Under the pieces are notes generated by a model that was not told the DNA's origin, did not search any database, and worked only from the letters and a program-made list of their open reading frames with translations. Source: Bdellovibrionales bacterium (GTDB taxonomy: Bacteria > Bdellovibrionota > Bdellovibrionia > Bdellovibrionales > UBA1609). From it: a DNA stretch of 64,000 bases. Location of the stretch: positions 21,171-85,170 of the forward strand of contig JAYQON010000002.1 of NCBI GenBank assembly GCA_038144835.1, given 5' to 3'. This document shows, piece after piece, positions 1-64,000 of this stretch. Position numbers and translations under genes: made by a program. Every line of letters starts with the position of its first letter. Within the stretch, counting starts at the first letter, position 1.

Positions 1-155
1 ATGATAATCATTGAAAGTTGTGAGGAAAGCGCTCCAACGCTTAGGGACTCGGAGGTGGATGCAAGACTTAAACGCATCACGCTAGAGTCGTCCAGCGGAC
101 GAGTGCAGCTTGTCCACAGAAGGGCGCTTAGAGCCAATACAATTCTCTTCAGCAT
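1..155 (-). CDS. putative lipoprotein, N-terminal fragment (gene runs off the left edge)
   Basis: Reverse-strand ATG at 155-153 with AAGGGAG 9 nt upstream. Translation MLKRIVLALSALLWTSCTRPLDD is a signal peptide with a lipobox-like LWTSC. Absent from the ORF track because there is no stop in the window. Confidence 0.35.
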   Translation of the reverse strand, partial: MLKRIVLALSALLWTSCTRPLDDSSVMRLSLASTSESLSVGALSSQLSMII

Positions 156-262
156 TCGCCAGATCTCCCTTATCCCCAAGTGTTAGTATCGGCTTTTTAG
201 AGAGTTGTCTTAATCTTTTGCAATTGGATGGCCCAAATCAGAATGGTCTGTTTCGCAATGTC

Positions 263-709
263 TCAATTTGGAGAAGGTACTTGCGAATAGTCAATTTTTA
301 ACCCTCCGCAATCAATGCTTAGTGTCCGGGGAATCTTGGATTCGTTGAACTCAAATGAGCATATATGCTCGCCCGGTTGCAGGCAGTTGCTAGCTCCGCT
401 GGATTGCACGTGGACAAGGAGCTTGCCTTTTAATCCATGCTCCGCCGCAAAATAAAATTGACTTCGACATTGTGTAGAAAATCCGCTGCAATTTTCTTTG
501 AACCTGACCTTATCTGAGACGTCCGAGTCATTTCTCCATTCACCCAAAAGAGATGACGATGAACACACTTTTGTATCGAGCTGGAATTTTAGTTGGCTAA
601 TGATGGAATCTTCAACTCGTCGATGTTTCATGTTGGAGCAGTTTTGGAAAGCTATTAGCAGAGAGGCCAAAACAATGACCATCGCCACGATTTTACTGTT
701 TGTAACCAT
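263..709 (-). CDS. small exported protein / probable lipoprotein, unknown function
   Basis: 148 aa. N-terminus MVTNSKIVAMVIVLASLLIAFQNCSN is a hydrophobic signal followed by Cys. Several further Cys residues; no recognisable family. Confidence 0.5.
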   Translation of the reverse strand: MVTNSKIVAMVIVLASLLIAFQNCSNMKHRRVEDSIISQLKFQLDTKVCSSSSLLGEWRNDSDVSDKVRFKENCSGFSTQCRSQFYFAAEHGLKGKLLVHVQSSGASNCLQPGEHICSFEFNESKIPRTLSIDCGGLKIDYSQVPSPN

Positions 710-749
710 ACATCCACCCGAAGGGATATCGGAGTTGGGCTGGATGGGC

Positions 750-1988
750 TTAAGTTCTAATTTGTCCTGTGCCGTCTATAATCCAGCGAGGAGTGGTCAG
801 TTCACGTAAGCCTACAGGTCCCCGAACATGCAATTTTTGTGTGCTGATTCCTAACTCACCGCCGAGTCCAAAAGCGAAGCCATCAGTGAATCTTGTGGAT
901 GCATTCCAGTAAACGGCTGCGGCATCCACGTCGGCCTGAAATCGGCGAGCTTTATTCTCATTGCGTGTAATGATTGTTTCGGAATGTTTGGAGCCATGCT
1001 GTTCAATATGATCCAGGGCTTCCGGGAGATCGGCGACGATTTTGCAGTTTATGATCATGTCTAAGTGTTCTGTATCCCAATCGGAGGAATGGGCTGGTTT
1101 GACCCTTGGTAACCCATTGAGAATCTGAAGTGTGCGTTCATCTCCTCGCCATTGCACGCCGATTGTCGCGCTGTAGAGTTTCGGTAAGAATTCTCGGGCG
1201 ATGCGATCATTAACTAATATCGTCTCCAAGGCATTGCAAACTCCAGGTCTTTGAGTTTTTGCATTGGCGACTACACGAGTCGCCATTTCGAGATCAGCCT
1301 CGTCGTCGATATAAGCATGACACATACCTCTATCGTTTTTGATGACCGGCATCAGCGCATGAGCTTGAACGAATTCAATTAATTTGGCTCCTCCTCTGGG
1401 TACAACGACATCTATTAAGTCTGGCCGTTTAAGCAATTCTCCGACTATGGCGTGGTCGTAATCTTCAATTCCATAAAATGGTTTTAAACCTGAATTTTGA
1501 AAAGCTTTATCAATCAGTTGGTAAATAACTTTTGCGCTCGCCCGTGAGTCAGATCCCCCACGCAACAGGATTGTATTGCCTGCTTTAAATGCCAGAGAAA
1601 AGGCTTCGGTAATAACATTTGGTCTCGATTCAAAAATCAGGAATATCACTCCCAGAGGCGCGCGTACCCGGCGAATATGAAGGCCATTGGGCAGGTGTCG
1701 TTCTTCAGTGATTTCTCCCACGGGGTCGGCAAGTTTGGCGACTTGCCTGAGGCTTTCGGCCATGGCGTCAATTCTTTGTTGGTTGAGTGTCAAGCGGTCG
1801 CGGAAGGCGGCAGTAGCCTCAATTGGTAGATTCTCTAAATCTTGCTTATTCGCGTGAAGAATTTGATCTGCGTTTCGTAGGAGCAAGCTCGCCAAAGCTT
1901 CTAAGGCTGCATTTTTATTTTCAGCGGGCCACTGACTTAAAATTCGCGCAGACTTCTTGAGTTCAAATAGAATTCGGTCATTTTCCAC
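750..1988 (-). CDS. proA: gamma-glutamyl phosphate reductase (glutamate-5-semialdehyde dehydrogenase)
   Basis: Aldehyde-dehydrogenase-type ProA sequence along its length (ESRPNV, NTILLRGG, CNALETILV, HGSKHSE, NASTRFTDG). I place the start at GTG 1988-1986, overlapping the proB stop (GTGGAAAATGA), which gives about 412 aa. The track start at 2093 would run 116 nt into proB. Confidence 0.9.
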   Translation of the reverse strand: MENDRILFELKKSARILSQWPAENKNAALEALASLLLRNADQILHANKQDLENLPIEATAAFRDRLTLNQQRIDAMAESLRQVAKLADPVGEITEERHLPNGLHIRRVRAPLGVIFLIFESRPNVITEAFSLAFKAGNTILLRGGSDSRASAKVIYQLIDKAFQNSGLKPFYGIEDYDHAIVGELLKRPDLIDVVVPRGGAKLIEFVQAHALMPVIKNDRGMCHAYIDDEADLEMATRVVANAKTQRPGVCNALETILVNDRIAREFLPKLYSATIGVQWRGDERTLQILNGLPRVKPAHSSDWDTEHLDMIINCKIVADLPEALDHIEQHGSKHSETIITRNENKARRFQADVDAAAVYWNASTRFTDGFAFGLGGELGISTQKLHVRGPVGLRELTTPRWIIDGTGQIRT

Positions 1989-2778
1989 GCCGGTCTCCTT
2001 TGGGCTTTCCACCGATTTGCGTTCCGGTAATTTGGCCTTGGGCGATTTCAAGTAGGCCGTTGTGTCGATCTCCCCGAATAAGATGAGCAACAATGCCGGC
2101 CCGATTGGCCCGAGCTGCCGCCAGCAGCTTAGAATACATACCTCCGGTGCCGACCTTTGAAGATAGCCGCCCCTTCGTCATCGTAAGATCCTTGGGCGTC
2201 ACTTTTGGACGATAAGTGATGAGCTGCGCATCTGTACTTCGCTTTGGATCCTTATTGAAAAGCCCGTCGACGTCGGTCATCAGAATCAAGCGCTCCGCTC
2301 CCATCATGGTCGCAACCTGAGAGGCTAAAGCATCGTTATCGCCAAAGCGAATTTCTTCGGTTGCAACGGCATCATTTTCATTGAGAATTGGCACAACCTT
2401 CCAGCGCAAAAGTTCAGAGAGTGTATTTTGAAGGTTGCGACGGCGAGTTGGATCTCTCATATCACCAGCCGTTAAGAGGACTTGAGAACCCAAGAGGCCC
2501 TCGGCCTGAAGGGCAAGATTGTATTGATCCATAATTAACGGTTGGCCGATGGCGCTAAGAGCTTGCTTTTGTGGCAAAGTACGTCGTTGGCCAACAAACT
2601 CTGTTTTGTCTACGGCCCATGCGATAGCGCCGGAAGTGACCCAGATAACTTCTACTGAAAACTGTCGGCGGAGGTGCACTACTTGGCGCATCCAGGTGCG
2701 CATGAGAAGTAATCCTCCATCGCAAACCATTTTGCTTCCGGCTTTGACGACCCATCTGCGTGGCTTTACCAAGAACAT
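1978..2778 (-). CDS. proB: glutamate 5-kinase, short form without PUA domain
   Basis: 266 aa amino-acid-kinase fold (VVKAGS, VTSGAIA, ILNENDAV, FGDNDALA, LMTDVDGL, GTGGM). Directly upstream of and overlapping proA. Confidence 0.9.
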   Translation of the reverse strand: MFLVKPRRWVVKAGSKMVCDGGLLLMRTWMRQVVHLRRQFSVEVIWVTSGAIAWAVDKTEFVGQRRTLPQKQALSAIGQPLIMDQYNLALQAEGLLGSQVLLTAGDMRDPTRRRNLQNTLSELLRWKVVPILNENDAVATEEIRFGDNDALASQVATMMGAERLILMTDVDGLFNKDPKRSTDAQLITYRPKVTPKDLTMTKGRLSSKVGTGGMYSKLLAAARANRAGIVAHLIRGDRHNGLLEIAQGQITGTQIGGKPKGDRRGK

Positions 2779-2826
2779 CCCCTTTTAGGAGAATTATTGA
2801 AGCACTTTTGGTTGGTAGATGTCTAG

Positions 2827-3603
2827 TTAGCGTTTATGATATGTTGGCTTGGAGGTACTGGCAAGGCCACGCGCCGAAGCAGAGCTGCCGAGTTCCGATA
2901 AAATACGCAACTCAGATCCCATAAAATTGCTGTTTTTAAGGTGTTGTCGACGAATTCGATAGATCACCTTTTGTGCCTGGTCATAGCGCTTGGCCCGAGC
3001 GAGATGTTTTACATAGCTTTCAGCCGCCTCAGTGGTCAGTGAGCGCGCCTTACCATTGATGACATATTCGTAGTAGCGAGTGGCTTCATCTATCTGTCCG
3101 GCCTCTCCAAGGGCACGTGCATAAGATAAAAAGGCGACAGGATCCTTTGTCGACGAATCGACGTAAGGTTTGAGAGCGTTTGCAGCCTCCTTGAATTTGT
3201 TGCGACTAATTAAAAATTCAGCGAATTTCATTCTGCTCTTAGGCTCTAAACGCGCCTGACGAGAGTAGGCATATTCAACGCATGCCGATTTTTTAAGTTC
3301 CTTGCAGATATCAATCATCCGCTCGTAGCTGCTCGAGGAAGCCGTGCCAATGAGGTCATGCAATTGTAACCAACGAATTTCGACACTATATGAGCCCCAA
3401 GAGCCGAGATGCCCAAGAGTCACTATGGCGGCCAAAGAAAGAGCCGCTAATAAACGAAGGTTTGTGCGCTCGGCATTATTCTCTATGTGAGATTCGGCAT
3501 TGGATAAGACATGACCACAAGAATTGCAAATGACCAAAGGTGCTGACTGACGTTCTTCACAAATCCGAATATGACAGCGTGGGCACGTATCCTTTGCAGT
3601 CAC
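2827..3603 (-). CDS. zinc-ribbon / single-TM / TPR protein
   Basis: N-terminal CPRC...CNSC zinc ribbon, then a hydrophobic segment (LLAALSLAAIVTLGHLG), then TPR-like helical repeats (AYSRQARLEP, YARALGEAGQIDEATRYYEY). Confidence 0.6.
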   Translation of the reverse strand: MTAKDTCPRCHIRICEERQSAPLVICNSCGHVLSNAESHIENNAERTNLRLLAALSLAAIVTLGHLGSWGSYSVEIRWLQLHDLIGTASSSSYERMIDICKELKKSACVEYAYSRQARLEPKSRMKFAEFLISRNKFKEAANALKPYVDSSTKDPVAFLSYARALGEAGQIDEATRYYEYVINGKARSLTTEAAESYVKHLARAKRYDQAQKVIYRIRRQHLKNSNFMGSELRILSELGSSASARGLASTSKPTYHKR

Positions 3604-3771
3604 AATTCCTCCTTTGCGGGCTACGTCTTTTTTTGAACCTTAATTTGAATCCCTGGAGCGGACGCTAAGCTAAGTTGCAAAGCTGGTGCTTAGAATCGGA
3701 CTGTTCGGGCCAGTTTAATCGCTAAAAACTGTCACAACGACATGTAGTGCATAAAAAATGCTCAGATTTCG

Positions 3772-3813
3772 CCTATTGTTTCATATTGAAACAATAGGTG
3801 GTGTAGCCACCTA
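3772..3813. repeat. perfect 12-bp inverted repeat (CCTATTGTTTCA-TAT-TGAAACAATAGG) overlapping a second 7-bp hairpin (TAGGTGG-TGTAG-CCACCTA)
   Basis: Read directly: 3772-3798 is a perfect palindrome and 3795-3813 is a second stem-loop that shares TAGG with the first. It lies 10 nt downstream of the stop of the minus-strand gene at 3823 and about 170 nt upstream of the start at 3603. Confidence 0.6.
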
Positions 3814-3822
3814 AAGTTGAAT

Positions 3823-4233
3823 TCACATCGACGGACGCAAGTCCTTAAGAACCTCTTTCACCCTAGAGTGTTTCATAATGATATCCGGGTTTGCAGAGAG
3901 GTGATGCGAATACTTTTGCCAGAATTCAGATTGTACTGCGCCTTGTGGTTTTTCGATGAGGTTTAGAACTTCGTTAGACACCCAATTTGCTTCTTTGCCG
4001 GATAATTTTGGAGTTTCATCAATTATGGTGTCTATGTTCACAATCATTTCGCTCATCAACCTTAGCCAAGAAAACGACGGATTATTTAAGGACGCATGCA
4101 GTAACTCGTAAGGAGAGACTTTGCGGCCGGATTCTCCTTCTAAAGCTTTTGCCTCCAGCATGAGCAGTTCACGGTGTAAATCTATTAGAGCCTGGGTGAG
4201 TTCGCGGAAAGCTTTATTTAGGTCATTGGTCAT
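3823..4233 (-). CDS. hypothetical cytoplasmic helical protein
   Basis: Clean 136-aa ORF with no signal peptide and no recognised motif. Confidence 0.5.
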   Translation of the reverse strand: MTNDLNKAFRELTQALIDLHRELLMLEAKALEGESGRKVSPYELLHASLNNPSFSWLRLMSEMIVNIDTIIDETPKLSGKEANWVSNEVLNLIEKPQGAVQSEFWQKYSHHLSANPDIIMKHSRVKEVLKDLRPSM

Positions 4234-4269
4234 AATTGGAGTCTACCACAATCTTTGACGGTTCGGAAA

Positions 4270-4884
4270 TCAGCCGAAGCGAGCTAACCAATATTGAGCA
4301 TGCTTGGCGAGAGAAGGGTCTGCAGTCTGTCGCAGGATATCACGGAGAAAGTTGATCGCTTCCCGATGAGACAACTTTTTTGTGGCGGCCTCCATCGCAT
4401 GAAAACGCACCACGATTTCATCGGAGTAAGATCGATTGTTAGCGGTTCGACTGATGGGAGAGCTAGCGATTTCTTTGAGCGATTTCAAGGCATCCCGGCC
4501 CTTTGCAAGTCCGAGCATATAGACACATAGAAATCGCTCGTCGCCATTGGCTTTTTTATCTAGAGCCAATTGTGTTAGATACTCAATTTCGTGTCGACGC
4601 AATTTCGCCGCTCTTGCCTTGAGCTTTTTTAATGTTTGTATTGGATTTGGATCCAATTGGCCGATGGCTTGAGCCTCTTGCTGTATCCAAAATCGCAGCG
4701 ATTCACCTGATGGGAAGCGGCTTTTTGGGCTGGTTCGATCCACCGTTTGAGAAGAAGTCCGAACCTGATTTGTTGGCGAGAGAGTTTCGAAGGTTGCTGT
4801 TGATTTTGTTATAGGCAGTTCTGATGTGAACATCCAGTAGATGATGAAAGCCAATCCTAAAAAAGCGACTGAACTACGATTCAT
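4270..4884 (-). CDS. membrane-anchored/exported alpha-helical repeat protein
   Basis: 204 aa. N-terminal hydrophobic anchor (VAFLGLAFIIYWMF), then a helical HEAT-like C-terminal half. Its start overlaps the upstream protease stop as ATGA (4881-4884). Confidence 0.5.
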   Translation of the reverse strand: MNRSSVAFLGLAFIIYWMFTSELPITKSTATFETLSPTNQVRTSSQTVDRTSPKSRFPSGESLRFWIQQEAQAIGQLDPNPIQTLKKLKARAAKLRRHEIEYLTQLALDKKANGDERFLCVYMLGLAKGRDALKSLKEIASSPISRTANNRSYSDEIVVRFHAMEAATKKLSHREAINFLRDILRQTADPSLAKHAQYWLARFG

Positions 4885-6212
4885 GGTTCCCTAAAGGCGT
4901 CATATATCGGAATTTGCACGGCATCTAAAGCGGGCAAACTTCCGAGTTCAGGAAGTAGCCTGCCATCGGCAAAGCGGATAACACCCGCTTGGTCAAGATG
5001 CAAAAGAGATCCTTGATAGAACAGAAAGGCTCTAGCATTTTTGGGCCAGAGTTGGGTGGGTTGTAAGCACTTGAGATATTCTACATCAAGTGCACAGTAG
5101 CTGGAATTGGAGAAAACGATAAAAGCTCCGCTGTCTCCTTCAGGGGAAACAGTTGCGAAACGAACGGCTCCAGGGAGCATTGAGGGATTGCTCCATTGCC
5201 CTGAGCCAAAAAGATAACTGTAAACTAAACCAGTTTTGCTTAAGGCCAGCATATAGCGACGTGTACCGATGTCAATTTCTTCCAAATCGGCCAATTCGGC
5301 GGGAGGTTGTATTTCTAATAATTTATAGTAGGAATACTCGTCTTCTGTAACTCTGACTTGCCCTTCCGGGCTGAGATGAAGCGCCCATGATTCTCCCTTG
5401 TTGTCCAACAGCGTGGCTCCAAAGGATGTTCTCTTAAGTGTGAAGGATGTTGGCAGCGGGCTTTGCCATTCGTTGAACTGTCGAGAAACTCCATTGAGCC
5501 GTATCAAACCCGTCGATGTTCGTACCAGCAGTTCATCGTGTGCCGCCATGGCGCTGTGATTGAATACAAAATTGGCTCGCGCCAGCAACATGAGCTTGGC
5601 CATACTTTTAAAAAGGGGATGGAAGTTTTGGCCAGCAAGATAAACTCGCGCATAATACTCCATTTCGACTCCATGGGAGCCCCCTTGTGAAACATCGGCA
5701 TCACAACCCGAGACCCAAGAGTCTTGATATGGTCCATGAGTGCACCGCGTATGATAAAAGCCTTCGGTGTGACGAGCTTCGTGGATGAGAGTGCCCACAC
5801 GTCCAAGTGTGGAAAGTTGAGCCCAACCATCTTGCAGTGTGAAGTGACCGCCGCGATTATAGGCCGTTGCGTAGGGCATATCATTGGCCCGTTCAATTCC
5901 GCGGGTTTGTTGTTTTAGCCAGTCGAAATAACTCTCTTTTGGAATGAATTCGCGAATAAATGTGTTGCTGGGAGGCTCGGCGAATTGGCCCTGTCGTATA
6001 ATTTCAAGATCGTTAAACAGCTTTTTTGCGTCTGAGTGGGGAGAGCACAGCTCAAGACCTCCAAAGGAACTTAAGTTAATATTGAGGTCATAAATATAGT
6101 TTTGTGCTTGCTGCGAATCTGTGCACTGAAATTCGTTGTCATCCACTGGTAATGAAGCCCACGCAAAGCTTGCTAAAAAAAGCTTCAGGGCTAAGCCAAC
6201 AATCCCATCCAT
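4881..6212 (-). CDS. secreted putative zinc metalloprotease (HExxH)
   Basis: 443 aa. Signal peptide MDGIVGLALKLFLASFAWA. HExxH motif in GTLIHEARHTEGFYH. No further family assignment is possible by eye. Confidence 0.6.
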   Translation of the reverse strand: MDGIVGLALKLFLASFAWASLPVDDNEFQCTDSQQAQNYIYDLNINLSSFGGLELCSPHSDAKKLFNDLEIIRQGQFAEPPSNTFIREFIPKESYFDWLKQQTRGIERANDMPYATAYNRGGHFTLQDGWAQLSTLGRVGTLIHEARHTEGFYHTRCTHGPYQDSWVSGCDADVSQGGSHGVEMEYYARVYLAGQNFHPLFKSMAKLMLLARANFVFNHSAMAAHDELLVRTSTGLIRLNGVSRQFNEWQSPLPTSFTLKRTSFGATLLDNKGESWALHLSPEGQVRVTEDEYSYYKLLEIQPPAELADLEEIDIGTRRYMLALSKTGLVYSYLFGSGQWSNPSMLPGAVRFATVSPEGDSGAFIVFSNSSYCALDVEYLKCLQPTQLWPKNARAFLFYQGSLLHLDQAGVIRFADGRLLPELGSLPALDAVQIPIYDAFREP

Positions 6213-6341
6213 GGATCCCCCTCATTGATTAGGGCTATCACCCTGCGACAAAAAGACAAGAAGAGATTTGTAAATAATTCCATAAGCAAAGATTTTGATG
6301 CTTGATGACAATTTGTTTATAGACGCTTACACTTCGCGCCC

Positions 6342-7358
6342 ATGACTGAGGCAAAATTGTTGGAGTATCTAAAGCGTAATCCGTTTGTGTTGGCTCCAAT
6401 GGCAGGAATTACAGATCGTCCCTTTCGCTCATTTATGCGTGAAATGGGGTGTGGCATCATGGTGACTGAGCTGGTGAGTGCCACGGGCCTTAAATTTTCT
6501 GCGCAAAAGACTCGTCGGTTGATGGAGTTTGGTGCAGACCAACACCCCGTCGGCATTCAACTCTTTGGTGACAACCTTGAGCATCTGTCCGAGGCCGCAC
6601 GAGCTGTTGAGCAGATGGGAGCCGACTTTGTAGATTTGAACTTTGGTTGCCCTGTGCCCAAAGTTGTCAACAAGGGAGCGGGCTCCGCATGTTTAAAAGA
6701 CCTTGTGCGTTTGCGAGATACCATTCGTGCCACCAAGAGTGCGGTGTCAATCCCCTTAACAATTAAGATCCGCACGGGTTGGGATCATGCCTCACGTAAT
6801 TCTCATGAAGTTATTCAGGTGGCTTATGATGAGGGAGTAACGTGGGTTGCTATCCATGGTCGAACTCGAGCCGCAGCTTACACCGGCCTGGCAGATTGGG
6901 ATTACATTCGCGAAGTCAAAGCCAGTTCTTCTTTGCCAGTGCTAGGAAATGGGGACATCACCTCGCCTGAACTGGCGATAAGGCGTCTGGCACAAAGCCG
7001 CTGCGATGGCGTTATGATTGGCAGAGGCTGCTTAAAGAATCCTCGCATTTTTATGCAGGCGAGAGCTATAGAAAACACAAGCTGCGACGAAGCCAAAGAT
7101 TTGGTGTTCATCTTGGATCGTTTATACGCACACCTTTGTCAGTTTTACGATGAACGTCTGACTTTAATTCAGATGCGAAAATTCGCATCTTGGTACTCGG
7201 CGGGATTTACAGGTGCGGCTACCTTTCGGAAAGATATTTTTCAGAGTCAGGGAACAGTAGAAACCCTCAGTCGTATCAAAAATTTTTTTAGTTCAGTGCG
7301 TGACATCAGACCAAATGATACAAGCCATGAACCATTTCTAATGGGTGGTCATGGCTGA
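6342..7358 (+). CDS. dus: tRNA-dihydrouridine synthase
   Basis: 338 aa. Dus family motifs LAPMAGITD, DLNFGCP, KIRTGWD, AIHGRT, NGDI, GVMIGRG. Confidence 0.9.
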   Translation: MTEAKLLEYLKRNPFVLAPMAGITDRPFRSFMREMGCGIMVTELVSATGLKFSAQKTRRLMEFGADQHPVGIQLFGDNLEHLSEAARAVEQMGADFVDLNFGCPVPKVVNKGAGSACLKDLVRLRDTIRATKSAVSIPLTIKIRTGWDHASRNSHEVIQVAYDEGVTWVAIHGRTRAAAYTGLADWDYIREVKASSSLPVLGNGDITSPELAIRRLAQSRCDGVMIGRGCLKNPRIFMQARAIENTSCDEAKDLVFILDRLYAHLCQFYDERLTLIQMRKFASWYSAGFTGAATFRKDIFQSQGTVETLSRIKNFFSSVRDIRPNDTSHEPFLMGGHG

Positions 7359-7438
7359 CGTGACAAGTCGGGTTCTTTCCGCGCACTTCAGAGAACAGGA
7401 GACATACAGGAGAGACGTTATTTTGAGTTTCTACCTAT

Positions 7439-8314
7439 TTATGGGCCATAATCTTCATCAATAGGATCCTCTATTAAAGATTGATCACCTTCGTCTAGCT
7501 CAATCTCCAGCTCTGGATTGAGAGTTATGTCTGGGTTTTGAATTAGGTTCGGAGCATCTCTAAAGTCGCTTTCTTGCAGGTTGGCCCACGGGAAATCATT
7601 CAGATGTGCTAATGCTGCTTGGTATGCTGGCTGGGAGAGTTTTCCAAAAACAAGCATTCGGTTAAGAATGATACTCATTTTTTTCTGGGCAAAAGCGGTA
7701 GGGCGTCCTGTGCTAAAGCTCTTGGAGTAAGCCTTTGGGTTTGGCAATAAAAATGCCAGAAAAACGGCTTCAAGGGGATGCAGTTGATCGGGTGATTTAT
7801 TGAAATAATGTTTGGCGGCGGACTTAATTCCGTAAATGTTTGGTCCGAATTCGACAAGGTTAAGGTACTTCTCAAGAATGAAGTCTTTATCGTAGGCCCT
7901 CTCTATTGCTCGAGCCAAATAGGCTTCTTTTAATTTCCGCCAAAGGCTCTTCTCTTTTGAGAGGAATGCGTTTTTTGCAAGTTGTTGGGTGAGAGTCGAA
8001 CCTCCACGACGAAATCCACCATGTTGCAAATTTGTCTTTAAGCTAGCTTTTAGTTCATGCCAATCCAGACCTTCGTGCGAATAAAAAGCTGCATCCTCCG
8101 CAGCGATGACGGCCTGGCGAACGTAGGGAGAGATATTTTTTAGTCGGACATATTGAGGAGAGTCCGCGCATAGATAGACCTTAAACATTGATGTTTTAAA
8201 ACAATTCTCCAGCTGATGAAAATCAGGCGAAGACCAAATCAACATTCCCACCACTAAAGCGGATGCAGCGACTCCCACAAGAAATAAACTTAAAAGAGCA
8301 AGCAGCAATTTCAC
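7439..8314 (-). CDS. mtgA: monofunctional peptidoglycan glycosyltransferase (GT51)
   Basis: N-terminal TM segment. GT51 motifs AAEDAAFYSHEGLD and RGGSTLTQQLAKN. No transpeptidase domain. Confidence 0.85.
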   Translation of the reverse strand: MKLLLALLSLFLVGVAASALVVGMLIWSSPDFHQLENCFKTSMFKVYLCADSPQYVRLKNISPYVRQAVIAAEDAAFYSHEGLDWHELKASLKTNLQHGGFRRGGSTLTQQLAKNAFLSKEKSLWRKLKEAYLARAIERAYDKDFILEKYLNLVEFGPNIYGIKSAAKHYFNKSPDQLHPLEAVFLAFLLPNPKAYSKSFSTGRPTAFAQKKMSIILNRMLVFGKLSQPAYQAALAHLNDFPWANLQESDFRDAPNLIQNPDITLNPELEIELDEGDQSLIEDPIDEDYGP

Positions 8315-9291
8315 TTAAAAATTCCGTTGTGCTTCATCCATTCGACACTCTCCCTGAGAGCTTCTTGAGCCGGGCGAGGATTGAAGCCAAGCTCCGCTCG
8401 TGCCTTTTTATTGTCAAACCAATGATAGAGTATTGAAGTCCAGGCATTTTCGCTGTTGAGTGGTCCTTTTTGACCAAGGTCCTCCAAAAGGTCACCAAAA
8501 AAGCCAATAGATCTAACAATTGCATTTGGTAAAAAGATAGCTGGCGCGTGTACATTATTTAAAGCAGCGATTCGTTCAAATAAATCTTTGATCGTTATAT
8601 TTTCACCGCTGAGAATATAACGCTCGCCGATTCGGCCGGCATCACGTGCTTTGAGCATGGCATCAACCACGTCATGGATTGAGACAACACTGACGCCGCC
8701 GGAGGTATAAAAAGGAAATTTTCCACGAGCCACTTTAATTTGAATTTTCCGGCTGCCTTTTCTTGCGTCCCCAGCGCCATAGATAGTGGATGGATTCAGA
8801 ATAGTGGCATTCAGTTGACCCGCACGACAGGACTCAATCACAAGCTGTTCGGCCGTTCTTTTAGTTTCAAAGTAACCAAGATTGAGGTGCGAGACTGTGT
8901 AGGGTGAGTTTTCATTGAGGGCTTCAGGATGTGTACTTGCACCCACAGCCACTACAGAGCTCATGTAGATGAGTCGTTTATCTGACCCACGCAAAGCCTC
9001 AATCATATTACGAGTCCCCTGCACATTGACTGCTTCCATTATAGGTCTCATGGCTTTTGAATAGCCAATAACTCCCGCGAGGTGAAAGACTGTATCAACG
9101 TCTAGGCAGGCTTTTTGGAGGCTAGTTGCATCTCTGATATCACCGCGAACAGAAACGAGGTCGAGGTCCTTAAATTCATCGAGGCGTGAACTTTGGTGAC
9201 ACAAGATATGCACGCGCTCGCCCTGTTGGCAGAGCTTACGAACGAGCCAAGACCCTACAAAGCCGGTTGCTCCGGTAACCAATATAGCCAT
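8311..9291 (-). CDS. NAD(P)-dependent epimerase/dehydratase family SDR
   Basis: ILVTGATGFVGSWL Rossmann motif and YFETK (YxxxK). 326 aa. 4-nt overlap with mtgA. Confidence 0.8.
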   Translation of the reverse strand: MAILVTGATGFVGSWLVRKLCQQGERVHILCHQSSRLDEFKDLDLVSVRGDIRDATSLQKACLDVDTVFHLAGVIGYSKAMRPIMEAVNVQGTRNMIEALRGSDKRLIYMSSVVAVGASTHPEALNENSPYTVSHLNLGYFETKRTAEQLVIESCRAGQLNATILNPSTIYGAGDARKGSRKIQIKVARGKFPFYTSGGVSVVSIHDVVDAMLKARDAGRIGERYILSGENITIKDLFERIAALNNVHAPAIFLPNAIVRSIGFFGDLLEDLGQKGPLNSENAWTSILYHWFDNKKARAELGFNPRPAQEALRESVEWMKHNGIFK

Positions 9292-9405
9292 GAAAAGGTC
9301 TTACACCGAAAGTCGGTGAAATTAAATTCTGGAATGCAGTTTTTGTAGCATTATTGAGATCAATGCTAACCTATCTCATGAGTCAACAGCTTTGGGGGAC
9401 ATTAG

Positions 9406-9870
9406 ATGAGCTTGTCTTTGTTGCAAAATATATATTTATTTAAGACCCTCTCGGAAAAGGAACTTTCCGCAGTGAGTACGCTTGGCGAAGTTCAGCATTA
9501 CAATGTGGGTAGTACCATATTTGTTAAAGGAGAGCCGGCAAAGGCGCTTTATGTCATTCGCTATGGCTCAGTTCGCATTCAACAAAGCGCAACCAACGGA
9601 GATAATTTGACGGTCTCAGTTCTGAGTGCAGGCAGCCATTTCGGCGAAATGGCTTTTGTTGACGGGGAGCCGCGCTCTGCAACTGCAGAGGCCGCCGAAA
9701 CAACCGAACTAGTTGCCATACCCTATGAAAAACTCGCCGATTTCTTAAGAGTTAACTCGTCGGTTGCAGTAAAAGTCTACCGCGAACTGGCCGCCTTTTT
9801 AAGTGGCCGCCTGCGCGTGACAACGAGCGATCTTAACTTTGCACGTGAAAAAAATCTGAGTCATTTTTGA
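9406..9870 (+). CDS. stand-alone cyclic-nucleotide-binding domain protein
   Basis: 154 aa. Canonical phosphate-binding cassette FGEMAFVDGEPRSATAEA. No output domain. Confidence 0.85.
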   Translation: MSLSLLQNIYLFKTLSEKELSAVSTLGEVQHYNVGSTIFVKGEPAKALYVIRYGSVRIQQSATNGDNLTVSVLSAGSHFGEMAFVDGEPRSATAEAAETTELVAIPYEKLADFLRVNSSVAVKVYRELAAFLSGRLRVTTSDLNFAREKNLSHF

Positions 9871-9895
9871 CCGGCATTAAGAGGGGGCCACCTGT

Positions 9896-10654
9896 ATGCA
9901 GATGACCACAGTTTTCGGGTTAGTCGTCGGGATTGGTGGGATACTTATAGGAAATACGCTCGAGGGCGGGCACTTCGGATCTTTGTTGCAATTGACGGCT
10001 GCAATTATTGTACTTGGTGGAACGATTGGCGCCGTCATGGTTTCCCACCGCAGTGAAGACATTCGTTTGGCCATTCAGTATCTGCGGCTGGCATTTTCGG
10101 GTTCCGAAGATGAACAGCGTGCGGTCATAGCACGTGAAATTATACAAGCAGCGCAACTGGTGCGGCGTGAGTCGGTGCTCTCGTTGGAGCAAACACTATC
10201 AAAATTCAGCGATCCCTTTATGCGCATTGTGTACCGCTTTGTGGTTGACGGAGTGGAGCCAGAGACTCTTAGGCGTGTCTTTGAAGAAGAAATTTCAATC
10301 ACTGAACGCCGCAAACTGGGTGCCGCGAAGGTCTGGGCTGATGCGGGTGGTTTTGCGCCCACGATAGGAATCATTGGAGCCGTCTTGGGATTAATCAGCG
10401 TGATGTCTAATATCACAGATACAGCCCTTTTGGGTCATGGCATTGCGGTAGCCTTTGTTGCTACAATTTACGGAGTAGGTGCAGCGAATCTCATTTTTTT
10501 ACCGCTCTCAAACAAGCTAAAGACCTTGATCCGCTTTCGGGCGGAGACGGAACAGATGATTGTTGAGGGTGCGGTAGCTATTTTGTCAGGACTCAACCCC
10601 TATCTGACAGAACAAAAAATTCGTGCTTTTAGCTCCACGGCCAGGGTTTCATGA
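9896..10654 (+). CDS. motA: flagellar stator protein MotA/PomA family
   Basis: 252 aa. MotA-type N-terminus (GLVVGIGGILIGNTLEGG) and C-terminal TM pair with a proton-channel motif (PTIGIIGAVLGL, ATIYGVGAANLIFLP). Confidence 0.85.
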   Translation: MQMTTVFGLVVGIGGILIGNTLEGGHFGSLLQLTAAIIVLGGTIGAVMVSHRSEDIRLAIQYLRLAFSGSEDEQRAVIAREIIQAAQLVRRESVLSLEQTLSKFSDPFMRIVYRFVVDGVEPETLRRVFEEEISITERRKLGAAKVWADAGGFAPTIGIIGAVLGLISVMSNITDTALLGHGIAVAFVATIYGVGAANLIFLPLSNKLKTLIRFRAETEQMIVEGAVAILSGLNPYLTEQKIRAFSSTARVS

Positions 10655-11391
10655 GTCGCCGCGATCGCTCGCACGAAGATGAACATGAAGCCGGTCAGGA
10701 ACGTTGGTTAGTCTCTTATGCTGACTTTATCACCCTGATGTTCGCTTTTTTCGCAGTTTTATACGCAACATCTGAAAAGGACCTTGGTCGGGCAGAAGAA
10801 TTTCAGGAATCCATAAAGCGGTTTTTAATAAAAGCCGGAGGAGCTGGCGGATCACACGTCCAAATTAATCAAGGCGAAAAAAATAATGTCCCCATTGAAC
10901 CGCCCATAGAGACTTTTAGGCGTGGCCGTCAAGAAGCTGAAAATGTTTTAAATAAAGCTGAGCAGGAGATTGAAGAAAAATTCACCGCTCAGGAACGCAC
11001 AAAGTACATTCAAGACGTTGGGGTGGATGAGTGGGGAGTACGAATCACCCTAAATTCGTCCGAGATATTTGCATCTAACAGTGACAAGCTAAAACCCGAC
11101 GCGGTTCCATTTGTAGACAAGATGGCTGTGATCATTTCAAGCAGCAAGAGTAAAGTTATGATTGAGGGACATGTGATGCTGGACGAAAAAGCGGCGTATC
11201 GATCTACCTGGGATTTTGCGGCGGCGAGAGCGGTGAATATATTGCGCTTTATGCAAATTCAAAAAAAGCTACCCGCAAAAAAATTTGTGGCGGCTTCATT
11301 TGGAGACAGTCGCCCTTTGACACAAGTACAAACTTCACAATTGAATTCAAGAATGGAGATTGTACTTCTCAATCAAGACCTTGAGTTGTAG
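10651..11391 (+). CDS. motB: flagellar stator protein MotB (OmpA-like C-terminus)
   Basis: RWLVSYADFITLMFAFF plug/TM segment with the conserved Asp, plus a C-terminal OmpA-like peptidoglycan-binding region. 4-nt overlap with motA. Confidence 0.85.
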   Translation: MSRRDRSHEDEHEAGQERWLVSYADFITLMFAFFAVLYATSEKDLGRAEEFQESIKRFLIKAGGAGGSHVQINQGEKNNVPIEPPIETFRRGRQEAENVLNKAEQEIEEKFTAQERTKYIQDVGVDEWGVRITLNSSEIFASNSDKLKPDAVPFVDKMAVIISSSKSKVMIEGHVMLDEKAAYRSTWDFAAARAVNILRFMQIQKKLPAKKFVAASFGDSRPLTQVQTSQLNSRMEIVLLNQDLEL

Positions 11392-13820
11392 CCCGTTGGA
11401 TCTAAAATATTCAAAATTTTTCCAGATCTTGATGTTTGGCGCAAAACCATCTGCCAAGCTTCACTTGCGCTCAGCTGGATGAGGTTTGCTGCTTTTACGA
11501 AAGCATCATGACTTTGGTCGATCTCAGAAACTTTGTGTGCACTGGCCAACTGTAGACTCTGCTCGAGCCTACGCAACTGATTGTAAACCGTAACCAGCTC
11601 TTCTTGATGACTGCTCCATAAATCATCATGGTTGGCCAAAAACCTTATCATCTCCACAGTGGATTGGGGCGAATTTGGTAATTGCTTTGCCAGAATTGCT
11701 GTTTGAGCGACAAATTCTATATCGATTAGGCCTCCTGGCAGATACTTAATATCTGCAGATTCCAGAGCTGTTTTTAGCAATTTACCCCTGATGCGCTTAA
11801 GCTCTTCTAAATCCTCGCGGCTCAGCGTTTTTTCAATGAGTTCATTTTTTTTCAAAATAATTTTTTGTCCAAGAGAGCGTGCTCGCAGATAGGCCTGACG
11901 CTCCCAAGGCTGCGCTGATTCGGTCCAATAAGAATGGAGTTGTTCCAAGCCAACGAGCAGTGGACCAGATTGCCCTGAAGGTCTTAAACGAAGGTCAATC
12001 TCATAAAGATTGCCGCTTTTGAGTGGATCGGTGAGTCGAGAGATAAAACGTTTAGCGACTTTAAAATCATTTTCATTGGGTCTTGACGGAGTTACGAAAA
12101 TGAAATCAAGATCAGAACGCAAACCTAGCTCCCGGCCGCCCCATTTTCCGAGACAAACGATCTCAATGTTTGAACCACTGAATTCGCCTTTGAGCTGAGA
12201 CAACAATTGCAGGCAAATTCCATCAGCAGTTTCAGTAATACGTTCATAAAGCCCAAAGAGATCAAGATCACTTAAGAATTGATTAGCGGCCCAAATTTCG
12301 GTCAAAAGTTTGCGTTCGGCCATTTGTTTGAGAAGCGTCTCGGGATCAGCAGACCAATCCTCATCGAGTTGCAAAATAAAATGATCCAGGAGCTCGGGGC
12401 GAGAGGCGAGGATCAACCCAAGATAGGGCGAGAGGCAAAATAAGCGGGCAAGATCTTGTATTAATCTGGGTGAACGCAGAAGCATGGTAAAAAAGCTGGC
12501 CTTAGCTCGGGTTGCCCGGACAAAGTCGAGTAAGAGAGCCAGACCCAACTCTCGATCGCGATGTTTGCTAAGTTCAGAAATGAAGGCGTAAAGAAATTCC
12601 TGCCGGGCGCGTTCGTCGCGGTCATTTTTATGCGAAAGAGCTGTGGCGGCAGCCAGCTGAGGCCATAGCTCTTCAATCGATTCTTTGCCAAAGCCAAGTC
12701 CTACAAGCCATTCGGTCTGTGTTTTTTCGTTCGCAGGAAGACGCACATCATTTAAATTCACTTGTCCCAGTAAAGAAGACACAATCGCATTGACGGCGCT
12801 TCTGCGAGATTCCAAATCTTCGGCTGTTGGCAGCGTAGGCAACTTTGGTAAAAAAGCTGAGTAAATGTGTGTTTGACGGTCATCAACAGACTGAACAAGG
12901 TTCTCGGTGTGGCGATAGAACCAGTAATTGTCAAATAAGGTCTTTGCATCGTGAGATTGGAGAAGTCCTCGCCTTAATAGTTGGCTTAAGGCTTCCGTGG
13001 TAGAGGATGTTTGAAGCTCAGTAATTTTGCCACCGTTGAGCACCTGAAGAGAATGAACAAAAAGTTCAATATCGCGAATCATGCCAACTTCGAGCTTTAG
13101 ATGCAGTTCTTGCGGGCGTCGCTGAAATCCAGATTGGTGTACTTTAGAGCGCAGAGCCTTTAAATCATCGAGCAAAGTAAAGTCTAAAAATTTTCGATAA
13201 GAAAATCGGCGAGCGAGATCTTCAATCTGTTTTTTGAGTATATCAGATCCGGTAATTGCACGAAGTCTGACGAGCGCGAGACGCTCCCAAGTTTCACCCT
13301 GACTCCAGTAGTAGTCCTGAAATTGGGCCGGGCTGGTGATGAGAGGGCCCATCTTGCCGCCGGGGCGTAAATCGAAATCTAGTCTAAAGCAGAATCCGTG
13401 TTCGCCGTTAAATTGCAAGGTCTGTTGAAATAAGCGCAGGGATTTTTCTATCGACAAACTTTGGTTTGGATCACCTACAATCAATATATCGATGTCGGAG
13501 CTTAAATTCAGTTCCCTAGCCCCGAGCTTGCCGAGTGAAAATAAAACCGAATCAGATTTGTCGAGACCACAATCCCTCCACGCCTGTCTTAGTATTTCAT
13601 CAGCCGCGACACTCCACGCAAAGCAGATTTCCTCTGTAGTTGCCGTATTAAAATAGGTTGCGGCTACGGCTTCACACCAAGCTTGATGGCGACAATGCTG
13701 TAAATATGGCAACTTAGGATCTCTCAGCAACCGTCGATAGCGAGCAAAGGCTGGACTAAAAGCATCGGCCGCAGAGAGTTGTTCGTTTGAATAAGTTTCT
13801 AGTCTAGGAATGGCGACCAC
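11373..13820 (-). CDS. glnE: bifunctional glutamine synthetase adenylyltransferase/adenylyl-removing enzyme
   Basis: 815 aa with two nucleotidyltransferase cores: LGKLGARELNLSSDIDILIVG and LGKWGGRELGLRSDLDFIFV. Confidence 0.9.
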   Translation of the reverse strand: MVAIPRLETYSNEQLSAADAFSPAFARYRRLLRDPKLPYLQHCRHQAWCEAVAATYFNTATTEEICFAWSVAADEILRQAWRDCGLDKSDSVLFSLGKLGARELNLSSDIDILIVGDPNQSLSIEKSLRLFQQTLQFNGEHGFCFRLDFDLRPGGKMGPLITSPAQFQDYYWSQGETWERLALVRLRAITGSDILKKQIEDLARRFSYRKFLDFTLLDDLKALRSKVHQSGFQRRPQELHLKLEVGMIRDIELFVHSLQVLNGGKITELQTSSTTEALSQLLRRGLLQSHDAKTLFDNYWFYRHTENLVQSVDDRQTHIYSAFLPKLPTLPTAEDLESRRSAVNAIVSSLLGQVNLNDVRLPANEKTQTEWLVGLGFGKESIEELWPQLAAATALSHKNDRDERARQEFLYAFISELSKHRDRELGLALLLDFVRATRAKASFFTMLLRSPRLIQDLARLFCLSPYLGLILASRPELLDHFILQLDEDWSADPETLLKQMAERKLLTEIWAANQFLSDLDLFGLYERITETADGICLQLLSQLKGEFSGSNIEIVCLGKWGGRELGLRSDLDFIFVTPSRPNENDFKVAKRFISRLTDPLKSGNLYEIDLRLRPSGQSGPLLVGLEQLHSYWTESAQPWERQAYLRARSLGQKIILKKNELIEKTLSREDLEELKRIRGKLLKTALESADIKYLPGGLIDIEFVAQTAILAKQLPNSPQSTVEMIRFLANHDDLWSSHQEELVTVYNQLRRLEQSLQLASAHKVSEIDQSHDAFVKAANLIQLSASEAWQMVLRQTSRSGKILNILDPTGYNSRS

Positions 13821-15193
13821 TTGGGTTTGTCCCAGTTGTAATTGTCATTAGTAATACGCCGTTCATTGGTGCCATCGGGGCTCACAATATACAATTGTAA
13901 ATTTCCCGTGCGGTCGCTGCTGAAAACGATATGGCGCCCATCTGGTGACCAGCTGGGGCTTTCGTTATTTGCCGGCTTACCATTCGGTTTTCGAGCATCC
14001 GTCAACCGCTTCAGCCCAGTTCCGTCGATGTTCATGACAAAAATGTCGAAGTGATTTGAGTCATAACCGGCGAACGCGATCATTTTTCCATCAGGAGACC
14101 AGGCAGGTGAGCTATTGTATTTGCCTGCGAAAGTTAAGCGGCGAACATTTGTGCCGTCACTGTTCATCAGGAAAATATGTGGGCGCCCTGCGCGATCTGA
14201 AGAAAAAGCAATTGTTCGGCCATCGGGAGACACTGCCGGCTCAACGTTCATGGCTCGGTTCGGTCCGCGGGTAAGAGGTTTTAGATTACGTCCGTCCGCA
14301 CTCATGCGAAAAATATCTGCGGTCCCGTCCATGGAAAGGGTGATCAACATTTCTTGGTCGCCGGGTATAAATGCCGCGCCAGAGTTCATGCCCTTTCTAT
14401 AAGAGGTGAGAAAGCGTTTGCCAGTGACGATCTCATAGACAAATAAGTCTGCGTTGCGAGTCTTGTTAGCCGTGTGATAGGCAAAGGCGGTGTAAGCCAC
14501 TTTATCGCCTTTGTTGGACCAAGCAGGAGAAAGCGCAATAGAGTTATGAGAACTTATTTTCTGTGCATTAGCGCCATCCCAATCCATAACGTAAATTTCT
14601 TTGGCGGACTTCAAGCGGTTGTCCTGACGTGATGCTGTAAGCTTGCTGACAAACATTCCGCGTTTGCCCGTAAGAGCCTTGATCAAATCATTGGCGAGAG
14701 AGTGAGCGAGCTTGCGTGTGACACTCAGAGTTCCCCTATAAGTTCGCCCAAGTACAAGTTTGGCGGTTGGCACGTGATAAATATAAATTTCGAGGGAGAT
14801 GTCGCTTCCAATGATATTGTAAGCCGCGCGCGTTAAAAATTCCGCACCGATAGTCTTCCAGTTATTGAAATCAAAGCCACCCACGGTTTGAGGAGCAGGC
14901 CGTAAACCCACCTTTGCGGGATCTTCTAAATAAGCTTCAGGCTTTATGAAAGTGAAAAATCCCGAGGTATTAAGATCATTATAGATGACCTGATAAAGAT
15001 CCTGCCCAGCTCTAATATGGCTTGAATCTGCACTTTGGCTGCCAATGTAAACAAGAGGTGTTAGAGCAAGAAGACTCTTTTTAACCTGTGCCTGTCCAAC
15101 GTCGATATATATCTTAGAATCTTCATTTTGGCCCAGGGCTGTAGTGCTAAGCAGGACGATAATTAAAAATGTCACAAGTTTTTGCATGTCCAC
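13799..15193 (-). CDS. tolB: Tol-Pal system beta-propeller protein TolB
   Basis: Signal peptide, TolB N-domain, and repeated propeller blades (PAWSPDG, PSWSPDG, FSSDRTG). Confidence 0.9.
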   Translation of the reverse strand: MDMQKLVTFLIIVLLSTTALGQNEDSKIYIDVGQAQVKKSLLALTPLVYIGSQSADSSHIRAGQDLYQVIYNDLNTSGFFTFIKPEAYLEDPAKVGLRPAPQTVGGFDFNNWKTIGAEFLTRAAYNIIGSDISLEIYIYHVPTAKLVLGRTYRGTLSVTRKLAHSLANDLIKALTGKRGMFVSKLTASRQDNRLKSAKEIYVMDWDGANAQKISSHNSIALSPAWSNKGDKVAYTAFAYHTANKTRNADLFVYEIVTGKRFLTSYRKGMNSGAAFIPGDQEMLITLSMDGTADIFRMSADGRNLKPLTRGPNRAMNVEPAVSPDGRTIAFSSDRAGRPHIFLMNSDGTNVRRLTFAGKYNSSPAWSPDGKMIAFAGYDSNHFDIFVMNIDGTGLKRLTDARKPNGKPANNESPSWSPDGRHIVFSSDRTGNLQLYIVSPDGTNERRITNDNYNWDKPKWSPFLD

Positions 15194-15204
15194 CTCAGCA
15201 GATA

Positions 15205-15942
15205 TTATTCAGGAAAACCGAAAATAATGCCACTTGTGGATAGCAGGCCTTGCAACCTTTGCGGCGGTGCAGGGAGCGGGGCGCTGGCGTCAACAGCTTC
15301 GATAGCTTTGGCATCAAAGACTTCATTGCCTGAAGAACTTATCAGGATTTTTTTTACGATAAGGCCACGCTCATCGATGAGAACTTGGATTTGTGCTTTG
15401 TACCCTGCATCTGCTAACCATTGCGGCAGCGAAAAATTCGCACGCATTTTTTCGCGCAACTCATCGAAGTACCGATCATATGCAATCTTATCGAGACCAG
15501 AGAGGGCATTGCCAGGGGAGATTTGATTGCCTCGGACAAGGCGTGCGGGCTCTTGGCTTTTGCCTTTTGCAAGCTGCTCTCTGATGCGGTCCAGGGCTGC
15601 GCGGCGCTTAAGCTCTTCAAGGGCTCTCTTTTGTGATTTAGCAAGATCCTTTTTTGGGCCTTTTGGATCTGGAAGAGTAGGTGTTTCTACTTTGCTTTCT
15701 TTTATGGGTGCGAGGGGAGCCTTTTCCTTGTCTGCGGTGGCTAGCGTTTCCTTGGTTTGAGAAAGCGGCAAAGAGGGTTCGTCCATTTTTTCCGGTAAAC
15801 CAACAATATCGACTTTTATGGCATTGCGAATTTCAATTGGCTGTTCGGGCACAAATGCAGCACGTAGAAAAATCACCGATGCGATGGCTAAATGTCCAAT
15901 TAATGAGATGATGAGCGTGCGTTCAAGTCCGTCTGCGGTCAT
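15205..15942 (-). CDS. tolA: TolA/TonB-family energy-transducer protein
   Basis: N-terminal TM segment, Pro/Lys/Glu-rich spacer, and a TonB_C-like C-terminus. Sits between tolR and tolB. Confidence 0.65.
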   Translation of the reverse strand: MTADGLERTLIISLIGHLAIASVIFLRAAFVPEQPIEIRNAIKVDIVGLPEKMDEPSLPLSQTKETLATADKEKAPLAPIKESKVETPTLPDPKGPKKDLAKSQKRALEELKRRAALDRIREQLAKGKSQEPARLVRGNQISPGNALSGLDKIAYDRYFDELREKMRANFSLPQWLADAGYKAQIQVLIDERGLIVKKILISSSGNEVFDAKAIEAVDASAPLPAPPQRLQGLLSTSGIIFGFPE

Positions 15943-16364
15943 GGAGATCCGGCTTTAGGAATTGTTATCAATCCAATTTGGAAAACGCCAGCGGCGCGGA
16001 CTTCGCCCATCACTTGTGCTACGGTGCCGTAATCCACTTGGCGATCGGCCTGAATATAGATCTGCTTATTTTTGCGGGTAGAAAAAATAGCTTTGAGTTT
16101 ATCCTGCAAGCCGTCCACTTTTAAATTGCTGTTGCCCGCACGCAAACTTCCATCTTTGCGAATAACGAGAATGAAAGGATCCTCGTTGGTGGAAACTCCC
16201 GAATTGGCAGTTTCTGGAAGCTGAACCTCAAGGCCTTGCTGCATCATTGGTGCTGTGACCATGAAAATGATCAAAAGTACCAGCATGACGTCCACTAGCG
16301 GAGTGACATTAATTTCACTTAAGACGGTGCGCGCACCCCCGCGCGAAGCCGGTCCGCCTGCCAT
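15939..16364 (-). CDS. tolR: TolR/ExbD family protein
   Basis: EINVTPLVDVMLVLLIIFMV ExbD/TolR signature. 141 aa. Confidence 0.85.
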   Translation of the reverse strand: MAGGPASRGGARTVLSEINVTPLVDVMLVLLIIFMVTAPMMQQGLEVQLPETANSGVSTNEDPFILVIRKDGSLRAGNSNLKVDGLQDKLKAIFSTRKNKQIYIQADRQVDYGTVAQVMGEVRAAGVFQIGLITIPKAGSP

Positions 16365-17101
16365 TAGCTACCTCGAAAGAAGTTACGTTTTGCGAGATTT
16401 AAAAAGTCAGCGGCAAAATTGTTCAGCGCGAGCTCTTGTTTCTTAATTCGTCCAACAAATAAATTGTAGGCAATTGTTGCGGGAATTGCTGCGGCCAGGC
16501 CTACGCCAGTGGCAATAAGTGCTTCTGCAATGCCCGGAGCGACGACAGCCAAACTTGCCATGCCCGTTTGGCCGATTTTTTGGAATGAGCCCATAATTCC
16601 CCAAACCGTTCCAAACAGGCCAACAAAAGGACCGACGCTGCCAACGGTGGCAAGAAAAGTCAGGCGCGATTCTAGTCGACTAATCTCTAGGTCAATGGCT
16701 TTGCGCAGAGCGCGCTGCAGGTTATCAATGCCGCCAATATCCAATACAGGAGCCTCAGAGTTGCTGGGCAGGGATAAATTGCTCTCAGCAATTTTTTTCA
16801 GTTCCACATATCCTAGCCTAAACACCGCCGCGAGGTTGCTGTCGGAAAACTCATTCAGCTGGTCGTTTACATCTTCCAGAGATTTGGCTTTCCAAAATTT
16901 TTCTTCGAAAGGTAGGTTGCCTTGTTCGACAGCACGAAACTGCTTACGCTTTTGAAACATGATCGCCCATGAAATGACGGACATGCCCAAGAGTGAAATA
17001 AGCGTGAGTTGAACAACGGGGGTGGCACTCATAATCGCGTGCCATGCTCCCGTATTAGCAACCTGAACAGATGATTCTGAAGCCCATGCAATGTTGATCA
17101 T
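16364..17101 (-). CDS. tolQ: TolQ/ExbB family proton channel
   Basis: Three-TM MotA/TolQ/ExbB architecture (GLFGTVWGIM, APGIAEALIATGVGLAAAIP). Confidence 0.85.
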   Translation of the reverse strand: MINIAWASESSVQVANTGAWHAIMSATPVVQLTLISLLGMSVISWAIMFQKRKQFRAVEQGNLPFEEKFWKAKSLEDVNDQLNEFSDSNLAAVFRLGYVELKKIAESNLSLPSNSEAPVLDIGGIDNLQRALRKAIDLEISRLESRLTFLATVGSVGPFVGLFGTVWGIMGSFQKIGQTGMASLAVVAPGIAEALIATGVGLAAAIPATIAYNLFVGRIKKQELALNNFAADFLNLAKRNFFRGS

Positions 17102-17140
17102 GGGTAGAGGCTAGAATGTTTTGTCTTGCGAAGCAACCGA

Positions 17141-17842
17141 TCAGGGAATGCGATTGGTCAATATTCCTTGAACGACAAATGGAGGTGTCGCCCGTTGACC
17201 GTCATCATCCCAAATGATTTTTCGGTCTCGACGGTTAAGTTCGTCGACTTCTCTAGAGCTTAGGCGCCCCCCTGTTGCGGCGTCAGCCTCAGAAGCAATC
17301 ACGAAGTCTGGCCAAAAATCCATTGCCGTTTCTAGCCAGAGACCCGAGAAAAGATGTAGTTTCAAGAGGCTGGCTGTGTCTGCGGCGTAAATCCACTGCG
17401 GACTTTTCTTACGCAAGTAACGAGCAATGATTTGCGAGCGGGCATGAATTGCAAAGGTCTTCTCTTTGTCATGTGCGGCTACGATCTTAACGAAAATATC
17501 TAATTTTCCGGTTTCTTTGCCTTCGACAGCCAATAGCCAGTCGCGCTGGCGCGATCGGCTCAAAACCTGATCTAGAGGTGTGGGTATTGAGCAATCGGCA
17601 AGCCACTCTCCATCCTTTTTGAATACGTGAAGATACACGGCCCAACCCTCAGGAACTTGAGGTTGGCAGGCTTCACTTTTGGAGGGCTTGTAAATGCGCC
17701 AGTAATTGTTTTTAAACCAGGGATGAGGGGGGGCTTGAAATACCTGTCGCAGCCCAACCCAGCGCATAAAAAATAGGCCAGAAAAAAGCAGGATTACTGA
17801 CAGAAGTGTTATTGATACCAAACGTCCGAGTGCGCGCGCCAT
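17141..17842 (-). CDS. membrane-anchored hypothetical protein in the position usually occupied by ybgC
   Basis: 233-aa ORF with an N-terminal TM segment (LVSITLLSVILLFSGLFF). No recognised motif. 39 nt upstream of tolQ. Confidence 0.45.
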   Translation of the reverse strand: MARALGRLVSITLLSVILLFSGLFFMRWVGLRQVFQAPPHPWFKNNYWRIYKPSKSEACQPQVPEGWAVYLHVFKKDGEWLADCSIPTPLDQVLSRSRQRDWLLAVEGKETGKLDIFVKIVAAHDKEKTFAIHARSQIIARYLRKKSPQWIYAADTASLLKLHLFSGLWLETAMDFWPDFVIASEADAATGGRLSSREVDELNRRDRKIIWDDDGQRATPPFVVQGILTNRIP

Positions 17843-18021
17843 ATTCTAACCACCTAAAGCCATTGAATTTTTTATTAACACAGACGCGGAATATACTTGT
17901 TTATCTAAGCATTTTTTTAGCGTATATCTTTTAATGATCACTTGCTTCTCGACTCGCTTTCAATTAGCCCCACAGGCTCTTTGAAGTCAAGAAATGCAAG
18001 CGTTTTTAGCAGGATAGGTGC

Positions 18022-18474
18022 TTGTTGAATCGACTGAACCGAAAACTTGAGTATGCTTTGATGGCACTCAAAGTGATGACCCAAAAACGACCTGGAGAAC
18101 TAACGTCCGCCAAAGAAGTGGTTGAAGCTACAGGTTGTCCTTTTGATGCCACCGCCCGCGTGCTCCAGTTGATGGCGCAAAAAGGGATTTTACGGTCGGA
18201 GCATGGAGCGTATGGCGGTTACTTGGTCATTCGCGATCTTTCGCGTGTATCGTTTCTGGAGCTGATGGAGTTGGTTCTTGGACCGATGACCGTGGCTCGA
18301 TGCTTACACGGTGTCGATTCGTGTGAGCTCAAAGGATCATGCAATATCATTTCCCCAGTTGCGATTCTTAACCGCAAGGTCGAAGAGTTTTATCGCCAAT
18401 TGAGCGTTGGTGAACTCCTGCGGGTTAAAGATCGTGAGCCTCAAGAAGCCAACTTGATAGAGGTGATGCGATGA
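18022..18474 (+). CDS. Rrf2-family (IscR/SufR-like) Fe-S transcriptional regulator
   Basis: Rrf2 wHTH N-terminus ([11 protein letters not shown]...SAKEV) and a three-Cys cluster [14 protein letters not shown]. Directly upstream of sufB. TTG start. Confidence 0.85.
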
Positions 18475-19895
18475 ATGAATTAAAGACAGATTATAAGCAC
18501 GGGTTTGTGACGCCGGTAGAGGCTGAGACGATTCGCAAAGGATTGGACGAGGACGTGATCCGTATGATCTCGGCCAAAAAATCAGAGCCAGAATGGTTGC
18601 TTCAATACCGTTTGGCGGCTTTTAGACACTGGCAAACCTTGAGTGAACCGCATTGGGCTAAAGCGGATTATTCTCCTATCGATTATCAGTCTCTTTATTA
18701 TTACTCGGCTCCAAAGTCTGTGAAAGAGAAGCCCAAGTCCTTGGATGAGCTTGACCCTGAGCTGTTAAAAACATTTGAGCGGTTAGGAATTCCGCTAACT
18801 GAGCAAAAGCGCATTTCAGGTGTTGCGATCGATGCTGTTTTTGACTCCGTTTCTCTGGGCACAACTCACAAGGAAACTTTAGAAAAGCATGGGGTCGTCT
18901 TTTGTTGGATTTCTGAAGCGGTAAAATCGCCTCCGGGGCGTGTGGGTAATTACTTGGGCAGCGTTGTCCCGCATACAGATAATTTTTTTGCAGCCCTTAA
19001 TGCAGCAGTTTTTTCAGATGGATCCTTTTGTTACATTCCCAAGGGGGTTCGTTGCCCACTGGATCTTTCAACCTACTTTCGAATTAACGCGCAAGAAACT
19101 GGCCAGTTTGAACGCACATTGCTGATCGCTGATGAAGGCAGCTTTGTAAATTACCTAGAGGGGTGCACAGCCCCTCAACGTGATGAGAATCAGTTGCATG
19201 CCGCTGTGGTTGAACTTGTAGCTATGGAAAATGCTGAGATTCGCTATTCGACCGTTCAAAATTGGTATACCGGTGATCGCGATGGTCGAGGTGGCATTTA
19301 TAACTTTGTAACTAAGCGAGGCAAATGCCTGGGGCGAAATTCTAAAATTTCGTGGACCCAGGTTGAGGCTGGTTCGGCAATCACCTGGAAATACCCAAGC
19401 TGTATTTTGCAAGGCGAAGGCTCGGTGGGAGCTTTCTACTCGGTGGCACTAACTCACGATAGAATGCAAGCTGATACGGGAACAAAAATGATTCACATCG
19501 GTAAAAATACTCGTAGCACGATTGTGAGCAAAGGAATTTCAACGGGTGAATCGGTCAATAGCTACCGCGGTTTGGTCAAAATTTTACCCTCGGCTCATGG
19601 AGCACGCAATTATTCGCAATGTGACTCCATGCTAGTTGGAGATAAAAGTGGGGCTAATACTTTTCCCTACATCGAAGTAAAAAATGACACCGCGATGGTT
19701 GAACATGAGGCCTCAACCTCACGCATAAGTGAAGAGCAATTGTTTTACCTAAAGTCTCGCGGGCTTTCGCAAGAAGAAGCTGTATCGTTGCTCGTGAATG
19801 GTTTCTGTAAAGACGTGTTTAAACAACTCCCATTGGAGTTTTCGGTGGAAGCTGTAAAGCTCATTGAAATGAAACTAGAAAATAGCATTGGCTAG
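18471..19895 (+). CDS. sufB: Fe-S cluster assembly scaffold SufB
   Basis: 474 aa, strongly SufB-like throughout ([45 protein letters not shown]). Confidence 0.95.
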
Positions 19896-19905
19896 AGGGT
19901 TTGTT

Positions 19906-20670
19906 ATGTTGTTATCAATTCGCAACCTGCGCGCGCAAATCAGTGAAAAAGAAGTATTAAAGGGAATCAACCTCGACATTAAAGCGGGAGAGGTTCACGC
20001 GATCATGGGGCCGAATGGTTCGGGTAAGAGTACTTTGTCCAAAATCCTAGCTGGGCATCCCGATTACCAAGTGACCGGTGGGGAGGTAGATTATGAAATT
20101 AATTTTGAGGCGCGTGATCTAATAGCAATGTCGCCGGATGAACGCGCTCGTGAAGGCGTGTTTTTAGCTTTCCAATATCCAATTGAGGTGCCTGGCGTAT
20201 CAAACATGTCTTTTTTGCGTTCGGCTTTCAATTCTATCTGCAAACATCAGGGTGTTTCAGAAATGGATGAGGACGAATTTCGATGTTTTGTGGAAAATAA
20301 GGCAAAGATTGTTGATATGAACCCATCTTTTTTAGATCGGGCGGTGAATGAAGGTTTCTCTGGTGGAGAAAAAAAGAGAAATGAGATCCTGCAAATGGCC
20401 GTGCTCAACCCCAGGCTGGCAATTTTAGATGAGACTGATTCGGGACTTGATATTGATTCTTTAAAAATTGTCGCTTCAGGAGTTAACAAGCTACGCAACT
20501 CCAATAATGCGATTCTTTTGATTACCCATTATCAACGTCTGCTTGATTATATCCAGCCTGATTTTGTTCATGTTTTGCATTCTGGTCGAATTGTTCAATC
20601 GGGCGATAAATCACTGGCTCTCAAATTAGAAAAGCAGGGTTATGATTGGATATTGAGGAACGACGCATGA
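19906..20670 (+). CDS. sufC: Fe-S cluster assembly ATPase SufC
   Basis: Walker [13 protein letters not shown] signature FSGGEKKR, Walker [13 protein letters not shown]. Start moved to ATG 19906 (MLLSIRNL), just after the sufB stop. Confidence 0.95.
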
Positions 20671-21929
20671 GTTGGGTTGATTTCGCAGCAGCTCAGTACC
20701 ATAACTTCGTTCATTCGGCTCCCACAGAGGCAGAGGCACTTTTTCGTCGGCAAGCATGGGATGAGTATACTCGTTTGGGTCTTCCTGATCGAAAAAATGA
20801 CTCTTGGAGATACACTACTTTGTCGGGTCTAGAAAAAGTGAAGTGGGCGAGCGCGCTTGGCGGTCTTCCGGTTCTGCAAAAGGGCTTGCGCCTTCGCGAC
20901 GAATTGAAAAATGAATTCGATGTATTGATCATTCAAAATGGAGAACTGCGGTTTGAGGATTCTATTGTTGATACTTCTGTTTTTCGCTTGCAGAAGGTGG
21001 CATTTGCTCCGGGTGAAACTTTTAATGATGGCTTTTTGGGATTAACGGCTGCGGCAAGTTTGCCGGGGGCTTCCATTTCGTTGACGGCGGGAGTAAGGCC
21101 AGCCAAGCCTCTGTTAATTATGCATATCGGAGTTGGAGAAAAGGCATGGACGAGAAGCTATCACCAGCTTTTTGTCGGTGCCGGCGCACACCTTGATGTT
21201 GTGGAACTTTTTTTGGGCGTAGACAAATACCTGCGTAGCGAGATTATACGTCTTGAGGCGGCTGATCGCGCACAGGTAAATTGGCTGAGAATCCAGGACG
21301 AGTCGGGAGAAGCTTGCCACTTTAGTGATGTCCGGGCGGCCTTGAGCGCTGAAGCCATTCTGAATTTGGCTCAGTTAAATATAGGGGCTTCTTGGGTGCG
21401 TTCTACCCTGGGCGTCGATGTGCGTGGAGGGTCTGCAGAGGCGAATATTTTTGGTTTGAATCTTGGAAGTGGTCAGCAGGAGACAGATCAAAGAGTCGTG
21501 GTAAACCACTGGGCGGCGCAGTCTAACTCATCGCAACTGTTCAAGGGAGTACTGAAAGATCGAGCTCGAGCTGTAATGAACGGACGCATTTTCATCGCCC
21601 AGAACGCGCAAAAGGTAATTTCCCGGCAATTGAATCACAATCTGTTGCTGTCTTCCGGAGCCGAAGCCAACACCAAGCCTGAACTTGAAATTTATGCTGA
21701 CGACGTCAAAGCGAACCATGGAGCTTCAGTTGGACGATTAGATGAGGATAAGATTTTTTATCTAGAAAGCCGTGGAATACCAAGAGCTGAGGCTCTACAA
21801 CTTCTAGCCAAGGCTTTTGCCACAGATATTCTGATGAAGATTTCTCCCGAGCCCTGTCGCCTTTTAGCGGAAAAAATTTTAAGCCAGACTCTTCCTGAGT
21901 TTGTGCGACAAATGGAGTATGGTGGATGA
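20667..21929 (+). CDS. sufD: Fe-S cluster assembly protein SufD
   Basis: SufB/D beta-helix C-terminus ([37 protein letters not shown]). ATG 20667 overlaps the sufC stop as ATGA. Confidence 0.85.
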
Positions 21930-23149
21930 CAATGGCGTTACTACGAGAGATTCGCGAACAGTTTCCGCAGTTGCAGCAATTGATTCGTGGTCGTAGGCTA
22001 GTGTACCTTGATAGCGCAGCGACAACGCTTAAGCCTAGAAGGGTGATTGAGGCTGTTCATCAGCATCTTTCTTTCCGTGTAGCTAACGTGCATCGAGGGG
22101 CTCATTTTCTAAGCGATGAGGCGACAGAGTGTTTTGAAAATGTCCGCGAGCAAGTGCGGGCGTATCTTGGCGCCGAAAGTAAGAGTGAAATTATATTCAC
22201 CCGAGGAACAACAGAGAGTTTAAATCTTTTGGCCAGTGGTTTAGCTGCCTCTTTCTTAAATGAGGGTGATGAGATTTTATTGAGTCAAATGGAACATCAT
22301 TCCAACATTGTTCCTTGGCAAATGGCTGCTGCTAAACGAAAAGCTTTGGTTCGTTTTATTCCAGTTTTGGATGACGGAACTTTGGACTTTGTTGCTTTTA
22401 AAAAAATGCTCTCTCAACGGACAAAAATTGTTAGTTTGGTCCATCTTTCCAATGTTTTGGGTACGGTAAATCCTTTGGCCAGTTTTTTTCGTGAGGCACG
22501 CTCCTATGGTGCCTTATGTGTAGCTGATGTCGCTCAGTCTGTATCAACACAACCTAATCTGGTAGCGGATTTAGATTGTGATTTTTTGGCCTTTTCTGGA
22601 CACAAGATGTTTGCGCCAACCGGTGTCGGGGTTCTGTATGGTCGCTATGGACTGCTTGAGAAGCTGCCGCCTTATCAAGGTGGAGGCTCAATGATATCCG
22701 AAGTACGTGAAGATGGCTTTACGGTATTACCACCGCCACACAGATTCGAAGCGGGCACTCCTTCGATCGCTGAGGTTGTTGCTCTGGGAGCAGCAATAGA
22801 TTTTATAAATGAAGTTGGCTTTGATTTTATCCATTCTCATGAACGTATGGTGACGAATTTTGCCGAAGAGTGCATGGCCAGAGTTGCCGGAATTGAGTGT
22901 CTGGGCATTTCTGGTCAACGTAGTCATGTGCTCTCTTTTCTTCTCGCCGGACAACACCCATCAGATGTCGGAGCGATACTTGATGAACAGGGTGTCGCGG
23001 TCAGGGCAGGACACCACTGCTGTCAACCACTGATGCGTAGTTTAGAAATTCCAGGTACCGTGCGTGCATCTTTTTCAGTTTATACCTCCGAAGAAGATAT
23101 TAACGATTTGTTAAATGCAATTTCCAAAGCAAAGGATATGCTGTCATGA
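21926..23149 (+). CDS. sufS: cysteine desulfurase SufS (class V aminotransferase)
   Basis: YLDSAATT, PLP-Lys motif SGHKM, and active-site RAGHHCCQPL. Confidence 0.9.
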   Translation: MTMALLREIREQFPQLQQLIRGRRLVYLDSAATTLKPRRVIEAVHQHLSFRVANVHRGAHFLSDEATECFENVREQVRAYLGAESKSEIIFTRGTTESLNLLASGLAASFLNEGDEILLSQMEHHSNIVPWQMAAAKRKALVRFIPVLDDGTLDFVAFKKMLSQRTKIVSLVHLSNVLGTVNPLASFFREARSYGALCVADVAQSVSTQPNLVADLDCDFLAFSGHKMFAPTGVGVLYGRYGLLEKLPPYQGGGSMISEVREDGFTVLPPPHRFEAGTPSIAEVVALGAAIDFINEVGFDFIHSHERMVTNFAEECMARVAGIECLGISGQRSHVLSFLLAGQHPSDVGAILDEQGVAVRAGHHCCQPLMRSLEIPGTVRASFSVYTSEEDINDLLNAISKAKDMLS

Positions 23150-23721
23150 GCTTTTCAATGAGCACTGAGGATATTCTCATTCGAACGCTTCCTACACCGA
23201 ACCCATGGGCCATTAAATTTGTTATTAATGCTCCATTCAAAGAGACTGGTAAGGCGACTTTTAACTCGCCAGCCGAGTGTGAAGATTTGCCTTTGGTGAG
23301 GGACTTATTTTTCATTGAAGGCGTTAAGCAAGTTCACTTGTTTCAAAACACGCTAACAGTCACGCAGACGGGAGAACTTGAATATGACGACTTGGAACAA
23401 AAAGTAAATGCAGTAATTGTATCCCGTTACCCTATGCATAACCCTAAGTTCGGTGAAGAAGCGAAAATTAAGCCGCGTCCGCGCAGCGACGATCCACAAA
23501 TACAAATGATTGAAGAAATTTTGGATCGCACGATCCGTCCAGGGCTACAGGCCGATGGTGGAGACGTAGAGGTCGTCAGTCTCGAAAATAATGAATTAAA
23601 GATAGTATATCAGGGAGCTTGTGGAGGTTGCCCTTCGTCAATGATGGGGACTTTAGATGCGATTCAGGGAATCCTTCGCAATGAATTGAACAATCAAGAT
23701 TTGTCGGTAATTCCAATCTAA
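23146..23721 (+). CDS. nfu: Nfu-type Fe-S carrier (Nfu_N + NifU C-terminal domain)
   Basis: N-terminal TPNPWAIKF Nfu_N-like region. C-terminal GDVEVVSLENNELKIVYQGACGGCPSS with a CxxC. Confidence 0.8.
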   Translation: MSFSMSTEDILIRTLPTPNPWAIKFVINAPFKETGKATFNSPAECEDLPLVRDLFFIEGVKQVHLFQNTLTVTQTGELEYDDLEQKVNAVIVSRYPMHNPKFGEEAKIKPRPRSDDPQIQMIEEILDRTIRPGLQADGGDVEVVSLENNELKIVYQGACGGCPSSMMGTLDAIQGILRNELNNQDLSVIPI

Positions 23722-23729
23722 TTTGGCAA

Positions 23730-24317
23730 TCAATGAAAGACCTTAAATCTAGTTTTTTCTTGATAGTGCTCTTGGGTAGACTTTAAAAGCTCTTTCTTGC
23801 TTTCATCGAGGAGATTTTGAATCAGAGTATTGTACTGAGTGGCATCAGCGAAGCGCGTTTGACCTTGAGTAGCTCCAGCGACAAAGTGCACGCGATGGTT
23901 GTCGCCGGTGAGAGTTTTTAGAGTCAACTCAAGCCGAACCGGTTGCCCGCCAGTGATCGACAAAAGGCTTCCGTTGACACTGCCGTTAACAACCTCGACT
24001 CCCTCCGGAAGGCCCCACTTATAATCAATATTTCCAAGCGATTCATCTGAAGAAATTGTTCCTTGGAGCACAAAAGTGTCTCCGGGTTTTTCTGGTTTGC
24101 TTCCAAGTAAAGTAATTTGTACCTCTAAAGGGCCACGTAATTTTTGCGTGTGTCTATGCAGTGAATTTGGCATTTCTTTAAAAATCCAATTTTTGCCGGT
24201 TTTAATCTGCGCAGGGTGGCGATGGAAGCTATCGCTGTTATTATCGGCGGTAATGGTCGCAATGCCTATCGCAAGCATAAATATAAAAAGGACTATTGCA
24301 CGAGAGTTGTTGGACAT
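23730..24317 (-). CDS. exported hypothetical protein
   Basis: 195 aa with an N-terminal signal/anchor (AIVLFIFMLAIGIATITA). Its start lies 25 nt inside the 3' end of the upstream protease gene. Confidence 0.5.
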   Translation of the reverse strand: MSNNSRAIVLFIFMLAIGIATITADNNSDSFHRHPAQIKTGKNWIFKEMPNSLHRHTQKLRGPLEVQITLLGSKPEKPGDTFVLQGTISSDESLGNIDYKWGLPEGVEVVNGSVNGSLLSITGGQPVRLELTLKTLTGDNHRVHFVAGATQGQTRFADATQYNTLIQNLLDESKKELLKSTQEHYQEKTRFKVFH

Positions 24318-26119
24318 AACTTAACTCCATTGAATTTCAATCGATAATTTGCGGTGCCTCCCAAAGATCCTCCCGTATAAACATTGACATTAATCAAGTG
24401 TTTGCCGGCAGGAACCGAGGTCACAGTTTCAACATTTGTTTGGGAAGGATTGGCGCCTGGTTCATCTTGGCTGTACCCACGCATATCTGAGACAACGCCC
24501 AAGCGAGCACTTTCGTTATAAATATAAAGATCTAGGTCTGCGATTGTGCCGCTGCTATTGGCGTCTTCGTACTCTAAAGTTATAGTTCCTGATCCGGTAG
24601 ATACGAAGTGATAAAAATCGTTGTTACGCAATAAATCTGAGGTGGCAAGAGTACCTGTATCGCCCACAACTCCATCCGAACTTCCTGCGGGGGTCATGCT
24701 GAAATCAGAACACGAATCAGTTGCTGTCACATATTCCGCATAGTCGGTGGTGTTTCCTCGGTGACGCTCAACACCTCGTACCCCGGTCATGTCTGTTGAT
24801 GAATAATTAAAGGCATGAGCGAGATGAAAGTGACCGACACTGCGAAAGGCAAATTTTGAGTCCTTAAATCCATTAGATGTATTTACCAGAGTTCCCCAGA
24901 GCTCATTGAATTTTCCATCTAAATTTTCACTGCTAGAAAACCTGGAATCGTTCACTGAATCAATCATATCCCAGAGCATTCGAGTTACCGAAAATTCACG
25001 AAAATTCCCTTCACCCAGAACTCTGGGGCAGTCGCCATTAATTGAATTTTGGCTTGTTGGATAACAGTCACCTCCACTCATTGGTGGAGTTTCAAGATTT
25101 GTATGGAATATTTGTTCGGTCAGAGAGCCATCATCGTTGCCTATGGTATCGATATAGTAGGGTGTTGAGTTGGCTCCATAAAGCACTGCCGCCTGGAAGA
25201 AATTGCCCCACCCTTCACTCCATGCCAAACGAGGGTCGATAATTCTATTGCCGTTATGTGAACCCCCCGGAGAGTCCGAGGCAAATAGGGCATCCTCCAG
25301 AAAATGTCCGTACTCATGCAAAACTACTGAATTATCAAAGTGATCAGTGTCTGAGTTGTTTAAATCTCCGTCTTGTCCTCCCAGAATAAAAAGGCGGGAA
25401 TAGCCGGGAAGATAGAAGCTGAGGCCTGATGACCCGCCGAAGTAGGCATTGGGATTGTAACCCGGCTCCCAATAGGCCACCACTTTTGGTGCAGATGTAA
25501 AATTGGCGACCTGCGAACGGAGGTAGGAGTTGGCTTCAAAAAATTGATCGAGAATGTTGAAGGCGCCTCCCAGGACTGAGCCATCAGCGCTAGCGGTGAT
25601 GGTACCGATGTCGATTGATGCACTCGCTGAAACGGTGGCTTGGAGTGAATAAACTTGGTTGCGCTCAGGCATATTGAGGACCGAGGCACGCAGGTACGAA
25701 GAATTGTTGCTACGGGAGTTCACCGAGATAACATAGCTGACGTTTCCTCGGGGAAGTGAAAGGTTGATTTCTCCGTTTGCACCTGTTTCTCCGCACTGCA
25801 CGACCTGACCGGATGAATTCGTTACCCGAATCTCAGCGCGGCGAATCGGGTGGGCGGTCGCGGGGTGGGTCCCGCTCGTACTTGCCGAGCCCAGACCTCC
25901 GGTTACCGAGTCACCCCATGGGTTACGCCGTATGAAATAAGCCAAACCTGTAACTGTAATTGCGTTGCTATAGGACGTTACCTGAGAACAATAAGACAGT
26001 TCGCTCGGGCCTTGAAAGGTCGGGCTGATGCGTCCATCTGGTGAAGTGGCGACCGAGTCTTTGATCTTACAACCAACCAGTGGGAATAAAAAAATGATGA
26101 GGGCCAAAAGTCGAGTCAT
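24293..26119 (-). CDS. secreted lipoprotein-type zinc metalloprotease with C-terminal PPC (pre-peptidase) domain
   Basis: Signal plus lipobox (LFPLVGC). CarboxypepD_reg-like stretch (EIRVTNSSGQVVQCGETGANGEINL). HExxH in VVLHEYGHFLED. C-terminal PPC-like beta domain (DFYHFVSTGSGTITLEY...DLDLYIYN). Confidence 0.7.
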   Translation of the reverse strand: MTRLLALIIFLFPLVGCKIKDSVATSPDGRISPTFQGPSELSYCSQVTSYSNAITVTGLAYFIRRNPWGDSVTGGLGSASTSGTHPATAHPIRRAEIRVTNSSGQVVQCGETGANGEINLSLPRGNVSYVISVNSRSNNSSYLRASVLNMPERNQVYSLQATVSASASIDIGTITASADGSVLGGAFNILDQFFEANSYLRSQVANFTSAPKVVAYWEPGYNPNAYFGGSSGLSFYLPGYSRLFILGGQDGDLNNSDTDHFDNSVVLHEYGHFLEDALFASDSPGGSHNGNRIIDPRLAWSEGWGNFFQAAVLYGANSTPYYIDTIGNDDGSLTEQIFHTNLETPPMSGGDCYPTSQNSINGDCPRVLGEGNFREFSVTRMLWDMIDSVNDSRFSSSENLDGKFNELWGTLVNTSNGFKDSKFAFRSVGHFHLAHAFNYSSTDMTGVRGVERHRGNTTDYAEYVTATDSCSDFSMTPAGSSDGVVGDTGTLATSDLLRNNDFYHFVSTGSGTITLEYEDANSSGTIADLDLYIYNESARLGVVSDMRGYSQDEPGANPSQTNVETVTSVPAGKHLINVNVYTGGSLGGTANYRLKFNGVKLCPTTLVQ

Positions 26120-26280
26120 ACCCAGTCCTCATCGGCTGGATCAGCCATTGGTTTAAGGACTTAGGTATGACTAAACTTTAGGCATTAAATGAGCTCTCGC
26201 GATCTGGAAAAAGTACCCCGATTAGGCGTAAAATGAGATTTTCCCGGCCTTCAGTCTGGATGTATGGGCTAGGTAATTCC

Positions 26281-26308
26281 TTGAATCCAGACCTACAACG
26301 CGTAAAAT
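26281..26308 (+). promoter_or_regulatory. sigma70-like promoter candidate TTGAAT-N16-TAAAAT
   Basis: Read directly: TTGAAT at 26281-26286 and TAAAAT at 26303-26308, with a 16-nt spacer. It lies 29 nt upstream of the GTG at 26337, with AAAGGGGA as a Shine-Dalgarno (SD) sequence. Confidence 0.3.
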
Positions 26309-26336
26309 AGTTCGACAAAGGGGACGAAGAAGGCCA

Positions 26337-26591
26337 GTGGAAAAAGGTTTCAACTCAGACATCTCGTATCTAGGTTGCCAATATCATGTTCAGACTGAAG
26401 ACTGGGGTAGTGCCAATCCGTTTCTAGTCAGTCGAGTATTTCGTAACGGTGCGGTGGTCAAAAGCATAAAGACCGCATACTCTGAAGTCTTGCCTCATGG
26501 ACCTTCCACTCAGTCCAAAGCCATTCGTCTGGCGATGAAGATCCAGCATCAGCAAATTCTGGACCTGTTGCTTTCTGGAAAACTTATCTAG
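26337..26591 (+). CDS. small conserved-looking hypothetical protein
   Basis: 84 aa with a GTG start. YHVQTEDWG motif region. Sits 20 nt upstream of ftsE on the same strand. Confidence 0.45.
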   Translation: MEKGFNSDISYLGCQYHVQTEDWGSANPFLVSRVFRNGAVVKSIKTAYSEVLPHGPSTQSKAIRLAMKIQHQQILDLLLSGKLI

Positions 26592-26611
26592 CGATCGATA
26601 GACTGAAAGGC

Positions 26612-27268
26612 ATGATTGAGTTTAATCATGCCTACAAGATCTTTCGCAATGGACATCAAGGCTTAAAGAACGTCACATTTAGCATTGATAAAGGTGAATT
26701 CGTATTTCTATCGGGCCCTAGTGGCGCTGGTAAGACGACATTGTTTCGACTGATATCAGCTTTTGACAAGCCAACCTCCGGAGAAGTTCATATTCTCGGT
26801 ACAGATGTCAGTAGTCTCACAGCTCAACAGATGCCTCAATTTCGCCGTCGAATCGGTGTGATCTATCAAGACTTTCGTTTACTTAACGATCGCACTGTTT
26901 GCGAAAATGTCGCGATACCCTTAGTGGTGCGAGGCGATCGGGCAAATTACATTGAAAAGCGAGTACGAGAGGTCCTTGATCAAGTTGGCTTGTCTTTTAA
27001 AATCAATTCGTTTCCAGAAGAATTGTCTGGAGGTGAACAGCAAAGAGTTGCCATAGCGAGAGCTCTAATTCATCACCCTGGTGTATTGATAGCTGATGAA
27101 CCGACAGGAAATTTAGATCAAGAGCTAAGTGTAGAAATTTTTAATCTCTTAGAAACTGTTAACGCTCAAGGAACGACGGTGTTTGTGGCCACGCATGATG
27201 CTGAGTTAATTCGGCGAAAATCATTTCGAGTTATTCGCATTCACGACGGTCAGGTGGTTGATCGATGA
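26612..27268 (+). CDS. ftsE: cell-division ABC ATPase FtsE
   Basis: Walker A GPSGAGKTT, signature LSGGEQQR, Walker B LIADEPTGNLD. 218 aa. Confidence 0.9.
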   Translation: MIEFNHAYKIFRNGHQGLKNVTFSIDKGEFVFLSGPSGAGKTTLFRLISAFDKPTSGEVHILGTDVSSLTAQQMPQFRRRIGVIYQDFRLLNDRTVCENVAIPLVVRGDRANYIEKRVREVLDQVGLSFKINSFPEELSGGEQQRVAIARALIHHPGVLIADEPTGNLDQELSVEIFNLLETVNAQGTTVFVATHDAELIRRKSFRVIRIHDGQVVDR

Positions 27269-28185
27269 ATGGATCACTTGTTCGACAACACGTTCTTCGT
27301 GCTTGGAAGAAACATTGGCCTCTGCAAATGGCCTCAGTCACAGTCATGACCCTTGTTTTGGTTATCATGAACCTTCTTTTTCTAGCCTTCACAGCCTTTA
27401 ATCGCACCGTTGAGCACTGGGGTCGTGGTCTTGAAATGATCGTCTATCTTAAAGAAAACGTGCCGTCGTCAACGGTAGAAAAATTTCATCGAGAAATTGA
27501 GTCAAGTGGCCAATTTGATGAAATTCACTTCACCACTAAAGGTGACGCCACTAAAAAATTTTTGCAGGCATTAGGACCCGAATCTCTGGAGCTTTTAAAA
27601 GATCCGGGATGGAACTCACCCATTCCTGCAAGTTTAGAGTTGCGTCTTTCAGCGTCCATACCTTCACAGCGGCGGGTGTTTGCTCTTCAGGAATGGAGTG
27701 CTCGCTTTAGGGGCCTCGAATATGTGGACGATGTCTTTTATGGCCAGGGCTGGGTAGAAAATTTTTCGCGTTTTTTAGCCAGTGCACGTGGTCTTGTGGC
27801 TATGATTTGGACTTTGAGTTTAAGTGTTGGTCTTTTAATCGTTAGCAATTGTATACGGCTTTCCTTTCTACAAAGAAAAGAAGAGATAGAAATTCTCGAA
27901 CTGGTCGGAGCTACACCCGCATTTATTCGCACTCCGTTTCTGGTTGAAGGCATCGTCTTGGGAATTTTGTCTTCTTTGCTCTCATTACTTTTGAGCTACT
28001 CCATTCACGCGGTTTTGATTAATTGGATGCGCTCTGAGTGGAGCTTTTGGTTTGCTTTCAGTGAGCTGCCACCACTTCAGCCTTGGTATATTTTGACAAA
28101 TATTCTTGCTGGTGTTGGGTTTGGAGCGCTCGGAGCATGGAACTGTGTCCGACGCTTAAATACCGGATGGTCGGCGGCGGGGTAG
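27265..28185 (+). CDS. ftsX: cell-division permease-like protein FtsX
   Basis: 4-TM FtsX topology with a large first periplasmic loop. 4-nt overlap with ftsE. Confidence 0.85.
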   Translation: MNGSLVRQHVLRAWKKHWPLQMASVTVMTLVLVIMNLLFLAFTAFNRTVEHWGRGLEMIVYLKENVPSSTVEKFHREIESSGQFDEIHFTTKGDATKKFLQALGPESLELLKDPGWNSPIPASLELRLSASIPSQRRVFALQEWSARFRGLEYVDDVFYGQGWVENFSRFLASARGLVAMIWTLSLSVGLLIVSNCIRLSFLQRKEEIEILELVGATPAFIRTPFLVEGIVLGILSSLLSLLLSYSIHAVLINWMRSEWSFWFAFSELPPLQPWYILTNILAGVGFGALGAWNCVRRLNTGWSAAG

Positions 28186-28186
28186 G

Positions 28187-29260
28187 ATGATCGCCTTTCT
28201 ATTTTTAGTTCAAAATCTATGTGCTCAAGAGGAAAAATCAACGATCGTTGATCAAACTCGCGTAGGCATCAGCCGAATGGAAAAGCGACAACGAGAAGCT
28301 CTAAGCCAAATCTTTTCTTTGAATCGTAGAATTAAATCACTGGCCAGAAAGCGCTCTGAGATCAACTCCCGACTGATGTCACAAGAAGCCGCCGTAAGAC
28401 AAGCTGCTCAAGATCTCAATCTTCTGGAAAACAAAACTATAGATCAAAAGGCTATGTTGAATCGACGATTACGCCAGCTTTACCAAGGACAAGATCGCCA
28501 TAGCTTACAGTTACTTTTTTCGGCACGGACTCCTGTTGAGCTCGAGCGAAATCATCGCTTTTTAAAACGGATGATTGATGTAGATCACGATCATCTTAAA
28601 AATTATCTAGCCCACCTTAGAGCAATGAAATCAAAACGTGAAGCCCTCAAAGCCATTGTTGCTCAATTGGCAGAGTCGCAAAGAGAAATGGACAAGCAAG
28701 AAAAGACCATCATCTCAGATCTGCGCGAGAAGTCTGTTTTAGTGGCGAAGCTTCGTGAGGATAAAAATCTCAAGATCGCTCAACTCAGAGAGCTACGTGA
28801 CCAGAGTCCAGAGAGTCAGAAATCATATGCATTTTTTGAGAGACGGGGTCTAATGACACCCCCCATTGAAGCCATTGTAAAGCGTGAATATGGTGCCTTT
28901 GTTGATTTTCAGCATCGCTTCCAGTTGATGCACAAGGGAATTTTCTATTCGGTTGATCGAGTCAGTGAGGTCAGAGCTGTGCACTCGGGCAAAGTTGCTT
29001 TGGCAGCTCAAATTCCTGGGTACGGTGAAACCATGATCATAGATCATGGAGACAGTTACTATTCTGTTTATGCTCATCTTAGGCATCTTAAGCATAAGGA
29101 GGGAGCCAATGTTCACGAGGGAGAAGTGCTGGCATTGACCGGAGATCATTCACCACTCTTTGGACCAGGACTTTACTTTGAGCTTCGTCATTTTGCAGAT
29201 GCCATTGACCCTAAACCATGGATCAAGGAATCTGTAATGAAGACGGCCAACTCCTTTTGA
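28187..29260 (+). CDS. EnvC-like murein hydrolase activator (coiled coil + degenerate LytM/M23 domain)
   Basis: Long N-terminal coiled coil, then an M23 fold (IIDHGDSYYSVYAHL). The catalytic motifs are degenerate: HKGIFYS replaces HxGxD and GLYFELRH replaces HLHFE, as in non-catalytic EnvC. Confidence 0.8.
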   Translation: MIAFLFLVQNLCAQEEKSTIVDQTRVGISRMEKRQREALSQIFSLNRRIKSLARKRSEINSRLMSQEAAVRQAAQDLNLLENKTIDQKAMLNRRLRQLYQGQDRHSLQLLFSARTPVELERNHRFLKRMIDVDHDHLKNYLAHLRAMKSKREALKAIVAQLAESQREMDKQEKTIISDLREKSVLVAKLREDKNLKIAQLRELRDQSPESQKSYAFFERRGLMTPPIEAIVKREYGAFVDFQHRFQLMHKGIFYSVDRVSEVRAVHSGKVALAAQIPGYGETMIIDHGDSYYSVYAHLRHLKHKEGANVHEGEVLALTGDHSPLFGPGLYFELRHFADAIDPKPWIKESVMKTANSF

Positions 29261-29271
29261 AAGGGAGATTT

Positions 29272-30708
29272 ATGTTTAAACGTATATTCAATGGCTGGAC
29301 CATCTTGGCGACCATGGCAACGTTGGTAGTCTTTTCTGTATTCGCGGAAGAGCGTTACCAAGAGCTTCAGCTTTTTGCTAAGGTACTCAATCTTGTTCAG
29401 CAATACTACGTTGAAGAAGTGGATACCAAGAAGCTGATTTACGGCGGTATCAAGGGCATGCTGCGAGAACTCGATCCGCATACGAACTTTCTCCCGCCAG
29501 ATATTTACAAAGAATTTGAGACCGAAACGAGCGGTGAGTTTGGAGGAATTGGAATCGAGATCACCGTTCAAAACAGCATTTTAACCGTCATTTCGCCGAT
29601 CGAAGATACGCCAGCATGGAAAGCAGGCATAAAGGCTGGGGATAAAATTGTGGAGATCGACGGTCATTCAACCAAAGGATTCAGCTTAGTTGAAGCGGCC
29701 CAAAAGATGAAGGGAAAGAAGGGTGATAAAATTAAGTTGGGAATTTTTCGCGAGGGCCTTGAAAGACCCAAAGAGTTCGTAATTGAGAGAGCAACTGTAA
29801 AGATTAAATCTGTTAAGTATCTCGATCTAGATGGTGGCTATGCTTATGTTCGCATCACAAGCTTTATCGAAAATTCCTTCTCTGATCTGAAGAAGATTAT
29901 TAAAGCCCATGAAAAAAAGCACAAGAGCACCCGCGGGATGATTATTGATGTGCGCCGAAATCCGGGAGGGCTTCTAGAGCAAGCGATTCAGATTAGTGAT
30001 TTATTTCTTGAGCAGGGCACAATTGTCAGCACCATGGGCCGCAATCAAAAAGAGAAAGAGATCGTTTATGCAAAGAAAGCTGAAACCGTCGATAACTTTC
30101 CTCTCATTGTTCTAGTTGACGAATATTCGGCAAGCGCTGCAGAAATTCTGGCTGGTGCTTTACAGGATAACAAGCGTGCTTTGATCATGGGGCATCGATC
30201 CTTTGGTAAAGGCTCTGTTCAGTCGGTTGTTAAACTTGGTGATGGCTCAGGTCTAAAACTCACTGTCGGCCGATATTATACGCCTAGTGGTCGAAGTATA
30301 CAGGCCTATGGAATAGTTCCAGATATTGAGTTGGAGGATTTTTCGCCAGATGTATTAGAACAGGCTCGGGTTAGACGTGATGTTCGCCGTGAGAGAGATA
30401 TGCGCGGTCACCTGACGGGTGATGATGAGGAAAGTGATGAGGCAGGCCCTGCCGCCGCAGCAGCTCCCAAGGATTCTTCTAAATCTTTAAATAAGACAGT
30501 TAAGGGAACAAGCAAAGAGGCACCGAAAAAGATTCAATATTGGTGGACGGAAACAGATTCAAAGTCGGATAAGGAACTGTCTCCCAAAGACAGGCTGCTC
30601 AAGGATGATTATCAAGTACAGCAAGCTTATAATTACCTGAAAGCTTGGGTAGCCATAGAAGACCAAAAAAGAATCGTAAAGTCGTCTGAGGCATCAATAG
30701 TTCAATAA
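29272..30708 (+). CDS. ctp: carboxy-terminal processing protease (S41) with PDZ domain
   Basis: GGIGIEI, PDZ (AGIKAGDKIVEIDG), catalytic region SASAAEILAGALQD and FGKGSVQ. Start moved to ATG 29272 (MFKRIFNGW), after the upstream stop. Confidence 0.9.
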   Translation: MFKRIFNGWTILATMATLVVFSVFAEERYQELQLFAKVLNLVQQYYVEEVDTKKLIYGGIKGMLRELDPHTNFLPPDIYKEFETETSGEFGGIGIEITVQNSILTVISPIEDTPAWKAGIKAGDKIVEIDGHSTKGFSLVEAAQKMKGKKGDKIKLGIFREGLERPKEFVIERATVKIKSVKYLDLDGGYAYVRITSFIENSFSDLKKIIKAHEKKHKSTRGMIIDVRRNPGGLLEQAIQISDLFLEQGTIVSTMGRNQKEKEIVYAKKAETVDNFPLIVLVDEYSASAAEILAGALQDNKRALIMGHRSFGKGSVQSVVKLGDGSGLKLTVGRYYTPSGRSIQAYGIVPDIELEDFSPDVLEQARVRRDVRRERDMRGHLTGDDEESDEAGPAAAAAPKDSSKSLNKTVKGTSKEAPKKIQYWWTETDSKSDKELSPKDRLLKDDYQVQQAYNYLKAWVAIEDQKRIVKSSEASIVQ

Positions 30709-30726
30709 CAACCGAGGAGATTGGAG

Positions 30727-30756
30727 CAAGCGCCGAAAATCAATTCTCGGCGCTTG
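30727..30756. terminator. bidirectional stem-loop between convergent ctp and the rlpA-like gene
   Basis: 10-bp perfect stem CAAGCGCCGA / TCGGCGCTTG with a 10-nt loop, located between the two stop codons (30708 and 30764). Confidence 0.5.
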
Positions 30757-30763
30757 AGTAAGG

Positions 30764-31675
30764 TTACCAGTTGCAGCTCAAATGGACTTTTCCTAAACCT
30801 TGTCCTGCGATCCCTATTTGATGAGCGGCGGCCTTCGATAAATCGATAATGCGACCCGCAATGAATGGGCCGCGATCATTGATTCGAACGACTACTGAGC
30901 GGCCATTGCGAGGATTAACCACTTTAACTCTGGTTCCCATCCGGAGAGTTCTGTGGGCGGCTGTCAAATCATTAGGGTTAAAACGTTCTCCAGAGGCAGT
31001 CATTTGCGGCTGCCAATAGTATGAAGCAATACCTGATTGATCGCAGGAAGATTGTGCGCGAGGAGGCTTCTGCCGATTTGATTTAGCCGATTTTTGTGTG
31101 GCCGGCTTTTTATCGGTGACTTTGTTGGGCGGTAAGGTTTTAGCAGATTTAACGGCCATTTTACTCTCTACAAAGCGGCAAAAAGAGCGTTTACCGGGGC
31201 CCCACTCGCTAACCACTAATAGACCGTCTTGATTAGATCTGAACCAAAACTTCCAAGCTTTTTCCGGTCTATTGGGGGCAGTGTTAACAAAAGAGTAGTT
31301 TTCAGTGATGAGTACCTTGCGGCTGTCTCGATAAGCATCTTGATACTTTGCCCGGGCCTTTTCCGGGTTAAGAGATGCGTAGGGGTTAGATCGGCTCGAA
31401 AAAGAAAAGCGGGCATTCATGAATACAGAGGAGTCCTTCTTGTCTAGCATTACAAAGCCGAAGCGAACGGCTTTAGGATCATATCCGGGATAAAGAAGGT
31501 GGCATTGGCCAGAATAAATTTTGCCAAAGTTCTGTTCGGGAACTCCAGAACTGCGATGAAATTCATCAGCGATTTGCAACATTTCTGGAGAGCAATTTAA
31601 CCCCACACAAGGATGGGAAGGTTGTTCAGCTTTAGCGTTCAATATAAAAAGTAAAGATATTAATACAGTCGTCAT
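30764..31675 (-). CDS. rlpA: RlpA-like lytic transglycosylase (DPBB domain) with unrecognised N-terminal domain
   Basis: C-terminal DPBB: GIASYYWQPQMTASGERFNPNDLTAAHRTLRMGTRVKVVNPRNGRSVVVRINDRGPF. Signal peptide present. The roughly 200-aa N-domain is unassigned. No SPOR domain. Confidence 0.75.
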   Translation of the reverse strand: MTTVLISLLFILNAKAEQPSHPCVGLNCSPEMLQIADEFHRSSGVPEQNFGKIYSGQCHLLYPGYDPKAVRFGFVMLDKKDSSVFMNARFSFSSRSNPYASLNPEKARAKYQDAYRDSRKVLITENYSFVNTAPNRPEKAWKFWFRSNQDGLLVVSEWGPGKRSFCRFVESKMAVKSAKTLPPNKVTDKKPATQKSAKSNRQKPPRAQSSCDQSGIASYYWQPQMTASGERFNPNDLTAAHRTLRMGTRVKVVNPRNGRSVVVRINDRGPFIAGRIIDLSKAAAHQIGIAGQGLGKVHLSCNW

Positions 31676-31771
31676 GGAACCAGACCCTTCCAGAGGCAGG
31701 CATGAAGGGTCAATGATTTTAGATAAAATAATAAGGTTTCTGTTAACTGATATTACTTCGCAAGAACCTGA

Positions 31772-33085
31772 TTAGGCAGGTCCTTGCGGGAGTTTATCTT
31801 TGCTCACTTCGGTGATCTGAGCTGACTCAACCAGCTTACTGACAACTTTTTCTTCGGTAATCTGAAACATTAAGCGTGAGCGGCGTTCTGGCTTAGAATA
31901 AAACTCTTCGATTTTGGACAGTTCTATACCTGTTTGTTGAGCATACTCATGGATTTTGCTTTCCACTTCAGATTTGGTGGCACGCAAGTTGAGTTTCTCA
32001 GCCAATGCATCTAGCAAGAATGTCGATTTGACCATGAATGTAGCTGATTCCGTAAAGTCAGCATCCCATTTTTTCTTGTACTCTTCGAAGTCCTTATCGG
32101 TGAGCCCTTGTTGCTGCAGCCGACCTTTGAAGTCCTCTATTAGAGATTCTTTTTGTTGATCAACGAGGGCTTGGGGAGCTTCAACGGGGTTAGCTTCAAC
32201 TAGGGCCTTTACCAGACGATTGCGTAAATCATCTTCAATACGTTTCTTGTCGCCTTCCTCGATGTCAGCAACAATTCGTGTTTTTAATTCTTCCAGAGTA
32301 TTGAACTGGCCGAGTTTCTTGGCAAGGTTATCATCAATTTCAGGTAAAACCTTCTTCTTTATACCCGTAAGCTTAACTTCGAAAGTCACCGGCGCCCCAC
32401 TCAAGGAAGCTTCATGGTATCCTTCGGGAAACCGCAAGTTGAGAGTTCGACTCTCGCCAATTTTCATGCCTACGACGCCCTCTTCAAAGCCTTCAATAAA
32501 CTGCTTTGAGCCCAACTCTAATTCGTGCCCCAGGGCGGAACCGTTGGGTAGGGCTTCACCCCCCACGAGACCGGTAAAATCAACGACGGCAACATCACCT
32601 TCACTGACCGCACGGTCTTCAAAAACTGTCACAGTGTCGGCGTGACTCTTTCTTATGTTCTCCAAAATAGCAGTCACACGGTCTTCGCTGATTTCAAGTT
32701 TTTCTTTCTGGACGGGTAAACCTTCGAATTTCTTAATCTGAACTTCGGGGCGGATTTCGAATTCAGCTGAAAAAGAAAAGTCTTTTTCTTCGAGTAGGGG
32801 TTCGAAAGACATTTTTGGGTAGCCTACCGGATCAAGATTGTGCTCTTCCAATGCATTTTGATAACCTTCATTGATAAGGTCGTTCAAAACATCGCTTTTG
32901 ACTTGGTCAGCGTAAATGGATTTAATGGTTTTTAGTGGCGCTTTGCCCGGTCGAAAGCCCTTTATGTTGGCCTTTTTTTGGATTGCCTTATAAACTTTGT
33001 CGAATGTTTCCTGGACTTTTTCTACGGGGATTTCCACGTTGAGTTTGCGAGCTAAGCCCTCACCGCGATCAACGGTCGATTTCAT
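31772..33085 (-). CDS. tig: trigger factor
   Basis: Ribosome-binding GFRPGKAP motif, central FKBP region (GDVAVVDF...FIEGFEEG), and a C-terminal helical arm. Start taken at MKSTVDRG. Confidence 0.9.
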   Translation of the reverse strand: MKSTVDRGEGLARKLNVEIPVEKVQETFDKVYKAIQKKANIKGFRPGKAPLKTIKSIYADQVKSDVLNDLINEGYQNALEEHNLDPVGYPKMSFEPLLEEKDFSFSAEFEIRPEVQIKKFEGLPVQKEKLEISEDRVTAILENIRKSHADTVTVFEDRAVSEGDVAVVDFTGLVGGEALPNGSALGHELELGSKQFIEGFEEGVVGMKIGESRTLNLRFPEGYHEASLSGAPVTFEVKLTGIKKKVLPEIDDNLAKKLGQFNTLEELKTRIVADIEEGDKKRIEDDLRNRLVKALVEANPVEAPQALVDQQKESLIEDFKGRLQQQGLTDKDFEEYKKKWDADFTESATFMVKSTFLLDALAEKLNLRATKSEVESKIHEYAQQTGIELSKIEEFYSKPERRSRLMFQITEEKVVSKLVESAQITEVSKDKLPQGPA

Positions 33086-33181
33086 GACACGTGCTCCTTT
33101 GAACAAACGAGACCTTTACCCTCTATGCCGCGGTTTGCCAACTGCCTATTCGAGCTTCTGGCGCGGCGCGCGAGGTTTAAC

Positions 33182-34033
33182 ATGATTCACTTCATAACCG
33201 GAAAAGGCGGCGTCGGCAAATCTACTGTAGCGGCCGCGTTAGCTTGGAGCCTGGCGGCGCGAGGGCGTAGGACATTATTGGTTGAGCTTGGAGAGCGGAG
33301 CTATTTTAGGCATGTCTTTCATGCGGACGTTAGCGCGCACCCAGTGGTGGTGAATTCTCATCTCACGGTGACCTGTTGGGAGGGTGAAGCTTGTTTAAGG
33401 GAATATCTGCGGCACCTCATTAAGATTGAAAAGGTTGTGAAACTTTTCTTCGATAATCGAGTAATGAGAGCTCTTGTCCAAGCGGCGCCCGCACTCAAGG
33501 AGTTAGCTTTACTGGGCAAGATTACCAGCGGACCACGAAAAATCGGGCCGGCTCTCCCTTATGATGAAATCGTGGTTGATGCCTATTCTACAGGACATTT
33601 TAGAGCTTTATGGCGCGCTCCAATGGGCTTAGCAGAAGCTATCCCTTTCGGCCCTATGGGGGAACAGTCGCGCTCGATTGTTCAAGTTATGAAAAACCCA
33701 GAGCAGACTTGTTATTACGTTGTCATGTTACCAGAAGAGTTACCCGTGAGCGAAGGACTTGAACTGGCACAGGACATTCAGAACGAGCTGGAACAGAGTC
33801 CGCGAATCGTAATGAACCGGTGGCTCGAGTCACCCCTGGATTTGCGCAAGTTGAGTGCTTTTCGAGGACAGGAGTTTGCCGACTATCTTATTCTTCTTTT
33901 GGAGAGGCAGGCGAACGCCGATCGGAAGGTTAAAGAAAAGGGGTTCTTGGTCCACAAGGTACTTCCGTGGCTCTTTAACGACAGTGTGCCCATTAAGATC
34001 CGTGAATTGGCTCTTAAGATGGAGGGAGTATGA
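33182..34033 (+). CDS. Get3/ArsA-like ATPase, partner 1 (P-loop intact, switch I absent)
   Basis: MIHFITGKGGVGKST deviant Walker A, and DAYSTGHFRAL (switch II/TGH-like). No DPAH motif. Start moved to ATG 33182. Confidence 0.75.
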   Translation: MIHFITGKGGVGKSTVAAALAWSLAARGRRTLLVELGERSYFRHVFHADVSAHPVVVNSHLTVTCWEGEACLREYLRHLIKIEKVVKLFFDNRVMRALVQAAPALKELALLGKITSGPRKIGPALPYDEIVVDAYSTGHFRALWRAPMGLAEAIPFGPMGEQSRSIVQVMKNPEQTCYYVVMLPEELPVSEGLELAQDIQNELEQSPRIVMNRWLESPLDLRKLSAFRGQEFADYLILLLERQANADRKVKEKGFLVHKVLPWLFNDSVPIKIRELALKMEGV

Positions 34034-35112
34034 GAGAATTGCTCCGCAGCCACAGAGTGCTTATTTGTGCGGGCACGGGCGGAGTTGGAAAAACTTCCCT
34101 TTCTGCGAGCCTTGGCGTTCTGGGAGCTCAATCAGGATTGAAGACTCTTGTCTTAACAATCGATCCGGCTCATCGCTTGGCACAAGCGCTGGGCATAGAG
34201 AAAAAACCAGGAGAAGACGTAAAGGTTGAAGCTGTACCAGGTCTAAGCGCTTCAATGATTGATCCACGCAGAGAGTTCGATGAATTTGTTCTGGGCGCCG
34301 TTGATAAGGGCATAGCAAAGGGATTATTCAATAATCGTCTTTATCAGCAATTAGCTACCAACTTGAGTGGCAGTCAAGAGTTCACTTCGCTTGTTCGTCT
34401 GATGACTGCGGTGCGGTCGCAGCATTACGATTTAGTCATTTTAGATACCCCGCCAACTCAGAATGCGGTGGATTTTTTGAAAGCGCCCGAGCGCATTTAT
34501 GCGCTTTTTCAAGACACTGTGATCGGGTGGTTTTCTAATCCTACCGTAGATGAGAGTTGGTTTAAGCGCACACTACACCGCGGAACGCGTCTAGTGACAG
34601 CAGCTCTCGAGGCGGCTACGGGAAGTACTTTTATTGCTGAGTTAAAAGATTTTTTTACTCATATTGCCTACCTCAAAACTCGGATTGCTGAAATCAGTAG
34701 GGACGTTGGCGAACTCCTGCACTCGGATAAGGCGGGCTTTATATTAGTTACCGGTTTTGACGAGACCAAACTAAAGGAAGCCTTAGAGTTTCAACAAGAT
34801 CTCGCTAACGAGCACTTGAACCTACGCGGGGTGATTGTGAACCGCTGGTTTCCCGAATGGGCCGAGGGCGTTGAGTCTTGGTCGGGCGACTGGGACAAAA
34901 ATCCTGATTTTGAGAAATTGAGAGAATTTTATGTGAGGTTCTCCGAATTTTTTCGTAGCCGTCAGCAAGGCTTTGAGCGGTTTGAAGAGCAGCTCAGTAA
35001 AATTTCGGTTCCGGTGGTCAAGCTGCCCGATTTCAAAAATAGCGTTCAGGGCCTGACTGATTTGCAGCATATGGCTCGAACTCTTGAGGAAAAATGGAGG
35101 TCTACTTTATGA
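34030..35112 (+). CDS. Get3/ArsA-like ATPase, partner 2 (signature Lys lost, DPAH intact)
   Basis: GTGGVGKTS, TIDPAHRLAQALG, VILDTPPTQNAVDFL. ATGA overlap with partner 1. Confidence 0.8.
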   Translation: MRELLRSHRVLICAGTGGVGKTSLSASLGVLGAQSGLKTLVLTIDPAHRLAQALGIEKKPGEDVKVEAVPGLSASMIDPRREFDEFVLGAVDKGIAKGLFNNRLYQQLATNLSGSQEFTSLVRLMTAVRSQHYDLVILDTPPTQNAVDFLKAPERIYALFQDTVIGWFSNPTVDESWFKRTLHRGTRLVTAALEAATGSTFIAELKDFFTHIAYLKTRIAEISRDVGELLHSDKAGFILVTGFDETKLKEALEFQQDLANEHLNLRGVIVNRWFPEWAEGVESWSGDWDKNPDFEKLREFYVRFSEFFRSRQQGFERFEEQLSKISVPVVKLPDFKNSVQGLTDLQHMARTLEEKWRSTL

Positions 35113-36161
35113 GGATGCTCTTAGCGTTGGCTTTATCGACGGGAGTATGCGCCAGTTGCTCCCACTTCTCCTCAAAAAAAAATGTGGTTCGCGAGTCAGA
35201 CGTAGTCAGCGCTCCGTTTGAGCAAGGAATGAAAGCGCTCGAGACCGATGATTATGCACAAGCAGCCCGTATTTTTGATGACATATTAGTTAGCAACCCT
35301 GGATCTGAGTTGGAGTTAGTCACAATTTACAATTCCGGCGCAGCCTATGAAGGCCTTGGAGATTGCCCTAAGGCTATTGATCGCTATCGACAGGCTGTAC
35401 GCGCCTCTGCAAAGAAATTTCAGCGCATAGAAGCGCAAGCCTTATTTCGTCTTAGCTTAATGTATGAATGTGTGGGGCAAGACAAAAAGGCTATAGCAGC
35501 GCTGTTGGATTCCCGTAGGCGCGGTGAACATCTTGGAGATGAAGTGGTTCAGGCTGAAATTCCGGCACGTCTGGCGGCGGCATATTCACGTTTAGGAAAT
35601 CGCGACAAAGCTCTAGAGTATTTCGCGCAGGCCGGAGTTGGTCTAAAGGCAATTGTTTCTCGGGGCACGGGTGCTAATCGGTTAAAAGTAGACATTCTGG
35701 CGCGAACCCTTTTCTTTATGGGAAAGTTGAGTCCGTCCCAGCGTCGCGCAGAGACTAGCCCCGATTCTTTTTTGCAGTCGATTTCCATGCAGCAGCCACA
35801 TCTTTTGCAGGCGGCGGAGTTAAATCACCCACTTTTTTCCGGCAAGGCCGCAGACGATTTAGAGCTTGCTTATGAAAATTTATGGAAGTTTAACATCAAT
35901 AATCTGAGTCAAAGACGCGAGTTTTATATGCGTGGATTACAAGTGGCTGAGGAACTGCGTAAATTGAAGATGCCTGAAAGTAATGCTTTAGTGGAAAGAA
36001 TTTTCGCGCATGTTGACCGGAGTCAGGCACGATTGCGAGCGGAGCTGGCTAGAATGGGTGAGACAACCCGGTTGACCCCCGAAGCCGAAAAGCGCGAGGG
36101 CCTCAAACGTGAAGGGCGTTTGGTCACGCCGGTTAAGCCCAAAAAGCAGAAAGTCAGGTGA
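35109..36161 (+). CDS. exported TPR-repeat protein (possible lipoprotein)
   Basis: MRMLLALALSTGVCASCS signal with Cys residues, then TPR-like repeats (YNSGAAYEGLGDCPKAIDRYRQA, AAAYSRLGNRDKALEYF). ATGA overlap with the upstream gene. Confidence 0.6.
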   Translation: MRMLLALALSTGVCASCSHFSSKKNVVRESDVVSAPFEQGMKALETDDYAQAARIFDDILVSNPGSELELVTIYNSGAAYEGLGDCPKAIDRYRQAVRASAKKFQRIEAQALFRLSLMYECVGQDKKAIAALLDSRRRGEHLGDEVVQAEIPARLAAAYSRLGNRDKALEYFAQAGVGLKAIVSRGTGANRLKVDILARTLFFMGKLSPSQRRAETSPDSFLQSISMQQPHLLQAAELNHPLFSGKAADDLELAYENLWKFNINNLSQRREFYMRGLQVAEELRKLKMPESNALVERIFAHVDRSQARLRAELARMGETTRLTPEAEKREGLKREGRLVTPVKPKKQKVR

Positions 36162-36880
36162 TGTCAGAATTTTTAGGGGGCCTTAGTTTTTGGTGGCGGG
36201 GGTGGGTGTTTTTGTTGAAAAGTCCCCGCTTTTTAACTTTGGCGATTTTGCCTCTTATCCTGTCGATGCTATTTATAGTGCCCTTTTTTTGGTTTATCTT
36301 TTCCCAATTGCCTCAATGGTCAACAGTATTGGTGTCGGTACTTTTGGGGTGGACCACTGAGTTTTGGCAGGATGTGGTTTATTATCCTTTGTTTCTGAGT
36401 GCGCTACTGGCGGTTATCATCGGTTCTTTTTTTCTTGTATATGTTTTGCATTCAATTTTGGCGATACCGTTTTACTCCCGACTGGCTGAGCAAACCGTCA
36501 CTCTGCGAGGAAAGAAATCCCAGGGTTTGTCATTTTGGCGCATGTTGCGAGCGGGTTTGATTAAGACCGCCGTTTTGCTGCCGGTGGGATTCATCTTTTT
36601 TCTAATTTCATTTGTTCCTGGTCTCAATTTGATCGCTTTATTCGGATCAATGCTAATTTTGGCATTTGATATTATTGACTATTCATTTGAGGCGGTGGGT
36701 TTCGGTTTTCGCGAACGCGTAGGTTATTTGCTGCGACATCGGGGGCAATGGTTGGGTATGGCGGCCGGCCTGGCGTTGACATTACCTGTGCCGGCTTTTA
36801 CTCTGCTCATAATTCCTGGCGCAGTCACGGGCGCGGCCCTCATACTCAAAATAGAACATGAGCTTAACCATGAATTTTGA
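36158..36880 (+). CDS. CysZ/EI24-family integral membrane protein
   Basis: 240 aa. The N-terminal pattern GLSFWWRGWVFLLKSPRFLTLAILPLILSMLF...FSQL...AIPFYSRLAEQ parallels the E. coli CysZ N-terminus. Four or more TM segments. Confidence 0.65.
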   Translation: MMSEFLGGLSFWWRGWVFLLKSPRFLTLAILPLILSMLFIVPFFWFIFSQLPQWSTVLVSVLLGWTTEFWQDVVYYPLFLSALLAVIIGSFFLVYVLHSILAIPFYSRLAEQTVTLRGKKSQGLSFWRMLRAGLIKTAVLLPVGFIFFLISFVPGLNLIALFGSMLILAFDIIDYSFEAVGFGFRERVGYLLRHRGQWLGMAAGLALTLPVPAFTLLIIPGAVTGAALILKIEHELNHEF

Positions 36881-38111
36881 ACGCTTACATAGGCGAATTA
36901 TTGAAAACAGCGATGGGGTTCTAGCTTGGTTCAAAAGCCGTAGCCGGGATCTGCATTTTCCATTTTATTCTAGCTTTGATTTGCGTGATGCTGGCTTCAA
37001 GTTGGGCCCCGTTGACGCCAATATCTTTCCTGCTGGATTTAATAATATTTGTTTGGTCGATCGAGAAGAAGCAGCAGAAGTTGCGAGAGTTTTTCTTGAT
37101 GAACATTACTCCATATCCACAAAAAAAATTTTACTGCTCACAGAGGAGCACACGCAAAATCCTTATTACTGGGATAATGTTGCAGTTTTACGCTCAATTT
37201 TGGAGAGAGCGGGGAGAGAAGTTTGCCTTGCTGTGCCCAGACCTATGACACAACCTTTGGAGGTGGTTAATGCCTCTGGACAAACCTTAAAAGTATTTCC
37301 GGCTACGCGCGAAGGTGGGAGTGTAAATATAGGTGGTTTTGTTCCAGATCTTATAATTTCTAACAACGACTTCAGTCAGGATTACGAGGAGTGGGCGCGG
37401 GACCTAGATACGCCTATGAATCCGCCGCGAGAGCTGGGATGGTATCGGCGCCGAAAAGATCGTTTCTTCAAAGTTTACAATCAGTTTGCCGCTGAGTTTT
37501 GTGAAATATTACGGCTAGACCCTTGGATATTGCAGGTTGAAACAGAAGTATTCGCCTCTTTCGAGGTAGACAGCGAGCAGAGCCGAGATCTTCTGGCACA
37601 AAAAGCACAAGCCGTTCACGATCGAATCAAAGCCAAATATCTAGCTCATGGAATTGAGCGCGAGCCCTTTCTTTTTGTAAAAAATAACGCGGGAACGTAT
37701 GGTTTGGGAGTCATACAAGTTAAAAATCCAGATGAGATCCGCGCTTGGAATTACAAATCTCGCAAAAAAATGAAAGCTGCTAAGGGTGGTCGTGAAGTGA
37801 CGGAAGTCATCATTCAAGAGGGTATCCCGACGACAACTCTGGGCGAAGGTGGCAAGACTGCGGAACCTGTGATCTATATGATCGGCTGCCAACTGGCAGG
37901 TGGATTTTTGCGTGCTCATGGTGAAAAAAGTGTAGAGGAGTCCCTTAATTCCCCGGGTGCAGTTTTTCAGCGACTGTGCATAGCTGATTTGAGCGTCAAA
38001 CTTGAGGGTTGTCCTATGGAAAATGCCTACGGTTGGGTGGCACGGTTGGCATTCCTGTCCGTGGCGCAAGAAGCACGCGAGCTGGGCGTTGAGTTTAAAA
38101 ATTATAAATAG
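36858..38111 (+). CDS. gshA: probable glutamate--cysteine ligase of the small GshA (Acidithiobacillus-type) family
   Basis: 417 aa. The N-terminal FPFYSSFDLRDAGFKLGPVDANIFPAGFNN block matches my memory of this family. Not verified by search. The start could instead be 36870. Confidence 0.55.
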   Translation: MSLTMNFERLHRRIIENSDGVLAWFKSRSRDLHFPFYSSFDLRDAGFKLGPVDANIFPAGFNNICLVDREEAAEVARVFLDEHYSISTKKILLLTEEHTQNPYYWDNVAVLRSILERAGREVCLAVPRPMTQPLEVVNASGQTLKVFPATREGGSVNIGGFVPDLIISNNDFSQDYEEWARDLDTPMNPPRELGWYRRRKDRFFKVYNQFAAEFCEILRLDPWILQVETEVFASFEVDSEQSRDLLAQKAQAVHDRIKAKYLAHGIEREPFLFVKNNAGTYGLGVIQVKNPDEIRAWNYKSRKKMKAAKGGREVTEVIIQEGIPTTTLGEGGKTAEPVIYMIGCQLAGGFLRAHGEKSVEESLNSPGAVFQRLCIADLSVKLEGCPMENAYGWVARLAFLSVAQEARELGVEFKNYK

Positions 38112-38219
38112 GCTTGTTTCTTTACTAAGATTTTGGCTGGCCCAAGTTTAGACGTTTCAAATTGAGACGCTAAGTGAAAGTTTTTAGCGTAAATCCATAA
38201 ACTCCGATCAAATAGCGAT

Positions 38220-38891
38220 ATGTCGTTTCGTTTCGGCGCTGCATTTTTCTTAGCATTTGCCTATCTGGGTTACTTTGCTTCTATGAACGCATGGAACGGA
38301 AATATCTACGTTTATGTGGGAGAAACTCGCGCTCCTGCGGCAACACGCTCGATTAAAGATTACTCAATGTTAAGTCGCAAGGCTCTCAGTGAACGCTTTC
38401 ATAAGCAGCTTGTTGCGGACGCTGCTCTTTTTCGAGATCAAGGTTATTTGGGAGTACAATTAGGGCATCCCATCATTCCTAAGGCAGAAGGTGGTTGGGA
38501 TTTCGCGTGCAACACACCCGCGAGACAAGGGCTTTTTAATCGGATCCGCCTCACCTTCATGGGGACAGGTGTCGCTGAAAGCGGTCAACCGCCCAAGATG
38601 ACGGTAGAAGGGTCTTGCCGTTCTGGAGGCAGTCTTGATCAATTGGCCACTTTTTGGGTTCCAATAAGTGAAATTTTACGTTCCCAAGCTCGTGAGCAAG
38701 ATGTGTATTCTGAAGATCTAATTATTCGTTTGCGCGATATTCCTGATGAATGGCCTGAGAGTTGGGCTTTAAAAGAGATAAAACTCTTTAAGCAAAATGA
38801 TGAAGAAGATTATATCGAGGTCGGCGCCTCGCTACTAATGGAGGCGCGTGCTAAAATGCTCGTGTTTGAATGGAAAAACAAATCGCTTTAA
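38220..38891 (+). CDS. hypothetical membrane-anchored/exported protein
   Basis: 223 aa with an N-terminal hydrophobic segment (AAFFLAFAYLGYFA). No motif recognised. Confidence 0.45.
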   Translation: MSFRFGAAFFLAFAYLGYFASMNAWNGNIYVYVGETRAPAATRSIKDYSMLSRKALSERFHKQLVADAALFRDQGYLGVQLGHPIIPKAEGGWDFACNTPARQGLFNRIRLTFMGTGVAESGQPPKMTVEGSCRSGGSLDQLATFWVPISEILRSQAREQDVYSEDLIIRLRDIPDEWPESWALKEIKLFKQNDEEDYIEVGASLLMEARAKMLVFEWKNKSL

Positions 38892-40402
38892 AAGTTTTCA
38901 GCGAGTTCAACAAAGGTGCGAACTATGATTCCGGACGCACCCTTCTTGGGGTGATACGGGAACCGAGAATTGATGTTCCACGCTGTCCCAGCGATATCAA
39001 AGTGTGCCCAAGGTATGCCGTCTCCCACCATCTCTTCAAGAAAAGCTGCGGCGGTTGAACTTCCGGCTAGGCGTCCGCCAGAGATGTTGCAAAGGTCCGC
39101 ATGGGTGCCCTTCATGTCTTCGACGTGGAAGTCAGTAAGGGGCATAGGCCACACAAGTTCTCCGCTGCGCTCCGCAGCATCTTGAATTTTGCGCATGAGT
39201 TTTGTATCGCGAGTGAACACTCCTGTATGCGTGTTACCCAAAGCTATGAGAATAGCACCAGTTAGGGTTGCTGCTTCAAAAATTGCGGCCGGTTTTTGTT
39301 CGCTGGCGTAGGCCAAGGCATCGCCAAGAATTAATCGACCTTCCGCATCCGTATTAAAGACTTCAACCGACTTTCCATTTCTTGCGAAATAAACATCCCC
39401 TGGTTTTAGGGCGGATGGTCCGGGCATATTTTCAGTTGATGGAACATAGGCGACTACGTTGACCTTAGCTTTTAGTTTGGCAAGAGCCAACATGGTCCCG
39501 ATGACGGCGGCTCCACCGCACATATCGTACTTCATTTCTTCCATCGAAGCGCCAGGTTTTAGGCTTATCCCTCCAGAGTCGAAAGTTAGGCCTTTACCCA
39601 CAAATGCGATCGGCTTTTGGCTTTTGCCAGCGCCATTATATTCCATGACAATCATGCGTGGCTCTTCCAGCGAGCCTTGGGCCACGGCCAGTAACCCGCC
39701 GAAGCGCTCCTTTTTGATGCGTGCACGATCCCAAACGGTAACTTTGAGCCCCGTCCCTTTGGCCGCTTTAACTGTCTCGTCTGCGAGTATCGAGGGTGTG
39801 ATGTAGTTGCCCGGGTGATCGCCCAACCAGCGCGTGAAATTTTGGCACTCGGATAGAATCTCGGCTCGCTGAAGCGCCTTGACCTGAGCGGCGGAGGGAG
39901 CATTGGTCATTAAAAGGCATATTTCTTTTAACTGCGGCTTGTCTTCTTTCTTGCCATTCTTTTTTCCGGCAGTTTTCAGTTCATCAAAATCGTAGTCGCA
40001 GAGTCCAAAGCCTTCAGCTAATGCCTGCAAGGCAGTGTTGGACTCACGGAAGAATTTTAAGAACGAGTCACCAAAAACCGCTGCACTCACGACTTTTTGA
40101 GCCTTGAGCGCGCCGTAAACGACAGCGGCGGCAACACGCAGAGATTCTCCGTCGATGTGATCCGTATCACCCAACCCAACGAGCAAGACGTTGGTGTAGC
40201 CATCCACATCGCAGCGGCGGAAAAAACAGGTTTCTTTTTTGTCACCAGTAAAACCAGAATCGGTCTGGGCGTAGGCGATCAGCTTTTGCAAGTTAGGGGA
40301 AAGTTTAGCGACGGAAGGTTTGTTTTCTTTTTTATTTTTAGCAGCAAATACGACCAAGGTGGAGGCATCAACGGACAAGCCCTTTTTCACTATGACTTTC
40401 AT
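38888..40402 (-). CDS. pepA: leucyl aminopeptidase (M17)
   Basis: M17 catalytic region: VGKGLTFDSGGISLKP, MKYDMCGGAAV, NTDAEGRL. Confidence 0.9.
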   Translation of the reverse strand: MKVIVKKGLSVDASTLVVFAAKNKKENKPSVAKLSPNLQKLIAYAQTDSGFTGDKKETCFFRRCDVDGYTNVLLVGLGDTDHIDGESLRVAAAVVYGALKAQKVVSAAVFGDSFLKFFRESNTALQALAEGFGLCDYDFDELKTAGKKNGKKEDKPQLKEICLLMTNAPSAAQVKALQRAEILSECQNFTRWLGDHPGNYITPSILADETVKAAKGTGLKVTVWDRARIKKERFGGLLAVAQGSLEEPRMIVMEYNGAGKSQKPIAFVGKGLTFDSGGISLKPGASMEEMKYDMCGGAAVIGTMLALAKLKAKVNVVAYVPSTENMPGPSALKPGDVYFARNGKSVEVFNTDAEGRLILGDALAYASEQKPAAIFEAATLTGAILIALGNTHTGVFTRDTKLMRKIQDAAERSGELVWPMPLTDFHVEDMKGTHADLCNISGGRLAGSSTAAAFLEEMVGDGIPWAHFDIAGTAWNINSRFPYHPKKGASGIIVRTFVELAENF

Positions 40403-40671
40403 TTTTTATTTCCCTTGCGTTTTCTAATTGTTTTTACGTATTGATTTCTTTTGTGCGTGATTCTTGATCAAATTGAACCCTATTTACGCGCAGCAAAATC
40501 AACACGTGGCCGGACTCGACTTGAGGCTGGTTCTAGCACAGCGTATAAGGCGAATAAAGGCTTTTCCCAAAACTCCAGTTTAAAGGAATTTCTCCCGAGA
40601 AGTTCTTGTCAGAACTGAAGAAAACTCCATATTTGGAGATAGGCTTTAACCGCGGGAGTGCAACGGTGAAT

Positions 40672-41283
40672 ATGAATCTTGTCCCAATAGTTGTCGAGCA
40701 AACGGCTCGAGGCGAACGTAGTTACGACATTTATTCTCGCTTGCTCAAAGAGCGCATTATTCTTTTGGGAACCCCTGTCACCGACGATGTTGCCAACGTG
40801 ATCATTGCGCAAATGTTTTTCCTCGAGATGGAGAATCCAGATCGAGACATTCATCTTTATATAAACTCACCCGGAGGCAGTGTTTCAGCGGGGCTGGCAA
40901 TTTATGATATCATGCAATTTGTACGCTGCGATGTAAGTACGTATTGCATCGGTATGGCTGCCAGTATGGGCTCTTTGCTTTTGACTGCGGGAGCTAAAGG
41001 CAAACGCTACATACTTCCGCACTCAAAAACAATGATTCACCAACCTCTGATTGCGGGAGGAGGTCTCTCGGGTCAAGTTAGCGATATTGAAATTCATGCG
41101 CGTGAGATGATTAATACTAAGCGTAAATTGACCGAGATTTACGTCAAACATACCGGACATGATTTTGATTTTCTGACCCAAGCTATGGATCGCGACAGAT
41201 ACATGAGTGCTGACGAATCGAAGGAATTCGGATTGGTTGATCACGTGGTTGAAAAGCGCAAATCCAACAAGGAAAACACATGA
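40672..41283 (+). CDS. clpP: ATP-dependent Clp protease proteolytic subunit
   Basis: [27 protein letters not shown], catalytic GMAASMGS, and HQP. Start moved to ATG 40672. Confidence 0.95.
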
Positions 41284-42590
41284 GTAAAGAAAAGAATGGA
41301 AGCTACGGAACTCTTTGCTGCAGCTTTTGTGGCAAAAGCCAAAAAGAAGTTAAAAAGCTGATTGCAGGTCCGGGCGTTTATATTTGCGATGAGTGTATTG
41401 AGCTTTGCAATGACATTATTGCCGAGGAGCGCGAGAGAGAAGAAAGCACAAAGGTACAGCTCTCCGTTCCAAAGCCTGTTGATATCAAGGCCTTTTTGGA
41501 CGACTACGTGATTGGCCAAGAAAAGGCCAAAAAGACCCTCTCAGTCGCTGTGCACAATCATTACAAGCGCATTAATTTTATGAAGGGTGGTCGCTCTAAG
41601 AAAGAGGATGTTGAGATTTCAAAAAGCAACATTTTGCTGATCGGGCCTACGGGTTCGGGCAAAACTCTTTTGGCGCAAACCATTGCCAAAATACTGAACG
41701 TGCCTTTCGCGATGGCCGACGCCACGGCTTTGACGGAAGCAGGGTATGTGGGTGAAGATGTCGAAAACGTCGTACTCAATCTTTTGCAGGCCGCCGACTA
41801 TGATGTTGAGAAGTGTCAAAAAGGCGTCATATACATTGACGAAATAGACAAGATCTCGCGCAAATCAGAGAACCCATCGATCACTCGTGATGTGAGTGGA
41901 GAAGGGGTGCAGCAGGCCCTGCTTAAAATTCTTGAAGGCACAATCGCCAATTTGCCACCTAAAGGCGGGCGCAAGCACCCGCAACAAGAATTTATCCAGA
42001 TCGATACCACCAATATTCTGTTCATTGTGGGTGGGGCTTTCGTCGGGCTTGATAAAGTTATCGACGCCCGGATTTCCAGCCGATCAATGGGCATTGCGGC
42101 AGATATTAAAACTAAAGAAGACAAACTTTCGGGCAAAGAAAACGTACTTCAACGTGTGGAACCCGACGATTTGGTTCGTTTTGGCTTGATTCCAGAGTTC
42201 ATAGGCCGTCTGCCCTCGGTCGCGGTCCTGGATCCGTTGGATGAGGCCGCTTTGATTGATATTTTAGTGAAACCCAAAAACGCCCTCACCAAGCAGTACA
42301 CAAAGCTTTTCTCCTACGAAAATGTCGACCTCAAGTTTGAGGATAACGCCTTGCGGGCCATTGCTCAGGAGGCCATCAAACGAAATACGGGCGCCCGTGG
42401 TCTGCGTGGTGTGATTGAGAGTGCAATGCTGGACATTATGTTTGAAATTCCATCCAAACCGAACGTGAAGGAATGCATAATCACCGAAGACGTGATCACC
42501 AAGCATGAAAAGCCACAGCTGATCCTTGGTCAGAAAGAAGCCAAGAGTAAAGAGAGTGGGGCTACCGGTGACTCGGCTGAGTCTGCCTAA
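41280..42590 (+). CDS. clpX: ATP-dependent Clp protease ATP-binding subunit ClpX
   Basis: Zinc-binding CSFCGK...CDEC, Walker A GPTGSGKT, pore loop GYVGEDV, and an IGF-loop region (SMGIAAD). Confidence 0.95.
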
Positions 42591-42620
42591 GACTTTCGTT
42601 AGATTTTGAATCTAAATGCG

Positions 42621-42660
42621 AACAGGCCAACACTACCGTTGGCCTGTTGAATTTTATTTT
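42621..42660 (+). terminator. rho-independent terminator after clpX
   Basis: 11-bp stem AACAGGCCAAC / GTTGGCCTGTT with a 6-nt loop, followed by GAATTTTATTTT. Confidence 0.7.
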
Positions 42661-42851
42661 CACGGTTATGTTAGGCCGTAATTGAAAATTTCACCCATAG
42701 ATTTCAACGTAGCTGCGTTAAGAATCAATAAACCGGCTTTGACGGATAACTCTTTTGGCCTCAAAATAAAGTTTAAGATCTTGTGAAGTGGCTCAGCCGC
42801 GTTACAAGGCTTAAGAGGCAAATCTCTTATGAGGCAAATAAGGAGAGGTAA

Positions 42852-45305
42852 ATGACTACAACGTCAGCGTCCTCAGGCAGTCAAAAACTACCCCTGTTAC
42901 CACTGCGTGATCTGATCATTTTTCCGCACATGATGATGCCGCTGTTTGTGGGACGTGAAAAGAGCATAAATGCTCTTGAAGAAGCGATGAGCAAACAAAC
43001 TGACATTATTTTGGCGGCTCAGCGTGATGCAAAGACAAACAGTCCCGAACCCAAAGACATCTATTCCGTAGGAACTGTAGGTACGATCATACAATTGTTG
43101 CGGTTACCGGATGGCACTGTAAAAGTTCTGGTCGAAGGAAAACGTCGCGTTCATATCAAGGAATATGTACAGACCGACGGTTTTTTCGTGGCGGCAATTG
43201 AGGACATCATTGAAATCACCGCAAATGAAACTGAAGCAAAGGCTTTGGTGCGTTCGGTAAAGTCGACCTTCGAAACCTATGTAAAGTTGAATAAGCGCAT
43301 TCCTCCCGAGATACTGATGCGTGTATCAACCATCGAGGATATCGGAGAGTTGGCGGACATTATTGTCGCTCAGTTAAATCTAAAACTGGAGGATAAGCAG
43401 AAGATTCTGGAGATTTTTGATCCTGGCCAACGTCTTGAAGAGCTGCTCAATCTAATGACCAGCGAAATTGAAATTCTCGAGGTTGAGAAAATGATTCGAA
43501 TTGGCGTCAAGAAGCAGATGGAGAAATCTCAGAAAGAATATTATTTGAACGAGCAGATGCAGGCGATTCAGAAGGAGCTTGGCGAAAAAGACGATTACCA
43601 AGCAGAATTGCAAGAGCTCGAAGAACGGGCCGCTAAGAAAAAATGGACAAAAGAGGCGGGAGAACGTGTACGCAAGGAAATTAAAAAATTGCGTATGATG
43701 TCTCCGATGAGCGCTGAAGCTACAGTTGTGCGCAATTATGTTGATTGGATGCTTGATCTTCCATGGAGAGACTATGCGGAGGAAAAACATGACATTGAAG
43801 AAGCTGAAAAAATACTAGACGAAGACCATTGGGGTCTGGAGAAGGTCAAAGAGCGCATTCTTGAACATTTAGCTGTGCAGTCTCTAACCGATAAATTGCG
43901 TGGACCCATTTTGTGTCTCGTTGGACCGCCAGGAGTAGGAAAGACTTCTTTGGCTCGATCTGTGGCGCGCTCATTGAATCGCCCTTTCACGCGTATCAGT
44001 TTGGGAGGAGTCCGAGATGAGGCTGAAATTCGCGGTCACCGCAAAACCTATGTGGGTGCGATGCCCGGAAAGATCATTCAGGCGTTAAGGAAAGTTGATA
44101 AGGGCAATCCGCTCATCTTATTGGATGAAGTGGACAAAATGAGTATGGACTTTCGCGGAGATCCCTCGGCGGCTCTTCTTGAGGTTTTAGATCCTGAGCA
44201 AAATAGTTCGTTTCAGGACCATTATCTCGAAGTTGATTATGATCTATCTCCCGTATTGTTTTTTACAACAGCCAATTCTTTGCATCCCATTCCTCGGCCC
44301 TTACTTGATCGGATGGAAGTGATTCAACTCGAAGGCTACACGGAGAGCGAAAAATTCAATATTGCGAAGCGCTATCTTGTGCCCAAGCAGATTGAAATGC
44401 ATGGATTAAAAGATCGCAAAGTTTCTTTCAATGAGCCATCGATCAAAGAGATCATTCGATCATATACGCGTGAAGCAGGTGTTCGTAATCTCGAACGTCA
44501 AGTGGCCACAGTTTGCAGAAAGCTAGCTAAGGACATCGTGCGTGAAGAAATGAAGGCGAACCACAGCAAAAAAGGTAAAGCCAAGGGCACAGCTTCACAC
44601 ATGATCACGCCGAAAAAAGTGACGGAGTATCTGGGTCCCAACAAATTTAAATTCGGAAAAATTGAGGGTGCCAATGAGATCGGTTTGACCAATGGGTTAG
44701 CTTGGACCGAAGTCGGCGGGGATTTACTTGTTGTCGAGGTGTCTGTTGTTCCAGGTAAAGGGCGTTTTACGGTCACTGGTCAATTGGGTGATGTGATGAA
44801 AGAGTCTTGCTCGGCAGCAATGAGTTACGTCCGATCGCGCGGACCTCTCTTTGGTATCGACAAAGAGTACTTCGCTAACACCGACGTTCACATCCACGTT
44901 CCAGAGGGTGCCATTCCCAAAGATGGTCCTTCTGCTGGAATTGCAATTACCACCAGCATTGTGTCATCAATGTTAAGGGTGCCCGTGCGTCGCCAAGTGG
45001 CCATGACCGGAGAAGTAACTTTGCGCGGTCGTGTGCTCGCCATTGGTGGTTTAAAAGAGAAAGTGATGGCAGCGCATAGAGGTGGCATTCGAACTGTGAT
45101 TTGTCCTAAAGAGAACGAAAAGGATCTTAAAGATATCCCAAAAGAGGTGATCAAAGATCTTAAAGTCATACTGGTCGACCATGTTGACCAGGTATTGGTG
45201 AATGCTTTGGACGTCAAGAATGCCAAAGAAATTTTTAAGGCCCGTGGAGAAAGAGGCTCCGGACTCAAGGCTCAGTATACGGGCCACACGGCGCAGACTC
45301 ACTAG
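42852..45305 (+). CDS. lon: ATP-dependent Lon protease (LonA)
   Basis: LON N-domain, Walker [10 protein letters not shown], catalytic KDGPSAGIA, and a catalytic Lys region (GGLKEK). Confidence 0.95.
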
Positions 45306-45326
45306 AGCCCAGCTTCGAAAGATCAA

Positions 45327-45354
45327 AAATCGGCCGCCTAAGGGCGGCCGATTT
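45327..45354. terminator. bidirectional rho-independent terminator between lon and the convergent AAA+ gene
   Basis: 12-bp stem AAATCGGCCGCC / GGCGGCCGATTT with a TAAG loop. An A-run lies on the left and a T-rich tract on the right. Confidence 0.7.
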
Positions 45355-45367
45355 GTTTAAGTAGAAG

Positions 45368-47872
45368 CTAACAATCAGACCCAGACCAGCGGCCCACACT
45401 AAAAACCACAAGGTTAAATGACCGTTCACCGGGATTGGTTTTAAGTAATGCCATTGCGATAGCGGTGCGCAGCTCACGATTGAGTAAACGCAGGGCTTCG
45501 CGGTTGCTCATGCCTTCCTGATAGAGCTGTTCTACTGCGGCATTTACGAAAGTTTCCTTATCAGAGATTTTAAGATTGAGTCTTTGAGCATGGCTTTGTT
45601 CTTGCAAAATTTTGTCTACATGTAGAGCTAAAACTTGTCTAAACTCAATTTTGCTTAAGCTTTCAGCTAACGCAACTTCTTGTACTCTATCCAAAAGGTA
45701 TTCGCTCATACCATCATTGATGATTTGCTGACGAAGATCTGATTCCGTCGTATCTGACTGTGTTTCGGATTGGGGGCGATAAAATCCGATGCGATTGGCG
45801 AGGCTGGCTTTACTCATTTTGATGGCAAAATTGCCAGCGATGATAAAAGAAGCGTTGCGCGCGGAAACACGAGCGGTGTTGATTCTTTGTCCCTTATGCG
45901 AGTGAGCGGGTAAATCAAAGATCCCGGAGTCAAGAATGTCCAGCAGAGCATCCACCATATGCTTGGGTGATTTATCCGCTTCATCGATTAAAAAAACAGT
46001 AAATGCGTTGATTTCTAACGCGGTCTTGATGTCACGCAAGAGATCTTCGGGCTGGCTATAGGCAGAATACTTATTCATCATGATGCGCACAAGAGGAAGC
46101 CCTAGAGCCTCGGCGTAGGCTGCCGCTAACTCACTTTTTCCTACGCCTTTTGGTCCCGCGATCAAAACACTCATGCGTGGTTGTTTAGGGTCATTGGTTC
46201 CGAGCAGCGCCGATACCGCTTGGCGAATCAATATGGCTTTGGCTGATTTTTGACCAATCACGCGATGATTCAATTTTTCGGGCAAGGCAACGAGTTTTTG
46301 GCGAATGGCTTCAGGCTCAAAATCTTGTACTCGTACTCCATGTACGCGTGCCGTTGCGGCGTCAATATCTGGCAAACTTAGGGCCCACGAACTTTGCCGG
46401 AGATCCTTCTCAGCAAAGGCATCTAATAGAATTCGAATTCCTTTGCGCGGTTGGGCGTCGACAGGGTTAAAACGTTCAGAGTTGTCAAAAACGCGTTTAA
46501 GAATGGCTGATTCCGGAACCTCGCGACCATTTTTTTTAGCCCAAGCTGCATATATAGCTATTGCCTCTTCCGCACTGGGAGCTTTTTGCTCAATGACTGC
46601 AAAACGTTGAATAAGTGCGGAGTCGTGTGAAAACGCCCGAAAAAATTCGCTGTTGGTCGACATTCCAAGAATTCTAATTTTTCCAGACGCCATATGTGGC
46701 TTTAACCATTGAAAAAAGTCATTAGAGTTTTCGCTGTGAGTGCCCTGACCAGCTAGGCTATGAATTTCGTCCATGACAAGAACCACAGGCCCCATTTGCG
46801 CACGAGCGAGAAGAGCTTTAATTCTTGATTCCATGGAGCCAATGAAGCGAGTTCCGGCACCTAAGCTTGAAGCATCGATATTCAAAAAGGCTGTTGAACG
46901 AGGTAGTTCGGGAATTTTTCCTAAAGCCACTTCACGTACAAAGCGCCTGATCAATTCGGTCTTTCCGCTTCCGGCGGGCCCTAAGATCACCGCGCTTCCC
47001 AATTCTTTTTTTATGAGCGCGCGTCTTAAATTATTTCGAGTTTCATCGTCTAGGGGATCATAGTCTAAAGTTTCTTGGCGCATCTCAGTGCTTAAATTTT
47101 GCGTGAAAGATGTCACTAGGCGAGAAGGGTCTGCGAGAACACCGCCACCCTTATCAACAGGTTGCACGTATGGAGTTTGGAATTTCAATTCCTGTTCGAA
47201 GGCGCGCAAGTCGATTTCGCGATTGCCGTCAACACCATCGAAAGTGATCAAATCATCATTTATGTTCTCACTATTTCCCAGTCGCTTTGAGTGATAGCGC
47301 TTATCTACGCTTATGAATTTGCCATCTTGGCGAATAACAAAAGTTTCGCCAGTGTTCAAAAAATCTCCAACGTCAGCTTGGGTTTTGGCGAATTCAGCTA
47401 AATTTCCCGGTTCTGCATGACCGATCGAGAGCAATAGGTATTTAGTACCATCACTGCTAGTAAAATAATTGGCCGTCCAATGCGTTGGATATGAGCCTTT
47501 CTTTGCAAAAGGTAAAGTGATCACTTCCCCGAGGTCTGTGATGATGAAATATTGCGCTTGAGCTTCGACAAAAATAATTTTGAAACCCGCGTGTGAACTA
47601 TAGGTTGTAAAACCCTTGCTGATAATTTTATTGGACTCACCCGGGATAGTGCTGAGCTTACCCGTTATCAAAGGAACGAAAAACCCTTTTTCATTGACTC
47701 TAAATACGCCGGCGTCCGCCTCGAAATGCAACTTTAAGCCATTGGCAAAAGTAAATGTTAGCGGTGGAGTAACCACCGGGAGCCCTGTTTTTGCCGGGTC
47801 ATCCTTACTGTCTTCGGCATGACTAAGCGTGGTTAAAAAAACGAAAAGAAAGCAATACAATAGACGTCCCAC
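45368..47872 (-). CDS. atypical ClpA/ClpB-like double AAA+ ATPase with novel N-terminal domain
   Basis: 834 aa. D1 has Walker A GPAGSGKT, Walker B VVLVMDEIH, and a loop AGTRFIGSMESR (compare ClpA AGTKYRGDFEKR). D2 has GPKGVGKS and FLIDEADK. The N-terminal ~270 aa is unrelated to Clp_N and begins with a hydrophobic signal-like segment. Confidence 0.8.
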   Translation of the reverse strand: MGRLLYCFLFVFLTTLSHAEDSKDDPAKTGLPVVTPPLTFTFANGLKLHFEADAGVFRVNEKGFFVPLITGKLSTIPGESNKIISKGFTTYSSHAGFKIIFVEAQAQYFIITDLGEVITLPFAKKGSYPTHWTANYFTSSDGTKYLLLSIGHAEPGNLAEFAKTQADVGDFLNTGETFVIRQDGKFISVDKRYHSKRLGNSENINDDLITFDGVDGNREIDLRAFEQELKFQTPYVQPVDKGGGVLADPSRLVTSFTQNLSTEMRQETLDYDPLDDETRNNLRRALIKKELGSAVILGPAGSGKTELIRRFVREVALGKIPELPRSTAFLNIDASSLGAGTRFIGSMESRIKALLARAQMGPVVLVMDEIHSLAGQGTHSENSNDFFQWLKPHMASGKIRILGMSTNSEFFRAFSHDSALIQRFAVIEQKAPSAEEAIAIYAAWAKKNGREVPESAILKRVFDNSERFNPVDAQPRKGIRILLDAFAEKDLRQSSWALSLPDIDAATARVHGVRVQDFEPEAIRQKLVALPEKLNHRVIGQKSAKAILIRQAVSALLGTNDPKQPRMSVLIAGPKGVGKSELAAAYAEALGLPLVRIMMNKYSAYSQPEDLLRDIKTALEINAFTVFLIDEADKSPKHMVDALLDILDSGIFDLPAHSHKGQRINTARVSARNASFIIAGNFAIKMSKASLANRIGFYRPQSETQSDTTESDLRQQIINDGMSEYLLDRVQEVALAESLSKIEFRQVLALHVDKILQEQSHAQRLNLKISDKETFVNAAVEQLYQEGMSNREALRLLNRELRTAIAMALLKTNPGERSFNLVVFSVGRWSGSDC

Positions 47873-48137
47873 CCGAAACCCTCCTCAAATTGGAACCAGC
47901 ACCATAGCGGCACCATTGCACCGGGTAAATTCGAGATAATTTATGGGAACTCTTAGATAAGTTGAGAGATCTCTTACATTCTTACAGAAAACCAGCTTTG
48001 GCGCTCTGGATGCGGCGTCCAACACCCTGTAATTCCAACAACGCGGGGCCGCTAAGGGGATTAGCTTGTGAATTGAGGAGTTTTTGTTCTAAAAATTCTT
48101 ACACAGGGCCCTGAAAAAATAGGACGGGGGAAATTAG

Positions 48138-49265
48138 GTGGACGGATCTAAAATGGCAACGGAGGCCATTCAAAGAGCGACCGAACTTTTTGAGATAGGA
48201 AGGCTCAAGGGTGAGCTCGGCGATTTTAAGACCGCCATCGAGCAGCTTGAGGGAGCTTCCAGGCTTTACGCTCAAGAAAAAGAACACAAGCTCTTTATTA
48301 AGAGCCTGACTTTGTGTCTGCGCATGTATGCAGAGATGGAAGATCAAAGAGCCATCCAGTCGATCAAAGACCGACTCTACGACTATGTGACCCGTGAAAA
48401 TATCGATTTGAATTCAACGACGTATTACACTCTTGCCCTGGTGTCTTCCTACCGAGGTGAATTTGCGCAAGCGCTTGAATTTCTGGAAAAGGCTCTGGCT
48501 TTGGCTCTCGCCGAAGACAGTAAGGAAGATATGTGTTACGCCATTCACGGTCTTGCCGCTGTGTATTGGAGTCTCGGGCGTACAGAAGACTCTCTTAAGG
48601 AAATCTACAATCTGCGTGTGTTCTTTCAGGTTCTGAAACTGCAAGACTTAGAAGTGTCTTCGCAAATTCTTAATGGCTACATTCTCGTGAGTTTGAAGCG
48701 ATATGACGAGGCATTAGATATTTTTTGGAAGGCCTTTGAGGCTCTTAAAAATCAAAAAAATATGTACACCTATGTCAGCCTTCTATTTGCTATGGGTTAC
48801 GCTTATGCGGAGGCTGGTGAGGTTGATTTGGCTCGAACTTACATGCGTCTGGCCCAGCAAATGGCTGATCCACAAAATTTTGTTTTTCTCACCAGAAAAA
48901 TCAACGAGCTTGTACGTCGTATCTCCGGAAAAAATGAAGGTATTTTTGATCTTATCTTCAAATCCGCTTCGAACTCGGTTGTGGAACGCAAAAAAGGTAA
49001 AATCGACTTCAAAAATCAGTTTATTTTATTGGATATGCTTAAGCTTTTTCTGCGCAGTCCGGGAGAGGTTTATTCAAAGGAAGAACTGGTTAAAGCTGTA
49101 TGGAAGCAAGAGTATGATCCAGCGGTTCACGATAATAAAATATATGTGACAATCAAACGGCTGCGGCAATTAATTGAGCCCGATTTTGATAAACCCAAAT
49201 ACATTTATCGCGCCAAAAATGGCTATTATCTAAACAGAAACGCCAAGGTGTCGATTGAGCAATAA
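48138..49265 (+). CDS. TPR + C-terminal OmpR/PhoB-type winged-helix transcriptional regulator (no receiver domain)
   Basis: N-terminal TPR-like repeats (ALVSSYRGEFAQALEFLEKAL, GYAYAEAGEVDLARTYMRLA). C-terminal trans_reg_C pattern: VYSKEELVKAVWKQEYDPAVHDNKIYVTIKRLRQLIE...YIYRAKNGYYL. Confidence 0.7.
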   Translation: MDGSKMATEAIQRATELFEIGRLKGELGDFKTAIEQLEGASRLYAQEKEHKLFIKSLTLCLRMYAEMEDQRAIQSIKDRLYDYVTRENIDLNSTTYYTLALVSSYRGEFAQALEFLEKALALALAEDSKEDMCYAIHGLAAVYWSLGRTEDSLKEIYNLRVFFQVLKLQDLEVSSQILNGYILVSLKRYDEALDIFWKAFEALKNQKNMYTYVSLLFAMGYAYAEAGEVDLARTYMRLAQQMADPQNFVFLTRKINELVRRISGKNEGIFDLIFKSASNSVVERKKGKIDFKNQFILLDMLKLFLRSPGEVYSKEELVKAVWKQEYDPAVHDNKIYVTIKRLRQLIEPDFDKPKYIYRAKNGYYLNRNAKVSIEQ

Positions 49266-49284
49266 CCCCATGGGAGCGGAAAAA

Positions 49285-49797
49285 ATGAATCTGATGAAAG
49301 CAATCATCATCGTGGCGGCGCTGCTGTGCGGAGGGGCCCATGCTGAAGGCTCTCCGGATCGCTTTCAGCTTTATGGGCAGGGCTTACCTTTGCCATGGCC
49401 ATTTCCTTGGGCCAAGGATTGCCCTGTGAACTGGAAAAATATGGAAGGCCGTTATGGCCTTTCTGATAATCTTGAGCGGGAGGAAATCAACCTCGACATC
49501 ACTGTTGTTGAGCGCATGGGTTTTAAGGTCGTGCGGGTGGCTCGTTACCATCGCGATGGGCGACTTGTCGCCGATGGATTTACTTTTGTCGGTGACAGTC
49601 AACGAACCATACGTTTATTGCTGAAACCTAAAATTCGCAGCCAACGGGCCATTTGGGCTACCATTCAGTTACATTATCAGGGTTTTGAGTTGCTTTGCTC
49701 CGAGGACAATCTTGTTCCGATTTTAACCCTGGAGATTTCAGGCTCCTCTGGGCCTTCACAGACCCAGTATGTTTTACTTAAATTGACCCGCCACTAG
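49285..49797 (+). CDS. secreted hypothetical protein
   Basis: Signal peptide MNLMKAIIIVAALLCGGAHA-EG. Start taken at ATG 49285, shortly downstream of the regulator stop. Confidence 0.5.
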   Translation: MNLMKAIIIVAALLCGGAHAEGSPDRFQLYGQGLPLPWPFPWAKDCPVNWKNMEGRYGLSDNLEREEINLDITVVERMGFKVVRVARYHRDGRLVADGFTFVGDSQRTIRLLLKPKIRSQRAIWATIQLHYQGFELLCSEDNLVPILTLEISGSSGPSQTQYVLLKLTRH

Positions 49798-49860
49798 GGC
49801 TTGATTAAGTTAAAAAACAGTTGGCATTAAAGCTCGGCTGCTATATTTTGGCGCCTTCGT

Positions 49861-49936
49861 AGGGAATTAGCTCAGTTGGTAGAGCGCCACCCTTACAAGG
49901 TGGATGTCGTCGGTTCGAGCCCGGCATTCCCTACCA
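49861..49936 (+). tRNA. tRNA-Val (anticodon UAC), CCA encoded
   Basis: Folded by hand as a 76-nt cloverleaf: acceptor AGGGAAT/ATTCCCT, D arm GCTC-AGTTGGTA-GAGC, anticodon arm CCACC-CTTACAA-GGTGG, T arm GTCGG-TTCGAGC-CCGGC, discriminator A, then CCA. Confidence 0.9.
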
Positions 49937-49983
49937 TTTCTTTCTCACCCATTAAGTGGTTCTTCGGTTCTCAAATTTTCAGC

Positions 49984-51942
49984 CTATTTTATTTGTCGGT
50001 TGGCTTTTTGTCTTCGAACCAATGCTAAGTTCGTGCGTGCTAGCTCGAGGTTGGGGTCGGCGTTAATTGCATCCACAAAATGCCTCTCGGCGGCGGCTAA
50101 GTTACCACGAGTTAAAGCCAAGACTCCCAGTCCATTATGGGCCATGGCAAAACTAGGAGCAATACGTAGAGTGGTTTCGTAATCTCGCTGAGCTTCGTCA
50201 TTGCGTTTGAGCTTCAATAGGCAGAGGGCTCGGTTGTGATAGGCGTAAGCATATGCCGGAAGTGATGAGAGGGCTTGGTTTTGCCAAGATAGACATTTAC
50301 TAAATTCCCCTTTGCGATAAGCCAACACCCCCAGGTTGGTGAGAGCCTCGGCACGCACCAGCTCGGTTAAGAGTTTTGGGCTCGCAGCGAGTGATCGCCG
50401 AAAGTATAGCTCTGCATTTTTAAAATCGCCTTGGTCCAGATACCAATTGCCGCGCAAATTGATAATTTTGGGGTCACCTGGGGCTTTTTCTTCAGCCATG
50501 GTTAAGGGTTTGTCGGCTTCCATTTTGCGGCCAAGGCGCAAAAGGGCAAAGGCTTGGTTTTGTGCATTGTCTGCAGTATCGGTCAAGCCCAGACGCAAAT
50601 GTTCTAGAGCCTTGTCTGGCCGTTCTAGTCCTATAAAGTAGCGCCCCAAATTTTCATGGGCGTGCCGCGATCCCGGCTCTGCGCGCAGAAGGCTCTCCCA
50701 CATAGTGAGTGAGCTTTCCCAATCGGCTAGGCGCAGCCAACTGCCAGAGGCCCAAAAGCTGAGCATCAACAGCCACAGAAGCCGAAGAATCCAACGCCAT
50801 GACCCTTGTGTAGCCAGTAGCCGCGCCCAGGGCCAGAGAAGGCCACTTTGCGAGACATAGAGATATCGATCGGCCACGGGAGTGTGATCCCCAAAAGGAA
50901 TAATCTTTAGCATCGGAATTATGGTCACAGCAAAAAAGGTAAGGCCTAAAAATAAATCTCTACGAAAAATGGCTGAGCGCCATGCTTGTCCAACTGAGGC
51001 AAATATAGCGAAAACGACGATGACTAGAGCTGTGCTGTTGGGGCGGAGATCTTCAGTTGAGTACAACAACTTAAGATTCACTGGCCAAATAGTTTTATTG
51101 AAATAAAAAAGCAATTGCCCAGGTGTTCGCTCCAGTCTTTGAATAAGACTCAAAACTTCGCTCTGTCTTACCTCATCTTGGGCCAAAACTGCCGCTATTG
51201 CTGCGATCAGCGAGAGTGTCACTAAACTAAAAATATAAGTACGATTTTGTTTTATCCATATTTTGAGATCCGCTACAGAATCTCTCCTGGTATACTCTAC
51301 GCCTAAGACGACGATAGGCAGCATTAAAGCAAATGGTTTGGCTAACAGGCTTAAACTCGCCAAAATGAGTGTTATTGATTTGCGTTCGCGCAAGTGCGCG
51401 TAAAGCGCCCACCAAAAAAAAGCAACACTCACTACATCTTTTCGCTCAGAAATCCACGCAAAGGACTCTACATGGGTGGGGTGCCAAGCAAAGGCTGCAG
51501 CCAGCACGCCAGCAACCCATACCGATTGTGAGAGCTGTTGGCTCAAAAGAAAAATGCCCGCTACACCGAATAGATGAAAAAGGAGATTGCTTAAATGAAA
51601 AATCCAGGGGTTTAGACCAGCGATGCGAGCATCGACCCAATAAGTAAAATTAGTTAATGGATGATAAAGTCCGGCCACTGGAGCAAAAAGAGTCTGCCAG
51701 CTCAGTGGCTTTAGTAACGATGCATTGGACTGCACAAGATAGGGATCATCAAGATTTACAAAACCGTACTGGACAACCTCAGCAAACAAACCCGCCGTGA
51801 TCGCTAAAACGACACAGAGAACTAAGAAATTTCGCTGAGAATTAAAAAGTACTATGCTCCCCATGAAATAAAAGCTTAGCACTCTGGTCAGCGAGTGAGA
51901 ATCTGTTTTCCTACAACTGTCAGCACTTGAAAAATGGGCCAA
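49984..51942 (-). CDS. polytopic membrane protein with C-terminal TPR array (GT-C / TMTC-like protein O-glycosyltransferase architecture)
   Basis: 652 aa. About 10 predicted TM segments. An early-loop FVNLDDPYLV acidic motif typical of GT-C enzymes. The C-terminal ~230 aa has TPR repeats (NLGVLAYRKGEFSKCLSWQNQAL, YHNRALCLLKLKRNDEAQRDYETTL). Confidence 0.6.
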   Translation of the reverse strand: MAHFSSADSCRKTDSHSLTRVLSFYFMGSIVLFNSQRNFLVLCVVLAITAGLFAEVVQYGFVNLDDPYLVQSNASLLKPLSWQTLFAPVAGLYHPLTNFTYWVDARIAGLNPWIFHLSNLLFHLFGVAGIFLLSQQLSQSVWVAGVLAAAFAWHPTHVESFAWISERKDVVSVAFFWWALYAHLRERKSITLILASLSLLAKPFALMLPIVVLGVEYTRRDSVADLKIWIKQNRTYIFSLVTLSLIAAIAAVLAQDEVRQSEVLSLIQRLERTPGQLLFYFNKTIWPVNLKLLYSTEDLRPNSTALVIVVFAIFASVGQAWRSAIFRRDLFLGLTFFAVTIIPMLKIIPFGDHTPVADRYLYVSQSGLLWPWARLLATQGSWRWILRLLWLLMLSFWASGSWLRLADWESSLTMWESLLRAEPGSRHAHENLGRYFIGLERPDKALEHLRLGLTDTADNAQNQAFALLRLGRKMEADKPLTMAEEKAPGDPKIINLRGNWYLDQGDFKNAELYFRRSLAASPKLLTELVRAEALTNLGVLAYRKGEFSKCLSWQNQALSSLPAYAYAYHNRALCLLKLKRNDEAQRDYETTLRIAPSFAMAHNGLGVLALTRGNLAAAERHFVDAINADPNLELARTNLALVRRQKANRQIK

Positions 51943-52029
51943 ATGCGTATGGTCTTTTTTTGCTCGGAGTTTTTATAAAGTTTGCCCGAATGTGGTACAG
52001 CCCGAATGGCAGTGATAGTAAAAAGTTAA

Positions 52030-52305
52030 CTAACCGTTTCTGCGTCGTGAGATACGCCTTTGGCAAGCCTTTGCGGATTTTTCGTCAATCACGATGTCAC
52101 CAATTCTGCCAGTTTCCATCAGTGGCTGTAGACACTGAGCAAAAAACTGCGCTCGCTCTTCAGGGGTGTTGCCTCTGACTAATCCGGCCTGTTCACAAGC
52201 CTGAATAATTTTAAGGCAGGGACGATCTTTGGATGAATCTAGAGACATATACACAAGGCCCATCAAAGCTCCGGTGATCATCGTGATAATGGCGGCTTTA
52301 TACAT
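52030..52305 (-). CDS. small exported Cys-containing protein
   Basis: 91 aa with an N-terminal hydrophobic segment and four Cys residues. No family recognised. Confidence 0.4.
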   Translation of the reverse strand: MYKAAIITMITGALMGLVYMSLDSSKDRPCLKIIQACEQAGLVRGNTPEERAQFFAQCLQPLMETGRIGDIVIDEKSAKACQRRISRRRNG

Positions 52306-52314
52306 AGGTAAACC

Positions 52315-52824
52315 TCACTGAAGGCGTGAATATCGGTCAAAACTTTTTTCGCCACTCATCCGCAGTTGCAGCTGATCTCCGGAAACTCTGAAGTCGAATA
52401 TTTTATTATCGAGGGTCAGGTGGCAGGACTCAAGGGGCGATGACTGTGGAGCGGAGAGTTGTAGTGAATGATCAAGGACGATTTGTTGTGGCCCCAACCA
52501 TGCATCCACGGTTGCCGAAATCGTAACGCTGCTTTTATTTCCCATGCACGTTAGTGAAACTCCCATTTCATTTTTTGAATTGAAATAAACGGATATAAAG
52601 CGAGCCACTCCACCCTTGTCAAATTTCGCTTCATCCGCCGACCATCCACCAAATAGAGTGTTTGGCACATTTGGAAAATCAGATGGTTGGAAAGTTTTTT
52701 TGCCAGGATCGCTTTTAACGCGATCCTCAATCTGCGAATCCCCACTCGCAGCCTTTCTATGATCACAAGAGACTTGAAGACTAACCGAGGCTATAAATAA
52801 AATGGCGTAAATTGCTTGGATCAT
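52315..52824 (-). CDS. exported hypothetical protein (possible lipoprotein)
   Basis: 169 aa. Signal MIQAIYAILFIASVSLQVSC. Confidence 0.5.
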   Translation of the reverse strand: MIQAIYAILFIASVSLQVSCDHRKAASGDSQIEDRVKSDPGKKTFQPSDFPNVPNTLFGGWSADEAKFDKGGVARFISVYFNSKNEMGVSLTCMGNKSSVTISATVDAWLGPQQIVLDHSLQLSAPQSSPLESCHLTLDNKIFDFRVSGDQLQLRMSGEKSFDRYSRLQ

Positions 52825-52919
52825 GACGTTTACTCCGTGACAGAGGATTACGTATATTCCATCAAAGATTGGCGTTTCTAGTCACGACGCACTCCGATCC
52901 CTAGTTTTTGCTTAAGCTT

Positions 52920-53291
52920 TTATTTGTCTGCGCACTGACTATCGACTAAATTTTTTGCGCCTGAAAGACGGTACCAAAGACTTTCCGATAGGCCAATTAG
53001 GACTAAAAGGGCGGGCAGGGTAAACATGCCTAAAAAAATCCAGAATAGAATTTCCATTTTTGCATTGAAGTCATGATTCCATATGAGAAAGCCGGTCACC
53101 AAAACACCGAAAAAAGAAAAAGTGAGAACCTGAATGAAAATAAAGCCCACGATTATGGCAATCATGGTCAGGCGCGTAGCTTGCAGGACTCGCAGATAAG
53201 CCAGTATACTGCGTCTCTTGACCTCTCTTGCGACACGTTTCTTAAGGTGGAGTCGCAGAAAAAATACGAGAGTTTGAAAAAGCGTATTCAA
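52920..53291 (-). CDS. YqjE-like (phage-holin-family/DUF1469-like) two-TM membrane protein
   Basis: Amphipathic basic N-terminus followed by two TM segments (MIAIIVGFIFIQVLTFSFFGVLV, ILFWIFLGMFTLPALLVLIGL). I place the start at TTG 53291-53289, overlapping the upstream stop as TTGA. The track start at 53372 would overlap the upstream gene by 85 nt. Confidence 0.5.
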   Translation of the reverse strand: MNTLFQTLVFFLRLHLKKRVAREVKRRSILAYLRVLQATRLTMIAIIVGFIFIQVLTFSFFGVLVTGFLIWNHDFNAKMEILFWIFLGMFTLPALLVLIGLSESLWYRLSGAKNLVDSQCADK

Positions 53292-53536
53292 TCGCGTTCC
53301 CTTGATCCTCTGAATCCGAATAAGAAGCCAAAGATAAAGAAGATCAAACCGACGATGCCTAGCGCCGCCCATGGATTTTCTTTCACTTTTTCTTCTAGAT
53401 TGATCTTAGTTTTTTGAGCTTTTTCTTCGACCTTCGAACGAATTTCCTCAATTTGCGGTGATAAATCCTTGATAAGCTCCTGGAAGCGCTCAAGTTCCTC
53501 AATGGCTTGGGATAGATTTTTGGGTTTGTCGCTCAT
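53288..53536 (-). CDS. YqjD/ElaB-like (DUF883) tail-anchored protein
   Basis: 82 aa. Coiled-coil N-terminus, then ENPWAALGIVGLIFFIFGFLFG as a C-terminal TM anchor, typical of ElaB/YqjD. Confidence 0.65.
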   Translation of the reverse strand: MSDKPKNLSQAIEELERFQELIKDLSPQIEEIRSKVEEKAQKTKINLEEKVKENPWAALGIVGLIFFIFGFLFGFRGSRERD

Positions 53537-53604
53537 GGTATTTCTCCTGGGATCATGTCTTCTTTTCGGTTGCGCGGGCTCGTATCCTTAGGTAACCCAC
53601 ACTC

Positions 53605-54252
53605 ATGGACTTAAATTGGCTACTTCAACAACCGGAAAAAGCTCGCGATCAGGCATGGGAAGAATCTGTTTTGAGACTTCTTTGTGAGACTAAAGTCCAG
53701 CTACAATCTGAGACTCCTCAAGAGGGACCTGATGGCTGGCCTTATCTTTTTGTTCGTACCGGAACTGAGGGTGCCGAGCCATTCGTACACGTTGTCCAGT
53801 GGCTCGCGCGCCGAGGTATTGGCCTGGTTGTGAATCCGCACAAAATGCTACCCGATTACATTTTCAGTTATGGAATGCTCTGGAATTTTGTAGAAACTGG
53901 CCGATTTATTTCACCCAGCGAAGGCTTTATCGCTGCGAAAAATGATTCTCCCGAGAGCTCACGATTCAATTGGGTCATGGGCGCTCCGACCGAAAAATAT
54001 CTGCCGTCTTATGTGCGGGAAATTTTAAAAAGCTTTTTGGCTCAGCAAGGCTATGCCAATCCGAAAATATTGGTAGCTAGTCAGGCGCCTGAGCACAAAT
54101 TGACAGATTTGATTTTTTCAATTGAGGCCCTCAACCATCTGCAAACCAAGGATCAAAAAGTGATGGCCGAAGCTGTGGGGTGGTTCTTGCCCCTGCACTA
54201 TAATCTGGTGTTCGCTTCTGAAAAAGGACTGCCAGAGTTTGTGGATTTGTAA
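53605..54252 (+). CDS. hypothetical cytoplasmic protein
   Basis: Clean 215-aa ORF with no motif recognised. Confidence 0.5.
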   Translation: MDLNWLLQQPEKARDQAWEESVLRLLCETKVQLQSETPQEGPDGWPYLFVRTGTEGAEPFVHVVQWLARRGIGLVVNPHKMLPDYIFSYGMLWNFVETGRFISPSEGFIAAKNDSPESSRFNWVMGAPTEKYLPSYVREILKSFLAQQGYANPKILVASQAPEHKLTDLIFSIEALNHLQTKDQKVMAEAVGWFLPLHYNLVFASEKGLPEFVDL

Positions 54253-54269
54253 AGCTTTCGATTTATCCT

Positions 54270-54677
54270 CTAGATTTTGTTTGAGTTGTCATCGTCTTTG
54301 ATTTCACCCGGCTCCGGCAAGAGATCGACCAAGCAACCTCGCCAGTACTCTGGAACTTCCGGTGAAAAAACCACTGCAAGTTCAAAGAGGCCTTTGCCAA
54401 TATGGTCAGCTCGCGTCACTGTTCCGTCGAGATCCAAATTCATTTGTGGCAAATACATCACTACTTGGTGGCCGACCAAACTTTCTAGGGTCAAATTTTC
54501 GCGAAACTCTTTTGGCACTAGCTGGGTGCGATCAATGCGCATTCGAAAGCCCGATGGGGATGCATCTACTATGACGGCCTCGCGAGCGACCACTGCATAA
54601 TTCGAGAGTGAGGTAAGCTCAGACACGTGAATAAAATCGACCACCTTACGAGCCTGGAGCCTTCTTTCTGCCTTCAT
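54270..54677 (-). CDS. PilZ-domain (c-di-GMP-binding) protein
   Basis: RLQAR (RxxxR) at residues 6-10 and DASPSG (DxSxxG) about 28 residues later. 135 aa. Confidence 0.7.
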   Translation of the reverse strand: MKAERRLQARKVVDFIHVSELTSLSNYAVVAREAVIVDASPSGFRMRIDRTQLVPKEFRENLTLESLVGHQVVMYLPQMNLDLDGTVTRADHIGKGLFELAVVFSPEVPEYWRGCLVDLLPEPGEIKDDDNSNKI

Positions 54678-54806
54678 AGATTCAACATCCTTTGCTTCGA
54701 TTCTCTTACCTCTTTCCTATCGGAGAGTCTGGACCAAAGGTTAAGGAGATTAGCGAAACTGGACGCTGGTACGGTGTTTTAAAATGAGACTTTTTCTCGG
54801 CTGAAG

Positions 54807-56273
54807 TTAGGCCACTACTTTGTAAACCGTGGCCCGACTCGCACCCATGCGTTGAAGGCGTTTATGCTCCAAAGCCCAAGAGGCCAGGCGCTTAAATGAG
54901 GATGAGGATATACCCAGCTTGGCTTGGACTTCTCGAGAAGAAAAGGTGGTATTAGGACCAAATAGGCTATGAATTTTGCGCAAACAGATTTCTTGTTCAT
55001 CAAGTCTGATTTTTTGTTCTGGTAAAACAAAGGCAAAAGCTCCGTGAACCTTGAGCCGGTATTGGCCTTCATTTTCTACTACTTCAACGGGAATTTGATT
55101 GGTCTCAAACCAACGTCGAAGTCGCCAAAGCAACTGGTGAATTCGGTTGGGCGTAGTCGAGGCATCAAATTTTTCCTCCGAGAAGAGCTCGGCAAAAATG
55201 GAACCTATGCTCCAAGGCCGATAAAGGTCGCCCAGTAGTACGGCAATGAGTCTATGAACGGTGTTTCCTGGAGAGGTCTTAATTTGCATGCCATGTATCT
55301 CGCCAGTAGAGACATCCATGTAGGCTCCTTGCGGGTTGCCAAAGACAAATCGGGTGTTGTCTCTCTGTTTGCGACCTATTATCTGAGTCACGTGTTCTCG
55401 GTAGGTTGCGAATGGAGTACCCATCAATAAATGATCGAAGCTATTTTGATCAAACTGAATTCGATTGCTGAAAAAATCTATATCGCGAAGATGCTCAAAT
55501 TCTTGGGCAAATTCAGCTTGCGAGCGAAAGTGATTCAAGGGCTCAAGGGTTTGCGTTTTTAGTGCATCGATCACAGCGTACCACTTGCGAATCTTTAAAG
55601 CCTCTCCACTTTCGGTTAGGATGTGTGCAGCTTTTTCTAAGTTAGTCAGAGCTAGGTCCAATTCATTTTTATGAATGTAGATTTGAGCACGAAGCTCATG
55701 ACCATTCGCCCAGAGCTGCTTATGGCCTTCAATCTCCGCGGCTTTAATAACTTCAGTTAAAATTTGCTCAGCATCTATCCATGCACCCAGGGCCACATGA
55801 GCGGCGGCGAGATTTATTTGTCCGACCCGTCGTGAATAAGCGGAATCTGCTTGTTCGATATAGGTTTTTAGAAGAGGTATGGCTTGCGCGTGTTCAAAGC
55901 GGGTCATATGGCCAAAGGCCTTAAATAATTTGGCCGAAGGCAGGTCTTGAATGTCTGCGAGTATATTCAAAGCCTCGTGGGTTGCGCCCACCTTAATTAG
56001 GCTTGCCGCATACTCCGCCTGTTCTTCTCGAGAAGCAGGTTCTTGAGCGTCGAGTTGCATGGCTGGCCATAGTAATTTCAAAGCTTGATAATCCATGCGG
56101 GCTCGACGGTAGAGGTTGGCAAATTTCAGACGCCACTCTTTGGGGATTTGGTCGCTATTCACGGTTCTCAACTTAGCAGCAGCATTAGAAATGCGCCCAG
56201 CACGCAGGTCAGATTCACAGGCCTGAATCAGCTCAGTCATCGCAAGAGCTCTCCTTGTGGGGTTAGGATGCAC
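54807..56273 (-). CDS. TPR + winged-helix regulator, paralogous in architecture to 48138-49265
   Basis: N-terminal TPR-like repeats. A trans_reg_C-like segment (WSIGSIFAELFSEEKFDASTTPNRIHQLLWRLRRWFE...NEGQYRLK). An extra C-terminal HTH-like tail (FSSREVQAKLGISSSSFKRLASW). Confidence 0.6.
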   Translation of the reverse strand: MHPNPTRRALAMTELIQACESDLRAGRISNAAAKLRTVNSDQIPKEWRLKFANLYRRARMDYQALKLLWPAMQLDAQEPASREEQAEYAASLIKVGATHEALNILADIQDLPSAKLFKAFGHMTRFEHAQAIPLLKTYIEQADSAYSRRVGQINLAAAHVALGAWIDAEQILTEVIKAAEIEGHKQLWANGHELRAQIYIHKNELDLALTNLEKAAHILTESGEALKIRKWYAVIDALKTQTLEPLNHFRSQAEFAQEFEHLRDIDFFSNRIQFDQNSFDHLLMGTPFATYREHVTQIIGRKQRDNTRFVFGNPQGAYMDVSTGEIHGMQIKTSPGNTVHRLIAVLLGDLYRPWSIGSIFAELFSEEKFDASTTPNRIHQLLWRLRRWFETNQIPVEVVENEGQYRLKVHGAFAFVLPEQKIRLDEQEICLRKIHSLFGPNTTFSSREVQAKLGISSSSFKRLASWALEHKRLQRMGASRATVYKVVA

Positions 56274-56344
56274 TTTCTTGATTGTAACCTAAGAAATTAT
56301 CGCAATAGAACGTTATGCTTCGATACGTCTCAACATGAGACAAA

Positions 56345-56893
56345 TTATTTTATTAAACAAACTGAATATAAATAAAGACGAGTTTTATATATGATACCGG
56401 TCGCAGTGGTGGGTTGAAGCCCTCTGAAAGAATAGAGTCCATGGCGCAGGTCGCGCCAGTGGCCAACGCGAACCTCGGATAACACCTGGGGTTGCGTATG
56501 TTCCAAAGCTTTAAAAAAGCTTTCCTTGGCACTCCAAAGGAGAAAGCCCTGCGGGCATTCTTCCAACTCAGAACGGCTGGCTATGCGCTGAACGACTGAA
56601 AGACTAATTCTCTTTAAGCTTTCGATGTCAAATCCAACTCTGGTCGGTCGACAGACTGAAGCCCAACCTCCCATACCCAAAGTGTGAGATAGGCTTAATG
56701 AGTAAGTTTTTGGTCTTGGAATTTTATTGAGATCCTCAATGTTCTCAGAGAGGTCAAGGGCTCTATTCGCTGCGGCTCTTAGTCGCCGTCGGTGACCTGG
56801 CTGTCTGGCGCTCCAGTTGACGCTGGTGTGTAACTGTAAACTAGGGTCAATTTGATGGCAGGTTGAAATCAGCCGTTGAAGATTTTTGGCCAT
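56345..56893 (-). CDS. 4'-phosphopantetheinyl transferase family protein
   Basis: GFDIESL and LWSAKESFFKAL motifs. Start taken at ATG 56893 (MAKNLQ), overlapping the nadA 3' end by 25 nt. The track start at 57043 is implausible. Confidence 0.6.
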   Translation of the reverse strand: MAKNLQRLISTCHQIDPSLQLHTSVNWSARQPGHRRRLRAAANRALDLSENIEDLNKIPRPKTYSLSLSHTLGMGGWASVCRPTRVGFDIESLKRISLSVVQRIASRSELEECPQGFLLWSAKESFFKALEHTQPQVLSEVRVGHWRDLRHGLYSFRGLQPTTATGIIYKTRLYLYSVCLIK

Positions 56894-57828
56894 GAGACCG
56901 TTTCTCCGCGTGTGATGGCCATCATCCGTTGTAAAGAGTGGCGGGCTTTTTCGATCAACACCGGCGGAAGGGCAATCTCTGGGGTCAATTTTTCTAAATT
57001 TATCTCCATCTTCTCTAATGTGTTGAGTTTCATGTAGGGACATTGGTTACAAGCGCAAGAGCCTTGAGCTGGTGCCTCAAGCAGAAAGGCATCGGGACGA
57101 GCTTTTTGCATTTGATGTAAAATTCCTGGCTCGGTAGCAACTATAAATTTTCGGTAATGAGTGTTGCTCACTTCCGCCAGTAGACGTGACGTTGAGCCAA
57201 TCACATCCGCATAGGCGAGAACATTTTCATCGCACTCAGGATGAGCGAGTACGAGTGCATCGGGATGTTCAGTCTTCAATTCAAAAAGTTTGCGCGCTGA
57301 AAAAAGGATATGAACTTCGCATGCTCCTGGCCACAGTTGCATATCGCGATTCAATTTTTTGCTAAGGTAACGGCCAAGATTGCGGTCAGGGCCAAAAAGA
57401 ATTTTACGATCTTCAGGAATGGCCTGAATAATTTTCTCAGCATTGCTCGAGGTCACACAAACGTCCGAGATCGATTTTACCTCAGCTGAGCTGTTGACGT
57501 AGCTGACGCAGATGGCTTCGGGATATTGCCTGCGCCATTCGAGATATTGCAAATAAGGTGAATGATCTACAAGCGAACAGCCAGCATTGATGTCAGGAAC
57601 AAGAACTATTTTTTCAGGAGAAAGGATTTTAGCAGACTCGCCCATGAAGACAACGCCCGCTAACAGAATGATGGGTTTTGTGGTTTGCTCCCCCAATTGA
57701 GCTAGAGCCAAGCTGTCGCCAACATGATCCGCCAGATCTTGAATTTGACCGTCCTCGTAATAATGAGCCAGGATCAGAGCGTTTCGTTCTTTTTTAAGTT
57801 TGATTATTCGATCTCGCAGGTTGAGCAT
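56869..57828 (-). CDS. nadA: quinolinate synthase
   Basis: 319 aa, NadA-like throughout (ILAHYY, VGDSLALA, VFMGESAKIL, CSLV, YVNSSAEVK, HPEC, CNQCPYMK). Confidence 0.95.
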   Translation of the reverse strand: MLNLRDRIIKLKKERNALILAHYYEDGQIQDLADHVGDSLALAQLGEQTTKPIILLAGVVFMGESAKILSPEKIVLVPDINAGCSLVDHSPYLQYLEWRRQYPEAICVSYVNSSAEVKSISDVCVTSSNAEKIIQAIPEDRKILFGPDRNLGRYLSKKLNRDMQLWPGACEVHILFSARKLFELKTEHPDALVLAHPECDENVLAYADVIGSTSRLLAEVSNTHYRKFIVATEPGILHQMQKARPDAFLLEAPAQGSCACNQCPYMKLNTLEKMEINLEKLTPEIALPPVLIEKARHSLQRMMAITRGETVSWPKIFNG

Positions 57829-57917
57829 GCAGCGAAGGATAGCAGCTACCGATCACCCTGGGCAGGGGGGTGCACAAAAAAACGGCAATTACTTTGAAAA
57901 GGCATGGACGTTGAGGC

Positions 57918-58508
57918 TTAAAGCTCGCCGCCTTTTAGGACATTGATTATAGCTTTAGATACGGTTCGCAGACTTTCAAAAACACCTTTACCTTCAGAGG
58001 CAGTACCTTCGAAATCAACAGAATTGTATTTATTCAAAGCTGTGCGCAGTTCTGCCACAGATAGGGCGTTGGGCAGATCGCGTTTATTGTATTGAATAAC
58101 GAGAGGGATATCCCGAATGTCGTAGCCTTGCTGCTCGAGGTTCTTTTTCAGGTTTTCCATCGACTGTAGATTTTCTTCCATCCGCTCAGCTTGTGAGTCA
58201 GCCACAAAAACGACTCCATCAAGACCCTTTAATATCAGCTTGCGGGAAGCATCATAAACAACTTGTCCAGGTACCGTGTAGAGATGGAACCTAGTTTTGA
58301 AGCCGCGGATATCGCCAACATTTAAGGGAAGAAAATCAAAAAACAGAGTGCGTTCGGCATCACCCGGCAAACTGAACAGCTCAGACTTCTCTGGTGAAGC
58401 TGTTTGTTGGTAAACCCATTGGAGATTGGTGGTTTTACCGCCAAGTGATGGACCGTAGTAAACGATCTTGCAGTGAATCTCCTTGGCATTGTAATTAATG
58501 AATGACAT
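57918..58508 (-). CDS. mglA: Ras-like polarity/motility GTPase MglA
   Basis: Collinear with Myxococcus MglA as I recall it: MSFINY..KIVYYGPSLGGKTTN, RTLFFDFLP, RFHLYTVPGQV.YDASRKLILKG.DGVVFVADSQ, QYNKRDLPNA. Confidence 0.95.
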   Translation of the reverse strand: MSFINYNAKEIHCKIVYYGPSLGGKTTNLQWVYQQTASPEKSELFSLPGDAERTLFFDFLPLNVGDIRGFKTRFHLYTVPGQVVYDASRKLILKGLDGVVFVADSQAERMEENLQSMENLKKNLEQQGYDIRDIPLVIQYNKRDLPNALSVAELRTALNKYNSVDFEGTASEGKGVFESLRTVSKAIINVLKGGEL

Positions 58509-58512
58509 TTAA

Positions 58513-59130
58513 TTAAACCTGCACCCGATTCTCAATAGCTCGTCCAAGTGTTCTATAATCAATATAATCAATATCGCCGCCGATGGGAACACCGTGAGCG
58601 ATACGGGATGTCTTGATCTTCATGTCTTTTAGGATTTTTGCCAAGTAAAGAACGGTTGTATCACCTTCTAGATCGGCATCGAGGGCTAAAATAACCTCGG
58701 TGACTTCAGAAATGCCGTCTGAATTTGGGGTTAAACGATCCAGAAGTGCCTGAATTTTGAGATCTTGTGGGCTCACCCCGTCCAAGGGCGAGATGGCCCC
58801 ATGCAAAACATGATAGCGACCGCGAAACACCCCTGAAGATTCAATACGTTCAATATCGGCAGGATCCTCGACCACACAGATAGATTCACTAGAACGCATG
58901 GGGTCTTTACAGAAGTGGCAGCAGTCGTCTTCTTCGGTGAAAGCAAAACAGCTCGGGCATTCTTGAATTTTTTCTTTGACCGCTTTCAAAGCATCTCGCA
59001 AAGCCTGCACATACTCGTTTGGCGAACGTAGGAGATGGTAAGCGAGACGCTGAGCCGTCTTAGGGCCGATTCCTGGAAGACGGCTGAGCTCATGCACCAG
59101 CTGATTGAGAGAAGGAATTTTTTGTAGCAT
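58513..59130 (-). CDS. recR: recombination protein RecR
   Basis: LPGIGPKTAQRLA helix-hairpin-helix, a C4 zinc finger (CPSC...CHFC), and a Toprim domain. Confidence 0.95.
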   Translation of the reverse strand: MLQKIPSLNQLVHELSRLPGIGPKTAQRLAYHLLRSPNEYVQALRDALKAVKEKIQECPSCFAFTEEDDCCHFCKDPMRSSESICVVEDPADIERIESSGVFRGRYHVLHGAISPLDGVSPQDLKIQALLDRLTPNSDGISEVTEVILALDADLEGDTTVLYLAKILKDMKIKTSRIAHGVPIGGDIDYIDYRTLGRAIENRVQV

Positions 59131-59143
59131 TGTTCAAAGACAA

Positions 59144-59470
59144 TTAAAACATTCCCGGAAGCGAAAAGCCACCGGTGATCTTTGCCATTTCTTGATCAGA
59201 CGTGGTCTTTGCAATACGGATAGCCTCATTGACAGCCCCCGCCACCAGGTCTTGCAGCATATCTTTGTCGCCTGACGAGAGAACATCCGACTGGATATCC
59301 ACCGACTTCACTTTGTAATCACCCGTGACAATCACTTTTACCGCGCCGCCGCCAGAGGTTCCTTCAAATTCACGGGCCGCAAGCTCTTCTTGGGCTTTTT
59401 TCATGCGCGATTGCATTTGGTTCGCCTGTCTCATGAGAGCTTGCATACCGCCGCCACCAAAACCTTTCAT
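59144..59470 (-). CDS. ybaB: nucleoid-associated protein YbaB/EbfC
   Basis: 108 aa. MQALMRQANQMQSRMKKAQEEL and GGGAVKV.TGD patterns. Conserved dnaX-ybaB-recR position. Confidence 0.9.
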   Translation of the reverse strand: MKGFGGGGMQALMRQANQMQSRMKKAQEELAAREFEGTSGGGAVKVIVTGDYKVKSVDIQSDVLSSGDKDMLQDLVAGAVNEAIRIAKTTSDQEMAKITGGFSLPGMF

Positions 59471-61089
59471 GGTTTAATCTCCTTGATCGATTTGATTTCT
59501 GATTTAAACACACTCTGAGCCGACTGCACCAATGGGTGCGCCTCAACGGTTTTGCGGAGGTTTTGACGGCCTTCTTCTTCCATTTTCTGTGTGAGCGCTT
59601 TAGGTGTCACTGTTTCACCCGATGGATCACCCAAAATAATATACAGAATATGGCCTGGACCCCAAAAGCTATTGATGTAGTTGATCACTTTTTTCTTGAA
59701 GTCAGGCTGGTTAATTTTATCAAATAAAAATTTGTGCTTAAAAGACACACCAAGGGTCAGATTTTTTTCTTCTAGTTTGAGAACGAAGCAATTTTCCAAC
59801 TGAGCCCCGATCAACCCATTAATGGCTTTTATGCGTTCCACAAGATCGCGATAGCGGTGCTCTAACGGGTCAGTCGGAGATGGGAAATCCTGACTTTTGG
59901 CAGAAGCCGTGTCTTCAGGGGAATTGTTTGCCTGGTTGAATGTTCGGGTTTTGGCGGGCTGCACTTGAAGCTGTCCATTGGTGAAGGAGCTGATCCGGGG
60001 TGCGGCACTCATTCTTAGTAAGACCATTTCAAGGACGATTAAGGGATCAGAAGCTCGAATCAGGTCTTGAGCGCCTTTCAATCCCATATCAAAAAGTAGG
60101 TGTAAGTCTTCTTGTGTGAGACCGGAGGCAGCTTGAGAGAGAGCTTCCTTTTCTGAGTCCGGTAAATCTACGAGTGCTGAATTATCGCTAATTTTTAATA
60201 TCAAGCTATTGCGGATTTGCTCCATGAGATCGAGCAGAAGAAGCTTTGGATCATTGCCACTTTGGTGTAAGCGAGTGAGTGCTTCCATCACGGCGCTGGT
60301 ATTTGCTCCCATTATACCTTGAATCAGATCGATTAAAAGTTTTCGGTCAGTAAGGCCGAGAGTTTCAACAACCAACTCACGTCGTAAGTCACCATCAGTA
60401 AAATTGATCACTTGATCCAACAGGCTTTGCGCGTCGCGCATCGAGCCATCACCTTGGCGAGCTATGGTCCACAATGCCTCGTGCTCAAATTTAACTTGCT
60501 CGCGTTCGCAAATGGTTTGCAAATGTTGGGTGATCACGCGGGTGGGAATACGGCGAAAGTCAAAGCGCTGGCAGCGGGACAAAATCGTATCTGGAATCTT
60601 ATGCACTTCTGTTGTTGCCATTACAAAGTAGACGTGGGCTGGTGGTTCCTCGAGCGTTTTTAACAAGGCGTTGAATGCGCTTGTAGAGAGCATATGAACT
60701 TCATCAATAATGTAAATTTTGAACTGACCAGAGGAAGGCAAGTAACCAACCGTATCGCGAAGTTCGCGGATTGCATCGACGCCGTTGTTGCTGGCCCCGT
60801 CAATTTCAATGACATCGAGAGAACGGCCAGCAGAGATCTCTTCACATTCCGTACAATGGTTGCAAGGGATAAAATCCTTGGCGTTTGGACAGCGTAAAGA
60901 TTTAGCCAATATGCGGGCGGATGAAGTTTTACCAGTTCCACGTGGTCCGGTGAAAAGTAATACCGGATGCAGCCGCTGATTTTTTAGTGCATTGATCAAG
61001 GTGGTGCGCACATGGTCCTGGCCGACCAAACCGCCGAAATCTTGCGGTCTCCACCGCCGGGCGATGACTTCGTAGGACACCTGCGACAC
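59467..61089 (-). CDS. dnaX: DNA polymerase III subunit tau/gamma
   Basis: YRPQDFGGLVGQ, Walker A GPRGTGKTS, zinc module CNHCTEC, DEVHMLS, and SRC. GTG start. Confidence 0.95.
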   Translation of the reverse strand: MSQVSYEVIARRWRPQDFGGLVGQDHVRTTLINALKNQRLHPVLLFTGPRGTGKTSSARILAKSLRCPNAKDFIPCNHCTECEEISAGRSLDVIEIDGASNNGVDAIRELRDTVGYLPSSGQFKIYIIDEVHMLSTSAFNALLKTLEEPPAHVYFVMATTEVHKIPDTILSRCQRFDFRRIPTRVITQHLQTICEREQVKFEHEALWTIARQGDGSMRDAQSLLDQVINFTDGDLRRELVVETLGLTDRKLLIDLIQGIMGANTSAVMEALTRLHQSGNDPKLLLLDLMEQIRNSLILKISDNSALVDLPDSEKEALSQAASGLTQEDLHLLFDMGLKGAQDLIRASDPLIVLEMVLLRMSAAPRISSFTNGQLQVQPAKTRTFNQANNSPEDTASAKSQDFPSPTDPLEHRYRDLVERIKAINGLIGAQLENCFVLKLEEKNLTLGVSFKHKFLFDKINQPDFKKKVINYINSFWGPGHILYIILGDPSGETVTPKALTQKMEEEGRQNLRKTVEAHPLVQSAQSVFKSEIKSIKEIKP

Positions 61090-61110
61090 CTCTTAATGAA
61101 AGGCTCAATC

Positions 61111-61213
61111 AAAAAGCGACCGGGCACTCCGTATCACACAGAACCCCTACTACCGTTGCTTCCTTCCGGACCTGGCGGGATTCGTAAGAATCGCTGTTGT
61201 ACGGGACCCGGCC
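61111..61213 (-). ncRNA. ffs: signal recognition particle RNA (small/4.5S type)
   Basis: The reverse strand reads GGCCGGGUCCCGUA...CCGCCAGGUCCGGAAGGAAGCAACGG...UACGGAGUGCCCGGUCGCUUUUU. This contains the domain IV GGAA tetraloop motif, 5'/3' ends that pair, and a U-tail. It lies 22 nt upstream of dnaX, a conserved position. Confidence 0.8.
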
Positions 61214-61323
61214 ATAATATGGTTACATCCCATGGGGATGGCCGTGATTTGTTTTTGCGAATGCGGCGCTTCTAGTCAAGATGGGTTTTATACATGAGCC
61301 GCATAACGCATCGCCTCTATTTT

Positions 61324-62313
61324 TCAGACTAAGCGATACGCAAGACTTTCAAGTTGTCGAAGCTCTTCAAACCAATAGGTTTCAGAACCAAAATCAGGAA
61401 AAATCTGCGGAAAACTGGGGTCTTGCCAACGTTTGGCGATCCAGGCGGCGTAGTGAATGATACGCAACCCACGTAAAGGTTCCATGAGGTGTAGCTGGTC
61501 TTCTTCAAATTCTCTAAGCTCTGTGTAACCATTCAGAAAAGCATCAATTTCTTCGTTAAAGTCGTCTTCATCGTGTCGAAACAACATCCAGAAGTCCTGA
61601 ACCGGCAAGCCCATCCCAAAATCATCGAAATCTATTAGAAAGAACTCCTTGGGCTTTCCGGGTTCGTCGGTTTGTAAAACATTGCCCCGATGGCAATCAC
61701 CGTGAATCCTCTGAAACTTACGCGGATCCATCTCCTTTTCTAAAAATTCAAGAATAGTCTGGGCGGCCGATTTATAGCGTTCACGCAAATAGGGAGTTAC
61801 CAGTGGAATAATTGTTTTGAGTGCGGGTTGACCTATGTTTTGGGCATCAATGATAGGCCTATGGCGAGATGGCTTAAGGGCGCCGACATTATGTAAGCGG
61901 GCGAGAACTCGTCCCAGCTGGGTTAGCTCATCGAGTTGAAATTCTTGTGGCATTCGGCCTCGGGCCTTAGGAAAGACAGCGCACCAAAGTCCGCCATGTA
62001 ACGACAGTGTGCTGCCAGCTTTTTGCTTTAGTGGAGCGACCACGTTGACACCGGCCATAAGGCAATCTTCCAAAAAAATATGCTCTTCACGAATCGCCGA
62101 TTCGCTCCAACGCTGAGGACGGTAAAATTTAACAATAATCTGGGTATTTTTTGGGGTCTCCACCCGCACGCTGTACACTCGGTTTTCGTAGGAGTTGAGC
62201 TGCAGGTACTCGCCGGTGGTTCGCCACCCACAGCGCTCGACAGCGTTCAAAACAAAATCAGGGGTCAACTGATAAAAAAGGTCGGATTTCTGAGCCATTG
62301 AACTCCGTTCCAT
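61324..62313 (-). CDS. srkA: stress-response Ser/Thr kinase SrkA/YihE (APH-fold)
   Basis: ENRVY, catalytic HGDCHRGNVL, and IDFDD motifs. About 325 aa. Confidence 0.8.
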   Translation of the reverse strand: MERSSMAQKSDLFYQLTPDFVLNAVERCGWRTTGEYLQLNSYENRVYSVRVETPKNTQIIVKFYRPQRWSESAIREEHIFLEDCLMAGVNVVAPLKQKAGSTLSLHGGLWCAVFPKARGRMPQEFQLDELTQLGRVLARLHNVGALKPSRHRPIIDAQNIGQPALKTIIPLVTPYLRERYKSAAQTILEFLEKEMDPRKFQRIHGDCHRGNVLQTDEPGKPKEFFLIDFDDFGMGLPVQDFWMLFRHDEDDFNEEIDAFLNGYTELREFEEDQLHLMEPLRGLRIIHYAAWIAKRWQDPSFPQIFPDFGSETYWFEELRQLESLAYRLV

Positions 62314-62334
62314 TGCTCCCCTATACTAGCGAAC

Positions 62335-63084
62335 GTGAAAGAGATCATCCAATTTGAAGGTTTCCAACTCGAAATTTGGCGCCGCCCTAGGCAGCGCAGT
62401 ATGCGATTAACAGTGCGCTCGGAAAATGATTTGCGGGTGACGTGTAATTGCAGCTGCCCAAAACGTCATATATTGGCATTTGTTAGATCATCACGCGATT
62501 TTATCAAAAAGCGCGTGCATGAATTGAACCAGCAGCGCTTGCGACATCCGACAAAACGCTATCTCACGGGAGAGACTCTACTGTTCATGGGAGAGCCTCT
62601 CCGGGTGCAAGTGATTTGGACATGGATGTCCGTAATCCAAGTGGGTATCGATAAGGGAGATTTTGAAATCAAGGCCCCAATAAGCTCAAAAGAAGAAGAT
62701 CGAGCCCAAGCGGTACACAATTTTTATCGTCGCCAAGCCCAAAAGCATCTAAAGGCACGTCTTCTTTATTGGAGCCAGCGCACAGGGTTGAGCCCTGTTG
62801 GATTGTCGATCAGAGGGCAAAAAACAAGATGGGGCAGTTGCTCAGGGTCGGGCGAAATCAGCCTCAATTGGAAGCTCTTAGCTGCGCCACCAGAGGTGAT
62901 TGATTACGTGATTGTTCACGAACTGGCCCATCTCAAACATATGAACCACTCGCCCAGCTTCTGGCGTCTTGTGGAACAATGGGTTCCCAATTTCAAAAAA
63001 TATCGTTCTCAGTTGCGTGCAATGGAAGCCGAAATCACTGTTCAATTTGCAAAAGGGGGTCCTTCACGCTCGGGTTTCGTCTAA
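62335..63084 (+). CDS. ygjP: YgjP-like metal-dependent hydrolase (DUF45/M48-like)
   Basis: KTRWGSCS and VIVHELAHLKHMNHS motifs. GTG start. Confidence 0.8.
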   Translation: MKEIIQFEGFQLEIWRRPRQRSMRLTVRSENDLRVTCNCSCPKRHILAFVRSSRDFIKKRVHELNQQRLRHPTKRYLTGETLLFMGEPLRVQVIWTWMSVIQVGIDKGDFEIKAPISSKEEDRAQAVHNFYRRQAQKHLKARLLYWSQRTGLSPVGLSIRGQKTRWGSCSGSGEISLNWKLLAAPPEVIDYVIVHELAHLKHMNHSPSFWRLVEQWVPNFKKYRSQLRAMEAEITVQFAKGGPSRSGFV

Positions 63085-63237
63085 CCTTGTGTCTAACCGA
63101 TGGATGAGACAAAAACTGTCCATCAGCTGTAATTTATTCCAGCGCTAAAGAAGATAAACTGATATAGATTATTTTGGCATGGTCCAAGGCTTGCTACTCG
63201 GTTAGAGTGGTGCGTGTAAACCTCGTAGGGAGTTCAG

Positions 63238-63699
63238 TTGAACTACGTGAAGGCGATTTTGTTCATGTTATTCACTCTTTTTGCGCTTCTTTGCGTGGGT
63301 TATGCTCATTCTCAGACAACCGTAGATTCCATTCCCGGCGGGTTTTACGAAACCGATCACCTTTTTTCGGCCAACTGCAGTTTAATGGTTGATTTCGAAG
63401 GAGCGGAGGTCAAATTTCGCATTCCTATCCATTCGTCTTTGGTTTTTAAAGGTTTTTGGCCATCTTCTCCCGGTCAAGTTACAATGAATGCTTGGCGTTC
63501 GGAGACGGCTCAGTCAACTCTTCAATCGGGTTACAATTTCAAAATACCAACGCCGGATGAAACTCTCAGTGTACGCTTTGCTCTGGTCAATGGGGCGCTT
63601 CATCCAGTGAGTTACTCTTTTGAAGATCTCAGGCTCAAAAGTATGTCTGCAGGGCATACCGCTGAAAAAAAATGTATAGGCCTTAAAAAAATTCGTTAG
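63238..63699 (+). CDS. exported hypothetical protein
   Basis: 153 aa. Signal ILFMLFTLFALLCVGYAHS. Confidence 0.45.
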   Translation: MNYVKAILFMLFTLFALLCVGYAHSQTTVDSIPGGFYETDHLFSANCSLMVDFEGAEVKFRIPIHSSLVFKGFWPSSPGQVTMNAWRSETAQSTLQSGYNFKIPTPDETLSVRFALVNGALHPVSYSFEDLRLKSMSAGHTAEKKCIGLKKIR

Positions 63700-63750
63700 T
63701 CTCGCGTTTGCAAAACTGAATGTATGTGACTTCGTTCTGAGCGGTTCTCT

Positions 63751-64000
63751 TTACTTCACGGAATTGTCGGGTCCTACCATAATTAACTGTGGTTTATGTG
63801 TAAAAGCTTCCTCCTGATCGAACTCAGCATAGGCTGCAATAATGACCAAATCGCCAGCATGAACCTTACGCGCGGCTGCTCCATTCAGGCAGACTTCACC
63901 CTCTTTTCCGTAAATTACATACGTGGCGAACCGCTCACCGTTGTTACAATTATATATTTCGACGCGTTCAAAGGGTAATAAACGAGCGGCTTCGCAAAGC
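63751..64000 (-). CDS. panD: aspartate 1-decarboxylase, C-terminal part (5' end beyond the right edge)
   Basis: My own reverse-strand translation reads ...LCEAARLLPFERVEIYNCNNGERFATYVIYGKEGEVCLNGAAARKVHAGDLVIIAAYAEFDQEEAFTHKPQLIMVGPDNSVK* with the stop at 63753-63751. This is PanD-like. It is absent from the ORF track because it has no start in the window. Confidence 0.85.
   Translation of the reverse strand, partial: LCEAARLLPFERVEIYNCNNGERFATYVIYGKEGEVCLNGAAARKVHAGDLVIIAAYAEFDQEEAFTHKPQLIMVGPDNSVK

What the first reader, a model, noticed from the sequence alone, without database searches (positions are those of the whole stretch)
33182..38111. Overlap-coupled five-gene operon: a Get3/ArsA-like ATPase pair in which each partner has lost different motifs, plus a TPR exported protein, a CysZ/EI24-like membrane protein and a GshA-type ligase
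Seen in sequence: five same-strand ORFs have start/stop overlaps at every junction (ATGA at 34030-34033 and 35109-35112; overlaps at 36158-36161 and 36858-36880). Partner 1 has a canonical deviant Walker A (GKGGVGKST) and a switch-II-like DAYSTGH, but nothing like DPAH. Partner 2 has GTGGVGKTS (signature Lys replaced by Thr), an intact DPAH, and DTPPTQN (the TGH is lost). Established knowledge: in ArsA/Get3 ATPases the signature Lys, DPAH (switch I) and DTAPTGH (switch II) build a composite site across the dimer. Tandem Get3-like pairs exist in actinobacteria (M. tuberculosis Rv3679/Rv3680, as I recall), with stress phenotypes and no defined client. Eukaryotic Get3 also acts as a redox-switched holdase. 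CysZ is a sulfate permease family, and GshA makes gamma-glutamylcysteine. Inference: the pair is an obligate heterodimer with a single competent catalytic site. It appears wired to envelope and thiol/sulfur homeostasis rather than arsenic export, since no arsB/C/D/R genes are nearby. I know of no description of this gene combination.
Basis: partly seen in the sequence, partly recalled or inferred. Interest (0 to 1): 0.65.

Follow-up and report, generated by a model that had tools for sequence, protein, structure and literature searches.

The report
BagAB-type ATPase pair in Bdellovibrionota operon
The two "half-broken" ATPase genes are distant relatives of the known Mycobacterium tuberculosis BagA/BagB (Rv3679/Rv3680) pair, and their lopsided motif pattern is shared by the whole family; what looks new is that predatory-type bacteria (Bdellovibrionota) keep this pair in one tight operon with a TPR lipoprotein and a glutathione-precursor enzyme.

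Summary
There are five same-strand ORFs, every junction overlaps, and the quoted motifs are present.

Partner 1 matches BagA/Rv3679 best and partner 2 matches BagB/Rv3680 best. This holds for the NCBIfam models and for PDB 6BS3 chains A and B.

The complementary motif pattern was not lost in this genome. It is a family-wide trait:
- BagA keeps the signature Lys in 75/75 sequences and lacks DPA.
- BagB lacks the signature Lys in 0/141 unbiased representatives and keeps D-P-[AS] and DTPP.
- bagA sits directly upstream of bagB in 69/76 loci from other phyla.
- Natural BagA-BagB fusion proteins exist.

Gene context:
- The order bagA-bagB-TPR lipoprotein-[EI24]-gshA is conserved across about 23 Bdellovibrionota-type loci. 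EI24 is absent in 7 of them and gshA in 1.
- No GshA, EI24 or P6 homologue lies within 10 kb of bagAB outside that phylum. A TPR lipoprotein gene does follow bagB in five Myxococcota loci.

A single fully equipped ATP site, on BagB with BagA supplying the Lys finger, is plausible but inferred. The link to thiol metabolism rests only on synteny within one lineage.

Verdict: a new member of a known ATPase family in an undescribed operon context. Interest is moderate.

The parts
33182..34033 (+). bagA-like gene (283 aa). Deviant Walker A with the signature Lys: GKGGVGKST, nt 33200-33226, with K8 as signature Lys and K13 as P-loop Lys. No DPAH; it has LLVELGERS instead (nt 33275-33301) with the conserved Glu E35. 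Switch II is DAYSTGH (nt 33578-33598).
   Evidence: NCBIfam BagA NF053622 is the best hit at 112 bits, against 19.5 for BagB. PDB 6bs3_A (Rv3679) E 9e-22. Motif statistics. A GAGG Shine-Dalgarno lies 6 nt before the ATG at 33182.
34030..35112 (+). bagB-like gene (360 aa). P-loop without the signature Lys: GTGGVGKTS, nt 34072-34098, with T16 in place of Lys. Switch I is DPAH (nt 34162-34173). Switch II is DTPPTQN (nt 34444-34464).
   Evidence: NCBIfam BagB NF053621 is the best hit at 194.6 bits, against 55.7 for BagA. PDB 6bs3_B (Rv3680) E 3e-39. Motif statistics. ATGA overlap with bagA and a GGAGGGAG Shine-Dalgarno.
35109..36161 (+). P3, an exported all-alpha TPR lipoprotein (350 aa). The lipobox Cys is C17 (nt 35157-35159). 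C86 and C121 form a likely structural disulfide. A conserved C-terminal motif LTPEAEKREGLKReGRL is followed by a Lys-rich tail.
   Evidence: Pfam TPR_12 and TPR_2. Invariant C17, C86 and C121 in 34 homologues. AF2 pLDDT 89 with 15 helices. Foldseek gives only generic TPR and BamD matches, TM <= 0.48. C86/C121 are replaced together by W/A in a sister subclade. ATGA overlap with bagB.
36158..36880 (+). P4, an EI24/CysZ-superfamily integral membrane protein (240 aa; alternative start ATG 36161). It is an optional member of the operon.
   Evidence: Pfam EI24 84.7 bits (cut-off 32). NCBIfam CysZ PRK04949 73 bits, below the 140 cut-off. Several hydrophobic segments. Present in 16 and absent in 7 orthologous operons.
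36858..38111 (+). gshA, a glutamate-cysteine ligase of the PF08886/TIGR02049 type (417 aa; alternative start ATG 36870).
   Evidence: Pfam GshA 429.5 bits covering model positions 2-401 of 402. TIGR02049 337.1 bits, above the 293.9 cut-off. It follows P3 or EI24 in every Bdellovibrionota-type locus with sequence available except L097.
38220..38891 (+). P6, a conserved 223-aa protein of unknown family with a hydrophobic N-terminus and two conserved Cys. It is a probable sixth, loosely attached gene, 108 nt after gshA and convergent with pepA.
   Evidence: No hit in Pfam, NCBIfam or PADLOC. Orthologues follow gshA in L002-L004, L008-L010, L087, L089, L092-L094, L103 and L104, and are inverted in L098 and L099. 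The AF2 single-sequence model is unusable.
33107..33181 (.). 75-nt divergent intergenic region between tig (minus strand, 31772-33106) and bagA. This is the presumed promoter region of the operon.
   Evidence: ORF map and sequence. The consensus scan found no sigma-70-like site there, so the promoter is inferred, not shown.

Best explanation
The locus encodes a Bdellovibrionota version of the BagA/BagB system. This is a pair of Get3/ArsA-fold (SIMIBI class) ATPases that work as an A:B heterodimer with two unequal nucleotide sites.

The BagB site has all the standard elements: its own P-loop Lys (K21), the switch I Asp (D45 in DPAH), the switch II Asp (D139), and a Lys finger supplied across the interface by BagA (K8). 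The BagA site receives no Lys finger, because BagB has Thr16 at that position, and it lacks the DPA motif. It most likely binds nucleotide and acts as a slow or regulatory site. This resembles the degenerate site of heterodimeric ABC transporters.

In this lineage the pair is translationally coupled to an exported TPR lipoprotein (P3). Most operons also carry an EI24/CysZ-like membrane protein, and nearly all carry gshA (gamma-glutamylcysteine synthesis). The block is probably transcribed from the tig-bagA intergenic region.

Most likely role: an ATP-driven clamp at the cytoplasmic face of the inner membrane that supports envelope maintenance and stress tolerance, co-expressed with low-molecular-weight thiol synthesis.

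Shown here: gene identities, motif asymmetry, family-wide conservation, synteny and natural fusions.
Inferred: the heterodimer in this organism, which site hydrolyses ATP, co-transcription, and any functional tie to P3, EI24 or GshA.
For: Identity of the pair:
- Reciprocal best matches to the BagA and BagB models and to 6BS3 chains A and B.
- Same gene order as in Mtb. bagA is directly upstream of bagB in 69/76 loci from Actinomycetota, Myxococcota, Binatia, Thermodesulfobacteriota and Pseudomonadota.

Heterodimer:
- 9 of the 150 best cluster representatives are single polypeptides of 650-850 aa. Their N-terminal half has the BagA motifs and their C-terminal half the BagB motifs.
- The Mtb proteins were co-crystallised (PDB 6BS3, 6BS4, 6BS5).

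Asymmetry:
- BagA has the signature Lys in 75/75 sequences and the switch II Asp in 75/75.
- BagB has the signature Lys in 0/85 loci and 0/141 unbiased representatives, D-P-[AS] in 145/145, and DTPP in 147/150.
- In SIMIBI NTPases each monomer inserts a Lys or Arg into the partner's site, and an Asp/Glu at the C-cap of the WB+1 strand holds the catalytic water (PMC9599734).

Operon:
- Overlapping junctions with Shine-Dalgarno sites and no internal terminator signal.
- Equally tight spacing in orthologous loci L002-L006.
- bagA-bagB-P3-[EI24]-gshA is conserved down to 40% BagB and 28% P3 identity, while the flanking genes vary.
- TPR lipoprotein genes lie directly downstream of bagB in Myxococcota loci L037, L050, L060, L068 and L085.

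Phenotype link: Mtb and M. smegmatis bagAB are tied to glycerol/methylglyoxal and nitric oxide tolerance (PMC10597346). Both are stresses buffered by low-molecular-weight thiols.
Against: - NCBIfam equivalog cut-offs are not reached: BagA 112 vs 400, BagB 195 vs 521. These are distant family members, not equivalogs.
- BagA keeps a conserved Glu (E35, 66/75) that could serve as the catalytic carboxylate, so the BagA site may still hydrolyse ATP.
- As I recall, Whitaker et al. 2020 found that intact ATP-binding motifs are needed in both Mtb proteins. That paper is not held in the library, so I could not check it.
- No GshA (PF08886 type), EI24 or P6 lies within 10 kb of bagAB in 76 loci outside Bdellovibrionota.
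- EI24 is absent from 7 orthologous operons and gshA from L097.
- The whole ftsEX-to-lon region is collinear in this phylum, so part of the synteny reflects relatedness.
- P3 is periplasmic and BagAB is cytoplasmic, and no transmembrane link between them has been demonstrated.
- No transcript data are available.
Confidence: 0.6

Rival explanations
1. Operon by packing only. bagAB is a self-contained two-gene system, as in Mtb. P3, EI24, gshA and P6 are functionally unrelated housekeeping genes that sit next to it in a compact, collinear Bdellovibrionota chromosome region and may be co-transcribed without sharing a pathway.
For: - Outside Bdellovibrionota, bagAB never has GshA, EI24 or P6 nearby.
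- EI24 is dispensable (7 loci), gshA is absent in L097, and P6 is inverted in L098 and L099.
- Neighbouring genes from ftsE to lon are collinear in the same loci.
- 4-nt overlaps also occur between other genes of this genome, such as ftsE/ftsX.
Against: - The core order persists to 28% P3 and 40% BagB identity while the flanks change: extra genes between ctpB and tig, and a 3-kb insertion before pepA in L103.
- Spacing stays tight whether or not EI24 is present.
- A TPR lipoprotein follows bagB in a second phylum, Myxococcota.
Confidence: 0.3
2. A split ArsA: the two genes are the halves of an arsenite/antimonite pump ATPase that energises a metalloid exporter.
For: Pfam ArsA_ATPase is the top Pfam family for both proteins. 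JGI and NCBI records name the homologues "ArsA family ATPase".
Against: - The ArsA equivalog TIGR04291 scores 50.8 and 62.4 bits against a cut-off of 650.
- There are no arsB/acr3, arsC, arsD or arsR genes in +/-10 kb.
- No conserved cysteines are available for a metalloid site: the BagA cysteines are not conserved and BagB has only C13.
- Both halves of ArsA keep GKGGVGKT and DTAPTGH, unlike this pair.
Confidence: 0.03
3. A bacterial Get3 proper: a tail-anchored-protein targeting factor and/or redox-switched holdase chaperone, placed among proteostasis genes (tig, clpP, clpX, lon).
For: - The proteins have the Get3/ArsA fold family.
- The locus interrupts the tig...clpP-clpX-lon neighbourhood in all Bdellovibrionota-type loci.
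- Bacterial Get3 homologues of unknown role are widespread (PMC6593721).
Against: - The TIGR00345 subfamily cut-off of 135 is not reached (59.6 and 108.9 bits). The NosAFP model scores 29.9 vs 325.
- There is no CxxC zinc/redox motif: 0/75 BagA and 1/85 BagB.
- The pair is an asymmetric heterodimer rather than a homodimer.
- No Get1/2-like receptor is known in bacteria.
- I did not test for a hydrophobic client groove here.
Confidence: 0.07

Closest known systems
Mycobacterium tuberculosis BagA/BagB (Rv3679/Rv3680; PDB 6BS3, 6BS4, 6BS5; NCBIfam NF053622 and NF053621)
   Same: - Two adjacent same-strand genes with A upstream of B.
- Best reciprocal sequence matches.
- Identical motif logic: BagA is GKGG..GK[ST] with no DPA and D-A-x-x-T-G-[HR]; BagB is G[A/S/T]GGVGKT with DPA[KRHQ]RLA and DTPP.
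- The Mtb sequences read GKGGTGKST / DAPPTGR for Rv3679 and GAGGVGKTT / DPAKRLAQ / DTPPSRN for Rv3680.
   Different: - Only distant similarity, far below the equivalog cut-offs.
- BagA here is shorter (283 vs 340 aa).
- The operon is extended by a TPR lipoprotein, EI24, gshA and P6. The actinobacterial neighbourhood is instead nth, crp, MBL-fold hydrolase, RidA-like, bagAB and a PASTA-PBP.
- The host is a Gram-negative Bdellovibrionales MAG.
ArsA (E. coli R773 arsenite pump ATPase; PDB 1F48, 9NBL)
   Same: Same fold and the same pseudo-dimer principle of two homologous nucleotide-binding halves facing each other. Natural BagA-BagB fusions mimic the single-chain ArsA layout.
   Different: Both ArsA halves carry complete motifs and a Cys-based metalloid site, and ArsA sits in ars operons. 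None of this applies here.
Get3/TRC40 tail-anchor targeting ATPase
   Same: SIMIBI deviant Walker A ATPase with switch I DPAH and a switch II of the DTAPTGH type. BagB keeps DPAH-like and DTPP motifs.
   Different: Get3 is a symmetric homodimer held by a CxxC-Zn site, with Get1/2/4 partners. Here the dimer is asymmetric, has no CxxC, and scores below the family cut-offs.
Heterodimeric ABC exporters and SRP/SR GTPases with one degenerate nucleotide site
   Same: This is a working analogy only: two face-to-face sites, of which one has the full catalytic set and the other is degenerate or regulatory (PMC9599734).
   Different: The folds or subfamilies are unrelated. This is not a membership claim.
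GshA of the Acidithiobacillus ferrooxidans type (TIGR02049 / PF08886)
   Same: ORF5 passes the equivalog cut-off over its full length.
   Different: No linkage of this gene to a Get3-like ATPase pair is reported in the literature I searched.

Membership tests
BagA/BagB heterodimeric Get3-like ATPases | Two adjacent same-strand genes, with the BagA-type gene upstream of the BagB-type gene | tested here: met
   33182-34033 and 34030-35112 overlap by 4 nt. The same order is seen in 69/76 loci of other phyla.
BagA/BagB heterodimeric Get3-like ATPases | Each partner matches its own subfamily model or structure best | tested here: met
   Partner 1: BagA 112 bits vs BagB 19.5, and 6bs3_A is the top hit. 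Partner 2: BagB 194.6 vs BagA 55.7, and 6bs3_B is the top hit.
BagA/BagB heterodimeric Get3-like ATPases | Score at or above the NCBIfam equivalog cut-offs (NF053622: 400; NF053621: 521) | tested here: not met
   112.2 and 194.6 bits. These models are tuned to mycobacterial sequences, so this excludes equivalog status but not family membership.
BagA/BagB heterodimeric Get3-like ATPases | Complementary motif pattern: BagA has the signature Lys and no DPA; BagB has no signature Lys and has DPA and DTPP | tested here: met
   The Mtb pattern is visible in the alignments.
BagA/BagB heterodimeric Get3-like ATPases | Physical A:B complex with ATPase activity | not testable with these tools
   Indirect support only: natural A-B fusion proteins and the co-crystal entries 6BS3-6BS5.
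ArsA arsenical pump ATPase | Equivalog score (TIGR04291 cut-off 650) | tested here: not met
   50.8 and 62.4 bits
ArsA arsenical pump ATPase | Metalloid-binding cysteines and ars operon partners (arsB/acr3, arsC, arsD, arsR) | tested here: not met
   No conserved Cys apart from BagB C13 next to the P-loop. No ars families among the neighbours.
Get3/TRC40 | TIGR00345 subfamily cut-off (135 bits) | tested here: not met
   59.6 bits for partner 1 and 108.9 bits for partner 2
Get3/TRC40 | CxxC zinc-binding dimerisation and redox motif | tested here: not met
   CxxC found in 0/75 BagA and 1/85 BagB sequences, and none in the window proteins
Get3/TRC40 | Hydrophobic client groove / TRC40 insert | not tested
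   No complex model could be built with the available tools.
GshA (glutamate-cysteine ligase, PF08886/TIGR02049) | Full-length match above the curated cut-offs | tested here: met
   Pfam 429.5 bits (cut-off 25) over model positions 2-401 of 402; TIGR02049 337.1 bits (cut-off 293.9)
CysZ sulfate transporter | EI24/CysZ Pfam domain | tested here: met
   PF07264 84.7 bits (cut-off 32), covering model positions 2-199 of 199
CysZ sulfate transporter | NCBIfam CysZ equivalog (PRK04949 cut-off 140) | tested here: not met
   73.2 bits. This shows superfamily membership only; sulfate transport cannot be assumed.
TPR lipoprotein | TPR repeats plus a signal peptide with a lipobox Cys | tested here: met
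   TPR_12 39.0 bits (cut-off 30.1) and TPR_2 32.0 bits (cut-off 27). Lipobox Cys17 is invariant in 34 homologues. AF2 gives an all-alpha solenoid with pLDDT 89.
Anti-phage defence systems (PADLOC) | Match to a defence-system protein model | tested here: not met
   Only short P-loop matches for partner 1 and none for the other five proteins

The most novel reading that the evidence does not exclude
BagAB plus the downstream TPR lipoprotein is an ancient three-part, envelope-spanning module shared by Myxococcota and Bdellovibrionota. In this reading the asymmetric Get3-like ATPase acts at the inner membrane, using the EI24-like protein as a docking partner where it is present. It delivers or extracts a hydrophobic or thiol-reactive client for a periplasmic TPR lipoprotein. 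Bdellovibrionota then added gshA, so that gamma-glutamylcysteine or glutathione supply is co-regulated with the module. If so, the still-unknown cellular role of mycobacterial BagAB (tolerance to methylglyoxal and NO) would be a thiol-linked envelope-protection function.
Probability: 0.12. Interest if true: 0.7.

Novelty: new member of a known kind. Interest (0 to 1): 0.4.

Why it matters
BagAB is a structurally solved ATPase with no known client. In mycobacteria it affects tolerance to glycerol/methylglyoxal, nitric oxide, citrate and antibiotics (PMC10597346, PMC12216072).

Three results here give concrete, testable leads about what it does:
- The pair, with its one-sided Lys finger, occurs across at least five phyla.
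- It exists as natural fusions.
- In two Gram-negative phyla it is coupled to a TPR lipoprotein, and in one of them also to gamma-glutamylcysteine synthesis.

These results also warn annotators that "ArsA family ATPase" is a misleading name for these genes. The asymmetry itself is not new, and the thiol link is only an association.

Tried and rejected
- Primary BagAB papers: Hu et al. 2019 (PMC6597400) and Whitaker et al. 2020 (PMC8404711) are not held in the library. Statements about their content are from memory or from citing papers.
- P6 homologues: the word-index search found only P6 itself.
- P6 structure: the single-sequence AF2 model had pLDDT 39.6 and was discarded.
- P3 fold search against the PDB gave only generic TPR and BamD similarity (TM <= 0.48), so it yielded no functional clue.
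- Redox-active Cys pair in P3 tied to gshA: rejected. C86/C121 are replaced together by W/A in a sister subclade that still has gshA, so this looks like a structural disulfide.
- Defence-system reading: rejected.
- RNA elements: the Rfam scan found nothing in or next to the operon.
- Promoter/terminator scan: uninformative.
- Neighbour clustering in high-GC loci was swamped by spurious ORFs. Only the GGT and ParA neighbours of Thermoleophilia could be confirmed, and they are lineage-specific.
- Ascertainment bias: the genome-contig scan selected loci using BagB P-loop and DPA patterns. I repeated the BagB motif counts on an unbiased HMMER search.
- A BagA+BagB complex could not be modelled because the structure tool takes single chains only.

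Full report
**1. What is in the sequence**

One search lists five + strand ORFs at the stated coordinates:
- 33182-34033 (283 aa)
- 34030-35112 (360 aa)
- 35109-36161 (350 aa)
- 36158-36880 (240 aa, GTG start)
- 36858-38111 (417 aa)

One search confirms the junctions: ATGA at 34030, ATGA at 35109, GTGA at 36158, and a 23-nt overlap at 36858-36880. Shine-Dalgarno-like sequences lie before the first three starts. The exact starts of ORF4 and ORF5 are uncertain. ATG 36161 and ATG 36870 are alternatives, and my longer translations are not in the public protein collection. Either choice keeps the genes overlapping.

The consensus scan found no excess of promoter-like or terminator-like sites inside the block. 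The quoted motifs are all present. Tight junctions are common in this genome (for example ftsE/ftsX), so they fit an operon without being unusual.

**2. Identity of the five proteins**

Pfam:
- ArsA_ATPase for ORF1 (69.8 bits) and ORF2 (116.8 bits)
- TPR families for ORF3
- EI24 for ORF4 (84.7 bits)
- GshA for ORF5 (429.5 bits, full length)

NCBIfam is more specific:
- ORF1 matches "ATPase BagA" best (112 bits; BagB 19.5).
- ORF2 matches "ATPase BagB" best (194.6 bits; BagA 55.7).
- Both scores are far below the narrow equivalog cut-offs of 400 and 521.
- ORF5 passes the TIGR02049 glutamate-cysteine ligase cut-off (337 vs 294).
- ORF4 stays below the CysZ equivalog cut-off (73 vs 140). It belongs to the EI24/CysZ superfamily, but it is not a demonstrated sulfate permease.

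Against solved structures, ORF1 hits 6bs3_A (Rv3679, 9e-22) and ORF2 hits 6bs3_B (Rv3680, 3e-39). ArsA and Get3 follow well behind. The pair here is a distant member of that family, now called BagAB (PMC10597346). Named homologues at about 73% identity place the source in a Bdellovibrionales MAG.

**3. The motif asymmetry defines the family**

The HMMER alignments already show the pattern in Mtb:
- Rv3679: GKGGTGKST, no DPA, DAPPTGR
- Rv3680: GAGGVGKTT, DPAKRLAQ, DTPPSRN

I fetched 80 loci from one-genome-per-species contigs and extracted both proteins.

BagA:
- signature Lys in 75/75
- switch II Asp in 75/75, with TGH mostly kept
- no DPA, but a conserved Glu (66/75) in the strand "LLVE"

BagB:
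- signature Lys in 0/85
- TIDPA in 85/85
- DTPP in 85/85

Those loci were selected with BagB P-loop and DPA patterns. I therefore repeated the BagB counts on an unbiased HMMER search of 1.84 billion cluster representatives (6595 hits at E <= 1e-3, 783 at E <= 1e-30). Among the best 150:
- signature Lys in 0/141
- D-P-[A/S] in 145/145
- DTPP in 147/150

The His of the window's "DPAH" is not conserved; that position is mostly R, K or Q.

bagA lies directly upstream of bagB in 69/76 loci outside Bdellovibrionota. These loci come from Actinomycetota, Myxococcota, Binatia, Thermodesulfobacteriota and Pseudomonadota. Nine of the 150 representatives are 650-850 aa fusion proteins with BagA motifs in the N-terminal half and BagB motifs in the C-terminal half. 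This is Rosetta-stone support for an A:B pseudo-dimer laid out like single-chain ArsA.

**4. How the ATPase most likely works**

In SIMIBI NTPases the two sites face each other. Each monomer inserts a Lys or Arg finger into the partner's site, and an Asp/Glu at the C-cap of the strand after Walker A positions the catalytic water (PMC9599734). Applied here:
- The nucleotide on BagB has BagB K21, D45 (DPAH) and D139, plus the finger K8 from BagA. This is a complete site.
- The nucleotide on BagA gets no finger, because BagB has T16 at that position, and BagA lacks the DPA motif.

Both main "losses" therefore fall on the same site.

Two caveats apply. First, BagA's conserved E35 sits two residues before the position of the Get3 Asp and could act as the catalytic carboxylate. 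Second, as I recall, Whitaker et al. 2020 found that both ATP-binding motifs are required in Mtb; that paper is not held in the library. The step from motif pattern to catalytic competence is inference.

There is no CxxC (0/75 BagA, 1/85 BagB) and no conserved Cys set for a metalloid site. Neither the Get3 redox switch nor ArsA metalloid activation applies.

**5. Gene context**

In Bdellovibrionota-type loci found through BagB (L002-L010) and through P3 in metagenomes (L087-L104), the order is:

tig(-) | bagA bagB P3 [EI24] gshA [P6] | pepA(-) clpP clpX lon

It holds down to 40% BagB and 28% P3 identity, with overlaps or gaps of a few nucleotides.
- EI24 is present in 16 loci and absent in 7.
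- gshA is missing only in L097.
- P6 is inverted in L098 and L099.
- The flanks vary: extra genes between ctpB and tig, and a 3-kb insertion before pepA in L103.

The variable flanks argue for some selection on the core. However, the whole ftsEX-to-lon stretch is broadly collinear in this phylum, so relatedness explains part of the synteny.

In the 76 loci outside Bdellovibrionota, single-sequence searches found no PF08886-type GshA or P6 within 10 kb. Profile searches also found no GshA or P6, and gave one EI24-family hit in L038 about 3.5 kb upstream on the opposite strand.

The P3 profile does find TPR proteins directly downstream of bagB on the same strand in Myxococcota loci L037, L050, L060, L068 and L085 (31-40 bits in four, 21.7 in L085). 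All have lipobox-like N-termini, and Pfam TPR matches confirmed the four I tested. The bagA-bagB-TPR lipoprotein triad is thus shared by two related phyla. The gshA and EI24 additions are specific to Bdellovibrionota.

**6. The accessory proteins**

P3 is a lipoprotein.
- Its lipobox Cys17 is invariant in 34 homologues.
- AF2 gives an all-alpha solenoid of 15 helices with pLDDT 89.
- It resembles BamD and designed TPRs only generically.
- Its invariant C86/C121 pair sits at the same end of an antiparallel helix pair. In a sister subclade that still carries gshA the pair is replaced together by W/A. This points to a structural disulfide rather than a redox sensor.

P3 homologues number only 127 in the 5.8-billion-protein index, and every one that carries an informative organism name is Bdellovibrionales.

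P6 (38220-38891) has no family match. It has a hydrophobic N-terminus and two conserved Cys. Its structure could not be predicted.

**7. Comparison with known systems, and novelty**

The ATPase pair is a new, distant member of the BagAB family. It is not ArsA and not Get3 proper (see the membership table).

The Get3-family review I could read does not mention Mycobacterium or heterodimers (PMC6593721). I found no paper linking Bdellovibrio, ArsA/Get3-like ATPases and gshA.

Mycobacterial bagAB mutants show phenotypes with glycerol/methylglyoxal, NO, citrate, rifampicin and streptomycin. Methylglyoxal and NO are stresses buffered by low-molecular-weight thiols, so the gshA linkage in Bdellovibrionota is suggestive. 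It remains guilt by association within one lineage.

**8. Verdict**

The asymmetry is real but already embodied in a solved structure and in curated models. The operon context (TPR lipoprotein in two phyla, gshA in one) appears undescribed and gives testable leads to BagAB function. Interest is 0.4, and the novelty class is a new member of a known kind.

Noticed in passing
window 38220-38891 (+): P6 is a 223-aa ORF with no Pfam, NCBIfam or PADLOC match. It has a hydrophobic N-terminus and two conserved cysteines. It follows gshA in most Bdellovibrionota-type loci and is inverted in L098 and L099. It may be a sixth gene of the operon.
   Followed up: partly
window 31772-33106 (-) and 40606-42590 (+): tig and clpP-clpX (with lon next in related loci) form the classic proteostasis cluster. 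In all Bdellovibrionota-type loci examined they are separated by bagA-bagB-P3-EI24-gshA-P6-pepA.
   Followed up: partly
P0295, P0322, P0331, P0342, P0344, P0345, P0351, P0381, P0387: These are natural single-chain BagA-BagB fusion proteins of 650-850 aa. The N-terminal half carries GKGG...DAPATGH and the C-terminal half carries G[SAPGN]GG...TIDPARR...DTPP.
   Followed up: partly
L018, L019, L023, L025, L026, L031, L036, L046-L048, L057, L059, L061-L063, L065, L067, L069, L070, L074-L076, L081, L082 (about 4000-7000, minus strand): A gamma-glutamyltranspeptidase gene lies 3-5 kb upstream of bagAB on the opposite strand in 24 loci, mostly titled Thermoleophilia/Solirubrobacterales, with a ParA/Soj-like gene in between. 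This is a second, lineage-specific neighbour from gamma-glutamyl/thiol metabolism and may be coincidental.
   Followed up: partly
window 35358-35372 and 35463-35477 (P3 C86 and C121): This cysteine pair is invariant in the window's subclade and is replaced together by Trp/Ala in a sister subclade. That is covariation typical of a structural disulfide in an exported protein.
   Followed up: yes
window 33275-33301 (BagA LLVELGERS): A conserved Glu (E35; 66/75 across phyla) sits at the end of the strand where Get3 has its catalytic Asp. It could act as a substitute catalytic carboxylate in the supposedly degenerate site.
   Followed up: partly
P0104 and P0234 (4870-bp contig titled Calothrix sp. 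SM1_5_4); L022 (titled Klebsiella pneumoniae MAG); L011 (titled Ideonella sp.): These contigs carry bagAB genes although their organism titles look implausible. The Calothrix-titled contig carries a Bdellovibrionales-type BagB and P3 (71% and 58% identity to the window proteins). These are probably mis-binned metagenome contigs.
   Followed up: no
L072 5342-14221 (Rhodococcus sp. SMB37): The actinobacterial bagAB neighbourhood is nth, crp, an MBL-fold hydrolase, a RidA/YjgF-like protein, bagA, bagB and a PASTA-domain class A PBP. It shares no gene with the Bdellovibrionota operon.
   Followed up: partly
window 49861-49933 (+) and 61115-61213 (-): A tRNA gene and the bacterial small SRP RNA are the only Rfam matches in the window.
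   Followed up: no
window 34066-34068 (BagB C13): A cysteine two residues before the BagB P-loop glycine is conserved in 82/85 loci and 101/140 unbiased representatives. Its significance is unknown.
   Followed up: no
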